DNA of 64,000 bases from Vitrella brassicaformis CCMP3155 (GCA_001179505.1 CDMY01000240.1:62001-126000); one strand, 5' to 3'; shown: positions 1-64,000, numbered from the stretch's first letter. Numbers and translations: made by a program. The notes: a model not told the origin generated them from the letters alone.

Positions 1-161
1 GGCGTCGTTGTGCCTCGTGCACTGCACGTGGTCAACTTATGAAGGGTGAGAGAAGAACCACGCAAGCCGATTCAAAATGCACTCGCTGTTTGCTTCCTTG
101 TGTGTGTTCTGTGTGCTCTCTGGCAGATGGTTGCCATGTGCTGACTGAGTGAGTCGTGGCG

Positions 162-1221
162 ATGTCTGATTTGGTGCCCGACGACCTGTGGCGGAGGCGC
201 ATTCTGCCGTCCCTTCTCGTCCATGAGGCGGTCTGTGTCCGAGCGACCTGCCGGCCGAAGGCGGCTCTGGTGACCGCCGCTCTGCTGGTGGAGCGCATCG
301 ACGGCTCCCTCGCCCGCCACTCCCTCACCGGCCTCATCGACATCGACCGCACCGCCCCTCTCCCATTCACCTATGTGCTGCGGGCGGCCTATGTGCTGGA
401 GCAGGGCAGCAACGAGTGGCCTGGGATGCGGCGGTTCATCCGGCTGGCCGCCATCTATCGGCTGACGCCTGCCAATGGGCTGCCCCTGGTGCTGTCGGCT
501 CAGTGGCTGACAGCCCACCTTCCCAGCAGGACGGCATTCCATCAGCTGCCATGGGCGATGGCCATCTACAAGATCATCGGCAATCTATCGGCTGTTCGGC
601 CACCGGCTCACAGACGCAGGGAACAGCCTGGCGCTGCAGCAAATCGACGACAACGGACGCTATCGGATCGCCGGCGGTTGGCCGTTTCGTGTGGTGCCGT
701 TGGGTGAGCTGCCGGGCGGCCATGGCTATGCTGAGGGCTACAAGCGGACCGACCCCGTCATCCGCTGGCCGGCCCTCCTCTTCCCCTCATTCTCGACATT
801 CCTGCTGGAGAGGGTACTCGTCAGGTGGTGCTATGGTAAAGGAGCGGGCCAGAGGAAGGTGCTGCGTGCAGTCATCGGCCGTGATGATGCTCGGTATGGC
901 CGTGTGCTGCTGACCGATAGCATCACAGAGGGTCTGGGCATCGTCGCCGACTTCCGCTACGATGGGGGCAATCTGAATGATGCGAATCCGATTGTTTTTC
1001 GTAGTGTCATTGTGAGCGGCTGGCGACCCAACGAGACCATCGCTGCTCACCTGTGGTTGGGAAGTGGCTACATCTATCTGTTCACGACCGAGGCACCCGT
1101 GGCTGATCGGTCTCAGCCGCTCGCCGACCGCTTCCCCGTGTCGGTTGGCGCCGCCCGCCGTCTGCTGCGGCCATTAGGTCTCGAGAGTGACGTCATCGAC
1201 AGGGGGACCGTGGTGGGGTGA
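162..1221 (+). pseudogene. Lineage-specific superfamily, type I (F-box-like N-terminus), copy A; frameshifted
   Basis: ORFs 156-707 and 691-1221 together align with paralogues at 18746, 26802 and 32679. A 19-bp insertion (564-582, atctacaagatcatcggca) precedes the normal atctatcggctgttcggc and shifts the frame. It ends with the family terminus DVIDRGTVVG*. Confidence 0.8.
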
Positions 1222-2023
1222 GAGGTGCCGACTGGCGCCTGATATGGTTCAACTTGGTGCTTTTAATGAGTTGGGGCAGGCTAATGGCTGCATGGGTGTC
1301 CATGTGTGTGTGTCCGTGTGTGTGTCTGAGCACTGACGCACATAGACTGACTTGAGTGCTCCGTAGGTCAGCGACAGTGACGATGACAAATTTCCCTTAC
1401 TCTCCGTATTTATGTACATAAACGTCCGTCCATCCGAACAGACCACAGGGCACTCACACAGACAGACAGACAGACAGACGGACGGACAGACGGACACACG
1501 CCCGTGCGTCCCACTCGCACGGCTAATAAAGGCCCCCCCTCCTCCCTCCCGCCCCTCTAGCTGTCGTCACTCGCGGACAAAATTGCGGGGAGGGGTCAAT
1601 CAATCGCAGCAACAGCCAAGATATGGCACACTCCATGCAGCACTTAAGACTAATCACCAAGCGTACCAATCACAATACCTGGCCCCATAGCAGCACAGAC
1701 GAACAGACGCAGCCAACGAGCAATCGGACAGGCTCAAATGTGAGTAGGGTGGGTGTGTCTGTGAGACACACACACAAACACACACACAGAGAGAGAGAGT
1801 CAGAGAGACGGAGACATTTTCCCCGTCCGGCCATCATATCAGACGCAGTGCTCAACGCCCAAGGCAGAACGGTGTGTGTCCATTTGTGGCTGGCCGCCCT
1901 CCTTCAGCTCATCAGAGATAGCAAAGAGCACAGCAAAGCCCAGAGACGCAGAGAGAACAGGCAGGCCGAGAGAGACACAGAACACAAAACACAAACCACA
2001 CAAATAGCCGGCTGTCTGCCCCG

Positions 2024-5000
2024 TCACGGCCTAACGACTATACGTCCCTCCTCGACAGCCTTGATGAGGTCCTTGAGGCCCCGCTTTTTCTTCTCAGCCG
2101 CCTTGGCCACCCACTCCTCCCTCGCCTTCTCTCGCGCAAAGTTCTTCAAGTCGTCCAAACGCGCCTGTGCCGCCTTGGTCGCCGCCTGACGACCGTCGAC
2201 CCCCGTGCCCTTGCCCTTCGCAGGAGGTCCTGAGATGGCCGGCCCCTGCAGCCACGATATCTCGTTAGACACCCGTTCATATTGCCGGCTGTGGGTGAGG
2301 ATCTTGTCGAGTGCTCGGCCGGGCTGCCCCGTCTCCTCCTGCCGCCTCATCATGCTCTCCCGTGTGGCTATCGGCGGGTGGCGACCGAGCCTCGTCTGCA
2401 GCTTGCGGCTGCTGGCGTGCTTCCTCATCTGACCCTTGTAGAAGGCGGAGATGGCCAGGTGGGGCGAGAAGGTGCGCTCGATCTTTCTCTCAGCCTCGTG
2501 TGGGTCGTATAAGGGTTCCGCTTCTTGGTCTTCCGCTTGTGCTCGCGAAGGTTGGCCAGGAGGTTCTCTGTGCGAGTGCGGAGGGAGGGGGAGTATTTGA
2601 TGAGGAAGGCTTGGGTGAGAATGCCCTTTGCCGGCGCCCACATGATGTCATCGGCCTGTCAAACAGCACAGACAGAGACATGTAAGGAGAGGCCATCTTG
2701 TGTGTGTCTCACCTGTGCCACAGCGAAGTTGTCGTTGTGGTTGAAAGCTCCAAAGTTCATCCAATGAGGGTGCCTCATCAGCTACCGGTCATGGAAGCCG
2801 ATCTCCCCCCAGCCCCCCCTGCACCCCCGCAATATATTCAAGATCATGTAGGCTTTGAACACAGGACACAGGAAGAGCTCCCACAGCCACACGAACGCCC
2901 AAAACACCAGCAGGGCACGCACACACGGCGGACCGATGGCATTGTCGCCACTAAGACTGCTGCTGCCGTCAGCTGTCGAGACGGAAGGAGCTGGCACATC
3001 GGTGGCTGTCTGAGTCTGTGTGGCGTTTGGTGGCACTGCGGGTGCAGGAAGGTTTGTCTCTCTCGGCTCATAATCTTGGTCGCCCGCCTGTGGGGCCTCG
3101 AAGGCCCACAAGAGGCTGGTGAGCAGGCTGACTAAAACGGCGAGGAAGAGCACACAGAGGGATATATACAGGCCCTCACTGCGACGCATCTCCCACCAAC
3201 GGGTCACCTGAGTAAAAGGAGAGAGTGACAGAATTGACTCCATGTCTCTGATAAAAATATTTGAGGCCTACGGTGAGGAGCACAGGGGGCGATCGGTGGG
3301 CCGCTCTCAGAGTTTCTTTGCGAAAGCAGCCGGCGTCGAGATGTCTCATCACCGGCAGGGACAGAATGATCGACAGGGGGACCACCTACACACATGAGAC
3401 AGACATAAGACGGAGCGAGAGACACGACCATCCCATCTCCAATTTCCTCCTTTTTCTTTCTTTGGCTGACTGGCCATACATACCCATGCAGCCGTGCTGA
3501 TGAGCCCCAAACCTGACCCCGGCACCAGCCATCGCGGCAGCATGAGCACAAACAGGGAAGACCACAGCATCGGACACACCAGCCGCACGCTCAGCAGCAG
3601 CACCTGCTCCACGGTCGACAGGTAGGGGTTGCGCAGCCACATGCCGGTGAGAGGGTGTTCGCGGTAGAGCACTCGCTTGGAGATGACATCGTCCTCCATG
3701 CGGAACAGGATGACATACCGCTCGAATATATGGCGGATGGGGTCGTCGGCCCGATCGCGGATGCCCTCGATCCACGCGGCGTCCTCAGGGCGGTAGCCGG
3801 TCTTCCAGCCCTCCCCGCCCTGCTCGAAGAAGGCCAGGGCGCGCTCCATTTCTTCGTCCTGGATGGTGCTCTCCTCCCGCTGAGACCTCTGCTGACGCAT
3901 GGCGCGGGCGGCCGCAAATGCCAAGTCGCGACCACCTGAAACCCCTGCCTCTCTGCAACACACAACCAATGGTGGAGAATGGATTGTCCTCATTCTAGTT
4001 AGTGGTCATCATGATGCATGCCATTGAGCCACACCTTCTTCTCCTTGCAGGCTCGATTCCATTCAGCGGCGACACGAGGGCCTCGAGGACGTCGATCAGC
4101 TCAGGTTTCGCAGCCTCTTCGGGTGCTTCTTCGGTCCGTTGTGGTAGGGGTGGGGCGGCCGGCCGCTGGAAGAGTGTCGCGCGGCGGCGCTGAGTGGCAA
4201 TGTTGACAAACTGCGCGGCCTCGCCTGTCGTGTGGAACAGTATCTGAGCCGAAGAGCGAACACATGCATACGGGACAGACAGGACAAGTGTGTGTGCATA
4301 TGGTCTGCACGGTAAAGTCACCTTTACAGTGAAAAATGGCTGCGGCCCGACTGTCTCGCGCCTTCTGCACTTGAGGACGACTCTCCGCCCCTCCTCGCCC
4401 GGCAAACAGGGCAGCATCGGGTCGCTGCCGTCAACCAAGTCGGCAGCCACAACGTCCGTCCACTGAAGGCTGCTTACGAGCTCGGCCTCCTCGGGCAGCG
4501 CCGACGGCACCTGGTAGTCGCGGCTTCTTCTGTCCAGCCGAGCGTCGAGCACCGATGCCATCCTGCTGGCCGCGTGCATCACCGAGTCACGCCTGTTGCG
4601 CGCGAAGGGCCCCGAGGGCGCTGCGTGTCTCTGTCTTTTTGAGCGCTGACTTCCATCTCCACGTCGTGTCTGCTGCGGGTGCTCCGCAGGACGGTCGTGG
4701 GCGCGCCTGCGCCATCGTCATTATCGACAGCGGACAGCCGGAAGTCGAGCCCTTTCTGGTCGGCTTGCACTGAGAAAAGGAAGGGCGTCAGGTCCTCAGG
4801 GGCGACAGGCGGCGGCATTTCGGCCTCCTCTTCTGCCTCAGACATCTTCTCGTCCCGCCGTGGCTGCAACACCATCCCTCGTCTCATTGACGGGCTGGGC
4901 GTCGCTTCTCCGGCCAGGCGCGGGTCGGTCGACAGCTGCACTTCAATGACGACAGGGTACCTCTGGCCCATCCAGGCCGCTTCCCGGGGCGCTATCACCC

Positions 5001-8000
5001 GAGTGGACTCTTGGTAGGCTGCAAGTCGCCATTTGTCTTGCTCGGAGACCTCTGACTCTTCAGCTGTGTGTGCGGTGGCTTCCTCTGACGTCTCCTCTTC
5101 CCCGCCCTCTTCGCTCTCCGGCCGCAGCGGGGCCTCCAGCATGGCTTCAAAGACATCCGTCTTTATGCCGCCGAAGTATTCATCTTCTGTCCTCGGCTGT
5201 TCTGGGGCGATGCCGATGGATACCCTTCTCTGTCGATAGCCTGCAGCTTTTCTCGCTTCTCTGAGCACCAGCATTGTGTCTCTCATGAGCCGGTCCACCC
5301 CCTCCTCCTCGCTGACCACCTCCCGCCGTCTCGTGGGCGATTTCTTCCCAGTGCCCTTGACGTCAAGCGCTGACGGTTCTGCGAACACCCCTGCAGCCCC
5401 CTCTGAGCCCTCCTCCATCAAGTCGAGCTCGCCCACCTCGGATGTGCGAAACGTTATGAGCGGGTGCTCTGGCGGCTGCTCGGACAGCTCACTCACCTCC
5501 TCTTCCTCCTCATCACCAAACGGCTCCTCACCTGCGAAGGCCGGCAGCATGGCAGAAGGGAGGAACTCGCCGGGCCTCGGCGGTGGTGGCGGTGGCTCTG
5601 GGGCCATGACTGCCTGTCGGAGCATCGCCAGCTCTGCCTCGTGCTCCACCTCGGGGGGCCGCGATGGCGGGGCGCGCGAGAGGTCAGCGAATCGGAGGGA
5701 AGGGGAGGGGAGGTCGCCAGCCAAGAGGCTGACGATTGGGCGCCGGCGTTCCTCATCGACCTTCTGGTGCCTGAAGGTGGAGACACGCAAAAATGAAATG
5801 GCGAGATTGGCAGATTGTTCTGGCTTACTTCCTGGCGGTCCAGTATTTCTGAATGACTTGTGAGGCCTGGTCCAGCCGGCGGTGGAAGACCTGCATGACG
5901 ACCCGCCGCCGCACCTCGGCGAAGGTGAGGCCCCACAATTGGGACTCCATGGGGGGAATCAGATCCTCCCATATCTCATCCTCAACGTGCTCCGCCAACA
6001 CGCGGAAGAAACTAGAGAGACAAGAAAATGGCACACCAACACACTTTCGCGTCTCTTTGTTCGCTCCGCTCACACGAGGAGCAGTGTCTGCACAGGGAGG
6101 AGACCATTTGGGGGGCTGTAGACAGGCAGCAGGAACTTGCGGTTCTGCTCGACCACATGGGAGGCCTCATCCAGCATCTCCGGGAGGTCAAGCCACCCCA
6201 CTGGATCGGTCGGGCTGAGGAGGATGCCCAGCCTGCGGCACGTGAAGCGTCGCTGCAGTGCGGGGTTCTGCAGGATGGGAAGGGCGTCGATCACTGCCGA
6301 GAGGCGACACCAACCTGAAATGCGAAGAGGGTATCATCGTCTGTAGAGACATGTGTCTCTGTGTGAGGTCAGGTTGTCTCACCAAACCACACGCCAGCAT
6401 CTTGCTCGAAGGCCTCCGTCTCTTTGACGATGCCCATGAGCAGGTCCTTGGCCTCTGCCTCAATTGCGCTGGAAAACTGCTCCCTAGCCGATTTCCGCTT
6501 CCTCGCCCGGCGCCCCGTGAGCACCCCCTCAGCCTGGTAGTCCTCGCCCCACACACGGCCGCTGATCGTGCCTGTCGGCTTGGCACGCATGCGCTCCCGG
6601 CTGAGCCGACCGATGAGAGGCGTCCGCTCTAGATGGGTTTTGATGAATATGAGGGAGAGGTCCCCTAGGTAGGGATAAGCGCTGAGGTCGCGGCGTCGGG
6701 CGAGGACGGCCAGGGCGATCAGCAGGACCAGCAGCATGAAGATGACGAAAGCGGGCACCCAGGGGGTCTGAAGCTTCACTTCGTCAGGCTCTAGCGCCAT
6801 CCTGCGCAGACGTGTACACACAGACGCAGAAGTACCACTTTGTTTCCCACTTTCTGTCTTTTTTCTTCCTGCTGGTTACTCACACGGGTGCGGCCTTCCT
6901 CGGATGCAGCTGTGATGGGGGGAAGGCCGCGTGCTGTGCGAGCCTTGTGCATGCGCATGTGACGCCATCGCTCCTCACCTGCACTGCCCGGCACCCCCGC
7001 TCACTCCATTCGTCATCGGCTCCCTCCCGCGACCGACATGCGACACTCTGCCGACTGTCCATCAGCCCCTGAGACACCGGCTTGGACGTGGGCAGCCAGA
7101 CCAGCAATGGCAAAGACATGTCGGTGACCGGCAGGGGTGCGCCGGAGGGCAGGTGTGCAGTAAGGAAGACGAGCTCGGAGAGGCGGCTGGTCGTTGGCAG
7201 GTCTGTTTCAGGCATGTAGCCGCTGGCGTTGTCTCGGAGCATCCGAACAGACGGAGACGAGGACACGCCGCCACCTCCCGGGTCGTCCCGCCAGCGCTCC
7301 GCCACCAGGGACACGTTGCCGACCGTCTCGTTGTCCAGCGTCACCGAGGACGACTCACGGAACGCCTCGTACAGCTCGTATCTTGGCAAGACTAGCCCAT
7401 GGCTGCAGCTACTGGGGCTGTCGTGGGTGCTCAGCGTCATGAGGAGGCTGCCGCCCATCCATGGCACTGTGGAAAGGGTGCATGGAGGCCGGGCGGGGAC
7501 GCGGCGGTAAGCCATGGGCAGGGACTGAAGGTCGGTGTCGTTGGCCAAGGGGTCTGTCATCGTTCGGACAGAAGACATTTGAACGCGCATCGTCACCAGC
7601 GGATTGGCAAGCTGTTAAGACACCGGCAAGAGAGAGAGAGAGAGAGAGAAATGCATCTGCCGGGAGCGTGTGCAGAGGTTACCAGTGTCATTGGTGGCCC
7701 GTCAGGCGTCAGCAGCTCCAGCGACTTGTTGGCAAAGATCCTCTGGACTGACAATACCGACGCCTGCAAGAGACGCGCTTTGCGCACACCTTAACAAAAC
7801 ACATATTTTTCCTCGAAAGTGCTGACCAATATGGCCGCCGCTTCCGGGTCTGCAGGAGTCTGTTCGTATGGGTTTTCCTCGTCCACTGGTGGCTCTCCCG
7901 GATAGGTCAGCCGCGCCGCGAGATCTGCCATCCCTCCCAGCGCCTCGCCGAGCATATCGACAAAAGACAGGGGGATATCCGCAAAGGACGTGCAGTGGAC

Positions 8001-11000
8001 GGTGTGCCGGAGGATGTCTAGGATGAGCGACGCCGCGTGTGTCGCGGCTGTGGCTTGGAATAGATCGTGGCTGAGCAGCTCGGTCACTTGGGCCGTTTGT
8101 GCCCGAGACCAGTCCACAGGGGCGCAGCCAACACGCGCCTGACCAACAGTCGCCAAACTCATCGCGTCTTTCGTGTGGGAATGAATGGCTACCTGTATGG
8201 TGCGCAGGGTCTGCAGTGTGTCGTTGACCATTCGCGGCGAATACGGGATGTCTCCTGACGTCGTCGCTCGTACCGTTGCCGTCACACCTGCCAGAAGCTG
8301 GCCCGTGTGACTCATGTCAGACACCACTCGCAAATCTGAACGCACACACATTCACAGCCACGCACTCTTCTCTCTCTGCCACATGCACGGTGCCTCTCTC
8401 AGCCACCGACCCCTCATGGCCCGATCGGTGGCATTCATCCCCCGCTCGCCGGTCGTGAGGCCCACATTAATGGCCTCCAACACAGCAGCCTCCGACACGG
8501 CGCCAAAGACGTCCCTCGCCCTCCCCCAAACCATCACCCACGACCGGTCAGTGGGCCGGTCGGTCACCGAGCCGGCCGGCAGACGGGCGAGTATGGTTGG
8601 GGATGAGACGTATTCTGTGTGGTGTAGGGGCAGCTGGCGGGCCACGGTGACAAAGTCGGGCGAAGTGGAGAGGATGCACGTGTAGAAGGAGAAGGACAGG
8701 GGGCTTCCGATGTCATTGGGCATTTCGGGGTCGATCCAGCCCGTGTGGGTGATCTCAAACACACTCAGGAAGCTGTACGCTGGCCCTGCACTCACGGAAG
8801 AAAGAGGTATGCGACCGACCATGTTGCTTATTTGCTCTGTCTCCTTGACCGACCGTCAGTGAGGGTGACGTCGATGCGGCCATTCACAGGCGGCAGGTTT
8901 GGGACCATCTCGCCTATCGAATGTCCTTCATGCAACCGCAGCCGATACGGCATCTCCCACCTGCTCGTCAGGTCACTTTGTCGGAATTCCACAGCATAGC
9001 TATCGATCCCTTTCCTGCTCTCTTGGCTCGGTGTCAGCGACACGTCTCGCCCAAAGGATGGGTCGAGAGGCGCCGTTAACAGCACCCTCGGCGCTGCTGA
9101 TGAGACCAATGGACAAGCAAGCGATTCATCGGTCGGGACAGCCAGGCCGATCTCTGTCTCCGCCAGAGGGTCGACGATGGTGCATTGCGGCTCCCGCAGT
9201 CGGGTTCTGTGACATGGCTGTCCTTGAACGGCAGAAAAGGAGCCGTCTTGTTGTGGCTCGACCAACGGCGGCTCGTCGTCTGTGTCGTTGACAACGATAT
9301 GCGAGACGGTCGGCACGTCCACGTGAAGCGAAGAAGGAAGGTCAGCAGGGGCACTCGCGTTGACAGGGGCTTTTGCAAGAGGCCGCGGTGGCAACAGAAA
9401 GGCATTGCTGGAGAGGCCGGAATCGTTGACAAATGTGTAGGCGGTCGATGGATCGATAACGGGGTGAGCGTGAGCGAGGCTCGCCATCTCGATGGATGCC
9501 TTTACCTCAATCCATCCCGCCGGCTGAGACATGAAGGCCACAAACAATGTGAAAAAGAGACAACCTTCGGAAGTGGCGTTACCGGCTTGTCGATCTTCCA
9601 CCACGTCTCCTCGACAGGGTCGGTGTTTGTCTCATCAGCTCGCGTCAGCATGTCCGTGCAGTTCTGAGCGTATATCTGCAGGCTGATAAAGAGGTTTTCG
9701 GGGGCTGGCTGGGGCCACGGTGGGTCGTCAGACACCAAGAAAGGCAGCCGTGTGAGAGGCAGAAACCGACACGACACGACCAGCCTGAAGTCGCAAAAAC
9801 GGATGGATGAGCAGGTGAAGGTGTATTGCGTTCGGCGAACCTGGTGTCGTTGTGGACGGCCGATTGGGGGATGGGGTGCTGCGTTGCAATGTGCACAACG
9901 AGGGGACATTCGGGACCGATATGCATTGGCGCCCCGATTTCAACCCGATTCTTGAGGCCGTTCTCAACGATTCGGACTGAGACACGCATGTGAACGACGC
10001 GTATCAGAGAGAGGTGCGAGTGCTGCCGGCTGCTTATGTACCTGTAAAGGTCACTTCAGCCCTTCCCAATATGGGTTCATCCGTCAGGGCCTCATCCTCC
10101 TCCACCAGATCTCCCAGCCCCCACAGCAGAGATGACGCCTCACCACCAGCACCACCCGTGACAGCTTCCACGGTCTGCAGTTGTCTCCCCTCCTCGTCTG
10201 GAGCACCAGTGGTCGTCATCGCGTTCTCGTCCTCAGGGGGCTCCTCTGTCGTCGTTGCATTGATGTCATATATTGGTTTGTCTCGCCCCCTGTCAGCTGG
10301 TGGACTGACTACTGGAAGCACTGGGTCGACCTCTTTCCTCTTGGGAACACGGTAGAAACGCTGTGTGACGGAGACATTGATGTACATGTACAGGCCCGGC
10401 GGGAGCGAGGCAGGAGGGATGGCGATGTGCTGCTGCAGCAGGGGGGATGCTGGGAATGTCAAATTGACGGGTGTCAGGGAGACCTCGCCACCAAGAAGAA
10501 CTGCCCATTACATGGGATACTTGTTCGTGTCTCGTGTGTATCTTTGTGAGTGGCACCTTGGTATCGATGTGCGGTCCATTGTGTGTCGTTGGGCATTGCC
10601 ACGCGTGTGTCTGTGGTGGTGAGACACGGGAAGGGGACCGAGTTCATCCACCAGGCCTCTTCCGCCGGGTCCAGGTGGTGGTATTGCTGGGAAGGCATCA
10701 ACTCGACACGCAGGTTTATGCCGCTGCTCTCGAACACCTCCTAGACTCCCACACACAGACACATACGGACAGAGACACGAGACACGAGACACGAGACACG
10801 AGACACGAGAACGCTGTCATTCTCACTTGGTGGCTGGGCGAGAGGCTTTGAATTTAGGCAGCACCGTCCTTGGCAGCAACGTCACTTCAAAGTCGGTGCT
10901 CCCTTTCTCGCCAGACACGGCGACCGACACCTCCACACGAAACGCATACACGATGCTGCTGGTGCGATTGATCTCATCAAGGCCGAAGAACAGAGGCATC

Positions 11001-14000
11001 AAGTCCGTCGTGGCCAGAGACACGCCCGTCTTGCCGACGAATGCGTTGAGGACGGTCTGCACACGCAGCAGCTGCACGTACATCATGGCATGGCTGATCG
11101 CCAGATGGCCGCCATCCTCCGTCACGGCAGTGAAGTGCAGGGCGGTCCAGTGGATGTGCGCCCACGGCCAGGCGGGTGCTGAAACGTTGCGGAGTGTGAA
11201 CCAGACACGGTTGTTGCAGCCGACGAGAGGGGGAAAATCAACTTGCAGATCCAGGGGGACGAAGGAATCGCTGACGGGTGGGGTGACAGGCGTGTTGTTG
11301 TCGCCCACCATGAGAGGGAAAAAGTGCTGCATTTTGGGTCCACCCAGCACCTCTGCCGTCACTTGATCTCTCCACACACAGACGGCGGCCGTGTTGGTGA
11401 GATCGAGGGGACATGTGCCCATGTCCGCAGCATTTGCGCTCGACGGCAGCTGCAGGAGCTTATCGAAGGTGACGGTAAATAGACGATAAGCGGCGTCCCA
11501 CTCAGCAGCGACAGGGGCAGGGTCCAGCACAGGAACACACAAGTGCGGCGCATCTAGGTCAGCACAGCCACTGGCGGCCACCACCGAGGGACCATCGGAA
11601 GCATCTCCATCACACGAATACCAGGCCAGAGTGGCTGCTGGTGGAGGTGGGGGTGTGGCGGGGCAGATGACAGCCGTGTCGTTGGCACCGACAGATGAGC
11701 AGTTGGGCACACAAACAGCCGGGACTGGGATGCGGTCTTCAGAAAGCGGTGCATGGGGCGAGCAGCTCCAGTTGGGCTCGGTGTCGCACGTGGCTGAGCA
11801 GCCGTCATGTGAGAAGCGGTTGCCGTCATCACCTGATACGATTGACAAGCGGAAAGAAGTGAGATAGAGAGAGGTAAACGTAGTGCGTGTAGATGCATTC
11901 ACACATGTCTCGCGTGCAGCTACGACAGCGTCCCCACACAGCGACGCGCATCTGGACACTCCACCGGTGGAGCCACACAGGTATCCCGTCTCGATGTGAC
12001 ACCGAGCCGAGCACCCGTCGCCATCCACTGTGTTGCCATCGTCACCTGCACACCCCGAGACACAAAAACGGAGCAGAGTCTTCCCTGATTCTCTCCCTGT
12101 GTGTCGTTGCGTACACTGTTCACTTCGGACGCATGTGCCGTCCCCACAGACAGGCCTCATGTGATACCCGAGGCCCACGCTATACAGGGCGTCGCCGCCC
12201 AGTGCCATGAGGGCCTCGGCGTTGACTTCGGAGGTCCATGTGGTGGGCAGTACCTCCCAGCTATCTTCGATCTTGCAAAAGGCACTGCATGCACACACAC
12301 ACACACACATCAGGTAAACACGCCCCATGTTCATTGCACGTCTGTCTCTTCCCCACCTGCATCTTTCGCCTCCATCGTTCTGACGGCACACACACGCAAA
12401 AGACACAGAAAAACGTCACTGTTGGCGTGCAGACATCCACGTCTTTCTCTCCCCCCCTCAATGACTCACCCGTCCGTCGTCGCATTCCTCGTCAGGGCAC
12501 ATGGTGATTCCATCCCCGCACACGGCCCCGCCCTCACTCTCCACGTGCACATACCCCACCGGCACCCAGGCGCCCGACATGTGGCCCCAGCACACGAGCC
12601 CACGACCGGTAGTGACGAAAGCCGGGATGGGGAAGAGCAGCAGAGAGTCGTTGGTGTAGAGGTTGAAGCCCGTGGAGGGGCTTAAAGGCTGAGACGCAGC
12701 TACCATCGGGGAGTACGCCTGAATTCACAGAAAGAAGAATGTGGTGAATGAAAGGCGCATCACTGTCTCCGTCTTTCCACCCGACCGATTTGCCGCATCC
12801 AGCCGAGTCCTCGAGGATGGCCAGTCTGTCCTGATTGCTGAGGTACGCCCCCTCCACACCAATGGTCATGTTCTGCCCGGCCTCCACCCACCACTGACGG
12901 CTGCCCTGCGGCTGGGCCACCGAGAGACGCCCCGCGCTGATGATGTGCGACTCTGATGATGCATCGCATCCGCTGGCCGCGTGTGTGCAGTAGCAGAGCA
13001 GGTAGCTCCCCGAGTCGCTGATCTCGCCCATGTCAAAGATGGCGCGTGATGTGTCCAAGGGGTGGGGGGAAGGGCTCGGTTGATCGATGTTAGAGGCTGG
13101 AAAGCAGAAATGGGGTGTGATTTCGCTGCACAGTCTTGTGAAGTGAGTGTCTCATGCTTACGTGACAGCACGGTGGATGGCTGCAGGTCGGGATCACCGC
13201 ACTGCGAGGTGGCATTGGCGTCTGCTTCGAAAATGGCGAGTGAGTCGCTTTGGTTCAGGTGCCACCCCTCGATGGCCACTGTGCAGTTGCTGTCGATAGC
13301 ACACGTGTAGTTGCCATGCTCTCGTGCGCCTGACCGCAGCACCGACAAAAGAGCGACCTAAACTGGCCGGCATTGTCCTCTCGTCCTCTTGCTGACCTAC
13401 CTTGCACCACCAGCAGTCCAGCGGGATGAGTGAAAGACGAAGGATCGTCGCAGTCATCCTCGTCGCAGAGACACAGCTGACAGGGACAGGAACCCGGGGC
13501 AGACACACAGACTCTTCTGCTCGCCCCCACCCACACAAACCTGATAGATGCCCGGCGAGGTCACAACGCCAAAGCCAAATGTCGCATTCCGCCCGTCGGC
13601 ACTGACATTCGCTTCGGCGACTTTTCCGGCCAGAGACCCGGCTGCAGCCCATTGTGCCGAGCCACACTCGGCGATCTCGTCTGCTGTCGAAGGAATCGTG
13701 GTGGGTGGGTCGGGCGGCAAGGCTGACAGTCTGTATGTCTCGGTGAAGCCGACGCCGATAATTGAGAGGAGCAGTGGGGCGGGGCCTGCTGGATGGACGA
13801 AGAGAGCGGATGAATTCGCACCTGGACGGAGAGAGAGAAGGAAAGAAGCAAGAGGACACATGTATCATCTTCTGTGATGGTCATGGCCCATCCCATCTTT
13901 CTCACCCACTAAGGATATCAGTCCGACTTCGCGGTAGTCCGGCAACGCCGGATCATCCGTGCTGCCATAAGGCGCGCAGATGAGGAACCGCCCCGGCTTG

Positions 14001-17000
14001 GTCGGCATGCCGTAGTCGACGTCGAGCACACTGAGACCGATAGCACTGCCCACCAACAGCACCTCGTGGCCCAAGGGGTTCACCACGGACGGCGTGGGCC
14101 TGTCAAAGAAGAGAGAAGGGTCCGTCAGCACAGATGACGGGCCGCACCCGAGGTCGGGATCACCGAACTGGCGAGAAAGAAAGCACAACAGATTGGTGTG
14201 AGCGAGAGAGAAGGAACGTTTATTGACGTCCGCACCTTGGTGTTGAGCATGGCGCTTATCTCGACCGCCCCTCCGGTGACGGTGAGGTCGCACCCATCGA
14301 CAGAATCCACCCCGCAATCCCACTGGTTGACAGGACTCCTGTCATATACTGCCCGTGCCCACAACACATACACACAAGTGTTGCCTTGCCGGACGGTCGT
14401 CTGTGTCTGGCTGTGGGTGGGGTGGTCTGTGGCTGCATGTCTACACACCGCTGAGTATGAGGTTGCCGATGGTCTGAGTGTACTGCGACGCAGCGGAGCA
14501 ATTGACAGGGTCCAGCACCGGCAGTGTGCCTTACTCGGTCGCCTGGCAATAACGCACCTGAGAAGGAGACACAGACATACAGGCATCACAACCACGCACT
14601 CAGGCTGCTGCTCATCATCGTTTTGCCCACTTTGAATCCGGTGATGGCCTGGCTCCTGCCTGAACAAACACAATGGCAGGCGACACATGGATGAGACACT
14701 ACAGCGAATGGTCCTCAGGTATCCTCACTGATGATGTCGTAATGAGTCACGGTTTCTGGAGGCCCGGGAGGGGAAAAGGTGAGTGTGGCGTTTGAGGTCG
14801 AGACGAGTTGTGCCATGTCGAGGCTGTACAAGACACACCGGCGCGACGCGGCGCCAGCAGCATACAGGTCGAATGACCTGCCACACATAACACCCAGAGA
14901 GACACACACACTCTCATTCATGCAAATGCTCGTCCCTGTCTCTTTGGCCTTCCGACGCACCTGCACCAGAACCGCCGCAAGCATGCCGCGGCGCAGCCCC
15001 GCGGCTCGATTGTCGACGTGCTGGTCAGTGTGGCGGCATACACCGCCTTCGTCACGTTCTTGGCGTCTTCGAGCGTGAGTGCTTGTGGCCAGCCATCCAT
15101 GCTGCCCAACGAGTAGCCAGGCTGCGTGTAGACGAAGCCAATGTCGGGTGTTGATCGAAAAGCCAACAAGGGGAGGTCTGCACAGAGAGAGACAAACCAT
15201 AGTTGTGTATTCGTGAACCGTACGCCCGCCCACGTACGGTACCGCCTATGTCAATGTCAAACGCAGCTGTGGCAGTCCCCGTGGTCGCGTTGACGGCCAC
15301 TGCCAATGGGGTCTGGAAGGCCTCGCCGGCCGGCAACCCCGCAGGGGTCGATGGGGAGGCGCACTGACAACACACAAGACAACCACACACACCACATTCA
15401 TCTGTGAGATGAGCAGCTTCGTGTGTGTGTGTGTGGTCACGTCTGTCGAGCGACCTGTCCTGATGTCTGTTTGTCTGTCCGTCTGTGTGTCTGTCTTTCT
15501 GCCTCGGAGTGGAGTGCGTGCATGCACGCATACTTTGTGTGTATGAGCACCTCGTCGCTGAGGTCCGCCAGCTTCAGTCGGTCCTCCACCTGCAGACCGC
15601 GACCCCCCACATGCAACCAGCACTTGTCCACCGCGTCAACGTCATACGCGCTCGACCCCACGCCCGACGCAGTGATGCCCAGCCAACACAAGACCACTCC
15701 CTGAGACGGCACACCTGCCAAAACATGCCAAAAGGTAAGGAAGATGGTGATTGCAATGGTTGTATACCGTCGATGGTGAGGTTGCCGACATCGACACTGT
15801 ATAGGTCGGGAAGGATGATATTTGACGCGTGGCACTGTGTGTTGCCGCACCAGCAGAGACGGTACTGGCCCGTCACAACCGACTGCGAAAGGGGCCGCGA
15901 GTCCACCAAAAACAGACCGCCGCTGCCGCCCTCACTTGGAGCGCTCAGACCTGACACCGATGCAATGCCCGCAAACACAGCAGGTGAGGGAGAATTTGTG
16001 CGTGTTGGTGGCTGACCATCATCAGGGAAGCCCCTGTGTCTCATGGACTCTCGCTCAGTGTCGCCGCATGCCTCCTCGATGGGCCGCGTGACCAGGCGAG
16101 TGCCATTGAGTGCACTGGGAGGATTGCCTGTGATCTGCACGCGACAGATGAGGCCTAACACACACCGCCACTCAGCCGCGCCAAGTGCGGGGCCTGGCGT
16201 AGCGGACAGCACAACCACACACAAGAGACACAAAGGGCCGTTCATTCTGCTGTCGTGTCTCATTTCAGCGACCTTCCAGTGTGATGTCAGCGACTTGTGT
16301 GGTGAAGTCCTGCCCCTCGTTGCAGCCGTCGAGATTGTTGGGGCAGATGCACACCCTGAAGGAGCCGTACCCCTGCACCGCGACGTCCTCCCACACTATG
16401 GACGTCACATTGGCCACCGAGTCGTGCTCCAAATACGATGGGTACTGCGGCAGAGAAAAAAGAAAGACAGAGAGACACAGTCCGATCCATTGCTTGAGGC
16501 GCATCAGTGGCTGTGTGTATTTGCCAGCTGACCATGAGCGGGCGGGGTCTGTTGACGAGATCAGGTCTCTGCAGGTGTGAGTCGGGGTCGCCACAATTGA
16601 CGGACGACGGCATGATGCGCATCTGAGCGAGCATGGTGAGGTTGAAGACGCTCGATGACCACAGGTCTGTCCTCATCGTGGCACTGTGGATTTCCCCAGA
16701 CATCAACGTCCGAGAGAGCGGCGCAGTGACAGTAGGAATGCCTGACAGGACAGGAGGCCTCGTGTTGGCGTGGATGAGGGTGTCTAGGTCTTGACTCACC
16801 TCTGAGTGTGATGAGGCCGTTGCCCTGCAGTACTTCCACCGTGTACTGACGAATGCTGACGTCGCACCGGCTGACGACGTGCCGTGAGCACACACACGCC
16901 CGGACTCTCCGGTCAGACAGATGGAGGGCCGTGAAGCTCAGTGGGCTCCTGCATACCAAACACAGCCCAGGCATACGAGATCCTCACCAGACCACCTTGT

Positions 17001-18102
17001 GTCTGCCTCCGAAACTTACGATGTGTTGAAGACTTGGTATTCGTTTTGTCCAGTGAGGTTTTGGAGGGGCGTGGACACGTCCACCCAGCCGATCGACGCG
17101 AAATCGGCCACTGAGCCTGGGGTCATGCCCGTCACGAGACTCGCACTCGCATCGCCGCATTCCCTCTGACCCAAGTGCACACACATATTCTCTTCTGTGT
17201 GTGTGTCTCTCTTTTCGATGTGTCTCTGGCGCTCACGTCAGCGTCTTGCACAATGAGCCTGTCAGTGGTTGCGTTGAGGTCTGACCCCTGCACCGTCACG
17301 GAATACTCCCGCCCCTCAACGAACTCACGCACGTCGGCAGGAGAGAAGTCAAAGCCAAATACTGATGGCGGGCCTGCACGGCACCACAACACACGCATGT
17401 CCACACAAACATCACTGCTGGTGGTCCATATCCTGACCGGCAGTGTCGAAGGTGAGCTCTCCGCTGGGATTGTTGACGTAGGCGTCAGCTGTTGCAGCAG
17501 CGTCGACCACCAGGTTGCCATCCAGCACAAGTGTGTAGGTTGTAAAGGCCTGCAGCGGCGCCGCCACACGGATCTTCAACACAGCCCCGGTCGGGGGCGG
17601 CACCTGAGAGGATGCATACGCAGAACAGGACATGGTCGACACGTCTTTCCCTTTTATGTCACTGACTTGGAATTGCTCGGCTGTGGGCGACGTGACATCG
17701 ATTGTGTAGGCCACCTGGCCGCCTGCCGCCTCAAACCGTATCGACCTGCATAGACGCCACGCATGACGCAAACAGACAGACAGACAGACAGACAAGAACT
17801 CCCTCTCTTCATCTCGCATCCATCGGGTGTACCCAGTGCCTAATTGTATGTTGGCGTCGAATTCCATGTCGATCTCCGGCGCGAGTATGGACCTGCTGGC
17901 GTCACTGGGGCTCTTGACGTACGACACAGACACCAGCAGAGGGACAGCTGCACTGGCCAGGGAAAGGAGAAGGACCGCCACAAAGGCCGCAGGCAGAACA
18001 ATGCCGCCGTGGCCTGCAGGAACAGAGAATGACCAAGAGAGGGCTGGCCTCATATGCACGGCCGGATTGCTGCGTACTGAAAGGCGCGATGAGGCGTCTC
18101 AT
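2024..18102 (-). CDS. Giant multi-exon polycystin-1/REJ-GPS-like membrane receptor
   Basis: Spliced start MRRLIAPFS|HGGIVLPAAFVAVLLLSLASA (signal peptide; ATG 18102). Then an Ig-like segment, repeated G.Y.LC.C...C...F...G.L.V.G modules, CGDG..CDDGN..DGDGCS repeats (~11750-12520), and a REJ-like PL.F.FY...LP.G...V...D.FGA motif (~8500-8720). A GPS-like C....WS..GC......C.C.RL motif (~6920-7040) precedes a TM (~6700-6765), and 4 further hydrophobic segments lie at 2860-3620. Several 3'-half exon junctions were checked by eye and join in frame. One in-frame TAG (2782) and one frame change (~4510-4640) remain unresolved. Confidence 0.75.
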
Positions 18103-18745
18103 CTGCACTGCGCGTCAGGGACAATCTGAGACAAACGGGCTCGACATCGCCCGCCACATGCCATCGATGCCCTTAGAAGATGATGCATAGCGAAAGGATC
18201 TGTAGGAAACCGCCACTTGGAATCTTCGTGGGGCTGGCGGGGGCCACGTCGTCCTGCATGCAACCGAGCGAAAACGGTTTCGCGCATCTGCTCAACCTCC
18301 TTCCCTGAAGCGTATTTGCCAGCCATTCTCACCGCAGCACGTGGTGCCATCTCGACGCCTCCTCGCACATCTCATCGCTCGGGGAGCCATCGGGCCGATC
18401 TGAGCTGGTACGGACGGCACATAAGTTGACACAGATGGCGATGGATGCGAGAGCTTTCGATTCATTTGCCGCTCTGTGTGTTCCAAGTGTGTTCTTCCCG
18501 TTCTTCTATTCTCAGGCGCGTTTGAGCGGCTTCATCATCATCGACTTCCGCTCATTGAGTCTCAAAGGAGGTGAGGGAACAGAGGGAAGGGAAGGGAATC
18601 TTGGGTACGCTTCGAGCAGCAGCTGCTGCTTTGTATGTTTGTGTGGATGCAGATCTCTCACACGTCACGCCACGCTGCTGCTCATTCGGCCGCTGTGACC
18701 ATCAGTGGCGGTGGTCGTCATGCGTTGACTGAGTGAGTCGTGACG

Positions 18746-19780
18746 ATGTCTGATTCGGTGCCCGACGACCTGTGGCGGAGGCGCATTCTGCCGTCCCTTC
18801 TCGTCCATGAGGCGGTCTGTGTCCGAGCGACCTGCCGGGCGAAGGCGGCTCTCGTAACCGCCGCTCTGCTGGTGGAGCGCATCGACGGCTCCCTCGCCCG
18901 CCACTCCCTCACCGGCCTCATCGATATCGACCGCACCGCCCCTCTCCCATTCACCTATGTGCTGCGGGCGGCCTATGTGCTGGAGCAGGGCAGCAACGAG
19001 TGGCGTGCGATGGGGCGGTTCATCCGGCTGGCCGCCATCCATCGGCTGACGCCTGCCAATGGGCTGCCCCTGGTGCTGTCGGCTCAGTGGCTGACAGCCC
19101 ACCTTCCCAGCAGGACGGCATTCCACCAGCTGTCATTGGCGATGGCCATCTATCGGCTATTCGGCCACCTGCTCACATACAACACACACAGCCTGGCGCT
19201 GCAGCAAGCCGACAACGGGAGCTATCGGATCGGCAATTTGGAGTCGTTTCGTGTGGTGCCGTTGGGCGAGCTGCCGGGCGGCCATCCCTATGCTGACGGC
19301 TACAAGCGGACTGACCCCGTCATCCGCCGGGCCAGTTACCTCTTCCTCTCATTCTCGGCACTCCTGCTGCACAGGCTGCTCGTCTGGTGGTCGACTGGAG
19401 AGGGGGTGGCCAAGAGGAGGGTGCTTTAGGCCAACATCGGCCGTGGTGACCAACGCTATGGCCGTCTGATGGCCGACAGCATCACAGAGGATCAGGGCAT
19501 CGCTGTCGACTGGCGCTACGATGAGGGCAATCTGAATCATGCTGATGCGGAGGACGGTCGCTATGTGATTGTGAGCGGTCTCCGACCGGGCGAGACCGTC
19601 GCGGCGTATCTGGTGGTGTTGAATGGCTCGATCAGTCTGTACACGACCGAGGTACCTGCTGCCGATCGGTCTCAGCCGCCCGCTGACCACTACTCCGTCT
19701 CGGTTGGTGCCGCTCGCCGTGCGCTGCGGCCATTCGGTCTCGACAGTGATGTCATCGACAGGGGGACGGTGGTGGGGTGA
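18746..19780 (+). pseudogene. Lineage-specific superfamily, type I, copy B; single in-frame TAG
   Basis: ORFs 18740-19429 and 19469-19780 are in the same frame. TAG at 19427-19429 (RRVL*ANIGRG) sits where paralogue D has TCG. The rest is collinear with copy A and ends DVIDRGTVVG*. Confidence 0.8.
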
Positions 19781-20520
19781 GGGGTGTCTTGATAGGTGTT
19801 CCGGTATGGTTGGTGCCTTTCATAAGTTGGTGTGTGTGTGTGTCCGGTGACTGACGCACACAGAGTGACTTGATTTTGCCCACTTCCCCGCCTCTCCGTC
19901 TGTCTGGCCGGCCCGCCCTTGCCTGCCTGTCTGTCGTCTTGTCTCCCGATTCATCCCATCCGTGGCCTCTTTGCTTCACCGACCGACCGACCGGCAGCAA
20001 TGAGTGCGCCCACACTTGCCGCACTTTTGTGCATTGCACACACCAATACACTTGACACGCGGACAAATAGGCTGACAACCGGGGAGAGAGAGGGATGATG
20101 GGTGTGTTACGCACACGCAGTGTGACACGTGCAGACGTTTACACTGTGTGTGCATCAGGGTGGGGGGCACATGTATGTGATCGATCGACATTGCAGGGGT
20201 GCATGGCATGGACGTGTCGATGCGTTTAATGAGGGTATTATATAATCCCGATGGTACGGCATGTAGCATCCATCTTCCATCTTCCATGATGCATTTGAAA
20301 CCACGTCCGTCACTCAGCACACAGTGTCATCACATTCCTTCTCTCACTCGACCGACCATGGTCATCATCATGATCATCATCACTCTGTCTCTTTGTCTCT
20401 ATGGCCTCCCAGAAGCACACACGTACCAAGACAGGAGTGACACATCCACTCATCCCTCCCTCCCTCCCTAGAGGGAGCCAGATCATCCCTCCAGGCAGCC
20501 CACCTCTCCCGTCCCCCTCG

Positions 20521-21812
20521 TCATATGAAAGGGTACAGGGCATACTCAGCGTAGAAGAGGTCCCATATCCGCTTGTAGAACAGCTTCACGCTCCCCACGC
20601 TGCCCGGGTCAAGACCAATCAAGTTCCGCACCACGAACGCCATCATCACTGCATGTCCACCGATCATCGTCGACCGTCGAAAAGTGCCAAATGGCGTCAG
20701 GGCGGCCGCAAGGATGGCCCCGGTGTAGGCCAGCATCAGCACGCAGGAGGCGGCCAGCGCCACCCGCTCGACGCCCACCCGCGTCGCGAAAGTGCTGATG
20801 TTGTATTGCCTGTCCCCCTGGACGTCCGGCAGGTCCTTGGTGACGGCAATCACGCCGGCAAACACCGTCATGAAGGAGGCGAGGAACATCACAGGAGGGT
20901 TCCACGCGAAGGGCAGCCCCAGGGCCTGCCGGGCAGCGTAGTAGACGCCGAAGTTGAGCAGGAAGCCCCTCACACAAGCGATGGTGGCGCCAGCGACCAC
21001 GGGGAACCTCTTGAACTGGAAGGGAGGGACGCTGTAGAGGGCGCCGACTGTGAGCCCGAAGGCGTAGAGCTTGAAGATCAGCCCGGGGTACCAGTGGCTC
21101 ACAATAGCCGGACCTGTAGGCAGACAACAACATACACAGACGACCTGGATGGATGGATGGAGAGAGAGAGAGAGAGATGTGTGTGTGTCGGTTGCCCACC
21201 GGCCGATCCGGCGATCGTGACGATGACCCACGCCCAGAAGAGGGAGAGGTCCTGGCTGGCCACTGGCAGGAAGGGCTTGTTGATCTTGTCAATGTCCACG
21301 TCATAGATCTGGTTGATGCCCACGATGAACACATTCCCCAACAGCAGGCCTAGCAGACCCATCAAGGCCCGCTGCAGCAGGCTGAACGATACCGCATTCG
21401 GGTACTCGAGCACCGCCCTCACCACTCCCACCAGAGAGGCCAGAATGGTCCCCCGAATCGTGTGCGGCCGCGAGAACTTGTAGAGGGTGCGGAAGATGCC
21501 GTCAGGGATGGCCTCTGTGCCCGTGTCCTCCACGTTCACATCTCGCTCGGTGCTGACTGCAACGGGCGTGGCGGCAGTCATCGCTACTGGCCGTCTTGGT
21601 CTCTTCTGCCAGCCGTAGGCCACAGATGATGAACAACAAGGCATATGAGTGCGCGCAAGAGGGGCGACGAATGCAGCAGATGAGAGCGGTGAGAGCATCG
21701 CCATCGCCATCGCCAGGGCCGCTGCTGCACCGATGAAGATACACCGGCTGAGGCTGCAGTGGGGATGAGGCCGCGGTCGAGCTGTGCTCCACTTCATTGA
21801 CAGGCCACACAT
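20521..21812 (-). CDS. HST: Homogentisate solanesyltransferase (UbiA prenyltransferase family; plastoquinone synthesis), plastid-targeted
   Basis: Motifs RPHTIRGT, GINQIYDVDIDKINKPFLP, KDLPDVQGD and FYKRIWDLFYAEYALYPFI match plant/algal HST rather than HPT. There are two exons (21200-21812, 20521-21113) joined in frame across a GT-AG intron. The hydrophobic leader ends LSSA-AFVAP. Confidence 0.9.
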
Positions 21813-22266
21813 AGCTGAGCGTTGGCGCTTTGTGAATTTCTCCTTCTCGTCTGCGAGCTAAGCTCGCGTTTGATTGTCGAAAAGAGGAGAAGGAAGCAGA
21901 GAAAGGTGAAGGCGAGGCTTCAGAGATGCGCAGACAGTCAGATCCTGGCGAAGGCGAGGTTCTCTTCAGCTCCGAGATGACTCGGTGTAGAAGGTTCTCC
22001 GCATCATCGAGGCCTTGATTCGGTGTTTGTCGTCCAGAGCAACGATATACAGGTCAACGTAGCGGCCTGCTTCTACAGGGTAAGCAAGATGGGACGAGGA
22101 GAGGCAGCCGGAATGGATCGACAATGGGCCAGACTGATTATTGATTGACACACACACAGAGGCAGGAACACATAGCTACAACACAATCACACGAAGCCAC
22201 GCACCAACCACGCCGCCCCTCACTCATCTGTCTGTGTGTCTGTGCAGCTTGACCCTTCCCACCCCC

Positions 22267-25200
22267 ATGGCAGTCCAGTGGACCCCCCTGCCCACCACAG
22301 CCCAGCCCCAGCCCCAACCCCCCTCCAGCCCTCCCTCTTGCGCCGCCAAGTGTCTGTCGGCATGCGCACGTGTGCAGCACCTGGTGCTCTTATCGGCCGC
22401 CGTGATAGTCATCCTCCGGACGTTCGCTGGCTTCCCAAGTTGGCAGCGTGCGGCGTCCAAGGGCGGGCAGTCGATGGGCGAGAATGGGTTGACGCTGGAC
22501 GCGCAGAAACTGGCGATGGACTTTGTGCCCACAACATGGGAGGCGCCGACCAGCAAGCTGGGCCTCCTTGCCGCTGAATATGCGGGCCTTTTTGGTGAGT
22601 GAGTCGTGTGTGTCTGTCTGATGGACCACATACATGGGGTGGATGGTGGAGAGAAGAATGGCTGGCTGCACGCCTGATGTGACGTGTTGTTGTCTTCTCC
22701 CTCCCTCCCTCTGTGTGTGTGTGTGCCCATGGTCATCAATCAAGGTGGACTGTCTCACCCGTCTCCCCCCCGTGTGCCGCCGGCGTGGCTGAAGCTGCTG
22801 GTCAACTCCACCAAGGCGGTGCCCCCCCTATTCCCCCCTGCAGTGCATGCCGGCATGTCCTCTGACGAGGACTGGGTAAGGCTGGATGACCACCGCCTAC
22901 TCAAGACATCCTACTGGGACCCACGAAAACTCAGAGATGGCCACAGGCAACAGGTGGCTGCACCGCACCGGCAGGGTGGGAGGGGGTGCTTATCTGTCTG
23001 TCTTGCCTTATTCACCTCCCTCTCTCCCTCTCTCTCCCTCTCTCTCTCTCTCTGTGTGTGTGTGGTGCAGGTGCGTACGATAGCGTTGACGGGCGAGGCG
23101 GAACGGTCACCCGCAGCTCCGTACGAGAGCGGAAAGAATATCACGGGCGTCAGCTGCGAGCTCGTCTACCGGAACAAGCGGCTGGAGCAGGTGGTCGTCC
23201 CCGGCACCGTCGACATCAAACAGCTCGGCAAAAACGCCCGGGGCGTCCACTACTTCGCCTTCAGAACCTATCGATTCAGATTCCTCTTTTGCCGGTAGGT
23301 TGGGTGGGCGAAGCAAGGCAAGCAACACACCGCACCGCCCACTGCACTGACCCCAACGACCTCCCTCATGGTTGATGGCATCCATTGCGTCACGTCAGGC
23401 CGCCGCATCCTGATTTCCGTCCTGAGTTCCCGCCCCCCGAAGAGCCGAACTCCGGCTGGTCCAGTATCGCCAGCGCCCAGCCCGACTTTGCCCTCGAGCC
23501 CCCGCGTGACGCCGTGCCCGAGTTCGTCCTGTGGAAGAGCGCCAGGACGGGATCAAGGAAAGTCAAGATGAGAGTCAGGTGGGAGGGGAGGATCGATCAC
23601 ATCTCACCGATCGATGGATCGATCAACTGTGTTGCCTGCCTCCTGCGTACTTGCGTCTTGTCTTATCTGTCAGGCAATTGGCTGACCCCCGCACGCACGC
23701 ACGCACCTTAACGGTGTGTGTGCGGCCATGGTGGGGGGCTCCGAACCCCCACACGGGCGTCTTTGACCATGTGGTGCGGCTGATGGAGTTTGTCGAGACC
23801 TACAAGTGATGGATAGAGGGCTGGGGAGGAGCGACGCGCGCACACACGAGCTCGTGCATGAGCTGCTGTCTGTCTGTCTGTCTGTGTGGCTGTGGCTGTG
23901 GCAGAGTGTTGGGTGTGGACTACTTCTCCTTCTACGAGAGCGCCTTTCCCGTGAGTTTTGCGGTGAAAAAGGCGTTACGGGTGTACAAGGAGGAGGGGCT
24001 GCTGGAGGTGGTGCCGTGGAACTTCCAGCAGCACGGCCTGGAGCCATTCCAATCCGTCTGGGACTACGCACAGGAGGCACAGACCAATGACTGCGTGCTC
24101 AGACACTCCGACTCCAAGTGAGCCACACACGGAGAGGCAAGAGCAAGCGGCCATCTCTCCTCTCTCTCTGTGTGTGTTTGTGTGGGTGTATGTGTCACAT
24201 CCATCCCACAGGTACGTGTTGATGATCGACACGGATGAGTTCATCTTCCCCTCGGACCCCTGGGCGTGGGGGCCCAACCCCCTCCCGGCCATCCTCAACA
24301 AACTCATCCACTTCCACCCGCTCTCCGGCTCACTGGGCTTCAGGAACCACTGGACCTTCATGGAGTCACCTGATGACGCCGAGAAGGTAGGTGCCCCATG
24401 CGGCCACTGTGGTGCACACCCGACACACGAGACACCTTTATGGTATGGTGTGCCGTCTCTGTGGTGTGTGTTTCAGGAGAAGTGGGACGCCGAGAGAGCC
24501 ATCCCGGCATTAGGGCGCGTTCCCGATGACGAGGGCATTGAGCTGACCGGCGCCGGCCAGTCGGCCGCCTTCAAGGAGGCCGTGGCTTTCCACACACTCG
24601 CCACCCTTGACGAGGAGAGGAACAGGACAAATGGCAAGAGGGAAGGGGAGAGGGCCGCCCACAAGCACTGGCTGGACCTTATGGTGAGTCCGCGTAAGAC
24701 GCTCATCACCAAGGAGCCGGGGGACAACTCGCCGCTGCGCGAAAACTCGCGAACCAAGGCTGCTGTCATCCCATGGCGGGTCTCCTACATGGCCATTCAC
24801 CAGGTGCNNNNNNNNNNNNNNNNNNNNNNNNNNNNNNNNNNNNNNNNNNNNNNNNNNNNNNNNNNNNNNNNNNNNNNNNNNNNNNNNNNNNNNNNNNNNN
24901 NNNNNNNNNNNNNNNNNNNNNNNNNNNNNNNNNNNNNNNNNNNNNNNNNNNNNNNNNNNNNNNNNNNNNNNNNNNNNNNNNNNNNNNNNNNNNNNNNNNN
25001 NNNNNNNNNNNNNNNNNNNNNNNNNNNNNNNNNNNNNNNNNNNNNNNNNNNNNNNNNNNNNNNNNNNNNNNNNNNNNNNNNNNNNNNNNNNNNNNNNNNN
25101 NNNNNNNCCCCCCCCCCCCCCCGCCACACACCACACACACACACACACACACAAAAGGAGAGACGAGAGACGTGTGTGTGGTTTTTGAGTTGTGTGTAGG

Positions 25201-25879
25201 TGTCAGAGTTCCTTCCTGGTTTTGGCGAGAAGGATGAGTTTGTGGCCATCCCGTCTGACCTCGCACGGATGCACCACTTCAAGAGCGCCCAGCAGGCTCA
25301 GTCATCCGACTCACGGACCAAGACAGCCAACGGCCAGTTCAGCATCACCATCCGGGCGCAAGAGATCAACGTACGAAGCACAGCCACCACATACACACAC
25401 ACACACACATACAGGCACATAATTCTTCCTCCTTTCATATGTGTGCGTGTCCGTCTGCCATCGATCTGATCTGTCAGGACCAGTTCTTGCAGTGGGAGAA
25501 GGTCCGTGCGGACGGCCCCCACTACTACCTCTCCTCGGTGGTCAAAGGCATGACCAGCACCGCCCTCAAGATGGCCGCCCACACGGCCGTCACGACCACA
25601 CCGCGCAGCAGCAGCACCACAACGTCCTCCCCCTCCCCCCAGCCCCCATCTGCCGATAGCTCCCCTTCCCGCGGTGCCACTGAGCAAGACGCCAATGCGA
25701 AATCACCGTCTCAGCAACAGCAAGAGGATGGTGGAAAGAGGCCACAATGGACCGGCAAGCAGGATGTTGCAAGTACAGGGAGGGAAGTGGGTGTGGGTGG
25801 CGGGGGCGCTGAGACCGACAAGCGGCAGGCGACCATGGCGGGGGAGGGCGGCAAGAGGACGGGGGACAAGAGGAGATAA
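22267..25879 (+). CDS. Glycosyltransferase family 92 (DUF23)-like type II membrane protein
   Basis: An N-terminal TM (HLVLLSAAVIVIL) is followed by spliced motifs TVCVRPWW, MEFVETYK|VLGVDYFSFY, LLEVVPW, AQEAQTNDCVLR and YVLMIDTDEFIFP (DxD-type), which fit GT92. The tail is Ser/Thr-rich. An N gap interrupts an intron at 24808-25107. Confidence 0.75.
24808..25107. other. Scaffold gap (one of seven; others at 44799-45098, 47211-47510, 49535-49834, 52094-52393, 60945-61244, 63246-63545)
   Basis: Runs of exactly 300 N, i.e. placeholder size. True lengths are unknown. Confidence 0.98.
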
Positions 25880-26801
25880 GCAGGGCTGGCTGGCCGGGCG
25901 GGCGGAGTTGCTGCCTGTCCGTCCGTCCCACCTCCTGATCTCTGCCTCTTTCCTGCTGCTGTCCGTGTGTGTGTGTGGTCTGTTCGTGATGGGGGTGTTT
26001 CTTCCTTTGTACAGTCGGCCTGCCTGCCTGTTGGTGTGCACTGGGCCTGGCCTCTTGCCTGCCTGCTCGTCTGTCTGTCTGTCTGTCAGGGATGAGTGAT
26101 AAGTCAGTGCCCTCCCATCCTCCCCCCCTCCAGAGACAGACGGTGCACCGACAGTTGGCGATAGGGCCGGTGCCGTGCTCAATTCGTATACGTCCCTACT
26201 TCCATGAGACACATACACACACACACGTGTAGTCATATCACCCGTCAGTCTGCCGTTCCTTGTCTGCATTTTTTCTCCCCCTCTTTGTTTGTCATTGCAT
26301 CCGCTCGTCCAGCTATGGGGCGGGGCGGGTGGGCACGTGGGCGCGTGGCTGGCGTGGCTGGGAAGGTAAATCAATAGTGGGATGCGACGCGATGCGAGTG
26401 TTGTGATTGGTTGGTGATGGGTACGTACGGTGAGTGAGTGCTGCATGGAGTGTGTTCATCTTGGCTTTGCTGCGATTGATTGATCCCTCCCTGCAATTTT
26501 GTCCCGCGAGTGACGACAGCTAGAGGGGCGGGAGGGAGGAGGGAGGGGCTTTTGTTAGCCGTGCGCGTGGGACGCACGCCTGTGTGTCCGTTCGTGTGTC
26601 TGTCTGTGCCCTGTGGTCTGTTCGGATGGACGGACGTCTGTGTACATAAAGACGGAGATTAAGGGAAATTTGTTCTAAGCAGTCTCGCTGACCCGTAGAG
26701 CACTCACGTCAGCGTCAGTCATCGGACAGAGAGAGACACACACATACACACCAACTCTTGAGAGGCACCAGCCATACCAGCCGCCAGACAGCCACCGCCT
26801 C

Positions 26802-27855
26802 TCACCCCACCACTGTCCCCCTATCGATGACTGTCCCCCTGTCGATGACGTCACTCTCCAGACCGAATGGCCGCAGCAGACGGCGGGCGGCACCAATCGA
26901 CACAGAGTAGCGGTCGGCGAGCGGATGAGACCGATCGGCAGCAGGTGCCTCGGTCGTGTACAGCTCGACGCGGCCATTTCCCACCCGCAGATGGGCAGCG
27001 ACGGTCTCGCCGGATCGCCAGCCGCTCACAATCACACGACGATGATCGCCCGCATTGGCAGCATTCAGATTGCCCCAGTCGTCGCGATTGTCGGCAGCGA
27101 TGCCCTGACCCTCGATGATGCCATCGGTCCTCAGCAGTCGGCCATACCGAGGGTCGTCACGGCCGAGGTGTGCAGACAGCATTCTCCTCTTGCCCACCCC
27201 CTGTCCATCCGACCACCAGGGGAGCAGCCTTTCCAGCACGAATGCCGAGAATGAGCGGAAGAACAGGGAGCCGCAGCGGATGACGGGATCGGTCCGCTTG
27301 TAGCCGTCAGCATAGCGATGGCCGCCCGGCAGCTCACCCAATGGCACCACACGAAAGGTCACACTGGCGACCCGATAGGCCCCGCGGTCGGCTTGCTGCA
27401 GCGCCAGGCTGGTCCCGCTGTATGTGAGCATGTGGCCGAACAGCCGATAGATGGCCATGGCTAAGGGCAGCTGGTGGAAGGCCGTCCTGCTGGGAAGGTG
27501 GGCTGTCAGCCACCAAGCCGACAGCACCAGGGGCAGCCCATTGGCAGGCGTCAGCCGATAGATGGCGGCCAGCCGGATGAACCGCCCCATCGCAAGGCCA
27601 CTCGTTGCTGCCCTGCTCCAGCACATAGGCCGCCCGCAGCACATAGCTGAATGGGAGAGGGGCGGTGCGGTCGATGTCGATGAGGCCGGTGAGGGAGTGG
27701 CGGCCGAGGGAGCCGTCGATGCGCTCCACCAGCAGAGCGGCGGTCGCGAGAGCCGCCTTCGCCCGGCAGGTCGCTCGGACACAGACCGCCTCATGGACGA
27801 GAAGGGACGGCAGAATGCGCCGGCGCCACAGGTCGTCGGGCACCGAATCAGACAT
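26802..27855 (-). pseudogene. Lineage-specific superfamily, type I, copy C; frameshifted
   Basis: A 1-bp insertion near 27595 (tggccttgcgatg vs tggcgtgcgatg in copy B) splits it into ORFs 27334-27861 and 26802-27794. An 18-bp tandem duplication at the 3' end gives VIDRGTVIDRGTVVG*. Confidence 0.8.
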
Positions 27856-28394
27856 CGTCACAAATCACTCAGTCAGCGCATGACGACCGCCTCTGATGGC
27901 CATGGGCAGCAGCGTGGCGTGCACACTGTGAGAGATCTGCATCCACACAAACACACAAAGCAGCAGCAGCGGCTGCTGCTCGAAGCATACCCGAGATTCC
28001 CTTCCCTCCCTTCTGTTCCCTCACCCTTTGAGACTCAGTGAGCGGAAGTCGATGATGAAAAAGCCGCCGCCGCCGCCGTCATGGCGCCGCTCAAACGCGC
28101 CTGAGGGAGAAGAATGGGAAGAACACAGAGAGGGACGGAAAGACCCAGGGATGAATCAACGCCATCTGCGTCAGCTTGCTTGTGCTTTCCCTACCAGCTC
28201 CAGATCGGCCCGACGGAAGGCCCCTCAAGCGACGACCTGTGCGATGGAGGCGTCAAGATGGCACGTGCTGCGGAGGGCGGCAGAAAGATGAAAAAACTCT
28301 TCACGAAAAAGCACCCCCCCCTGAGCTCGCCCTTCCTCCGATCGCTCCGGTGAGGGCACCGCGCAGTCGCTGAGTCGACCTCCGCTGTACAATG

Positions 28395-28455
28395 ACGCCT
28401 TGAAACAATCAGCAGCTGCCCACGCGCCTTCCTTCGGCTCGTTGTTTCAAGGCGT
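28395..28455. repeat. Perfect 14-bp inverted repeat with 33-nt spacer
   Basis: acgccttgaaacaa (28395-28408) and ttgtttcaaggcgt (28442-28455). Confidence 0.85.
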
Positions 28456-29187
28456 GTTCGGCAGAAGGAGAGAGGGCCCATTGCTTGCGGGCGGCATACT
28501 CCAGTATAGCAGCAGCACAGCTTGCATCGGCGGGCGCATCCATCCGTATCATAGCTCTTGACAGGGTGCCGTCCGAATTGATCTCTCTGCGGGTAATTCA
28601 TTCACTGACAGGCACACACGAGAGACCGCCTCACACGCCACACATCGTTCCTCATTCAGCATCTATTGTGGTGTGTTGTCTTGTGTTGGTTCTATCAGGC
28701 ATCCCCTGGCCGCCGTGTGAGAGATAGCGGTGTCGTTGTCTGTCGTTGCTGCGCGTGGTGTGTTGCGACGCGTTGGGAGAGCATGCCTCCATAGCCACTT
28801 TACAGGTATGGTGCGAAAGCAGCACAGGGCCCAGGGTGCCTCTGTCTGTTGATGAATCATCTGTGTGGTTTTGCTTCTCTTCGCCTCTGCAGGCAGCGTA
28901 TGGAGCCGGAAGCACCATGTCGGCTCAAAGTGCCTCATCGCCATCAGCTCTCCCTGACCCGCAGGTATAATGGATCCACGAGGCGATACGTCATTGTTCA
29001 CTCCATCCGTCATCTATGCGCTGTGCGCTTTGCCGATCAGCATCCACCTGATGGGGGCAGGCCGTCCTATCGCCTCGTGAGCACCACTGGCCGCCAACTG
29101 ACCACAGAACAACAACCACCGGTAACTACCTGCTCTCGCCACACAGCTCACAACGCAACACACAAAGAATGAATGAGCCAATCAACC

Positions 29188-32100
29188 ATGACCTTCTCTG
29201 CTGTGCAGGCCCGTTGTCGCCTGTCCGCGGCGGAGCTGTCGTGTGTGTTTGCCAACTGGCAGCCGTGGGAGCTGACTCGGCTGCGGCCGGCCATCGGGAC
29301 GTCTCTCTTCCTCCACGCTGCCGCCAACTACACCCACCTGGTCATCGACTCGACCGCCGAGAGACCGCGCCAGATGTGGGAGCGGATGCCACGGCCCATC
29401 GCACACAAGTGGGGGGAGCGGAGTCTCAACCTGCGGCATGTGGGCCACCGCCATCCCGATCATCGAGAGGAGTGGCTCCTGGAGAAGGTGGTGGCCGTCA
29501 TAGAAAGCCACGCCGAGGGCAGAGCGGCATACGAGATGAAGACGGAGGAGGACAAGCGGCGTCAGAGGGGGATGGTGGCAGGTCGTCCTCGTGACTGGGA
29601 GCCACAGGGCAGCCTGGAGACGATCAGCTGGGAGGGAGACGGTCGTGACTACTTTTATTTTGACCACTTGGCCCCTTTCGACTTCGCCCCTCGCTGCGCC
29701 CCTTCCCCCGTGCACCTGCCGGCTCTCAAGTCAATCCGGGGGCTCGTCCCTGCCCACCGCGTTTTGGCTACGAGGGACTGGCGGACATCTGCACTGGAGC
29801 ATCTGTCTGGCAGCGCCTCCAGAGCCTCATGGGAATCCACCCGCCATCAGCCGTTGACATACGTCGACGTGCTAGTCCACTTCATCCTTTCAGCCACCCG
29901 CCTCAAGGAGCTCTCAGTGGATGACATGTCGGCGGTCAACTTCCAGCAGCTCGTCCAGGCCGCCAAGGCCGCCGCAACGGCAGCCGGGCGACACGAGGGC
30001 CGCGAGGGCCCACTCGCGGGTCTCGAGAGCATCGGCATCGATTTGTTGCAGCAACCGAGCAGCGCAGAGAACACTCTCGAGCTGCTGCAGGTACGAGAGG
30101 GAATGGAGAGAGAGAGAGAGAGAGAGAGCGATGTGCTTCCCTGGGCACAGAGGGAATTCGTCCATTGCCTCCTCTGCATGCTTCAGGCTGCCGTGGATGA
30201 GTGTGGGTGCCGTCCGCTGAAGGCCATCAGCTTCCGTCTCACCTCTTCGTTCGTCGATGCCATGAGTGTGCAGGCCATGGGCGTGCTCGAGCGCTTCATC
30301 AGAGGCTCGCGCCTTGCGGCCCCTGACGCAGCCATCACACTCAAGAAGGACAGGGAGCGATACAGCCGCTTCGACCTCTACCTGCTTCGTGCTGATCCCT
30401 CCGCCTGCCCCTCCCCCTTTGTCAAGGACAAGCTGATCGAGATGTCCAAGCTCGCCACAGAGGTCGTCTGGGACCCTCGCTGCAGAGCGGCCATCAGCGA
30501 CGGCATGAGGGATGTTGCAGGCCAGCTCGCCTTCGAGCAGGCAACGCGGCTGTACATCATCCCTGACGTGGCGTCGTGTCCTGTCGGACCTGTCTTCCCC
30601 CCAAGCCATTTGCCGCCGATGTCAGGGCCACCCGCAAGCACCTCGGTCCTGGAGGCCTTGTCGGCCAAGGGTTTGCCTGACGAGCTGCGGGTGCAGGGCA
30701 TTCGGGAGGCAGATGCGATCGCACTCCTAAGGGCCATTGGCAGGGAGGGCCACCTCAAGCGCCTTCACATGGAGCTGCATGAGGCCGATGGATTCCAGCG
30801 GTGGGCCCAGCAAGCGGCCGACCTTCCACAAGTAGAATCTGCACACATCGCCATCAAGGGTGAGGGGGAGAGACGGGGGAGGCAGAGGGCATGGGTCACC
30901 TGTGTGTGTGTGTTGTGCATCCATACGCATGCAGGACCTTTCGTCGCCGGCATGGTAGAGTCCCTTGTGCAGCTGCGTGGGCTCGAAGAGCTGGAGCTCC
31001 GCGCCATCAAGTGCGGCAACGTGGTTTGCCCCATCCACGCCAACGGCTTCCACATCTTTCAGGAGGACGACGGTCGGAGTGGAGGCAATGTGACAGTGAC
31101 GGCCATCAGGGCGTCATCCATCCGGGGCCAGCTACCCGGCGTGAGTCGTGTGCACGAGCGCGCTGCGACGTGGCTGCTGCTACAGGGCAGCAGGCTCTAT
31201 GCTGACCGGCCGGTGTTGGCCAAGTGGCGTCCGGTATCGGTGCCGGGCGCCGTGGCCCGCTTCACCACTCACACACACAAAAAAGACTTCTACTTCGAAG
31301 GTGAGTGAGAAAGCGCATGGTTGGGTAGCCAGCCGCTTCGTCATTTATCGTTTGCTGGTTCAGTGTCTGACCCGTGCAGGTCGCTCGACTTCGCCTATGC
31401 GAGCCTCGTGTCCCTGCTCAACCTCCCACTCAACGAGCTGACCATCAGCTATGACTTCCCCAGCACATCGATTGCAGCCGCCTTCAAGCAGATGGTCGAG
31501 TGCCGCTGCCCCTCGAGCATTCTGATGGGCTTCTGCATCGAGGCGGAGCCATGGGAGGCTGTGTGGGGGCGAACCACGACAGAGGCGCAGCTATCGCTGA
31601 CTATGCGCAGGCTCGACCTCGACCTGCGCAACATCTCAGAGGCGGCGGGGATGGCCGCACTGGTATCGCTGGGCAGCGACAAGAAGCTCAAGGCGGTGCA
31701 CATGGAGCTGACGGGGGTGGGGCAGGAGGGACTGCAGTGGGGCCAGAGTGCGGAGCGCCTGCCGGCCGTCGAATACATGATTATCAAACTGGATGGTGGG
31801 CCAGTGAAGGGCAGATCACACGGACAGACAGACAGACAGAGAGACACTGTGCCTCTCTCTATCTGCCTCTGTGTGTGTGTGACTCATCAGTGTGTCGTGC
31901 CCGCCCGACCGTCACATCTCTGCTGCAGCTGCGAGGCCTGCGAGAGCTGCACGTGTACGTCCAGCGCAACGAGTGTGTCCAGAGGGCCATGACCTAGCAC
32001 AACGTCCACAGCAGCACCATCACTCAGCGGCACGGCAACGGCGACGTCGTGTGGTTTCGCCTCGAGTGGGCCGTGGAGGACGGCATGGTCAAAGTGAAGG

Positions 32101-32228
32101 CCAAGAGAGCGGCACAAGAGGTATGTAAGTGTCAGGGAGGAGGGAGGAAGGGAGGGAGAGAGGGAGGAATGGCTGTTTATGGGGCTCCGTGTTGTTTGTG
32201 GTTGTCTGTCCGTCAGGTTAGCAGCTGA
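29188..32228 (+). CDS. Lineage-specific multi-exon protein with F-box-like start and LRR-like internally duplicated module; in-frame TAG near the 3' end
   Basis: Long ORF 29173-31308 with microsatellite introns. The N-terminus is RLSAAELSCVFANWQPWELTRLR. Two related modules are present (LKRLHMEL...LPQVE...SLVQLRGLEELEL and LKAVHMEL...LPAVE...SLLQLRGLRELHV). TAG at 31995-31997 is followed by open coding-like sequence, a GT donor at ~32122 and a TGA at 32226-32228. Confidence 0.6.
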
Positions 32229-32678
32229 CGCGGATGGATGGACGGATAATCTCGCCGCAGCAAGTATCGGGAGACAGACCGGCCGACCGAGCGACTGGTT
32301 TTTCGTTCTGCCTGTTCATATCGGTGATGCACATAGCTTGTCGATGGATACCGGACTGACTGATTAACGTATGAGGAGACTTTTCGTATTCTAATGAGGG
32401 GGAAATGTGATGACATATTCAGGCACAATTGACAGAGCCCATCGCAGTACCAACACGTAGACAACACGCTTCGCTTCACCCACTCAGAGGGAGTGGGCAT
32501 GAGTCAATCGACCTCATCCTTATCAGCGAAGCCCCCACGCATTTAGTCACAGTGTGCGGTGGACACAAAACCCATCCAAATGCATCCAGCCACCTTCCAG
32601 ACTGCTTGTCAGGTGGACAGACAGACCCTCTTCACCCATTGGATGAACCAGCTACACCAAATCGCCAGCCACCGTACC

Positions 32679-33755
32679 TCATCCCACCACCGTCCCCCTG
32701 TCGATGACGTCACTCTCGAGACCGAATGGCCGCAGCAGACGGCGGGCGGCACCGACCGACACAGGGTAGCGCTGGGCGGGCGGATTAGACCCATCAGCCA
32801 CAGGTGCCTCGGTCGTGTACAGCTCGACGCGGCCATCTCCCACCCGCAGATGGGCAGCGACGGTCTCGCCGGGCCGGAAGCCGCTTACGACCACATGACG
32901 ACGCCCTTCGCCCCCACCGCTGCGATGGTCGACAGCGATGCCCTGGTCTTCTGTTATGCCCTCAGTCCTCAGCAGACAGCGATAGCGATTAGCACGGCCG
33001 ATGCGTGCCGACAGCACCATCCTGCGGCCTACTCCGGCTTCACGGTCCCACCAGCGGATCAGCATGTGGTCCAGGAATGCCGAGAATGAGGGGTAGAGAT
33101 TGCCGCTCCAGCGGATGGCGGGGTCAGTCCGCTTGTAGCTCTCAGCATAGCGATGGCCGCCCGGCAGTTCACCGAAGGGCACCACACGAAACGTCACAGA
33201 ATTGCCGATGCGATAGTCCCCGTTGTCATCGGCTTGCTGCAGCGCCAGGCTGGTCCCTCTGTATGTGAGCAGGTGGCCGAAGGTCTTGTAGGTGGCCATG
33301 GACAGTGGGAGCTGGTAGAAGGCCGTTGCTGTGGGCAGCGCGTCGGCCGACAGACGGAGAGGCAGGGCCGCATTGAGAGGGGTCAGTCGGTAGATGAAGG
33401 CCAGCCGAAGGAACCGCCCCATAGCCCGCCACTCCTCGCCACTGCCCCGCTCTATCATATAGACGAACTTCAAGCCGGCCTCCAGATCATCGCCAATGTC
33501 AAAGTCCAACACGTCCGCCAGGCCGAGACGACTGATGTGCTCATCCACGCGGCGGCTGGCGTGCCCAAGCATGACGTCCTCATCATCGAGGTCGCTGTCG
33601 TTGATCTGCGAGCGGAGAGCGGCTCGTCTGTTGGGGTCAGATGACATTGCCATTTCGGCCGCCTTGCTGACGGCGATATCAAGAAGGTCGGCGGGCTGGA
33701 AAAGGGCAGGGCTGGGGGGACGATATGAGGGCGCGGCACCGGTGGGCTGCATCAT
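32679..33755 (-). CDS. Lineage-specific superfamily, type II N-terminus, copy D; intact 358 aa
   Basis: Uninterrupted ORF. From ~YMIERGSGEEW onward it aligns with type I copies and ends DVIDRGTVVG*. The N-terminus (MQPTGAAP...ISKAAEMAMS.DPNRRAAL) is shared with the 42.7-43.1 kb and 54.7-55.8 kb copies. Confidence 0.8.
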   Translation of the reverse strand: MMQPTGAAPSYRPPSPALFQPADLLDIAVSKAAEMAMSSDPNRRAALRSQINDSDLDDEDVMLGHASRRVDEHISRLGLADVLDFDIGDDLEAGLKFVYMIERGSGEEWRAMGRFLRLAFIYRLTPLNAALPLRLSADALPTATAFYQLPLSMATYKTFGHLLTYRGTSLALQQADDNGDYRIGNSVTFRVVPFGELPGGHRYAESYKRTDPAIRWSGNLYPSFSAFLDHMLIRWWDREAGVGRRMVLSARIGRANRYRCLLRTEGITEDQGIAVDHRSGGGEGRRHVVVSGFRPGETVAAHLRVGDGRVELYTTEAPVADGSNPPAQRYPVSVGAARRLLRPFGLESDVIDRGTVVG

Positions 33756-34215
33756 CGCTGTGCTGAGGTGTCAACCCGACACGAAGGCACAGTGTTTAAA
33801 GCTTTTCCAGGCTTTCTCTGCTTCTCTCTCGCTGCCCTCTTACCTGCAATCAGCGGTCTTGAGCTGAACGAGCGATATATCGGGCAGCGAGCTTGGTTTG
33901 CAGATCTCTTCCGTTTTTCTGCAAGAAACATGGCCGTGGTGTGTTGGCTGTGAGATGCCCAGGGACCCGTTGTGATTCTATCGATCAACCGAGATACTTC
34001 CACCATCTCTACTCGTGACGCCGTTCGGACGCACTGAGGTGAGGGAGGGCACCCAGGAGGGCAGGAGGGCATCAGCAATGACAGCCTGTGTGGTTCCTGT
34101 GTGTGTGTGTTGTGACAGATCTGTGACTCACAAGGCTGGCAAGAAACAGTAAAGGTGAGGGAAGGAAAAGCGGGGCCAACTTGAAACTATGAGTGGTCTC
34201 ACTTGTTTCTTGCAG

Positions 34216-35461
34216 ATGTCAACTGCTCGTGACGGCCCTCCCATATCTAGCGTATCGTCATCCGCTGCATCGGCTGCAGCTGCCGATGGTGGGGGCGGCA
34301 TCGCTGCAGAAGGGCAGGCACAGCTAGGTCTCTGTGTGTGTGTGTGATTGTGTTGCAGGTGCCAGCAGTGTGTCGTGTGGCAGTCAGCACCACCAGCAGC
34401 ATCAGTATGGTCGCCTTATCAGTGCCGCTGATGAGCCTGAAGAGGCGGTGCCCACAGTTGCCGAGTACGTCAGGAGTTACTCACAGCTGGCGGCCCTCAT
34501 CGACGCCCATCCGACCCAATTCACCGCCGCCGTCCTGCTGCCCATCCTCACACGACTGCTGCCCGTCGTTGTGGAGGCCATCTTCGGCGGTCTGGTGGAG
34601 GTTCCGATGCCTCAGTTGACTCAAGGTGCGGCCATCATTGTGGCCACCACACGTCGGCTCTTCATCCTCGAGAGAGGCGGCAACTGGGACAGATGGCGGC
34701 CAGTGCTGGAGATGCTGTACTTGCTGCAAGGAAGGAGGCCTGTGGTGCTGAGTGGCGACGACTTCGGTGTGTTCGCCACTCGCGCGGCCTTTGTGAGTGA
34801 GACGGAGGCCGTCCGGCAGTGGAAGATACTCAGCCGGGGGATCACTGTCACTGATGGAGAACAACAGAGACAGCTGATGTATGGCAACGGCATTCTCCCC
34901 CTTAGCTCGATGTCCCACGATCTCCCAACCCTCCTCACCGCGACCAGTCCCCCTGTATCTGACGCATTCGACCCCGCCGACCCGCCCACTAAACTGCGCG
35001 GCTTGACCCACCCCAGCTACACATCAATGGTGGCCTTCGTCTTAGTCGGCTGGCTGTTCCAACGCGGCCACATCCCTTGCATCAAATCCTGGTGGTCTGA
35101 CAGTCCTGAGTCTGCTTCATCCCGGCGTGTGTGGGAGCTGCTGGCAGCCTCTCCCAGTGATGAGACACAGTGGGCGGCGGGGGCGACCGTGTTCGAGAAG
35201 CCGCTGATCAGTGGGGGGTGTGATCGGCTGGTGGTGTTCGGCAGTGAGGTAATGGGCGACGGCCACATGGCACTCATTAAGCTGGTCGATCGGGAGATCC
35301 GACGGGACATTTTCATCTACACGACCGAGTCGGGCCCCCACGACCACACACGCACCGTCGTGACGAGAGTGCTGGGGGAGCAGGTGTGGGACATGGAGTG
35401 GTCGTGGGAGGTTGACGACGGGCGAGCGACGGCCAATAAGTGCAGATGCACTGTGATGTAA
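34216..35461 (+). CDS. Lineage-specific superfamily, type III, copy G1 (C-terminal CaaX-like CTVM)
   Basis: A short first exon (MSTARDG...) splices in frame into the 375-aa ORF PTVAEYVRSYSQL...RCTVM*. It is highly similar to 38545-39741. Confidence 0.75.
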
Positions 35462-35940
35462 TCGAGGGGCTTTACCATGTGTGTCGATTGTCCATCCACG
35501 ACAGGGGGATGCACGTGTGGTGGTGTGCTTGACGGTTAGCTGAAGGGGAGACAACCAGCCAGACAGCCAGACAAAGGATTTTTGTTCTCTGCCCGTCTGC
35601 TTGCTGGGAATGTCCGTCTGGTGAGCGAGGCATGGCGTGACTGACCTGTGTGTATCTTAATGGAACACCGTGCTTTGGATAAACGAAATGAAAGACAGTG
35701 AAAAGGTAAGCTAACACCCTTGATGGCACCACATTGACGAACCAACGTCGTCCCGCTCGCTTACGTTTGTTTGCCTGAATGTCCCTGTCTGTGCATGTGT
35801 GTGGCCAATCGCTTGCGTGTGTGCGTGCCTTTCGCTCCATATATTGCCAACAGCGACCGCGAAACTCTTATTCATTTGAGAGACTTGCATTGACCGTAAT
35901 ACTCGTTTGTGTGTCCGTGACACTCATATGAATATCTTGT

Positions 35941-36560
35941 TTATCCCATCAAAGCACCCGCCGGCGCGAAACAACACCGGCGGCTCAAGGGAGTGTATGT
36001 GTCTCTATGGAGTGCCAGCATCAATAAGAACTTCACCAAAAGATAACAGATGAGCCACATTGACGAGTCACCCTCCCTGCCTCCCGCGCTACCCCTCCCA
36101 ACCCTCATGTCTGTCTGTCTGTCTGTCTGTTTGTGTGTATAGGCCAGTTGCGCGGGGTCCCACACGCACATACAGGGGTCCTCTACATTGAACCGCCGCC
36201 TTCTCTGTAATGAGATCGATAAAAACTGTCGCGTCCATCGAAGAGCCAAAATTATCGTTCTGCCACTCTCTGGCCAATGCAATCGGCAGTTGTGCATTCA
36301 TGTGCACTAAGGCCGACAAGCCGTACACGGCGAGCTCTTGCAGACAGTCTCACAAACACTCTCTCCTCTCCTTCGACAAAGAAGGCCGCCAACGGCCACA
36401 CACACACACACACACACACAAACACGGCACGAGCCCACGGCAGGTCGTATGACAAATGACCGCCATAACGGCAGCGCACAGAGGAAAAAGGCGACGAGAA
36501 GGAACGTCCCCTCGTCGCCGCACGGGCGATACATGTAACAACGGCCAGGAGGGGCCATCA
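35941..36560 (-). other. Possible small spliced hypothetical gene or gene remnant
   Basis: Coding-like segments (e.g. LAVYGLSALVHMNAQLPIALAREWQNDNFGSSMDATVFIDLITEK) are separated by typical microsatellite introns. No family was recognised and no consistent full model could be built. Confidence 0.25.
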
Positions 36561-36709
36561 ATATGGTACACTCACATCTACACTCACAGCAGACAGACAG
36601 ACAGACACACAGACAGACAGACAGACAGCGCAGAGGCAATCGACATAGAAAAGGAGCTCCGGATTCATGGCCCCCCTCCCTCCCCCCTGTCGCCCTCCCC
36701 TTCCCTCCC

Positions 36710-38230
36710 TCACTCTTGTGCAGCTGGCTCCTGAGAGGGAGGTGCAGCAGCTGCGCAGTCAGCTAGAGGAGCTGCGCCCCCAGCACTGCCCCAGTTCACC
36801 GCCGGTGGAGCCAGGAAGGCCGTCAGTTCCCGCCGCTGCAGCCACTCATGCAGTGTCTGCCGTCGTAAGCCCCCCGGAAGCTTGTTTATGTTGATGCTGG
36901 GTAGCGGCTCCCCCTGTCGCCATGGTATTGGTGTGATGGGATGGTGAGGAGTGCCGTCAGCCTTCTTCCGTCTGGTCAGGGCCCCGCCAGGAAAGAGGTT
37001 GCCGTCGTGCGCCTTGCCGCCCATCCACTCCCCCTCGAACCACACCACAGGGCTGCCAGCTTTCTTGTATGCCTTCCCGCGACCGTGCCTGTAGCCGTCC
37101 TTCCATCCGCCGGCATAGATGAGGTCATCGGACAAGGGATCTCGCAGCTCCCCCTCGCCGTGTGGTTCGCCGTCGCGCGTGAGGCCGCAGTAGTGGCCGC
37201 CCGACACCTTCATCCGGCCCACCCTGGCCTCTCCTCTGTAGGTCCTCTCTCCGTTGGCCCACTCGCCCTCATAGAGCAGCCCGCCAGATGCACAGAGCTG
37301 TCGCCCCCAGCCGTGCCGCTTGCCCCCCCTCCAGCCACCTCTGTACCGGGTGACGGCTCCACATCGCAGCTCTCCCTCTCCATGTGGGTCGCCGTCGACG
37401 GTGGGGCCGTGGTATGCCTGGCCCTCCCATCGCATGCCCGTCGCCTCGCCAAAGCCCCTCTTTTCGCCATCTTTCCAGCCGCCCGTGTAGGTCACCTTGC
37501 CGTTAGTGGATTCCGCCCCGCGACCATGGCGCCTGCCCTTCTCCCAGCCGCCAGTGTAGCTCAGCTGCCCCTTGGCGTCGAATTCCTCCCCCAGGCCGTG
37601 CCGGGTGTTGTCGCTCCACTCGCCGTCATAGACAAGTGTGCCCTCGCTGAAGTGCTTGCCCCTGCCGTGTCGTGCGCCGCCCTGCCACTGGCCGAAATAG
37701 ACTGTCATCGCCCCATCCGGTGACATCAGCACGCCCGTCCCCTCAGGCTGTCCGTTGGCGCCCGTGCCGCCGAAATATTGACCGTTTTGGTGGATGCTCG
37801 TCTGCAGGGTGACGTCGTCATTCTGCGTCTGCCGCGCACGCATCCTCGTCAGGTCGGCCTGGGCAGCATCGCGTTCGGCCCGTGCAGCGTCGCGCTCAGC
37901 CCGGGCAGCATCGCGCTCGCGTCTGTAATCTGCATTGTGTCAAACGGAGAGGCACACACGACACACACACGAATGTGGCAGTGACAGACCTGGACGTGAT
38001 GCCTCTCTGTCTGTTGTCGTGTGCGCACCGTCAAGGACGTTCTCCATCGTCTCGGCACCGATTGTGGTCGAGCGTCTCTGTCTCTGCATGGCTCCTGATG
38101 AACTTTCTGCCACAGAGGAGTGAGGAGTGGCCCCTGGCGAACGCTCAGCGGAGGTGCTCGACGATGACTGGGCGTCAGAGAAGGCCTCACCGTTGGCGGT
38201 ACCCTGGAGGAACGTGCGGTCTGGCGGCAT
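36710..38230 (-). CDS. MORN-repeat protein with short coiled coil
   Basis: Multiple Y.G.W..G.RHG.G repeats lie in ORF 36710-37843. The upstream exon (MPPDRTF..., ATG 38230) splices in frame via ERDAARA x3 (21-bp tandem repeat). Confidence 0.85.
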
Positions 38231-38544
38231 GATGGTGGCTGGGCGCGGCGGCCCGACACACGACGACGAGCGAAGAAGGGCGGCTCGGTCAGCAAAGATC
38301 AGTGCTTGCCACCAATACAACAGGCGCACAGCTGACTGTGAGGTACTCGCAAGACATCACGGCACGGGGGGGAGAACGAATCCAAGGGCGAGGGATCTGC
38401 GAGCTTGGAATTCGAGTTACACGGGCACGTGCCCTCCTCTGTTGTCTGAGCTCCGCGCAGGACATAATGACAGTGTGTGTGGCTTCTCGGTGCGCCTGTG
38501 GCAGATCTTCCACTCACAGGTGAGATGGACCAATCCCCGAGCCG

Positions 38545-39741
38545 ATGGTCCATCTCACCGGGCGATGTTCACGATGGCTGAAGGGCTTATTCGCGGAGCG
38601 GGTGAGGCAAGCAGAGAAAGAAAGCACCACCAGCCGACATGATGCCTGTCTGTCTGTGTTGATGTTACAGACATCGTCTGACGCATCAGCTGCTGTCCCT
38701 GCCTCTCATGTGCCGCAACACCTCTTACCGACGGTCGCCGAGTACGTCAGGAGCTACTCACAGCTGGAGGCCCTCATCGACGCCCATCCCACCCAATTCA
38801 CCGCCGCCGTCCTCCTGCCCATCCTCAAGCGGCGCCTGTCCGTTGTGGTGGCCGCCATCTTTGGCGCTTTAGTGGAGGTGCCCCTCCCTCAGCTGACTCA
38901 AGGTGTGGTCATCACTGCCCTCATCGAACAGCTCACACGCCGACTGTTTATGCTCGAGAGGGGCGGCGACTGGGCCAGATGGCGGCCTCACCTGGAGATG
39001 CTGTACTTGCTGAGGGGCATGAGGCCTGTGGTGCTGAGTGACGACAGCTTCGGCGTCTTCGGCAGCCGGGCGGCCTTTCTGGATGAGAGGGAGGCCGTCC
39101 GGCAGTGGAAGATATTCAGCTGGGGGGTCACTGTCACTGATCATGGAGGCCAACAGATAGAGCTGATGAACGGCGACTACATTCTCCCCCTTGGGTCGAT
39201 GTCCCACCGTCGCCCCACCCTCATCCCCTCTGCCAGCCCCGTCTTCCCTGACGCATTCGACCCCGCCGACCCACCCACTGAGCTGACAGGCCCCTCGACG
39301 TACTCCAGCTACACATCAATGGTGGCATTCGTCCTGTTCTACTGGCTCGAACGCGGCGGCCACATCCGTTACATCAGGTCCTGGGTGTCTTACTGTCGTG
39401 CCTCTGCTGCACGCCGGCGTGTGGGTGCGGTGCTGGTGGCCCCTCCCAGCGATGAGGCACACTGGGGAGCGGGGGCTGTCGACAGGAAGTGCCACAGTTG
39501 GGAGCGGTCTTCACAGTGGCGGCTGGTGGTGCTGGGGAGTGAGGCGATGAGCGAGGGGCACATGGCGGTCATTCAGCTGTGCGAGTGGGGGAATTACTGG
39601 GTGGATATCTTCACGACCGAGCCGGCCCCCCACGACAAGACGTGCACTGTTGTGATGAGAGTGCTGGGGGATCAGCTGGGGGGAATGGTCTGGCGGGAGG
39701 AGAATGAGGACAGGGAAGGTACGGCCCGCACTGTGATGTGA
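38545..39741 (+). CDS. Lineage-specific superfamily, type III, copy G2
   Basis: 398-aa ORF with one in-frame intron (~38605-38670). It is paralogous to G1 (PTVAEYVRSYSQLEALIDAHPTQFTAAVLLPIL) and ends RTVM*. Confidence 0.75.
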   Translation: MVHLTGRCSRWLKGLFAERVRQAEKESTTSRHDACLSVLMLQTSSDASAAVPASHVPQHLLPTVAEYVRSYSQLEALIDAHPTQFTAAVLLPILKRRLSVVVAAIFGALVEVPLPQLTQGVVITALIEQLTRRLFMLERGGDWARWRPHLEMLYLLRGMRPVVLSDDSFGVFGSRAAFLDEREAVRQWKIFSWGVTVTDHGGQQIELMNGDYILPLGSMSHRRPTLIPSASPVFPDAFDPADPPTELTGPSTYSSYTSMVAFVLFYWLERGGHIRYIRSWVSYCRASAARRRVGAVLVAPPSDEAHWGAGAVDRKCHSWERSSQWRLVVLGSEAMSEGHMAVIQLCEWGNYWVDIFTTEPAPHDKTCTVVMRVLGDQLGGMVWREENEDREGTARTVM

Positions 39742-40199
39742 TCGGGGGCTTTGCCGATATGTCGATTTTCCATCCACGACAGACAGAGGGTTGCTTGGCG
39801 GCTAATGAGAGGGGAGACAGACAGACAGACAGACCGACAGACAGCTGGGCGACGGGTTTTTCCTCTGTGCCCGTCTGCTTGCATGGGTCTCTGTGTGCAT
39901 TCCGTTGGCTGCATCCTGTGTATGTCTGTCTGGTGAGTGAGGCATGGCGTGACTGACGTGTGTCTGTGTCAATGGCACATGCGAATGAACGAGCCCCGTG
40001 TCTCTCGATGGGCAAAATGCACGCCTCTGTCATTCAGGCTTTCATCAATATAGCACTCTGTGTGTGTTGGATGGGGGCATGGATGACCGTGTTGGTTTGA
40101 GTGGTATAGACCCTTCTGTCTTCATTTGAATATTTTCACCCAGACCAAGCAAACATCCATTGCCCTGTCCCGTCCACTAGCCTAGAGACCAAAAGACAG

Positions 40200-42429
40200 T
40201 CACTGCGCCCCGCTCACCATTTTTGCACCCCAGCCTCCCTCTCCCCCTCTCTGTCGAAAGAACCACGTGTCACAGTCTATCTTACTCGCCGGCCCCTCAT
40301 CGTTTTCAGAGAACGCCTTGGCCATGTCGACGGCCGCACAGACCTCCCACCCGCACCGATACATCTCGTCAAAGAGCCGCATCACGACGTGACAGGCATG
40401 CACGCAGTCGGTGTTGCGGCTGTCCCAAGGCGACCCGGCAGACAGGCGAAACTCCCAGCATGACAGACGCCCCTGATGATACACACAGCACAGAGGGAGG
40501 CACACAAGGGGAAAAGCAGCCGAGTGGGTACATTTCTCTCTCTCTGTGTGTGTGTGGTGGTCCGGTGATCGACCTGCTCGTATGGGGGTTTCTGTGTGGG
40601 CCAGTACTGCAGGGCGCGCCTGATGGCCTCCAGCACCGGCGGCTGAGGCACGACGCTCCCCGGCCCCCCCACACGCACCAGGTGTCGGTCAAACAGGCCG
40701 ACCCATATCAGCGGACCAGTGGCTCGTCGGCTGCCGTGGTAATCATCGTCCGTCTTTCGTGTGAAGACCATAAAGGACGTGTCGGCCTCTTTGACGGTCA
40801 TGTTGATGCTGCCGGCGGCCTTGCCCCATGGCAGCCAGCCCCTCTGCATGAGGTCCTCCAGGATGGCCGCCATCATGTTGCGCGCCTCGGTGGACGCCAT
40901 ATGCCACTTGGAACACCACCTGCACACGGTGGGAGTTGGCAAACAAAAGAAAGGCACACAAGAGAGCACATGCTTGTTGGGGTGAGGGGTGTGTCTGTGT
41001 GTGTGCGGGGTGGGGTGGGGGTGGGGGGGTTGCGTACCAAGGATTTCCGTTCATCCGGAACTCCATGCAGGGGATGGCCGTGGCCCCCCTGACACTGTCC
41101 ATCGTCGACTTGATGCCTCTCGTCCAATGCCGCTCAATGCACGAACGCACTGGTGGATAGCAACAAGTTCATGTTCTTGATCACCCCCTGCGCGCCTGTG
41201 GCACGTCGGCCCACTCACCTACAGCAGGTGTGCCCTGGGGCGCATTGAAGAGCCGCAGTGTGTCGTTGCGGCTCATGGCCAGGGCCATGAGATCCCGCCC
41301 GTCGCCCTGGATGCCCTCACTCTTTCCCATGACGAGTGTGGAGAGGCCGCAGCTGGTGTTCAGGGAGACTGCACACAGCAGGTCGTAGTTGAGCTGCCAC
41401 AAATGGGTCAACAGCCCACACATCAGCTGACATACACAGACAGACAGACAGACAGACAGAGAGATGGGTACATGGAAATGCCCCGCATCTCGGCGGGGCG
41501 TACCTGCCGTGCAGTAACAGCCGCGTCTCCGTTCGCATGCCATGGCGACCCATTGAAACGGAAGTCCACCACATCCGCCGGCTGGCTCCTGCCCGCTAGC
41601 AGGCCCGTCCTGTCTGTCCCCTGAACCACATTCACCTGGCTGTTGGTGTTGGCTCTTCGATCTTCGCGCTTGAACGATCCCCCCCAGAACTGCTGGATGA
41701 GCGACGGAATGGCGTCCACAAGGGCGGGTGGCGCCTGGATCAGCCGCAAAGTGTCATTGTCGTTGAGGCCGATGGCGAAGTAGGGCTCGGTCTGCTGCTG
41801 CTGATGCTGCTGGTGGGACGGTGTGTACGGGGGAGGGGCGACGATCGGGTAGAGGAACGAAGACGGATATTGGTCCTCCTCGGTCGGTTTATTGATGTAC
41901 ATCGGGGGGGCGGATGGCAGAGGATCGCGTCGCCTCAAGATGATCACGTCCTGCGCCAGCGTGTGCAGCAGGGCCGCCAGCATCCTGGCGATGCTCACAC
42001 GAGTCCCACAACCGTCCTGCATTAGTCCACACCACACACAGTCACGCTCACACATACAGAAAGGGACACATATGCAACCACCCCTCCCTGCCGCACCGAC
42101 CGTGTTTGTGCTTCTCCACGGGGTGCTGAACATCCCACTCCCGAGCTTCAACCTGACAGACACACACTCATCCATGTCCACCCGGTGCAATGACAACTCT
42201 GAGGTCTCTCTCTTCCATTTGCCCACTTGGTGCATCCCCCGAACTGCTCCACACTGACGTTCCCGCCCTCTGTCCAATGGGTTCTCACGACAGCGATGGC
42301 TTTCTCGCGCAGCCCGGCCGGGAAGTGCAGCAAGCAAAGGCCTCTGCTTGTCTTGGTGCATATGGCGATGAACGAGGAGGGCTCGGGGGCGGGGGTTAGC
42401 ATCACATCACGACTCACTTTGCCTCCCAT
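40200..42429 (-). CDS. Protein of ~4 tandem uncharacterised ~110-130-aa repeats; possible N-myristoylation
   Basis: The recurrent pattern is [D.LRL..AP..V...I...W]...[F..G.PW]...[AR.....L..L...GW]...[D..FF], seen in spliced exons. The start is MGGK(V/P)S. Confidence 0.6.
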
Positions 42430-42669
42430 CCTCGCTGAAGGGAATCACTCAGGCAATGAATGAGATTGCTGAGATGATCGGATGACGGATTGGAATGATG
42501 GCCGAAGAAGTCACACACAAGCCAATGGGGGAATGATGATGGCGAGCAGTTTCACGCAATGTCCTAGGCATCTCGGATCCCCGGTGTCTTTCACCCTCAA
42601 TCAAACGCACGACACGCAACGAATCACCCACGCACGCTCCACATGCGCAGAGAAACTCAAGGAACACAC

Positions 42670-43073
42670 TCACGAGGTCTCCGACCGGGCAGCCCGCCTC
42701 AACAGCCAGGAAGTAAATTTCCATTTCGGCCTTGTCGAGCACATAGACCACCTTCAAGCCGGCCTCCACATCACCGCCAATGTCGAAGGCCAACACGTCC
42801 GCCAGGCCGAGACGACCGAGGGCCTTGTCGAGGTGCTGCTCAACGCCGTCCAGCAGCACATCCATTGACGGTCTCCGCAGTGTGGCCCAGCAGCTCCTGT
42901 TGCCGAGTGCGGGTGACGATCTGCGAGAGGAGAGCGGCTCGTTTGGCATCGTCAGTCGCCATGGCCATGGCGGCCATCTTGCTGATGGGCAATGACAGGT
43001 CAAAGAGGTCGGCGGGCTGGAAGAGGGCAGGGCTGGGGGGACGGGACGAGGGCGCCGCACCAGTGGGCTGCAT
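42670..43073 (-). pseudogene. Superfamily type II 5' fragment (copy E'), frameshifted and truncated
   Basis: MQPTGAAPSSRPPSPALFQPADL...RLGLADVLAFDIGGDVEAGLKVVYVL matches copy D across a frame change near 42860. Homology stops abruptly at ~42730. Confidence 0.7.
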
Positions 43074-43788
43074 CGTGAGTGTCCTGAGGCCTCAGGGAAG
43101 CGTCACACAAGAGCGACCACACAACAGACACACGAAAAGGGATCGGTTTGCGGCATTTCGATGCTTCATCTGCCTCTTCAGTTGCCACCTTACCCTCTCT
43201 GAGCGCTTCAGAGCCTCATACTTACAGGCACATACACACCTCTTCTCTTGTATGTGCACATGCTCTTCCGCTTCGTTTAATTGCCTTTGTGCCGTGGCGT
43301 CACGTCAGGTCAAGACGTTTGTGTCTGTCCATGAAGCAGCCAAGGGGCTGGGCTGCCTCATCCAGCCCACACACCCACACGACACAGAAACCATCGACGC
43401 ACTCTCGTCGAGCAAAGCAACAGACAGCCACGCATCGCATTCATGCGATAGATACGCGAGAGACATTGCTGTCCAGGACCAGTGGATAACATCCCTTTCT
43501 CTGTGTCTTGTTCTTGCACTCTTGCGCAGACTGACCTGCCAGATGTGCCGCTGTTCCTTGCCCCACTGGCTGAGGCACAGCAAGGCGAGAGCGGCCAATC
43601 CGGCAAGGTGGGCGCACACAACACAATCGATCTGCCCATGGGCCGCTTGTCCACGAAGGTTCTTTCGGTGTCTGTCTGTATGTATGCATCCCTCAGGGGG
43701 GTTTGTTGTGGGCTATGCGGGAGGCTGCAGGTGCAGTGGGCCCGGCACAGGCCATCAAAGCCATCTCGCCGCACATTACAAAGGTCAG

Positions 43789-46100
43789 TCCGCCCATCAG
43801 ACGAAACGGCTCTCGCTGCCACGCCCATCCGGCTTCGTGTCTCCATCCACCTCTTCGTCAATGCAGGCCGTGTGTGTGATGTTTGCGCCCCTTCCCTTTG
43901 CTGATTCGAGCGAATCCGAAGAGGACGAGACGCCCCTCCTCACCACATCCCTCCTCCTCACTGCGGTGGGTTGTGGTCTGAGCACAGCTGGATATCCCTG
44001 CGTGTCTCATGTGCCCCGTATATTGTCGTGCCAGTTGCTGACGTGTGGCGTGTGTTGTCTCAAGAGCGGGTCGCAGCCATGTGTGTACTTGGGTGGCGTG
44101 CCGGCGGCTGACTCAGGTGTGATGCAGGCTCTTGATGAGGTGGAGAGACATCTCAAAGCCATTCCGTGGACAAAGGTATCATGAACAAGACATGGTTGTT
44201 TGTTTGCGGGATGGGGTTGTGAGCCGTGGGCTGTGGGTTTGTTGGCTGCGCAGTGCTGTGGGCGTGGGCACGCTTGGTGACGAATCGTGTGTCGGGTGAA
44301 ATCAATGGCACAATATGTTGATGGGATGGCTGTGGTGGAGTGCACTCACATGGGCGGCATGACCTTAGTTCGGCGTGTGGGTGTAATGACATTACAGCTC
44401 AGCTGCCATGGGTAGAACACACATTCACATTAAAAAACATCCACCGGTCCGCCAGTCTGGTGACATGCCTGTGAGTGAGTGAGTGAGCAGAGACACCAGA
44501 GAGAGAGATGCAGACATGAAGGCCTCTGTGCTGTGTGCTGTGTGTTAACTGCGCACCAGGACAGCTAGATGGAGCCGCTCCGTTGATCAGCGCAGTGGGT
44601 GGACAATTGGCGTCATGCCTGTGAGTGAGTGAGTGAGCAGAGACACCAGAGAGAGAGATGCAGACATGAAGGCCTCTGTGCTGTGTGCTGTGTGTTAACT
44701 GCGCACCAGGACAGCTAGATGGAGCCGCTCGGTTGATCAGCGCAGTGGGTGGACAATTGGCGTCATGCCTGTGAGTGAGTGAGTGAGCAGAGACACCANN
44801 NNNNNNNNNNNNNNNNNNNNNNNNNNNNNNNNNNNNNNNNNNNNNNNNNNNNNNNNNNNNNNNNNNNNNNNNNNNNNNNNNNNNNNNNNNNNNNNNNNNN
44901 NNNNNNNNNNNNNNNNNNNNNNNNNNNNNNNNNNNNNNNNNNNNNNNNNNNNNNNNNNNNNNNNNNNNNNNNNNNNNNNNNNNNNNNNNNNNNNNNNNNN
45001 NNNNNNNNNNNNNNNNNNNNNNNNNNNNNNNNNNNNNNNNNNNNNNNNNNNNNNNNNNNNNNNNNNNNNNNNNNNNNNNNNNNNNNNNNNNNNNNNNNTC
45101 CGCCCATCAGACGAAACGGCCCTCGCTGCCACGCCCATCCGGCTTCGTGTCTCCATCCACCTCTTCGTCAATGCAGGCCGTGTGTGTGATGTTTGCGCCC
45201 CTTCCCTTTGCTGATTCGAGCGAATCCGAAGAGGACGAGACGCCCCTCCTCACCACCTCCCTCCTCCTCACTGCGGTGGGTTGTGGTCTGAGCACAGCTG
45301 GATATCCCTGCGTGTCTCATGTGCCCCGTATATTGTCGTGCCAGTTGCTGACGTTTGGCGTGTGCTGTCTCAAGAGCGGGTCGCAGCCATGTGTGTACTT
45401 GGGTGCCGTGCCGGTGGCTGACTCAGGTGTGATGCAGGCTCTTGATGAGGTGGAGAGACATCTCAAAGCCATTCCGTGGACAAAGGTATCATGAACAAGA
45501 CATGGTTGTTTGTTTGCGGGATGGGGTTGTGAGCCGTGGGCTGTGGGTTTGTTGGCTGCGCAGTGCTGTGGGCGTGGGCACGCTTGGTGATGAATCGTGT
45601 GTCGGGTGAAATGAATGGCACAATATGTTGATGGGATGGCTGTGGTGCAGTGCACTCACATGGGGCGGCATGACGTTAGTTCGGCGTATGGGTGTAATGA
45701 CATTACAGCTCAGCTGCCATGGGTAGAACACACATTCACATTAAAAAACATCCACCGGTCCGCCAGTCTGGTGACATGCCTGTGAGTGAGTGAGTGAGCA
45801 GAGACACCAGAGAGAGAGATGCAGACATGAAGGCCTCTGTGCTGTGTGCTGTGTGTTAACTGCGCACCAGGACAGCTAGATGGAGCCGCTCGGTTGATCA
45901 GCGCAGTGGGTGGACAATTGCGCACCAGGACAGCTAGATGGAGCCGCTCCGTTGATCAGCGCAGTGGGTGGACAATTGACATCATGCCTGTGAGTGAGTG
46001 AGTGAGCAGAGACACTAGAGAGAGAGATGCAGACATGAAGGCCTCTGTGCTGTGTGCTGTGTGTTAACTGCGCACCAGGACAGCTAGATGGAGCCGCTCG
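43789..46100. repeat. Tandem segmental duplication (~1310-bp offset)
   Basis: 43789-44798 recurs at 45099 onward with scattered substitutions. Each copy runs into the 150-bp minisatellite. Confidence 0.85.
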
Positions 46101-47636
46101 GTTGATCAGCGCAGTGGGTGGACAATTGGCGTCATGCCTGTGAGTGAGTGAGCAGAGACACCAGAGAGAGAGATGCAGACATGAAGGCCTCTGTGCTGTG
46201 TGCTGTGTGTTAACTGCGCACCAGGACAGCTAAATGGAGCCGCTCGGTTGATCAGCGCAGTGGGTGGACAATTGGCGTCATGCCTGTGAGTGAGTGAGTG
46301 AGCAGAGACACCAGAGAGAGAGATGCAGACATGAAGGCCTCTGTGCTGTGTGCTGTGTATTAACTGCGCACCAGGACAGCTAGATGGAGCCGCTTGGTTG
46401 ATCAGCGCAGTGGGTGGACAATTGGCGTCATGCCTGTGAGTGAGTGAGTGAGCAGAGAGACAGAGCAAGCCCTTCCCTCCAATGCTCCATCCACCCCCCC
46501 TCCCTCCATCCTCATCACTTGTCTGTCCACCGCCCCTCCCTCCACTGCTCCTTGTCTCTCTCGCTACTCCATCCCTTCCTCCTTATCGTATCTCTCTCTC
46601 TGTCTGTCCACCGCTCACCACCGCACTCACTCGACTGGCTGCGATGCGATGTATCCCTTTCTGTCTGCAGCCGTCTGCTCTCTCGGCAACCAACCGACCA
46701 ACCGACCAACCGACCAGCCAACCAACCAACCAACCAACCAACCAGCTACGAATGCGATTCAGCTATCTATGTGTCTGTCTGTTGGTCTGTCTGCGGCCCA
46801 TCCACCCCGACAACCCCACCACTGACGGACGGCCTCTGCTCACGGTCCACCACCGACTACGACCCCTTGCTTGCGACAGAAGGCTATGCTATCTATCTCC
46901 TTCTTCCCGCCACCGCCACCCTCCTCCGCTGCCTCGATCGCCGCCTGTCCGCCTCCTGAGCCGTGACGCCGACGTAGGACCCCATCTCTCCCAGCAGCCG
47001 CTTCTCCATCAGCCGCGGGCATTTCCTCACTCCGGCGTCCCTCTCCTCGGGCGGCAGCAGGTTGTCCATCATCTCCACAGCCTCCCTCTGACGCTTCCTG
47101 TTGCCCGCCGCCTCCTGTGCAGTCAGCTTGGCGTAGTTCATGTCTCTCATAGTGTGGTCGATCTGCTGCTGCATAGCTGCGATGCGCTTCGAAGCCCGCA
47201 CAGGGGCGGCNNNNNNNNNNNNNNNNNNNNNNNNNNNNNNNNNNNNNNNNNNNNNNNNNNNNNNNNNNNNNNNNNNNNNNNNNNNNNNNNNNNNNNNNNN
47301 NNNNNNNNNNNNNNNNNNNNNNNNNNNNNNNNNNNNNNNNNNNNNNNNNNNNNNNNNNNNNNNNNNNNNNNNNNNNNNNNNNNNNNNNNNNNNNNNNNNN
47401 NNNNNNNNNNNNNNNNNNNNNNNNNNNNNNNNNNNNNNNNNNNNNNNNNNNNNNNNNNNNNNNNNNNNNNNNNNNNNNNNNNNNNNNNNNNNNNNNNNNN
47501 NNNNNNNNNNGTGAGTGAGTGAGCAGAGACACCAGAGAGAGAGATGCAGACATGAAGGCCTCTGTGCTGTGTGCTGTGTGTTAACTGCGCACCAGGACAG
47601 CTAGATGGAGCCGCTCGGTTGATCAGCGCAGTGGAG
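44464..47636. repeat. ~150-bp minisatellite in three blocks (44464-44798, 45775-46458, 47511-47636)
   Basis: The unit catgcctgtgagtgagtgagtgagcagagacaccagagagagagatgcagacatgaaggcctc...ggacaattggcgt starts at 44464, 44614, 44764, 45775, 45983, 46133, 46279 and 46429. There is one internal 58-bp partial duplication at ~45920. Confidence 0.95.
46893..47210 (-). CDS. Protein kinase paralogue K1, 3' end only (rest in gap)
   Basis: Near-identical to 48113-48430, including ~430 bp of 3' flank. Confidence 0.7.
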   Translation of the reverse strand, partial: AAPVRASKRIAAMQQQIDHTMRDMNYAKLTAQEAAGNRKRQREAVEMMDNLLPPEERDAGVRKCPRLMEKRLLGEMGSYVGVTAQEADRRRSRQRRRVAVAGRRR

Positions 47637-48112
47637 AAGGCACACGTAAGACAGAGAGATAGACAGAAAGACGATACAGACAGAGCAAGCCCTTCCCTCC
47701 AATGCTCCATCCACCCCCCCTCCCTCCATCCTCATCACTTGTCTGTCCACCGCCCCTCCCTCCACTGCTCCTTGTCTCTCTCGCTACTCCATCCCTCCCT
47801 CCTTATCGTATCTCTCTCTCTGTCTGTCCACCGCTCACCACCGCACTCACTCGACTGGCTGCGATGCGATGTATCCCTTTCTGTCTGCAGCCGTCTGCTC
47901 TCTCGGCAACCAAGCGACCAACCGACCAACCGACCAGCCAACCAACCAACCAACCAACCGACCAGCTACGAATGCGATTCAGCTATCTATGTGTCTGTCT
48001 GTTGGTCTGTCTGCGGCCCATCCACCCCGCCAACCCCACCACTGACGGACGGCCTCTGCTCACGGTCCACCACCGACTACGACCCCTTGCTTGCGACAGG
48101 AGGCTATGCTAT

Positions 48113-49534
48113 CTATCTCCTTCTTCCCGCCACCGCCACCCTCCTCCTCTGCCTCGATCGCCGCCTGTCCGCCTCCTGGGCCGTGACGCCGACGTAGGAT
48201 CCCATCTCTCCCAGCAGCCGCTTCTCCATCAGCCGCGGGCATTTCCTCACCCCGGCGTCCCTCTCCTCGGGCGGCAGCAGGTCCTCCATCATCTCCACAG
48301 CCTCCCTCTGACGCTTCCTGTTGCCCGCCGCCTCCTGTGCAGTCAGCTTGGCGTAGTTCATGTCTCTCATAGTGTGGTCGATCTGCTGCTGCATAGCTGC
48401 GATGCGCTTCGAAGCCCGCACAGGAGCGGCTTCCTCGCGGCTCCGCTTGCGGTTGCCCTGGTGGACGGCAGGGGGTGGTGCGACGGGCGCTGGGGGTGAG
48501 GGTGGGGGCGGTGCTGGGGGTGGGATGAGTGGCAGGAGAGCGGGGGGAGGAAGGATCGGTGGGGCGAGTGGGGCGATGGGCGCTGGCGGCGGTAGGGGTG
48601 CGGGCGGGGCAGGTGGCGGGTTCAGAGGGGCGCCTGTCAGCCACGGGTGTGCGGAGAGCTGGTCGGCGCTGTAGCGGGTGTCGGGGTTGTGGTGCAATGC
48701 ACTGAAATGGACAAACACCAGCGAACAGAAAGAAGGGGAGTGAGTTCATGATGTCTGCAAGCCATTGGCGTTTGTGTGTGGTGTGTGCGTACTGGTAGAA
48801 GAAGTCAAGCTCCTCCGGCGTGATGTTGAGCTGCGGTCGCAGCGCCGTCATGCGCGCCTCCAGCTCGGCCTTGACCTCCTGCTCCGTCTTGACCTGGCCA
48901 CCGACCTGCCCCTGCACGAAATGGAGAGACAGAGACAGGCACCAGGGACGTGTGTCTCCACACATATCTGTCCTTGGCTTCCCTCTGCCTCTCTGCCTGG
49001 CTTACGAGGATGTGCTGCGCCTGATGGTGTGCGTCGGCGCGCCACATCCCTCCGTGCGGTGTGGGCGGGCCGTACACATCTATCATCTCCCGCAAGGCCT
49101 CAGCATTGTTGGCCACGTCCACCGCCTGCCCGTTGACCACCCTCTGGCCAAAGGGCGAGCGCTCGTATGCGGTCCAGAACAACAGCTGGCCCAGGGCGCT
49201 GATGTCGGCCTTGAGGCCGTACTGTTGCTTCAGCAGCACCTCCGTCCGCCGGAATCCCCGGACCCACTGCACAAGCCGACGGAACCAAGCCAATGAGAGA
49301 CAACGGCCATGCGTGCGCGTCGCTTTCTTGCGATTGCGCGTGTGTCTGTCTGCTTACTGAGTTCAGGTCTGCGGGGTACCACTGTTCGCCCATCTCCTTG
49401 AAGCACCCCAGGTCGATGAGGCGCACCCTCCCATCGGCACCCACCACCACGTTGTCCATCTTGTGGTCGCGATATATCACTGTATCCATCACACACACAC
49501 ACACACGCGTGAGAAGGTCAAGGAGTGATCCTGC
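48113..49534 (-). CDS. Divergent Ser/Thr protein kinase paralogue K2, C-terminal half
   Basis: VIYRDHKMDN (catalytic loop), RLIDLG (DFG equivalent), FRRTE (APE equivalent), ADISALG and RYSADQLSAHPWL, followed by a Pro-rich linker and a basic tail. The 5' half is lost in the gap. Confidence 0.8.
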
Positions 49535-49834
49535 NNNNNNNNNNNNNNNNNNNNNNNNNNNNNNNNNNNNNNNNNNNNNNNNNNNNNNNNNNNNNNNNNN
49601 NNNNNNNNNNNNNNNNNNNNNNNNNNNNNNNNNNNNNNNNNNNNNNNNNNNNNNNNNNNNNNNNNNNNNNNNNNNNNNNNNNNNNNNNNNNNNNNNNNNN
49701 NNNNNNNNNNNNNNNNNNNNNNNNNNNNNNNNNNNNNNNNNNNNNNNNNNNNNNNNNNNNNNNNNNNNNNNNNNNNNNNNNNNNNNNNNNNNNNNNNNNN
49801 NNNNNNNNNNNNNNNNNNNNNNNNNNNNNNNNNN

Positions 49835-51413
49835 GTGCGGAGAGCTGGTCGGCGCTGTAGCGGGTGTCGGGGTTGTGGTGCAATGCACTGAAATGGACAA
49901 ACACCAGCGAAAAGAAAGAAGGGGAGTGAGTTCATGATGTCTGCAAGCCATTGGCGTGTGTGTGTGGTGTGTGCGTACCGGTAGAAGAAGTCAAGCTCCT
50001 CCGGCGTGATGTTGAGCTGCGGTCGCAGCGCCGTCATACGCGCCTCCAGCTCGGCCTTGACCTCCTGCTCCGTCTTGACCTGGCCACCGACCTGCCCCTG
50101 CACGAAATGGAGAGACAGAGACAGGCACTTGGGACGTGTGTCTCCACACATATCTGTCCTTGGCTTCCCTCTGCCTCTCTGCCTGGCTTACGAGGATGTG
50201 CTGCGCCTGATGGTGTGCGTCGGCGCGCCACATCCCTCCGTGCGGTGTGGGCGGGCCGTACACATCTATCATCTCCCGCAAGGCCTCAGCATTGTTGGCC
50301 ACGTCCACCGCCTACCCGTTGACCACCCTCTGGCCAAAGGGCGAGCGGTCGTATGCGGTCCAGAACAACAGCTGGCCCAGGGCGCTGATGTCGGCCTTGA
50401 GGCCGTACTGTTGCTTCAGCAGCACCTCCGTCGGCCGGAATTCTCGGACCCACTGCACAAGCCGACGGAACCAAGCCAATGAGAGACAACGGCCATGCGT
50501 GCGCGTCGCTTTCTTGCGATTGCGCGTGTGTGTGTCTGCTTACTGAGTTCAGGTCTGCGGGGTACCCCTGTTCGCCCATCTCCTTGAAGCACCCCAGGTC
50601 GATGAGGCGCACCATCCCATCGGCACCCACCACCACGTTGTCCATCTTGTGGTCGCGATATATCACTGTATCCATCACACACACACACACACACGTGAGA
50701 AGGTCAAGGAGTGATCCTGCCTTTTTTCCTCTCTCCTCTATCTGATGTGGCGGCTCTCCTCACCTCCTGCCCTGTGCAGCGCCCTGTGTGCGTTGACGAG
50801 CTGGCTGCTGATGTCCCTGACCTCGTTGCGCGGCAGTCCGTCCTGCCGGTGGTCCCACAGCTTCGTGTCGAGCGTGGGGCCGCCGTACTCTATGATCAGG
50901 TAGGCCCTGTCCTCGAAGGGGTCGTCCACGAAGCCCAACGACGACATCACATTGGGACAGTTTTTGATGTCGGGGAGCTCTATGATCATATGCTCAACTG
51001 AATTGAAAAAGGATCACATTCAGCAGCAGATACGTACTGTTTCCATGTTGACGTCGCTTACGCTCGAGCACGTTGGCAAACTGGCCGCTATTCTGCATCT
51101 GCGCAAGCACAACACAACCGGCCACGTACGAGAGGAAATGAGCCATGTATGTGTGACGCAACGCACCCACTAATGCCCCGCTCTCTGTGCCCATGGATTG
51201 CATGCTTACCATCTTGACGACGAGTTCGGGTCCTCTGGGTACGCCCTGGAGGTCCTCGCCGCCATCGATGTCTGGTGCCGCCCCCTTTGCATTGGCACAC
51301 GCTTGCCAGGTCACTCCGTACCCGCCCGCTCCCAAATGACGAATAGTATTGAAGTTGTGGACGATGAAGGCCGGAACTTGCGGCGCTGCCGCCGCCGCCG
51401 CCGGATGAGCCAT
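49835..51413 (-). pseudogene. Protein kinase paralogue K3; in-frame TAG where K2 has CAG
   Basis: [10 protein letters not shown] Gly-loop, LVVKM, YLIIEYGG and YRDHKMDN...DLG. TAG at 50312-50314 (aac ggg tag gcg) vs aac ggg cag gcg in K2. The 3' end is in the gap. Confidence 0.7.
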
Positions 51414-52093
51414 CTCCGCAGGCAAGAGGGACAACTCGATGAGGCGGAAGCGATGCGACAGAGACTTTGCGAAGAAATGACGCAACCAGCAGAGAGAAAA
51501 GAGAGCTTTCTGCTGTAAGCTGACTCGGCCGAAGCGAAGAACAGAGAGAACGCCATTTTCGCGAAAGCCGTCTCCGTCTCAAATTCTCGCCAAAACGGAA
51601 ATTTACCTCCTGGCAACATTGCTGTCGGATGCCAGCTCTGTCCACACGTGTGGACAATCGGTGTGTGCCTGCACGTGGAAGCCACCTCTTTCTGACATAT
51701 ATGCTGTCGACAGGCGCCACGCGACATCTAACTTACAAAGGGAGAGAGAGGGTTCGGCGATGTATCAATCGTGAGGAAGAAACGAATCGGCTGCAGAGAT
51801 GAATGACGACAGCCAGCAGCCAACTTGAGATGCCCTGCTGACAACGGACACCCTCGAGATCACGGCAGACAGAGCCCCCCACTCGTTCAACGAACAAACA
51901 CCAGACAGACAGACAGACAGGCAATGACAGAGGGCGAGCTCACGCAGAGACATCAGACGGCCACACACGCATGCAGGAGACCTCACTATCAACACACACG
52001 GGCGGGCGTCCGTCGCTACGCCGCACAAAAACCCTCACTCGTCAGCTGGCTCGTCGGCTGCGCCCGCATTCGTCCCATCAGAGACTGATTGTC
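51414..52093. repeat. Kinase upstream block, copy 1 (also at 52888-53565 and 63546-64000)
   Basis: ~680 bp is near-identical between the first two copies. The third copy has small deletions and substitutions. Confidence 0.9.
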
Positions 52094-52393
52094 NNNNNNN
52101 NNNNNNNNNNNNNNNNNNNNNNNNNNNNNNNNNNNNNNNNNNNNNNNNNNNNNNNNNNNNNNNNNNNNNNNNNNNNNNNNNNNNNNNNNNNNNNNNNNNN
52201 NNNNNNNNNNNNNNNNNNNNNNNNNNNNNNNNNNNNNNNNNNNNNNNNNNNNNNNNNNNNNNNNNNNNNNNNNNNNNNNNNNNNNNNNNNNNNNNNNNNN
52301 NNNNNNNNNNNNNNNNNNNNNNNNNNNNNNNNNNNNNNNNNNNNNNNNNNNNNNNNNNNNNNNNNNNNNNNNNNNNNNNNNNNNNNNNNNNNN

Positions 52394-52656
52394 GCCAGCC
52401 AGGCGAGAGAGCACCTCCCCTACGCCAATGGGGCGGACGCCAGGGCATTTGTCGACAGCGATGAGGCGGCACGCTCGCAGGGCCTTGATGTTGTCCCATG
52501 GGACGATGGTGTTGGCCAGGGTAGAGACGAGCGAGGCCACAGCCGCGCGGAGGCGGCCGCTCTTGGCACCGTATCGGAGGAGGAAGGTCTGCCAGAAGTT
52601 CGCATCGCCACCGGTCGGTCCAGCGCTCCCACTGAGGCTCCGTGCCGCTCGCCCAC
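52394..52656 (-). mobile_element. Non-LTR retrotransposon reverse-transcriptase-region fragment, CRE-clade-like, 5'-truncated
   Basis: Translation [13 protein letters not shown]...[26 protein letters not shown] matches the RL.A.DK..GVRPIG.GE..RR signature at the start of CRE/SLACS-like RT domains. It continues into a gap. Confidence 0.75.
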
Positions 52657-52683
52657 GGATTGCCCAATGGATTGCATGCTTAC

Positions 52684-52887
52684 CATCTTGACGACGAGTT
52701 CGGGTCCTCTGGGTACGCCCTGGAGGTCCTCGTCGCCATCGATGTCTGGTGCCGCCCCCTCTGCATTGGCACACGCTTGCCAGGTCACTCCGTACCCGCC
52801 CGCTCCCAAATGACGAATAGTATTGAAGTTGTGGACGATGAAGGCCGGAACTTGCGGCGCTGCCGCCGCCGCCGCCGGATGAGCCAT
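52684..52887 (-). pseudogene. Protein kinase paralogue K4, exon 1 only
   Basis: Near-identical to K3 exon 1 ([12 protein letters not shown]...LVVKM|gtaagc). Intron 1 switches to RT sequence after ~25 nt. Confidence 0.75.
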
Positions 52888-53562
52888 CTCCGCAGGCAAG
52901 AGGGACAACTCGATGAGGCGGAAGCGATGCGACAGAGACTTTGCGAAGAGATGACGCAACCAGCAGAGAGAAAAGAGAGCTTTCTGCCGTGAGCTGACTC
53001 AGCCGAAGCGAAGAACAGAGAGAACGCCATTTTCGCGAAAGCCGTCTCCGTCTCAAATTCTCGCCAAAACGGAAATTTACCTCCTGGCAACATTGCTGTC
53101 GGATGCCAGCTCTGTCCACACGTGTGGACAATCGGTGTGTGCCTGCACGTGGAAGCCACCTCTTTCTGACATATATGCTGTCGACAGGCGCCACGCGACA
53201 TCTAACTTACAAAGGGAGAGAGAGGGTTCGGCGATGTATCAATCGTGAGGAAGAAACGAATCGGCTGCAGAGATGAATGACGACAGCCAGCAGCCAACTT
53301 GAGATGCCCTGCTGACAACGGACACCCTCGAGATCACGGCAGACAGAGCCCCCCACTCGTTCAACGAACAAACACCAGACAGACAGACAGACAGGCAATG
53401 ACAGAGGGCGAGCTCACGCAGAGACATCAGACGGCCACACACGCATGCAGGAGACCTCACTATCAACACACACGGGCGGGCGTCCGTCGCTACGCCGCAC
53501 AAAAACCCTCACTCGTCAGCTGGCTCGTCGGCTGCGCCCGCATTCGTCCCATCAGAGACTGA

Positions 53563-53934
53563 TTGTCTTACCGTTCTGCTTCTGCTGCATCCCGGCGTGT
53601 GTGTGAGCTGCTGGCGGCCCCTCCCAGCAAAGTGGCACAGAAGGGGGCGGGGGTGTTCGACAGGAAGTGGCCGTGGTCTTCCGGGGAGGGGCATTAGCGC
53701 CTGGTGGTGTTTGGCAGCGAGGTGGTGGGGGACGAGCATATGGCGGTCATTCAGCTGACCTTCCAGCAGAGTCCTCGTGATGTCTTCATCTACTCAACCG
53801 AGCCGGCCCCCCACGATCAGACGTGCACTGCCGTGATGAGAGTGATGGGAGAGTACCTGGGGGGCATGGTGTGGCGGAGGGAGAATGAGGACAGGCAAGC
53901 GACGGCCAACACGAGGAGATGCACTGTGATGTGA
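53563..53934 (+). pseudogene. Superfamily type III 3' fragment (G3)
   Basis: SYRSASAASRRVCELLAAPPS...H*RLVVFGSEV...RRCTVM* aligns with the G1/G2 C-termini and carries an in-frame TAG at 53695-53697. About 300 bp of 3' flank is shared with G2. Confidence 0.75.
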
Positions 53935-54711
53935 TAGGGGGCTTTGCCGTAAGCGTGTCGATTGTCCGTGATAGAGGGATGCATTACTGGTGGTGTGCGG
54001 GAGGGTCAGTCCACAGACTTTGGTCGTCGTTTCTAAGGACAGACAGACAGACACGCAACGGTTTTTTTCTCTCTGCCCGTCTGTTTGCATGGGCCTCTGT
54101 GTTCGTTCCCTTGGCTGCATCCTGCGAATGTCTGTCTGGTGAGTGAGGCATTGAATAAGGTGACTGACGTGTGTCTGTGTTGATGGCACACCTGAGTGAA
54201 TGAGCCCCGTATCAGTTGATGGGCAAAATGAAGGACGGTGAGTGGTTCTGCTGGCTGATGGGTCCATATGTCGGCCAGACGCACACAGATCAACACATCA
54301 ACTAAGCCGCTCGCACTCACACACACACGTGTGACGACAGACACACACACCACAACCATCGATAAGCCTCTGTCTGTCCGTCAGGCCTTGATCAACATTA
54401 ATTACACTTCTCTCTTCACAGCCAACCAGATGGAAGAGAAAAACTTCCTGTGACTGGATCGACTGATGTGCATCGATCTTCGCGGCTTTAGTCATTCACT
54501 CATGAGAGTAAAGCCATGCAGTCAAGTGAGTGAGTCTGACTATAAGTCTGACGGTCAGGCGGTCGTGAGCCGTCCGTCTACCCATCCACGGCACATGTGC
54601 ACCCAGTGGTGGAAGTGCCCCATGTCGAAATACAATCATTTTCCTTCCACCACTGCTCGTCGACACACACAGCACATTAAACGCACCACCAGCACCCTAT
54701 GCTCCGTCCCC

Positions 54712-55784
54712 TCACCCCACCACCCGCCTCCTGTCGATGACGTCGCTCTCCAGCTCGAATCGCCGCAGCACACAACGCCACAGGGGCTCCGAAGTGGGGA
54801 AGCGGTCGGTGAGCGATGCAGGTGGAACAGCAGTTGGTGCCTCGGTCGTCCACAGGTCGATGTCACCGTCCTCCACCGAGATATAGGCAACGACACTCTC
54901 GTTGGGTCGGAAGCCGCTGACAATCACATGGTGACAGTCTTCCGCATTCGCAGCATACCGATTGCCCCGGTCGAAGCGGAAGTCGACAGCGATCCCCTGA
55001 TCCTCTGTGATGGCGTCGGTCCTCAGCAGACGGCCATACCGCCGGTTGTCACGGCCGATATTTGCTGCGAGCACCCTCCTGTGACCCACTCCCTCTTCAT
55101 GTGACCAGCTGAGAAGCGCGTGAAGTAGAAATGCCTAGAATGAGTGATAGAGATTGGCGCTCGTGCGGATGACGGGATCGGTCCTCTTGTAGCCGTCAGC
55201 GTAGCGATGGGCGCCCGGCAGCTCACCCAACGGCACCACACGAAACAACTCATTGCCGATCCGATAGAGTCCGTCGTCGGATTGCTGCAGTGCCAGACTG
55301 ACCCCTGTGTGTGTGAGTTGGTGGCCGAAGGTCTTGTAGATGGCCATGGCGAGTGGCAGCTGGTGGAAGGCCGTGGCTGTGGGCAGCGAGTCAGCCGACA
55401 GACGGAGAGGACGCGTCGCATTGGGGGTCAGCCGGTAGATGAAGGCCATCCGAAGGAACCGCCCCATCGCCCGCCACTCCTCGCCACCAGCACATAGATC
55501 ACCTTCAAACCGGCCTCCACATCACCGCCAACGTCGAACGCCAACACGTCCGCCAGCCCTAGACGACTGATCTGCTCATGCACGCGGCGCCTCACCTCAC
55601 AGAGCATCGTGTCGACATCATCGGGATGGCTGCCGCTGATCTGTGAGCGGAGAGCGGCGCGTCTGTTGGGATCAGTGGACATGGCCATTTCAGCCGCCTT
55701 GCTGATGGCGATGCTGCGCAGAAGCGGGACTGCCGGCGGGGCGGTGTGGCCATTGGGAGGGGGAGGGTGGGCAGAGGACGCCAT
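54712..55784 (-). pseudogene. Superfamily type II, copy E; deletion frameshift plus in-frame TAG
   Basis: Three ORFs (55428-55784, 55135-55467, 54712-55089) tile copy D. There is an ~10-bp deletion near 55480 and a TAG at 55135-55137 where paralogues have TCG. It ends DVIDRRRVVG*. Confidence 0.8.
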
Positions 55785-56569
55785 CAGTCAGTCAACTGAT
55801 CTGAATCAATGACACACACAAAGTGGCAATCAGTGCTTCCGAAATTAGTGTGCGTGTGTGTGCTCACCTCAAAACACTTGGCTATCAACGAATCTCTGTC
55901 AGCAGCCCAACACCAGACGGCTGCCGGCACACACACAGCAGCGTGGACAGCGGGGGGTACACAAGCATCCATCAGACGAGGAAGTCGTCAGACGAGCCAC
56001 TGACCGTCAGCAATGGCCACCAGCGGACCAAATGAAACAATGGCGTGGCTATGTGGCCGTCGTCGTCAGCGAGCCAACGGGGCACTGTGGGAGATCTGCA
56101 GCCACCACAAACAAAACACCAACCAGCAGCTGACTGAAGCATTTCAACGCTTCAGCTGCCTCTTTCGCTGCCACCTTACCCTCTCTGAGCGTCTTCAGAG
56201 CATCGCCACCGTATGATCTAAGCAGAGCACAAGACAATCCAACTACAGCCTCATCAGAAGGATAGGTCATATTCAATCCGACCTGCACACACCAGACAAA
56301 CCACACAAGCAACACAAGAAACCAAGCAGCCAACCGGTGAGTGCGCACGGATCAGTGTGCGCTTTTGTTTTGATTCGGTGCCTTCTACCTGAGACAGCAT
56401 CTGATTCACTGCCATCTCCCGTTTCTTTCTCTTGCGAGCTCAAAAGTGTCGGATTCCGAGCTTGCAAAAATGGCGCGGTGTTTTTGTGCTGATGAGGCGT
56501 GTATGAGGACTGTTGTGTAGATCCATCCATCCCATATCATATCAGTGAGTGAGTGAAGAGATCCGTCCG

Positions 56570-59211
56570 ATGCAGGGCGGTTATCCCCCGCCAGGCATGA
56601 TGCCGGGCGTCTTCCCGATGACCGGCATGCCCATGGGTGAGGGAGTGAGGATCACCTGACCGACTGAGCTAAGCACACACACGCTGACTGACAATGGTTA
56701 CCTCTCTCTCTCCGTGTTTGTGTTTGTGTGTGTGGAGGGATGGCGCCGTTTGCGATGCCGATGATGGCGCCGACGGTGAGTGAACAAGGAACAGACATTC
56801 CTTGCTGTCAATGCCTGCCTGCCTGGGTGTGTCATGTCAGGCCATCCCACCTGCCCGCACATACAGCACAGGGGCACCGCCACCCACCCTCCGTAAGTGA
56901 AGTGACCGTACCGGACACACAGCACAGACGCACAGACAGACTCATGCCTATGTGTCTGTGTGTCCATGCAGTTTCCCGTGTGCGGGAGAGCTCCCTCACG
57001 ACAGTCTATGTGGGCCGCATTCCGCCTAACGTCGATGACGACTTCATGAGGCAACTGCTCACAGTACACAGACGCAGCCACCCAGACACACACGGCGGCA
57101 CAGCACAGATCATCTCTCTCTATCTCTCTCTCCGTGTGTGTGTGTGTAGGAGTGTGGCCGCGTGATGTCGTGGAAGCGCACCAAAGACCCGACGACACAA
57201 AAGCTGGCGGTGTTTGGGTTTTGCGAGTTCGAGTCGCCTCAGGGGGTGCTGCGGGCTGTCAAGCTTCTCAACGACCAGACACTCGGCGAGAAACAGCTGC
57301 AGGTGCGGGGCGTGTGTTGGAGAGATGGATGGAATGGACGGATGGCTGTGTTTGTGTGGCTGGTGTGTCAGGTCAAGACCGAGCAGAAGGTGACGGACTA
57401 CGTGGAGAACTGGCGGGTCAACCACCTCAGAGAACTCAAAGCAAAGGTGGAAAGAGACCCACACACCCACACACCCATACACCCACACAGACAGACAGAT
57501 AGACAGACAGACAGCGAGGTATCTGCTCCTCCTTCATTCTCTCCCTCTCTCTCTCTGTGTGTGTGTGTGTCCCTGTCTGTGTGTGTCCATCCTTCACCGA
57601 TTCACCCATCAGAAGCAGCAGGAGAAGGAGGGGAAAGAGGGCGAAGGTGGTGAGGGTAAGGGCGAGGGTGAGGAGGGCACTGTTGGTGAGGCGGGCATGT
57701 CGGCGGCCGACGCCGAGAAGGCGGTCGAGGAGGAGCTCGCCGCAGAGGAGGCCCGCGTCAAGGAGGCCATCACCCAGATGATCGCTGACAAGAACAAAGA
57801 ATTCGAGAATGAGGCAGCGGTGAGGGAAAAAGGCAAAAAGAGGGGCGTGCAGCGAGCGCACAGGAACACCACTCTCCCTCCCTCCCTCCCTGTGTGTATG
57901 TGGTGGTATTAGGCCGAAGCAGCAGAGAAGGAGCGACGGTCCAAGACTCGCGAGAGAGAGATCACGTAAACCCTACACACACACACACGAACTGAGGGGG
58001 AGAGGAGAGAGACTGATGTCCATCCATCTGTGTGGGTGTGTGTCGCGCAGGCGTCCCCCCGGCCGCCCCAAGCAGGAGGCGTGGAAGGGCGTCACGACAC
58101 ACTATGTCGTCAACCCTCGCGAGAAGGCGCGGGAAAACGCCAGGAAGGAACGGCAAATCACTCTCGACAAGTAAGTAAACCACACACGCGCACACACTCA
58201 AGAGGGATAGAGAGAGAGAGAGAGATCCAGACACCCACACCCACCCACTCTGGATGCAGGGACTATGCCCGCAAAGAGCGTGAGTGGGACAGAGAGGAGG
58301 AGCGGCGCCACCGTGAGAAGAAGCGCGCTGCAGAGGAGGAATCTAACAGAGAGAAGCACGAACGCGATAAGAGGCGACTCATCGAGAAGGACCTCGACGG
58401 TCAGTCAGTGCCCCGCTCGTCCAGACATACAGAGTGCACTGCACACTGACTGAGGGATGGTTGTGTGTTGTGTGTGCAGATGACGAGCAGTGGTCCAAGA
58501 GGAAACGGCAGGAGAAGCGCCACAAACGGGCGCTCGAAAGGTGAGCGAGATGAGAAAGAACGTTGCCCCCCACATATCTATGTGTGTGTGTGTGTGTGTG
58601 ATGGCAGAGAGGCCGACGACATCGATCGCAACGAGGAGGCAGAGGAGATCGAGATACAGAGAATTGCGGTGCGCCTCCACACCACCACACACATACACAC
58701 AGACACACACACCCCACCATCAATCTCCCCCCTCTCTCCTCTCTCTCCCTCTCTGTCTGTCTGTCTGTGTCTGTGTGTCCATCGCCCCCTGCCCTGCATG
58801 CAGGCCGCCGAGGCCGCCGAGCAGGCCCGCCGTCAGCGTGAGAAGGAGCTGGAGGATGAGCGTGAGATGCTGGCCCAGATCGAGAGGGAGAAGGAGGCTC
58901 AGCGGCACCGGGAGATGGAGCGACGGCGGATTCAGGAGGTCGAGGCGCTCGCCGAGAGACAGCGGGCCGAAGAGGAGGAGAGGTGACCTCACCGCATGAA
59001 GGAGGGCGTTGTGGACGAAGTGGTGCGTTAATGTGGTTCATGTGGTGGTGTGGATGCAGGCGGCGGGCTGAGGAGGAGAAGGTGCGGATGGCTTTGGCTG
59101 GGGGCGAGTGGGGCGGCGCCGCCGAGGTCAGTGTGTGTGCGAAGAATGGCGGGTGATCCGCGTGTGTGCATCTCTCTCTCTCCCTGTTTCTCTGTCTGTC
59201 TGTCTGTCGTC

Positions 59212-59243
<32 letters not shown>

Positions 59244-60089
59244 CCTGTGTGTGTGTCAGTCGATGCGGAGGCCCCAGCCGTCCCCCCCGAAGCTGGATGT
59301 CTTCGGCGATGACCACGATGAGTGCGGCATCTTCAGCAGGAAACACAAGCCGCTGACCAAGCTGGAGGAGCACTACGACCGGACAAACATACAAATCGCA
59401 GAGTAGGTGGCGGGAACGACACTCACGGGATGGGGCGCCATCTGTCTGTCTGTCTGTCTGTCTGTTTGTGTCAGGGAGGTTCGGAAGAAGCGCCTGGAGA
59501 TCGTGCAGCAGATTGTCCAGCAGTAAGTATGACCCACAGCACATAAATGGGCAACACATACACACACACCTCTGCTGGCCTTCGCTCGTTGGTTGGCACA
59601 GGATTCCGTCGGAGCGTGACGAGCTGTTCAACTACCCCATCGAGTGGCCCGTCATCGAACACGTAAGCCGCTGGTTGATGATGTGCCCATTCATTCCCTC
59701 TGAGGCCATCATGTGTGTGTCTGTAGGCTGCTGTTGTGGAGGCGTCACTCAAGCCGTGGATCAAGAAGAAAGTCATCGAGCTGCTCGGTACGTCCCATCC
59801 TCATTTTTTCCCCCCACCCACTCCCACAGAGAGATATCGATGGCTGGCTGGCTGGATGGATGGATGGATGGAGAGAGATCTGCGTGTGGCTGCAGGGGGT
59901 GAGGAGGAGGAGGTCTGCGCCTTTGTGGTCTCGGAGCTCAACAAGCGGTGCTCCCCCCTCGACCTCCTCGCCACCGTGGGCGTCTTCCTCGACCAGGAGG
60001 CCGAGGGCTTCATCGTCAAGCTGTGGCGGATGCTCATCTTCGAGCAGCTCAAGAGGCAACACCCAACTCTGTCCAAGGACGGGCCGTAG
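56570..60089 (+). CDS. RBM25: RNA-binding protein 25 / Snu71-like splicing factor (RRM, RE/RD-rich, PWI)
   Basis: Pro/Met-rich start and RRM (TTVYVGRIP...SWKRTKDP...FGFCEFE). A charged Arg/Glu region is followed by IPSERDELFNYPIEW and the PWI domain LKPWIKKKVIELLG|GEEE...FLDQEAEGFIVKLWRMLIFE. About 20 exons. Confidence 0.9.
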
Positions 60090-60838
60090 CTAATGGTCTG
60101 AGGGTGCGGTGTGTGCGTGTGGGTGTCTGTGAGTCAAGGACGCTCTCGTGCCTGCGCGTGGCTGCGACATGGTTCGATTTATCGCGCGCATGCATTCTGC
60201 CTGTGCACGGAAGGTCCCAAGAAAACTGTCCGCTCACCAACCCCACTCTCGCGCTCACCACGCACCCTCCCTCTCTCTCTCTCTCTCTCTTTGCCGTTCC
60301 CACCCAGAAACCAAGTGCAAAGAAAGCCGACACAGTTTCACCTGGTCGGCCTGCATTCGGTCAGCAGACGGGCAGGCAAAGAGAGAGAGAAAGAAACAGA
60401 GAGCTACCCGACAGGACACACTCATACACACAGACAAGCTCATGTGCCCTGCGACCAAAGTGCATCACGCCAGCCACAAAAAACCTTTCTTGTCCATTCT
60501 CTTTTCTGCTCTTCTGATCGTCTGTCTGGTGCGGGGGCGTCGGGGTAGGGAAGCCCCTCTCGTCCACGCACAAACACACACTCTCTCTCTCACACTCTCT
60601 CTCACCCACGCACAAAAGGCCCCGATTGCTCAATTTGTCTGAGTCCGTCGGTCTCTCTCTCTCTCTCTCTCTCTGTGTCTGTCAGCAAAAAGAGACGCCT
60701 CTGACTTGGTCAGGGCCAGCCAACCAACGGTGAACCACACGGGAGAAAGAGGGAGAAAGGCACACACACTCTCATGCACACAGACACATAACACACACAC
60801 GCAGACACGAGGAAAGCCGCCTGTGGGCCTGGTGGTGT

Positions 60839-61404
60839 CTAGATGAGGTGCTCCTCCTCGACCACCTTGTCAGCCAGACGCAGCCACACCTACACCACAC
60901 ACATTCCCCCATTTGCTGAAGTGTGTGTGGTGGCCACCCCCCCCNNNNNNNNNNNNNNNNNNNNNNNNNNNNNNNNNNNNNNNNNNNNNNNNNNNNNNNN
61001 NNNNNNNNNNNNNNNNNNNNNNNNNNNNNNNNNNNNNNNNNNNNNNNNNNNNNNNNNNNNNNNNNNNNNNNNNNNNNNNNNNNNNNNNNNNNNNNNNNNN
61101 NNNNNNNNNNNNNNNNNNNNNNNNNNNNNNNNNNNNNNNNNNNNNNNNNNNNNNNNNNNNNNNNNNNNNNNNNNNNNNNNNNNNNNNNNNNNNNNNNNNN
61201 NNNNNNNNNNNNNNNNNNNNNNNNNNNNNNNNNNNNNNNNNNNNCCCCCCCCCCCCCCCCCCCCCTTGCTGACTGACCTCATTGTGTCTGTTGAAGAATC
61301 GGAAGGGCGGGTCATACCCCGCCACGTACAGCACGGGCGCGTCGGGGTCCGAGTACTTCTCGCCACGCTCCTATGTCACACACAACCACACACAGCCACA
61401 CACA

Positions 61405-61440
<36 letters not shown>

Positions 61441-62444
61441 TGACACCCAACACACCAGAGGGAACTCCCTGACTTGACTGACCTCTATGTCCTTGGTGAG
61501 GGTCTCGATGTGCGGCACGATCTTCTTCTCATAGTTGTAGGTAAACCCCCCGTACTGCGTCACAGCCACACGCATCGGGGGACGCTTCTGCAGGTACACC
61601 TGCACACACACACACACACGTGTGATGATGGGTATCATGGTGACGATTTGCGCATGTGTGTGTGTGTGGTACATCAGGATTAGTGGGTTTGGGCGGGTTG
61701 GCGACGCTTTCAGAGATGTAGAAGGACACCACAAAGTCGGAGCCGCAGGCCGGGCCGGGACCGGCCATCACCTCAGTCAACACAGGGGCTGTGTGATCCA
61801 CACACACATACGCATCCCTGTGTGTTGCCGCGCCATTTGGCCGCTGCCAGTCATTTCATTGCTCACCCGTCATTTCGATCTTGGTGCCGTTGTCATTCTG
61901 CCCGCTGATATAGCCAAACAGGCGCTGGAAGCCTGTCGCACCGACCTATATCAGACAGACAGCACACACACGTCAGGCGGCGGCAGGCGTCAGGTGTTGT
62001 GTATTGTCTGTCTGTCTCCCTGCTTACCATGTTCCAGTCAGTGGTCTGTATCTTGGTCGACACCCACATGGTCGGGCCGTAGGTGCGCTCCTAACGTTCA
62101 CACACGACACCACACCACACAGCCATACACACACACACATACACACATGCACATGCACAGAACATGCAGCCACTCGCCGAACTCATGCACCTCATAGTTG
62201 GTCTTTTCATCGGACGTCTGGATCTCGAACTCGGGGCAGTCGATGTCATGGCTGCCACCACCACACACATACCCGCCACAGCACACAAGACACACAGAGA
62301 TGAAGGAACATTCTGGTGTCTTGATGCATGTTTGCATGGCTGGCTGCCTCAGTGCAGTGCACGTGACGCTCACCAGAACCAGGGCTTCTCCCACTCGCCC
62401 ATGGCGGCGCCGACCAGCAGCAGCAGGGGGACTAGGACCTTCAT
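60839..62444 (-). CDS. SOUL family haem-binding protein with signal peptide
   Basis: MKVLVPLLLLVGAAMG leader. Spliced motifs KPWFCHDIDCPEF, FWRLFGYISGQNDNGTKIEMTAPV, VSFYI...PPKPTNPD and YVAGYDPPFRFFNRHNE|VWL are characteristic of SOUL/HBP. A gap lies in the last intron. Confidence 0.88.
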
Positions 62445-62587
62445 GGCTGTGTGCGTCTGCGAGTGTTTTGTGTGCGGGATAGAGAGAAGAGAAGAAGCAG
62501 CAGAAGGTGCCCAAGTGATGCCAAACCACACAATCAAAGGGCAAACCCCTCCAGACAACCGCTCCCTCCAGACGAGCGAGCTCAGAG

Positions 62588-62875
62588 TGTCAGAATAGGG
62601 GGGAGAGAGTCGGGGAGAATGGTGAAGAGAGGATCTGCCGGGCGGTCAGTCCCGGATAAAGGATTAAGTCAATGCAACGTAAGGTCTGTGGATTTTGTGG
62701 AGAGTCCATGTAGGACATGTAGTATGCGTCAGTCCATTCTGTCTGACGTCCTGTCCGCCATGGCCTGTCTCATGGAACGGACAAAGACTCAACAGCCGTC
62801 CTGTCTCACAGATCAGTGGATCGTCGGTCTATGAACCCTAGACCCTAAACCCTGGACCGACTTGCACTTCTGACA
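62588..62875 (-). repeat. 288-bp LTR with 8-bp terminal inverted repeats
   Basis: TGTCAGAA ... TTCTGACA at 62588-62595 and 62868-62875. Confidence 0.85.
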
Positions 62876-63245
62876 CCCCCTCTCAAGTCGGTGCAGAGTT
62901 AGGACATGAATCTCCATAAAACTATAACTGAAACTCCGCGCGTGAGGTCTTCGCCACCTTGAGATCTGCACATAGGAGCCCTTCGCAAGAAGAAAGATCA
63001 GAAAGAAACGCGTCCAAGGCCATCAGAGGGGCGCAAGGACAAGAGAAGCATAGTGAAGCCGCAGATCCAGATAGCGGACATCACCATCGGAGAGAAGCGA
63101 AGGAGTGCTCCAGTGCAACCTCAAGCAAGTGGCTAAAACCACACAAGCGAGATAAACACTTCATAACAAGTTCTGCCTGCCTGTTATCCTCTGACTCAGG
63201 TACTCGTGTGCCTCTCTGCCCAGCCCCTTAGTCAGTATGTCAGCG
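62588..63245 (-). mobile_element. Ty1/copia LTR retrotransposon 3' end (RNase H C-terminus, PPT, 3' LTR)
   Basis: ADILTKGLGREAHEYL..RI motif (63161-63245) is typical of the copia RNase H end. The PPT cttgagaggggg (62876-62887) immediately precedes TGTCAGAA. The rest of the element is beyond the gap. Confidence 0.85.
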
Positions 63246-63545
63246 NNNNNNNNNNNNNNNNNNNNNNNNNNNNNNNNNNNNNNNNNNNNNNNNNNNNNNN
63301 NNNNNNNNNNNNNNNNNNNNNNNNNNNNNNNNNNNNNNNNNNNNNNNNNNNNNNNNNNNNNNNNNNNNNNNNNNNNNNNNNNNNNNNNNNNNNNNNNNNN
63401 NNNNNNNNNNNNNNNNNNNNNNNNNNNNNNNNNNNNNNNNNNNNNNNNNNNNNNNNNNNNNNNNNNNNNNNNNNNNNNNNNNNNNNNNNNNNNNNNNNNN
63501 NNNNNNNNNNNNNNNNNNNNNNNNNNNNNNNNNNNNNNNNNNNNN

Positions 63546-64000
63546 AGACTTTGCGAAGAGATGACGCAACCAGCAGAGAGAAAAGAGAGCTTTCTGCCGT
63601 GAGCTGACTCAGCCGAAGCGAAGAACAGAGAGAACGCCATTTTCGCGAAAGCCGTCTCCGTCTCAAATTCTCGCCAAAATGGAAATTTACCTCCTGGCAA
63701 CACTGCTGTCGGATGCCAGCTCTGTCCACACGTGTGGACAATCGGTGTCAATCGGTGTGCGCCTGCACGTGTATATGCTGTCGACAGGCGCCACGCGACA
63801 TCTAACTTACAAAGGGAGAGAGAGGGTTCGGCGATGTATCAATCGTGAGGAAGAAACGAATCGGCTGCAGAGATGAATGACGACAGCCAGCAGCCAACTT
63901 GAGATGCCCTCCTGACAACCGAAACCCTCACGGCAGACAGAGCCCCCCACTCGTTCAACGAACAAACACCAGACAGACAGACAGACAGGCAATGAGAGAG
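63546..64000. repeat. Kinase upstream block, copy 3 (implies another kinase copy or fragment at the gap)
   Basis: Matches 51463-51920 and 52935-53400. Confidence 0.85.

What the first reader, a model, noticed from the sequence alone, without database searches (positions are those of the whole stretch)
2024..18102. Channel-less polycystin-1-like receptor with a giant modular ectodomain in an alveolate
Seen in sequence: a spliced gene with signal peptide, an Ig-like domain, about six Cys-modules, Myxococcus-type Cys repeats, a REJ-like region, a GPS-like motif directly before TM1, a long cytoplasmic loop and four more TMs starting at EHPLTGMW...EQVLLL. Established: animal PKD1 has REJ-GAIN/GPS-TM1-PLAT-TM2-5 followed by a 6-TM TRP-like part. 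Inference: this is the PKD1 N-terminal 5-TM module alone, with no pore domain, and with PLAT replaced by an acidic loop of several hundred residues. It may be an adhesion or mechanosensing receptor that partners a separate channel.
Basis: partly seen in the sequence, partly recalled or inferred. Interest (0 to 1): 0.78.

Follow-up and report, generated by a model that had tools for sequence, protein, structure and literature searches.

The report
Channel-less polycystin-like giant algal receptor
This is a real, roughly 4,100-codon gene of the alga Vitrella brassicaformis for a giant surface receptor built like the front half of polycystin-1 (GPS motif, one membrane helix, a long inner loop, four more helices) with no ion-channel half. 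It is one divergent member of a family of 30 or more such genes in this genome, so it is interesting but not unique.

Summary
A minus-strand, multi-exon gene runs from ATG 18053 to stop 2024. It has a signal peptide, a sub-threshold Big_5 Ig-like match, repeated Cys modules and true Myxococcus-type Cys repeats (61 bits). A GPS motif at Pfam's threshold lies 32 residues before TM1. An acidic cytoplasmic loop of about 860 residues and four more TM helices follow. There is no PLAT and no PKD_channel.

The polycystin reading is supported indirectly. The helix motif before TM2 recurs at 39 places in the genome, nearly always 2-5 kb downstream of a GPS motif, including in genes with bona fide REJ domains. 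None of those contigs carries a channel domain. Direct similarity to animal PKD1 helices could not be shown, because the PDB profile searches were blank and the AlphaFold models were poor.

Three points are new:
- The GPS reads R-L-A where the cleavage site is H-L-T/S, so it is probably not self-cleaving.
- The public annotation (CEL95870.1) cuts off the last 437 codons as a separate gene. A metagenomic orthologue contradicts that start.
- One in-frame TAG (2782-2784) interrupts the conserved C-terminal tail.

The scan has already described two paralogues of this kind elsewhere in this genome (s1-235841, s1-215944).

The parts
2024..18053 (-). Whole gene: ATG at 18053-18051 to TGA at 2026-2024. 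A crude model gives about 45 exons and about 4,100-4,200 codons. Introns are 42-198 nt, median 67.
   Evidence: Coding-potential map and DP exon chain. No gap between coding exons exceeds 198 nt. The 3' third was checked against P0121 and L020.
17928..17999 (-). Hydrophobic core of the N-terminal signal peptide.
   Evidence: Hydropathy peak 2.54 at residues 25-43; translation.
17442..17609 (-). Ig-like (Big_5-like) stretch, sub-threshold.
   Evidence: Pfam PF13205, 21.7 bits against cut-off 23.6, E 3.4e-4.
12786..17361 (-). Cys-module region: four clear Y/F-x-[LV]-C-x-C modules plus two degenerate ones. No Pfam family.
   Evidence: Neighbouring modules match at pairwise E 1e-8. Distant ones share the motif only.
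11770..12523 (-). Myxococcus-type cysteine-rich acidic repeats (DUF4215 / TIGR02232), three to four units.
   Evidence: TIGR02232 61.2 bits, E 5.7e-17. E 7e-45 to DUF4215 proteins. Pfam DUF4215 is sub-threshold on single exons.
8679..8914 (-). REJ-core-like signature split by an intron: 'PPvnGridV' at 8846-8914 and '..F.i...GW.D....PL.F.F' at 8679-8789.
   Evidence: hhalign against a profile of four Vitrella REJ exons. Profile columns 244-266 match at E 0.067 and columns 261-291 at E 0.031, collinear across the intron. Each match is weak on its own. Pfam REJ is not detected.
6925..7017 (-). GPS motif with four Cys. The cleavage position reads R-L-A instead of H-L-T/S.
   Evidence: Pfam GPS 21.4 bits and 23.5 bits, over the cut-off. 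Aligned with 7 paralogue GPS exons. That profile hits adhesion-GPCR GAIN domains in the PDB at 2.9e-8. AlphaFold pLDDT is 86-92 for these strands only.
6699..6761 (-). TM1, followed by RRR (positive-inside).
   Evidence: Hydropathy 3.15. GPS-to-TM1 splice junction: donor 6883 (GTGAGT), acceptor 6801.
3679..6698 (-). First cytoplasmic loop, about 860 residues after splicing. It is net acidic, has no N-glycosylation sequon and almost no Cys. It holds conserved blocks, including an IQ-like helix exon at 5829-6016.
   Evidence: Composition by 200-residue block. Collinear conservation with metagenome contig L020, 54% identity over the 5829-6016 exon. Pfam IQ is not detected in this gene.
3595..3678 (-). 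Pre-TM2 family motif (..R-E-H-P-L..W.R-N-P..T..Q..).
   Evidence: The paralogue-only profile A11 hits here at 16.3 bits, E 0.4 genome-wide. Profile A2, which includes this gene, finds 21 loci. tblastn to the C27 REJ/GPS gene gives E 0.002.
3526..3615 (-). TM2.
   Evidence: AlphaFold helix 215-244 of P0121; hydropathy.
3299..3513 (-). TM3, split by an intron at 3383-3480.
   Evidence: Helix 249-287 of P0121. Exon map of P0121. The 3269-3382 exon is 67.5% identical to L020.
3100..3183 (-). TM4, preceded by W-W-E-M-R-R.
   Evidence: Helix 305-332 of P0121.
2818..2928 (-). TM5. It follows an S/T/P-rich outer loop of about 60 residues that holds the only sequon of this region.
   Evidence: Helix 390-426 of P0121.
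2782..2784 (-). In-frame TAG, 13 codons after TM5. The orthologue has Trp at this position. The public model CEL95870.1 ends here.
   Evidence: tblastx alignment and frame read-out.
2024..2781 (-). Conserved C-terminal tail exons beyond the TAG: the post-TM5 motif H-P-H-W-M-N-F at 2712-2781, then 2518-2655 and 2027-2122.
   Evidence: Conserved with L020 at 41-45% identity, with open frames and a clear GTGAGA...CAG intron at 2656-2711. The same P-x-[LW]-x-[DN]-F motif follows TM5 in paralogues.

Best explanation
One gene of Vitrella brassicaformis encodes a giant type-I-oriented, five-pass surface receptor.

Ectodomain (about 2,850 residues): signal peptide, an Ig-like stretch, lineage-specific Cys modules, Myxococcus-type Cys-rich acidic repeats, a beta-rich region with a degenerate REJ signature, a helical stretch and a GPS motif.

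Membrane base: the GPS is followed by a 32-residue stalk, TM1, an acidic cytoplasmic loop of about 860 residues with conserved blocks, then TM2-5 and a basic tail of about 190 residues.

Family: it is a very divergent member of a Vitrella family of 30 or more GPS-plus-5-TM receptors. Some of these carry true REJ domains. The family looks like the N-terminal, non-channel half of polycystin-1 without PLAT and without the six-helix channel half.

Inferred mechanism:
- The ectodomain binds or is pulled by an outside partner.
- The GPS reads R-L-A instead of H-L-T/S, so the protein is not self-cleaved, and no tethered peptide is freed by shedding.
- The signal therefore passes as a conformational or mechanical change through the 5-TM base to the large loop and tail, which act as the output or scaffold.
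- With only five helices it cannot take a pore position in a polycystin-2-type tetramer. Any link to the PKD2-like channels encoded elsewhere would be as an accessory.

Shown: the anatomy, family membership and absence of channel and PLAT. Inferred: topology, non-cleavage and signalling route.
For: Anatomy:
- Coding chain and exons.
- TM1 and four later helices.
- The ectodomain holds all but one of the N-glycosylation sequons counted and most of the Cys. The loop has no sequon and very few Cys.
- GPS at threshold, placed 32 residues before TM1 by the best splice pair.
- Myxococcus-type repeats.

Family:
- The TM2-motif profile built from paralogues alone finds 39 places. Nearly all lie 2-5 kb downstream of a GPS hit on the same strand.
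- This gene's motif is hit at 16.3 bits, E 0.4 per genome, exactly at the expected spot. By my rough estimate that is about 1e-5 for a 5-kb same-strand stretch.
- The REJ-bearing genes on C204, C27, C362 and C411 have the same base.
- The family GPS profile hits solved GAIN domains at 2.9e-8.
- No PKD_channel on any family contig. PLAT occurs once in the genome, elsewhere.

One gene rather than two:
- In orthologous contig L020 the loop, including the position of the annotated start of CEL95870.1, is a single 498-codon open frame.
- L020 is collinear with window 6016 to 2030.
Against: - No transcript data were available. The link between the ectodomain/TM1 part and the loop/TM2-5 part rests on gaps of 198 nt or less, on paralogue architecture and on an orthologue contig that ends just short of TM1.
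- The public annotation splits the region.
- This gene's own scores are marginal: GPS 21.4-23.5 bits, TM2 motif E 0.4, REJ signature E 0.03-0.07, Big_5 below cut-off.
- No sequence or fold match to animal PKD1 helices.
- Both AlphaFold models are low-confidence.
- The in-frame TAG at 2782-2784 may mean that the tail is not made, or that this copy is starting to decay.
Confidence: 0.7

Rival explanations
1. Two or more separate genes: a secreted or single-pass adhesion protein (18053 to about 6383) and an unrelated four-helix membrane protein, as the public annotation has it for the last 437 codons.
For: CEL95870.1 / A0A0G4EIN4 is annotated as a separate 437-residue protein starting at window 4417. 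No transcript evidence was available here. Orthologue contig L020 ends before TM1.
Against: - The annotated start Met aligns to Leu inside a continuous 498-codon frame in L020. Conservation runs upstream to window 6016.
- Only about 370 nt, with coding potential, separate the TM1 exon from that block.
- GPS hits and TM2-motif hits pair up on the same strand at about twenty loci, and in paralogues the loop and the TM2 motif share one exon.
- The annotation was made automatically with Augustus (PMC4501334).
Confidence: 0.12
2. A decaying or truncated copy. The TAG at 2782-2784 is real, so the protein ends 13 residues after TM5 without its conserved tail, or the gene is an early pseudogene.
For: A single in-frame TAG lies where the orthologue has Trp, inside a stretch that aligns residue for residue. 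The public model stops there. This gene is also the most divergent family member.
Against: All frames beyond the TAG stay open and conserved down to the shared last 30 residues. No other break was seen in the checked 3' third. An assembly error or a strain-specific change is equally possible.
Confidence: 0.25
3. A lineage-specific adhesion receptor whose likeness to polycystin-1 is convergent or limited to a shuffled GPS module. The 5-TM base would then be unrelated to PKD1 TM1-5.
For: No sequence or fold match of TM2-5 to any solved chain, PKD1 included. No PLAT. The atlas's nearest named cluster (PLAT-bearing) scores only 0.76-0.80, below the level the tool calls meaningful.
Against: REJ plus GPS directly before TM1 is the polycystin-1/REJ signature, and four paralogues with REJ share this base. 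The helix order, loop sides and TM count match PKD1 TM1-5 (established knowledge). Two different queries picked the same PLAT cluster.
Confidence: 0.15
4. An adhesion-GPCR-type receptor (GAIN plus seven helices).
For: The best PDB matches of the GPS profile are adhesion GPCRs.
Against: There are five helices, not seven, with an 860-residue loop after the first. No 7tm family match was found in any exon. Paralogues carry REJ.
Confidence: 0.03

Closest known systems
Animal polycystin-1 family (PKD1, PKD1L1-3, PKDREJ; sea-urchin REJ proteins)
   Same: A very large modular ectodomain ends in a GPS motif directly before TM1. A cytoplasmic first loop follows, then a TM2-5 block with the same in/out order. 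Paralogues carry Pfam REJ. Separate PKD2-like channel genes are present in the genome.
   Different: No PLAT in the first loop, which is instead a mostly acidic loop of about 860 residues. No TM6-11 channel-like half and no polycystin (TOP) domain. The GPS lacks the H-L-T/S cleavage residues. REJ shows only a degenerate signature. Similarity of TM2-5 to PKD1 could not be demonstrated with the tools at hand.
Vitrella GPS-plus-5-TM receptor family, e.g. the REJ/GPS genes on G000:C27 (about 62-72 kb) and C204 (about 93-102 kb), and the two paralogues reported earlier by this scan (s1-235841, s1-215944)
   Same: GPS, then TM1, a loop, a pre-TM2 H-P motif, TM2-5 and a post-TM5 P-x-[LW]-x-[DN]-F motif, then a basic tail. 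No channel domain.
   Different: This gene is the most divergent member (16 bits against 40-95 bits for the others). It has no paralogue detectable by single-sequence search. Most paralogues keep H-L-T/S, while this gene has a non-cleavable GPS. Its first loop is far longer, its long loop between TM4 and TM5 lies outside the cell, and its ectodomain has a different set of modules.
Adhesion GPCRs (GAIN domain plus 7TM)
   Same: A GPS/GAIN-type motif next to the membrane. The family profile hits ADGRF1, ADGRL3 and latrophilin GAIN domains. GAIN domains are known in alveolates: Tetrahymena has more than eight (PMC3321182).
   Different: Five helices rather than seven, a giant loop after TM1, and no secretin-type 7TM match.
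Myxobacterial DUF4215 / TIGR02232 cysteine-rich repeat proteins
   Same: Three to four repeats in the ectodomain match at 61 bits, and up to E 7e-45 to whole proteins.
   Different: Here the repeats are one module of a eukaryotic multi-pass receptor.

Membership tests
Polycystin-1 family (PKD1/PKD1L/PKDREJ) | REJ domain in the ectodomain (Pfam PF02010) | tested here: inconclusive
   No PF02010 match on any exon or in the six-frame search at E<=1. hhalign against Vitrella REJ exons aligns the REJ core signature in two adjacent exons at consecutive profile columns, E 0.067 and 0.031. The spliced sequence was not searched.
Polycystin-1 family (PKD1/PKD1L/PKDREJ) | GPS motif within a GAIN domain immediately before TM1 | tested here: met
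   GPS scores 21.4 bits and 23.5 bits against a cut-off of 22.5. It lies 32 residues before TM1 and has four aligned Cys. The family profile hits solved GAIN domains at 2.9e-8. The rest of the GAIN fold was not modelled, so only the GPS part is shown.
Polycystin-1 family (PKD1/PKD1L/PKDREJ) | Autoproteolytic H-L-T/S site | tested here: not met
   The site reads R-L-A. Most paralogues keep H-L-T/S.
Polycystin-1 family (PKD1/PKD1L/PKDREJ) | PLAT domain in the TM1-TM2 loop | tested here: not met
   No PF01477 match on the loop exons. The only genome match is on C882.
Polycystin-1 family (PKD1/PKD1L/PKDREJ) | Eleven helices with a C-terminal channel-like six-helix half (PKD_channel / polycystin domain) | tested here: not met
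   Five helices. No PF08016 match on contig C240, while 12 matches lie elsewhere. The conserved frame ends at 2024.
Polycystin-1 family (PKD1/PKD1L/PKDREJ) | TM2-5 homologous to PKD1 TM2-5 | tested here: inconclusive
   phmmer and hmmsearch against PDB sequences were blank. The AlphaFold model has pLDDT 52 and Foldseek found nothing. The atlas's nearest named cluster is PLAT-bearing at 0.76 and 0.80, a lead only. A likeness of the pre-TM2 motif to the human PKD1 sequence rests on my memory only and was not tested.
Vitrella GPS-plus-5-TM receptor family | Pre-TM2 motif (..V.RR-D-H-P-L..LF..NP..) a few kb downstream of a GPS, same strand | tested here: met
   The paralogue-only profile hits window 3595-3678 at 16.3 bits, E 0.4 genome-wide. 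The hit is 3.3 kb downstream of this gene's GPS. tblastn to the C27 gene gives E 0.002. The score is weak; the position is what counts.
Vitrella GPS-plus-5-TM receptor family | TM4 preceded by W..RR, TM5 with a W-[EP]-L motif, then P-x-[LW]-x-[DN]-F after TM5 | tested here: met
   Seen by eye in the alignments and read-outs, in this gene, L020, C317, C221, C656, C27 and C204. Not scored statistically.
Adhesion GPCR | Seven-helix secretin-like domain after the GPS | tested here: not met
   Five helices. No 7tm family match.

The most novel reading that the evidence does not exclude
The chromerid GPS-plus-5-TM receptors, this gene among them, could be the free-standing ancestral form of polycystin-1's N-terminal half. 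In that case a GAIN/REJ receptor base existed and diversified to 30 or more genes without any channel half, and animal PKD1 arose by fusing such a base to a PKD2-like channel. This member would then show that the base can work without self-cleavage, using a giant cytoplasmic loop as its output.
Probability: 0.3. Interest if true: 0.7.

Novelty: new variant of a known kind. Interest (0 to 1): 0.45.

Why it matters
Polycystin-1 is studied almost only in animals, where its receptor half and its channel-like half are fused. What the first five helices do by themselves is therefore unclear.

A large algal family has just that half, and separate PKD2-like channels are encoded elsewhere in the genome. 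This offers a natural experiment on whether the GPS/5-TM base signals on its own. This gene adds a non-cleaving member with a giant loop, conserved in a second, uncultured organism.

On the practical side, the public gene models here are wrong. One gene is split and its tail is cut at a TAG. This affects any catalogue of chromerid surface proteins used to trace the origin of apicomplexan adhesins.

Tried and rejected
Searches and models that led nowhere:
- Single-exon phmmer against PDB for the TM2 exon, the GPS exon, P0121 and paralogue L027. Nothing was significant; the GPS exon's best rows were adhesion-GPCR GPS motifs at E 0.4-1.
- A profile of the pre-TM2 motif against PDB: no polycystin hit.
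- The big phmmer search with the TM2 exon: only the gene's own annotated fragment and one metagenomic orthologue among 1.84 billion representatives.
- Word searches with the GPS exon and with paralogue L027: nothing.
- Own-genome single-sequence searches with the TM2 and GPS exons: self only.
- A scan of JGI metagenome contigs for further orthologues: nothing.
- AlphaFold of the GPS exon with 7 paralogue rows: pLDDT 44.7, with only the GPS strands confident, so no fold search was run on it.
- AlphaFold of P0121: pLDDT 52.3. Foldseek against PDB was meaningless.
- MAFFT alignments of paralogue fragments to P0121 were unreliable and were not used for folding.
- Pfam IQ on this gene's IQ-like exon: no match. 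Two paralogues score below threshold at 15-17 bits.

Limits of the gene model:
- My DP gene model is wrong at several junctions. It cut the GPS at 7005 and mis-joined 3385-3127. It is used only as a rough count.
Exons were searched one by one by reference. The joined model served only for hydropathy and composition counts inside scripts.
Full report
**What is there.** The window is G000:C240:62001-126000 of Vitrella brassicaformis (the source of P0121). G+C is about 60%, so long spurious frames abound. A codon-usage map shows one chain of minus-strand coding blocks from about 18060 to about 2030. A crude dynamic-programming model links them into about 45 exons and 4,177 codons. Introns are 42-198 nt, median 67. 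The first ATG after the upstream stop is at 18053, and the final stop is at 2024-2026. That fits a 5' end near 18053.

**Limits of the model.** The model is wrong at some junctions. It cut through the GPS and mis-joined the TM3-TM4 exons, as the annotated fragment shows. I use it only for rough counts. All searches were exon by exon, by reference.

**Ectodomain.** Pfam on single exons gives only near-threshold hits:
- Big_5, 21.7 bits against a cut-off of 23.6;
- DUF4215, 17-22 bits against 27;
- GPS, 21.4 bits against 22.5.

The Cys-rich repeats are real. NCBIfam TIGR02232 scores 61.2 bits, and the word search gives 190 DUF4215 proteins, the best at E 7e-45. Between the Ig-like stretch and these repeats lie lineage-specific Cys modules. 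There are four clear Y/F-x-[LV]-C-x-C units and two degenerate ones. Neighbouring units match at pairwise E 1e-8. They have no Pfam family.

Pfam REJ is not detected. A profile of four Vitrella REJ exons aligns the REJ core signature to the end of exon 8831-9631 and to the start of the next exon, 8355-8855. The profile columns are consecutive, at E 0.067 and 0.031. This is suggestive and collinear but weak.

In the crude model, the N-glycosylation sequons counted all lie in the first 2,800 residues except one, in the TM4-TM5 loop, and so does most of the Cys. The TM1-TM2 loop has no sequon and very few Cys.

**GPS and TM1.** In the six-frame search of the genome the GPS of this gene scores 23.5 bits, over the cut-off (window 6934-7017). 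The best splice pair is donor 6883 (GTGAGT) and acceptor 6801 (pyrimidine-rich CAG). It joins the GPS to TM1 with 32 residues between the cleavage position and the helix. Aligned with seven paralogue GPS exons, the four Cys line up. Where most paralogues read H-L-T/S, this gene reads R-L-A. That family profile hits solved adhesion-GPCR GAIN domains: ADGRF1 at 2.9e-8, and latrophilin-1 at 2.3e-6 over about 110 profile columns. AlphaFold on the exon was poor, with mean pLDDT 44.7. Only the GPS strands reached pLDDT 86-92. The GPS is therefore supported, while the whole GAIN fold is not shown.

**The 3' third, the annotation and an orthologue.** The one large phmmer search, with exon 3352-4005, found just two proteins among 1.84 billion representatives:
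- P0121 is CEL95870.1 / A0A0G4EIN4, a 437-residue 'unnamed protein product' of Vitrella. Its exons are 4417-4322, 4243-4034, 3951-3481, 3382-3269 and 3204-2785.
- P0122 lies on an 8.8-kb ENA metagenome contig, L020, with G+C 49%, so it comes from another organism.

L020 is collinear with window 6016 to 2030. The matches are:
- the IQ-like exon, 54% identity;
- blocks of the loop;
- the TM2 exon, 58%;
- the TM3 exon, 67.5%;
- TM4 and TM5;
- the last 30 residues of the tail, 45%.

In L020 the loop is one 498-codon frame. The Met that starts P0121 aligns to a Leu inside that frame. The annotated start is therefore a truncation by the automatic Augustus pipeline (PMC4501334).

Conservation also runs past the stop of P0121. 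That stop is a single TAG (2782-2784) aligned to Trp in L020, inside a stretch that matches residue for residue. After it the frame stays open through a clear intron and two more conserved exons, down to 2024. The TAG may be an assembly error, a strain mutation or a real truncation. I cannot tell which.

**Helices and topology.** Hydropathy, the P0121 sequence and the AlphaFold secondary structure agree on four long helices after the loop, at P0121 residues 215-244, 249-287, 305-332 and 390-426. The following features fit an N-out, C-in, five-pass topology (inference):
- RRR directly after TM1;
- a basic TM3-TM4 loop;
- the only late sequon in the S/T/P-rich TM4-TM5 loop;
- a basic tail.

The model itself is low-confidence, with pLDDT 52.3, and Foldseek against the PDB gave nothing.

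**Family context (the main evidence).** Single-sequence searches of the genome find no paralogue. However, tblastn of P0121 against the REJ/GPS gene on C27 aligns the pre-TM2 motif at E 0.002, about 1.5 kb downstream of that gene's GPS. A profile of this motif built from eleven paralogues, without this gene, finds 39 places in the genome. Set against the GPS hits, nearly all lie 2-5 kb downstream on the same strand. Examples are C317, C368, C439 (twice), C511, C411, C656, C266, C318, C221, C323, C609, C459, C556, C677, C104 and C887.

The REJ-bearing genes on C204, C27, C362 and C411 are among them. Read-outs of C204 and C27 show the same order: TM1, loop, TM2-5, then the post-TM5 P-x-[LW]-x-[DN]-F motif. 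No channel part follows.

This gene's own motif is hit at only 16.3 bits, E 0.4 per genome. It sits exactly where the family puts it, 3.3 kb below the GPS. For a 5-kb same-strand stretch that is roughly a 1e-5 coincidence by my estimate.

None of the family contigs carries a PKD_channel match, while 12 such matches lie on ten other contigs. PLAT occurs once in the genome, elsewhere.

**Comparison with the known.** GAIN/GPS domains in alveolates are known; Tetrahymena has more than eight (PMC3321182). I found no paper on REJ/GPS or polycystin-like receptors in chromerids.

REJ together with a GPS directly before TM1 is the signature of the polycystin-1/REJ lineage (established knowledge). This family has it on a base with the helix order of PKD1 TM1-5. 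The defining PLAT, the cleavage site (in this gene) and the channel half are absent, and homology of TM2-5 to animal PKD1 could not be shown.

The protein atlas gives the same PLAT-bearing flatworm cluster as nearest named neighbour for both P0121 (0.76) and paralogue L027 (0.80). This is a lead only.

I therefore file the gene as working like, and probably descended from, the receptor half of polycystin-1. I do not file it as a member of the animal family.

**Earlier findings of this scan.** The scan has already reported two other 'channel-less polycystin-like' receptors in this genome, s1-235841 and s1-215944. My family census agrees with them. It shows the kind is common here, which lowers the surprise of this single gene.

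**Verdict.** The gene is a new variant of a known kind. Its points of interest are the non-cleavable GPS, the giant conserved loop, the orthologue in an uncultured organism, the mis-split public models and the in-frame TAG.

Noticed in passing
whole genome G000: The GPS-plus-5-TM family is large: 25 GPS hits and 39 pre-TM2-motif hits, paired on the same strand at about twenty loci. None of these contigs has a PKD_channel match, while PKD2-like channel matches sit on ten other contigs.
   Followed up: partly
L020:1-3811 (ENA ERZ893784, contig k147_5699269): An 8.8-kb metagenome contig with G+C 49% carries an orthologue of the 3' third of this gene, with 46-67% identity. Intron positions are partly shared, for example after the IQ-like exon. 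The organism is unknown. The rest of the contig (3.8-8.8 kb) was not examined.
   Followed up: partly
L036:88-2040 (C368) and L032:1504-2319 (C511); window 5829-6016: The TM1-TM2 loops of two paralogues hold IQ calmodulin-binding-like motifs (Pfam IQ 16.7 and 15.4 bits, cut-off 20.3). This gene and L020 have a similar '..IQK.W..' helix at the same relative place, but Pfam does not score it.
   Followed up: partly
alignment A6: MAFFT placed the TM4-TM5 pieces of three paralogues onto the pre-TM2/TM2-TM3 part of P0121 ('VW.RR..' over 'VL.RxHP..'). This hints that the two helix hairpins of the base may be an old internal duplication. It was not tested.
   Followed up: no
P0121 residues 14-52 (window about 4034-4380) and window about 4700-4960: The loop holds beta-rich blocks conserved with L020. 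AlphaFold predicts strand-strand-helix at P0121 residues 14-52, at low confidence. A small folded domain (PH-like?) may sit where PKD1 has PLAT. No family match.
   Followed up: no
window 1412-1690 and 15250-15530: Runs of GACAGACAG-type short repeats, read as RQTD/TDRQ in translation, lie downstream of the gene and in an intron-like stretch.
   Followed up: no
window 14718-15245: One exon-sized frame has a Cys pattern reminiscent of PAN/Apple modules (C..C......C..F.Y......C.L). There is no Pfam match at E<=1.
   Followed up: no
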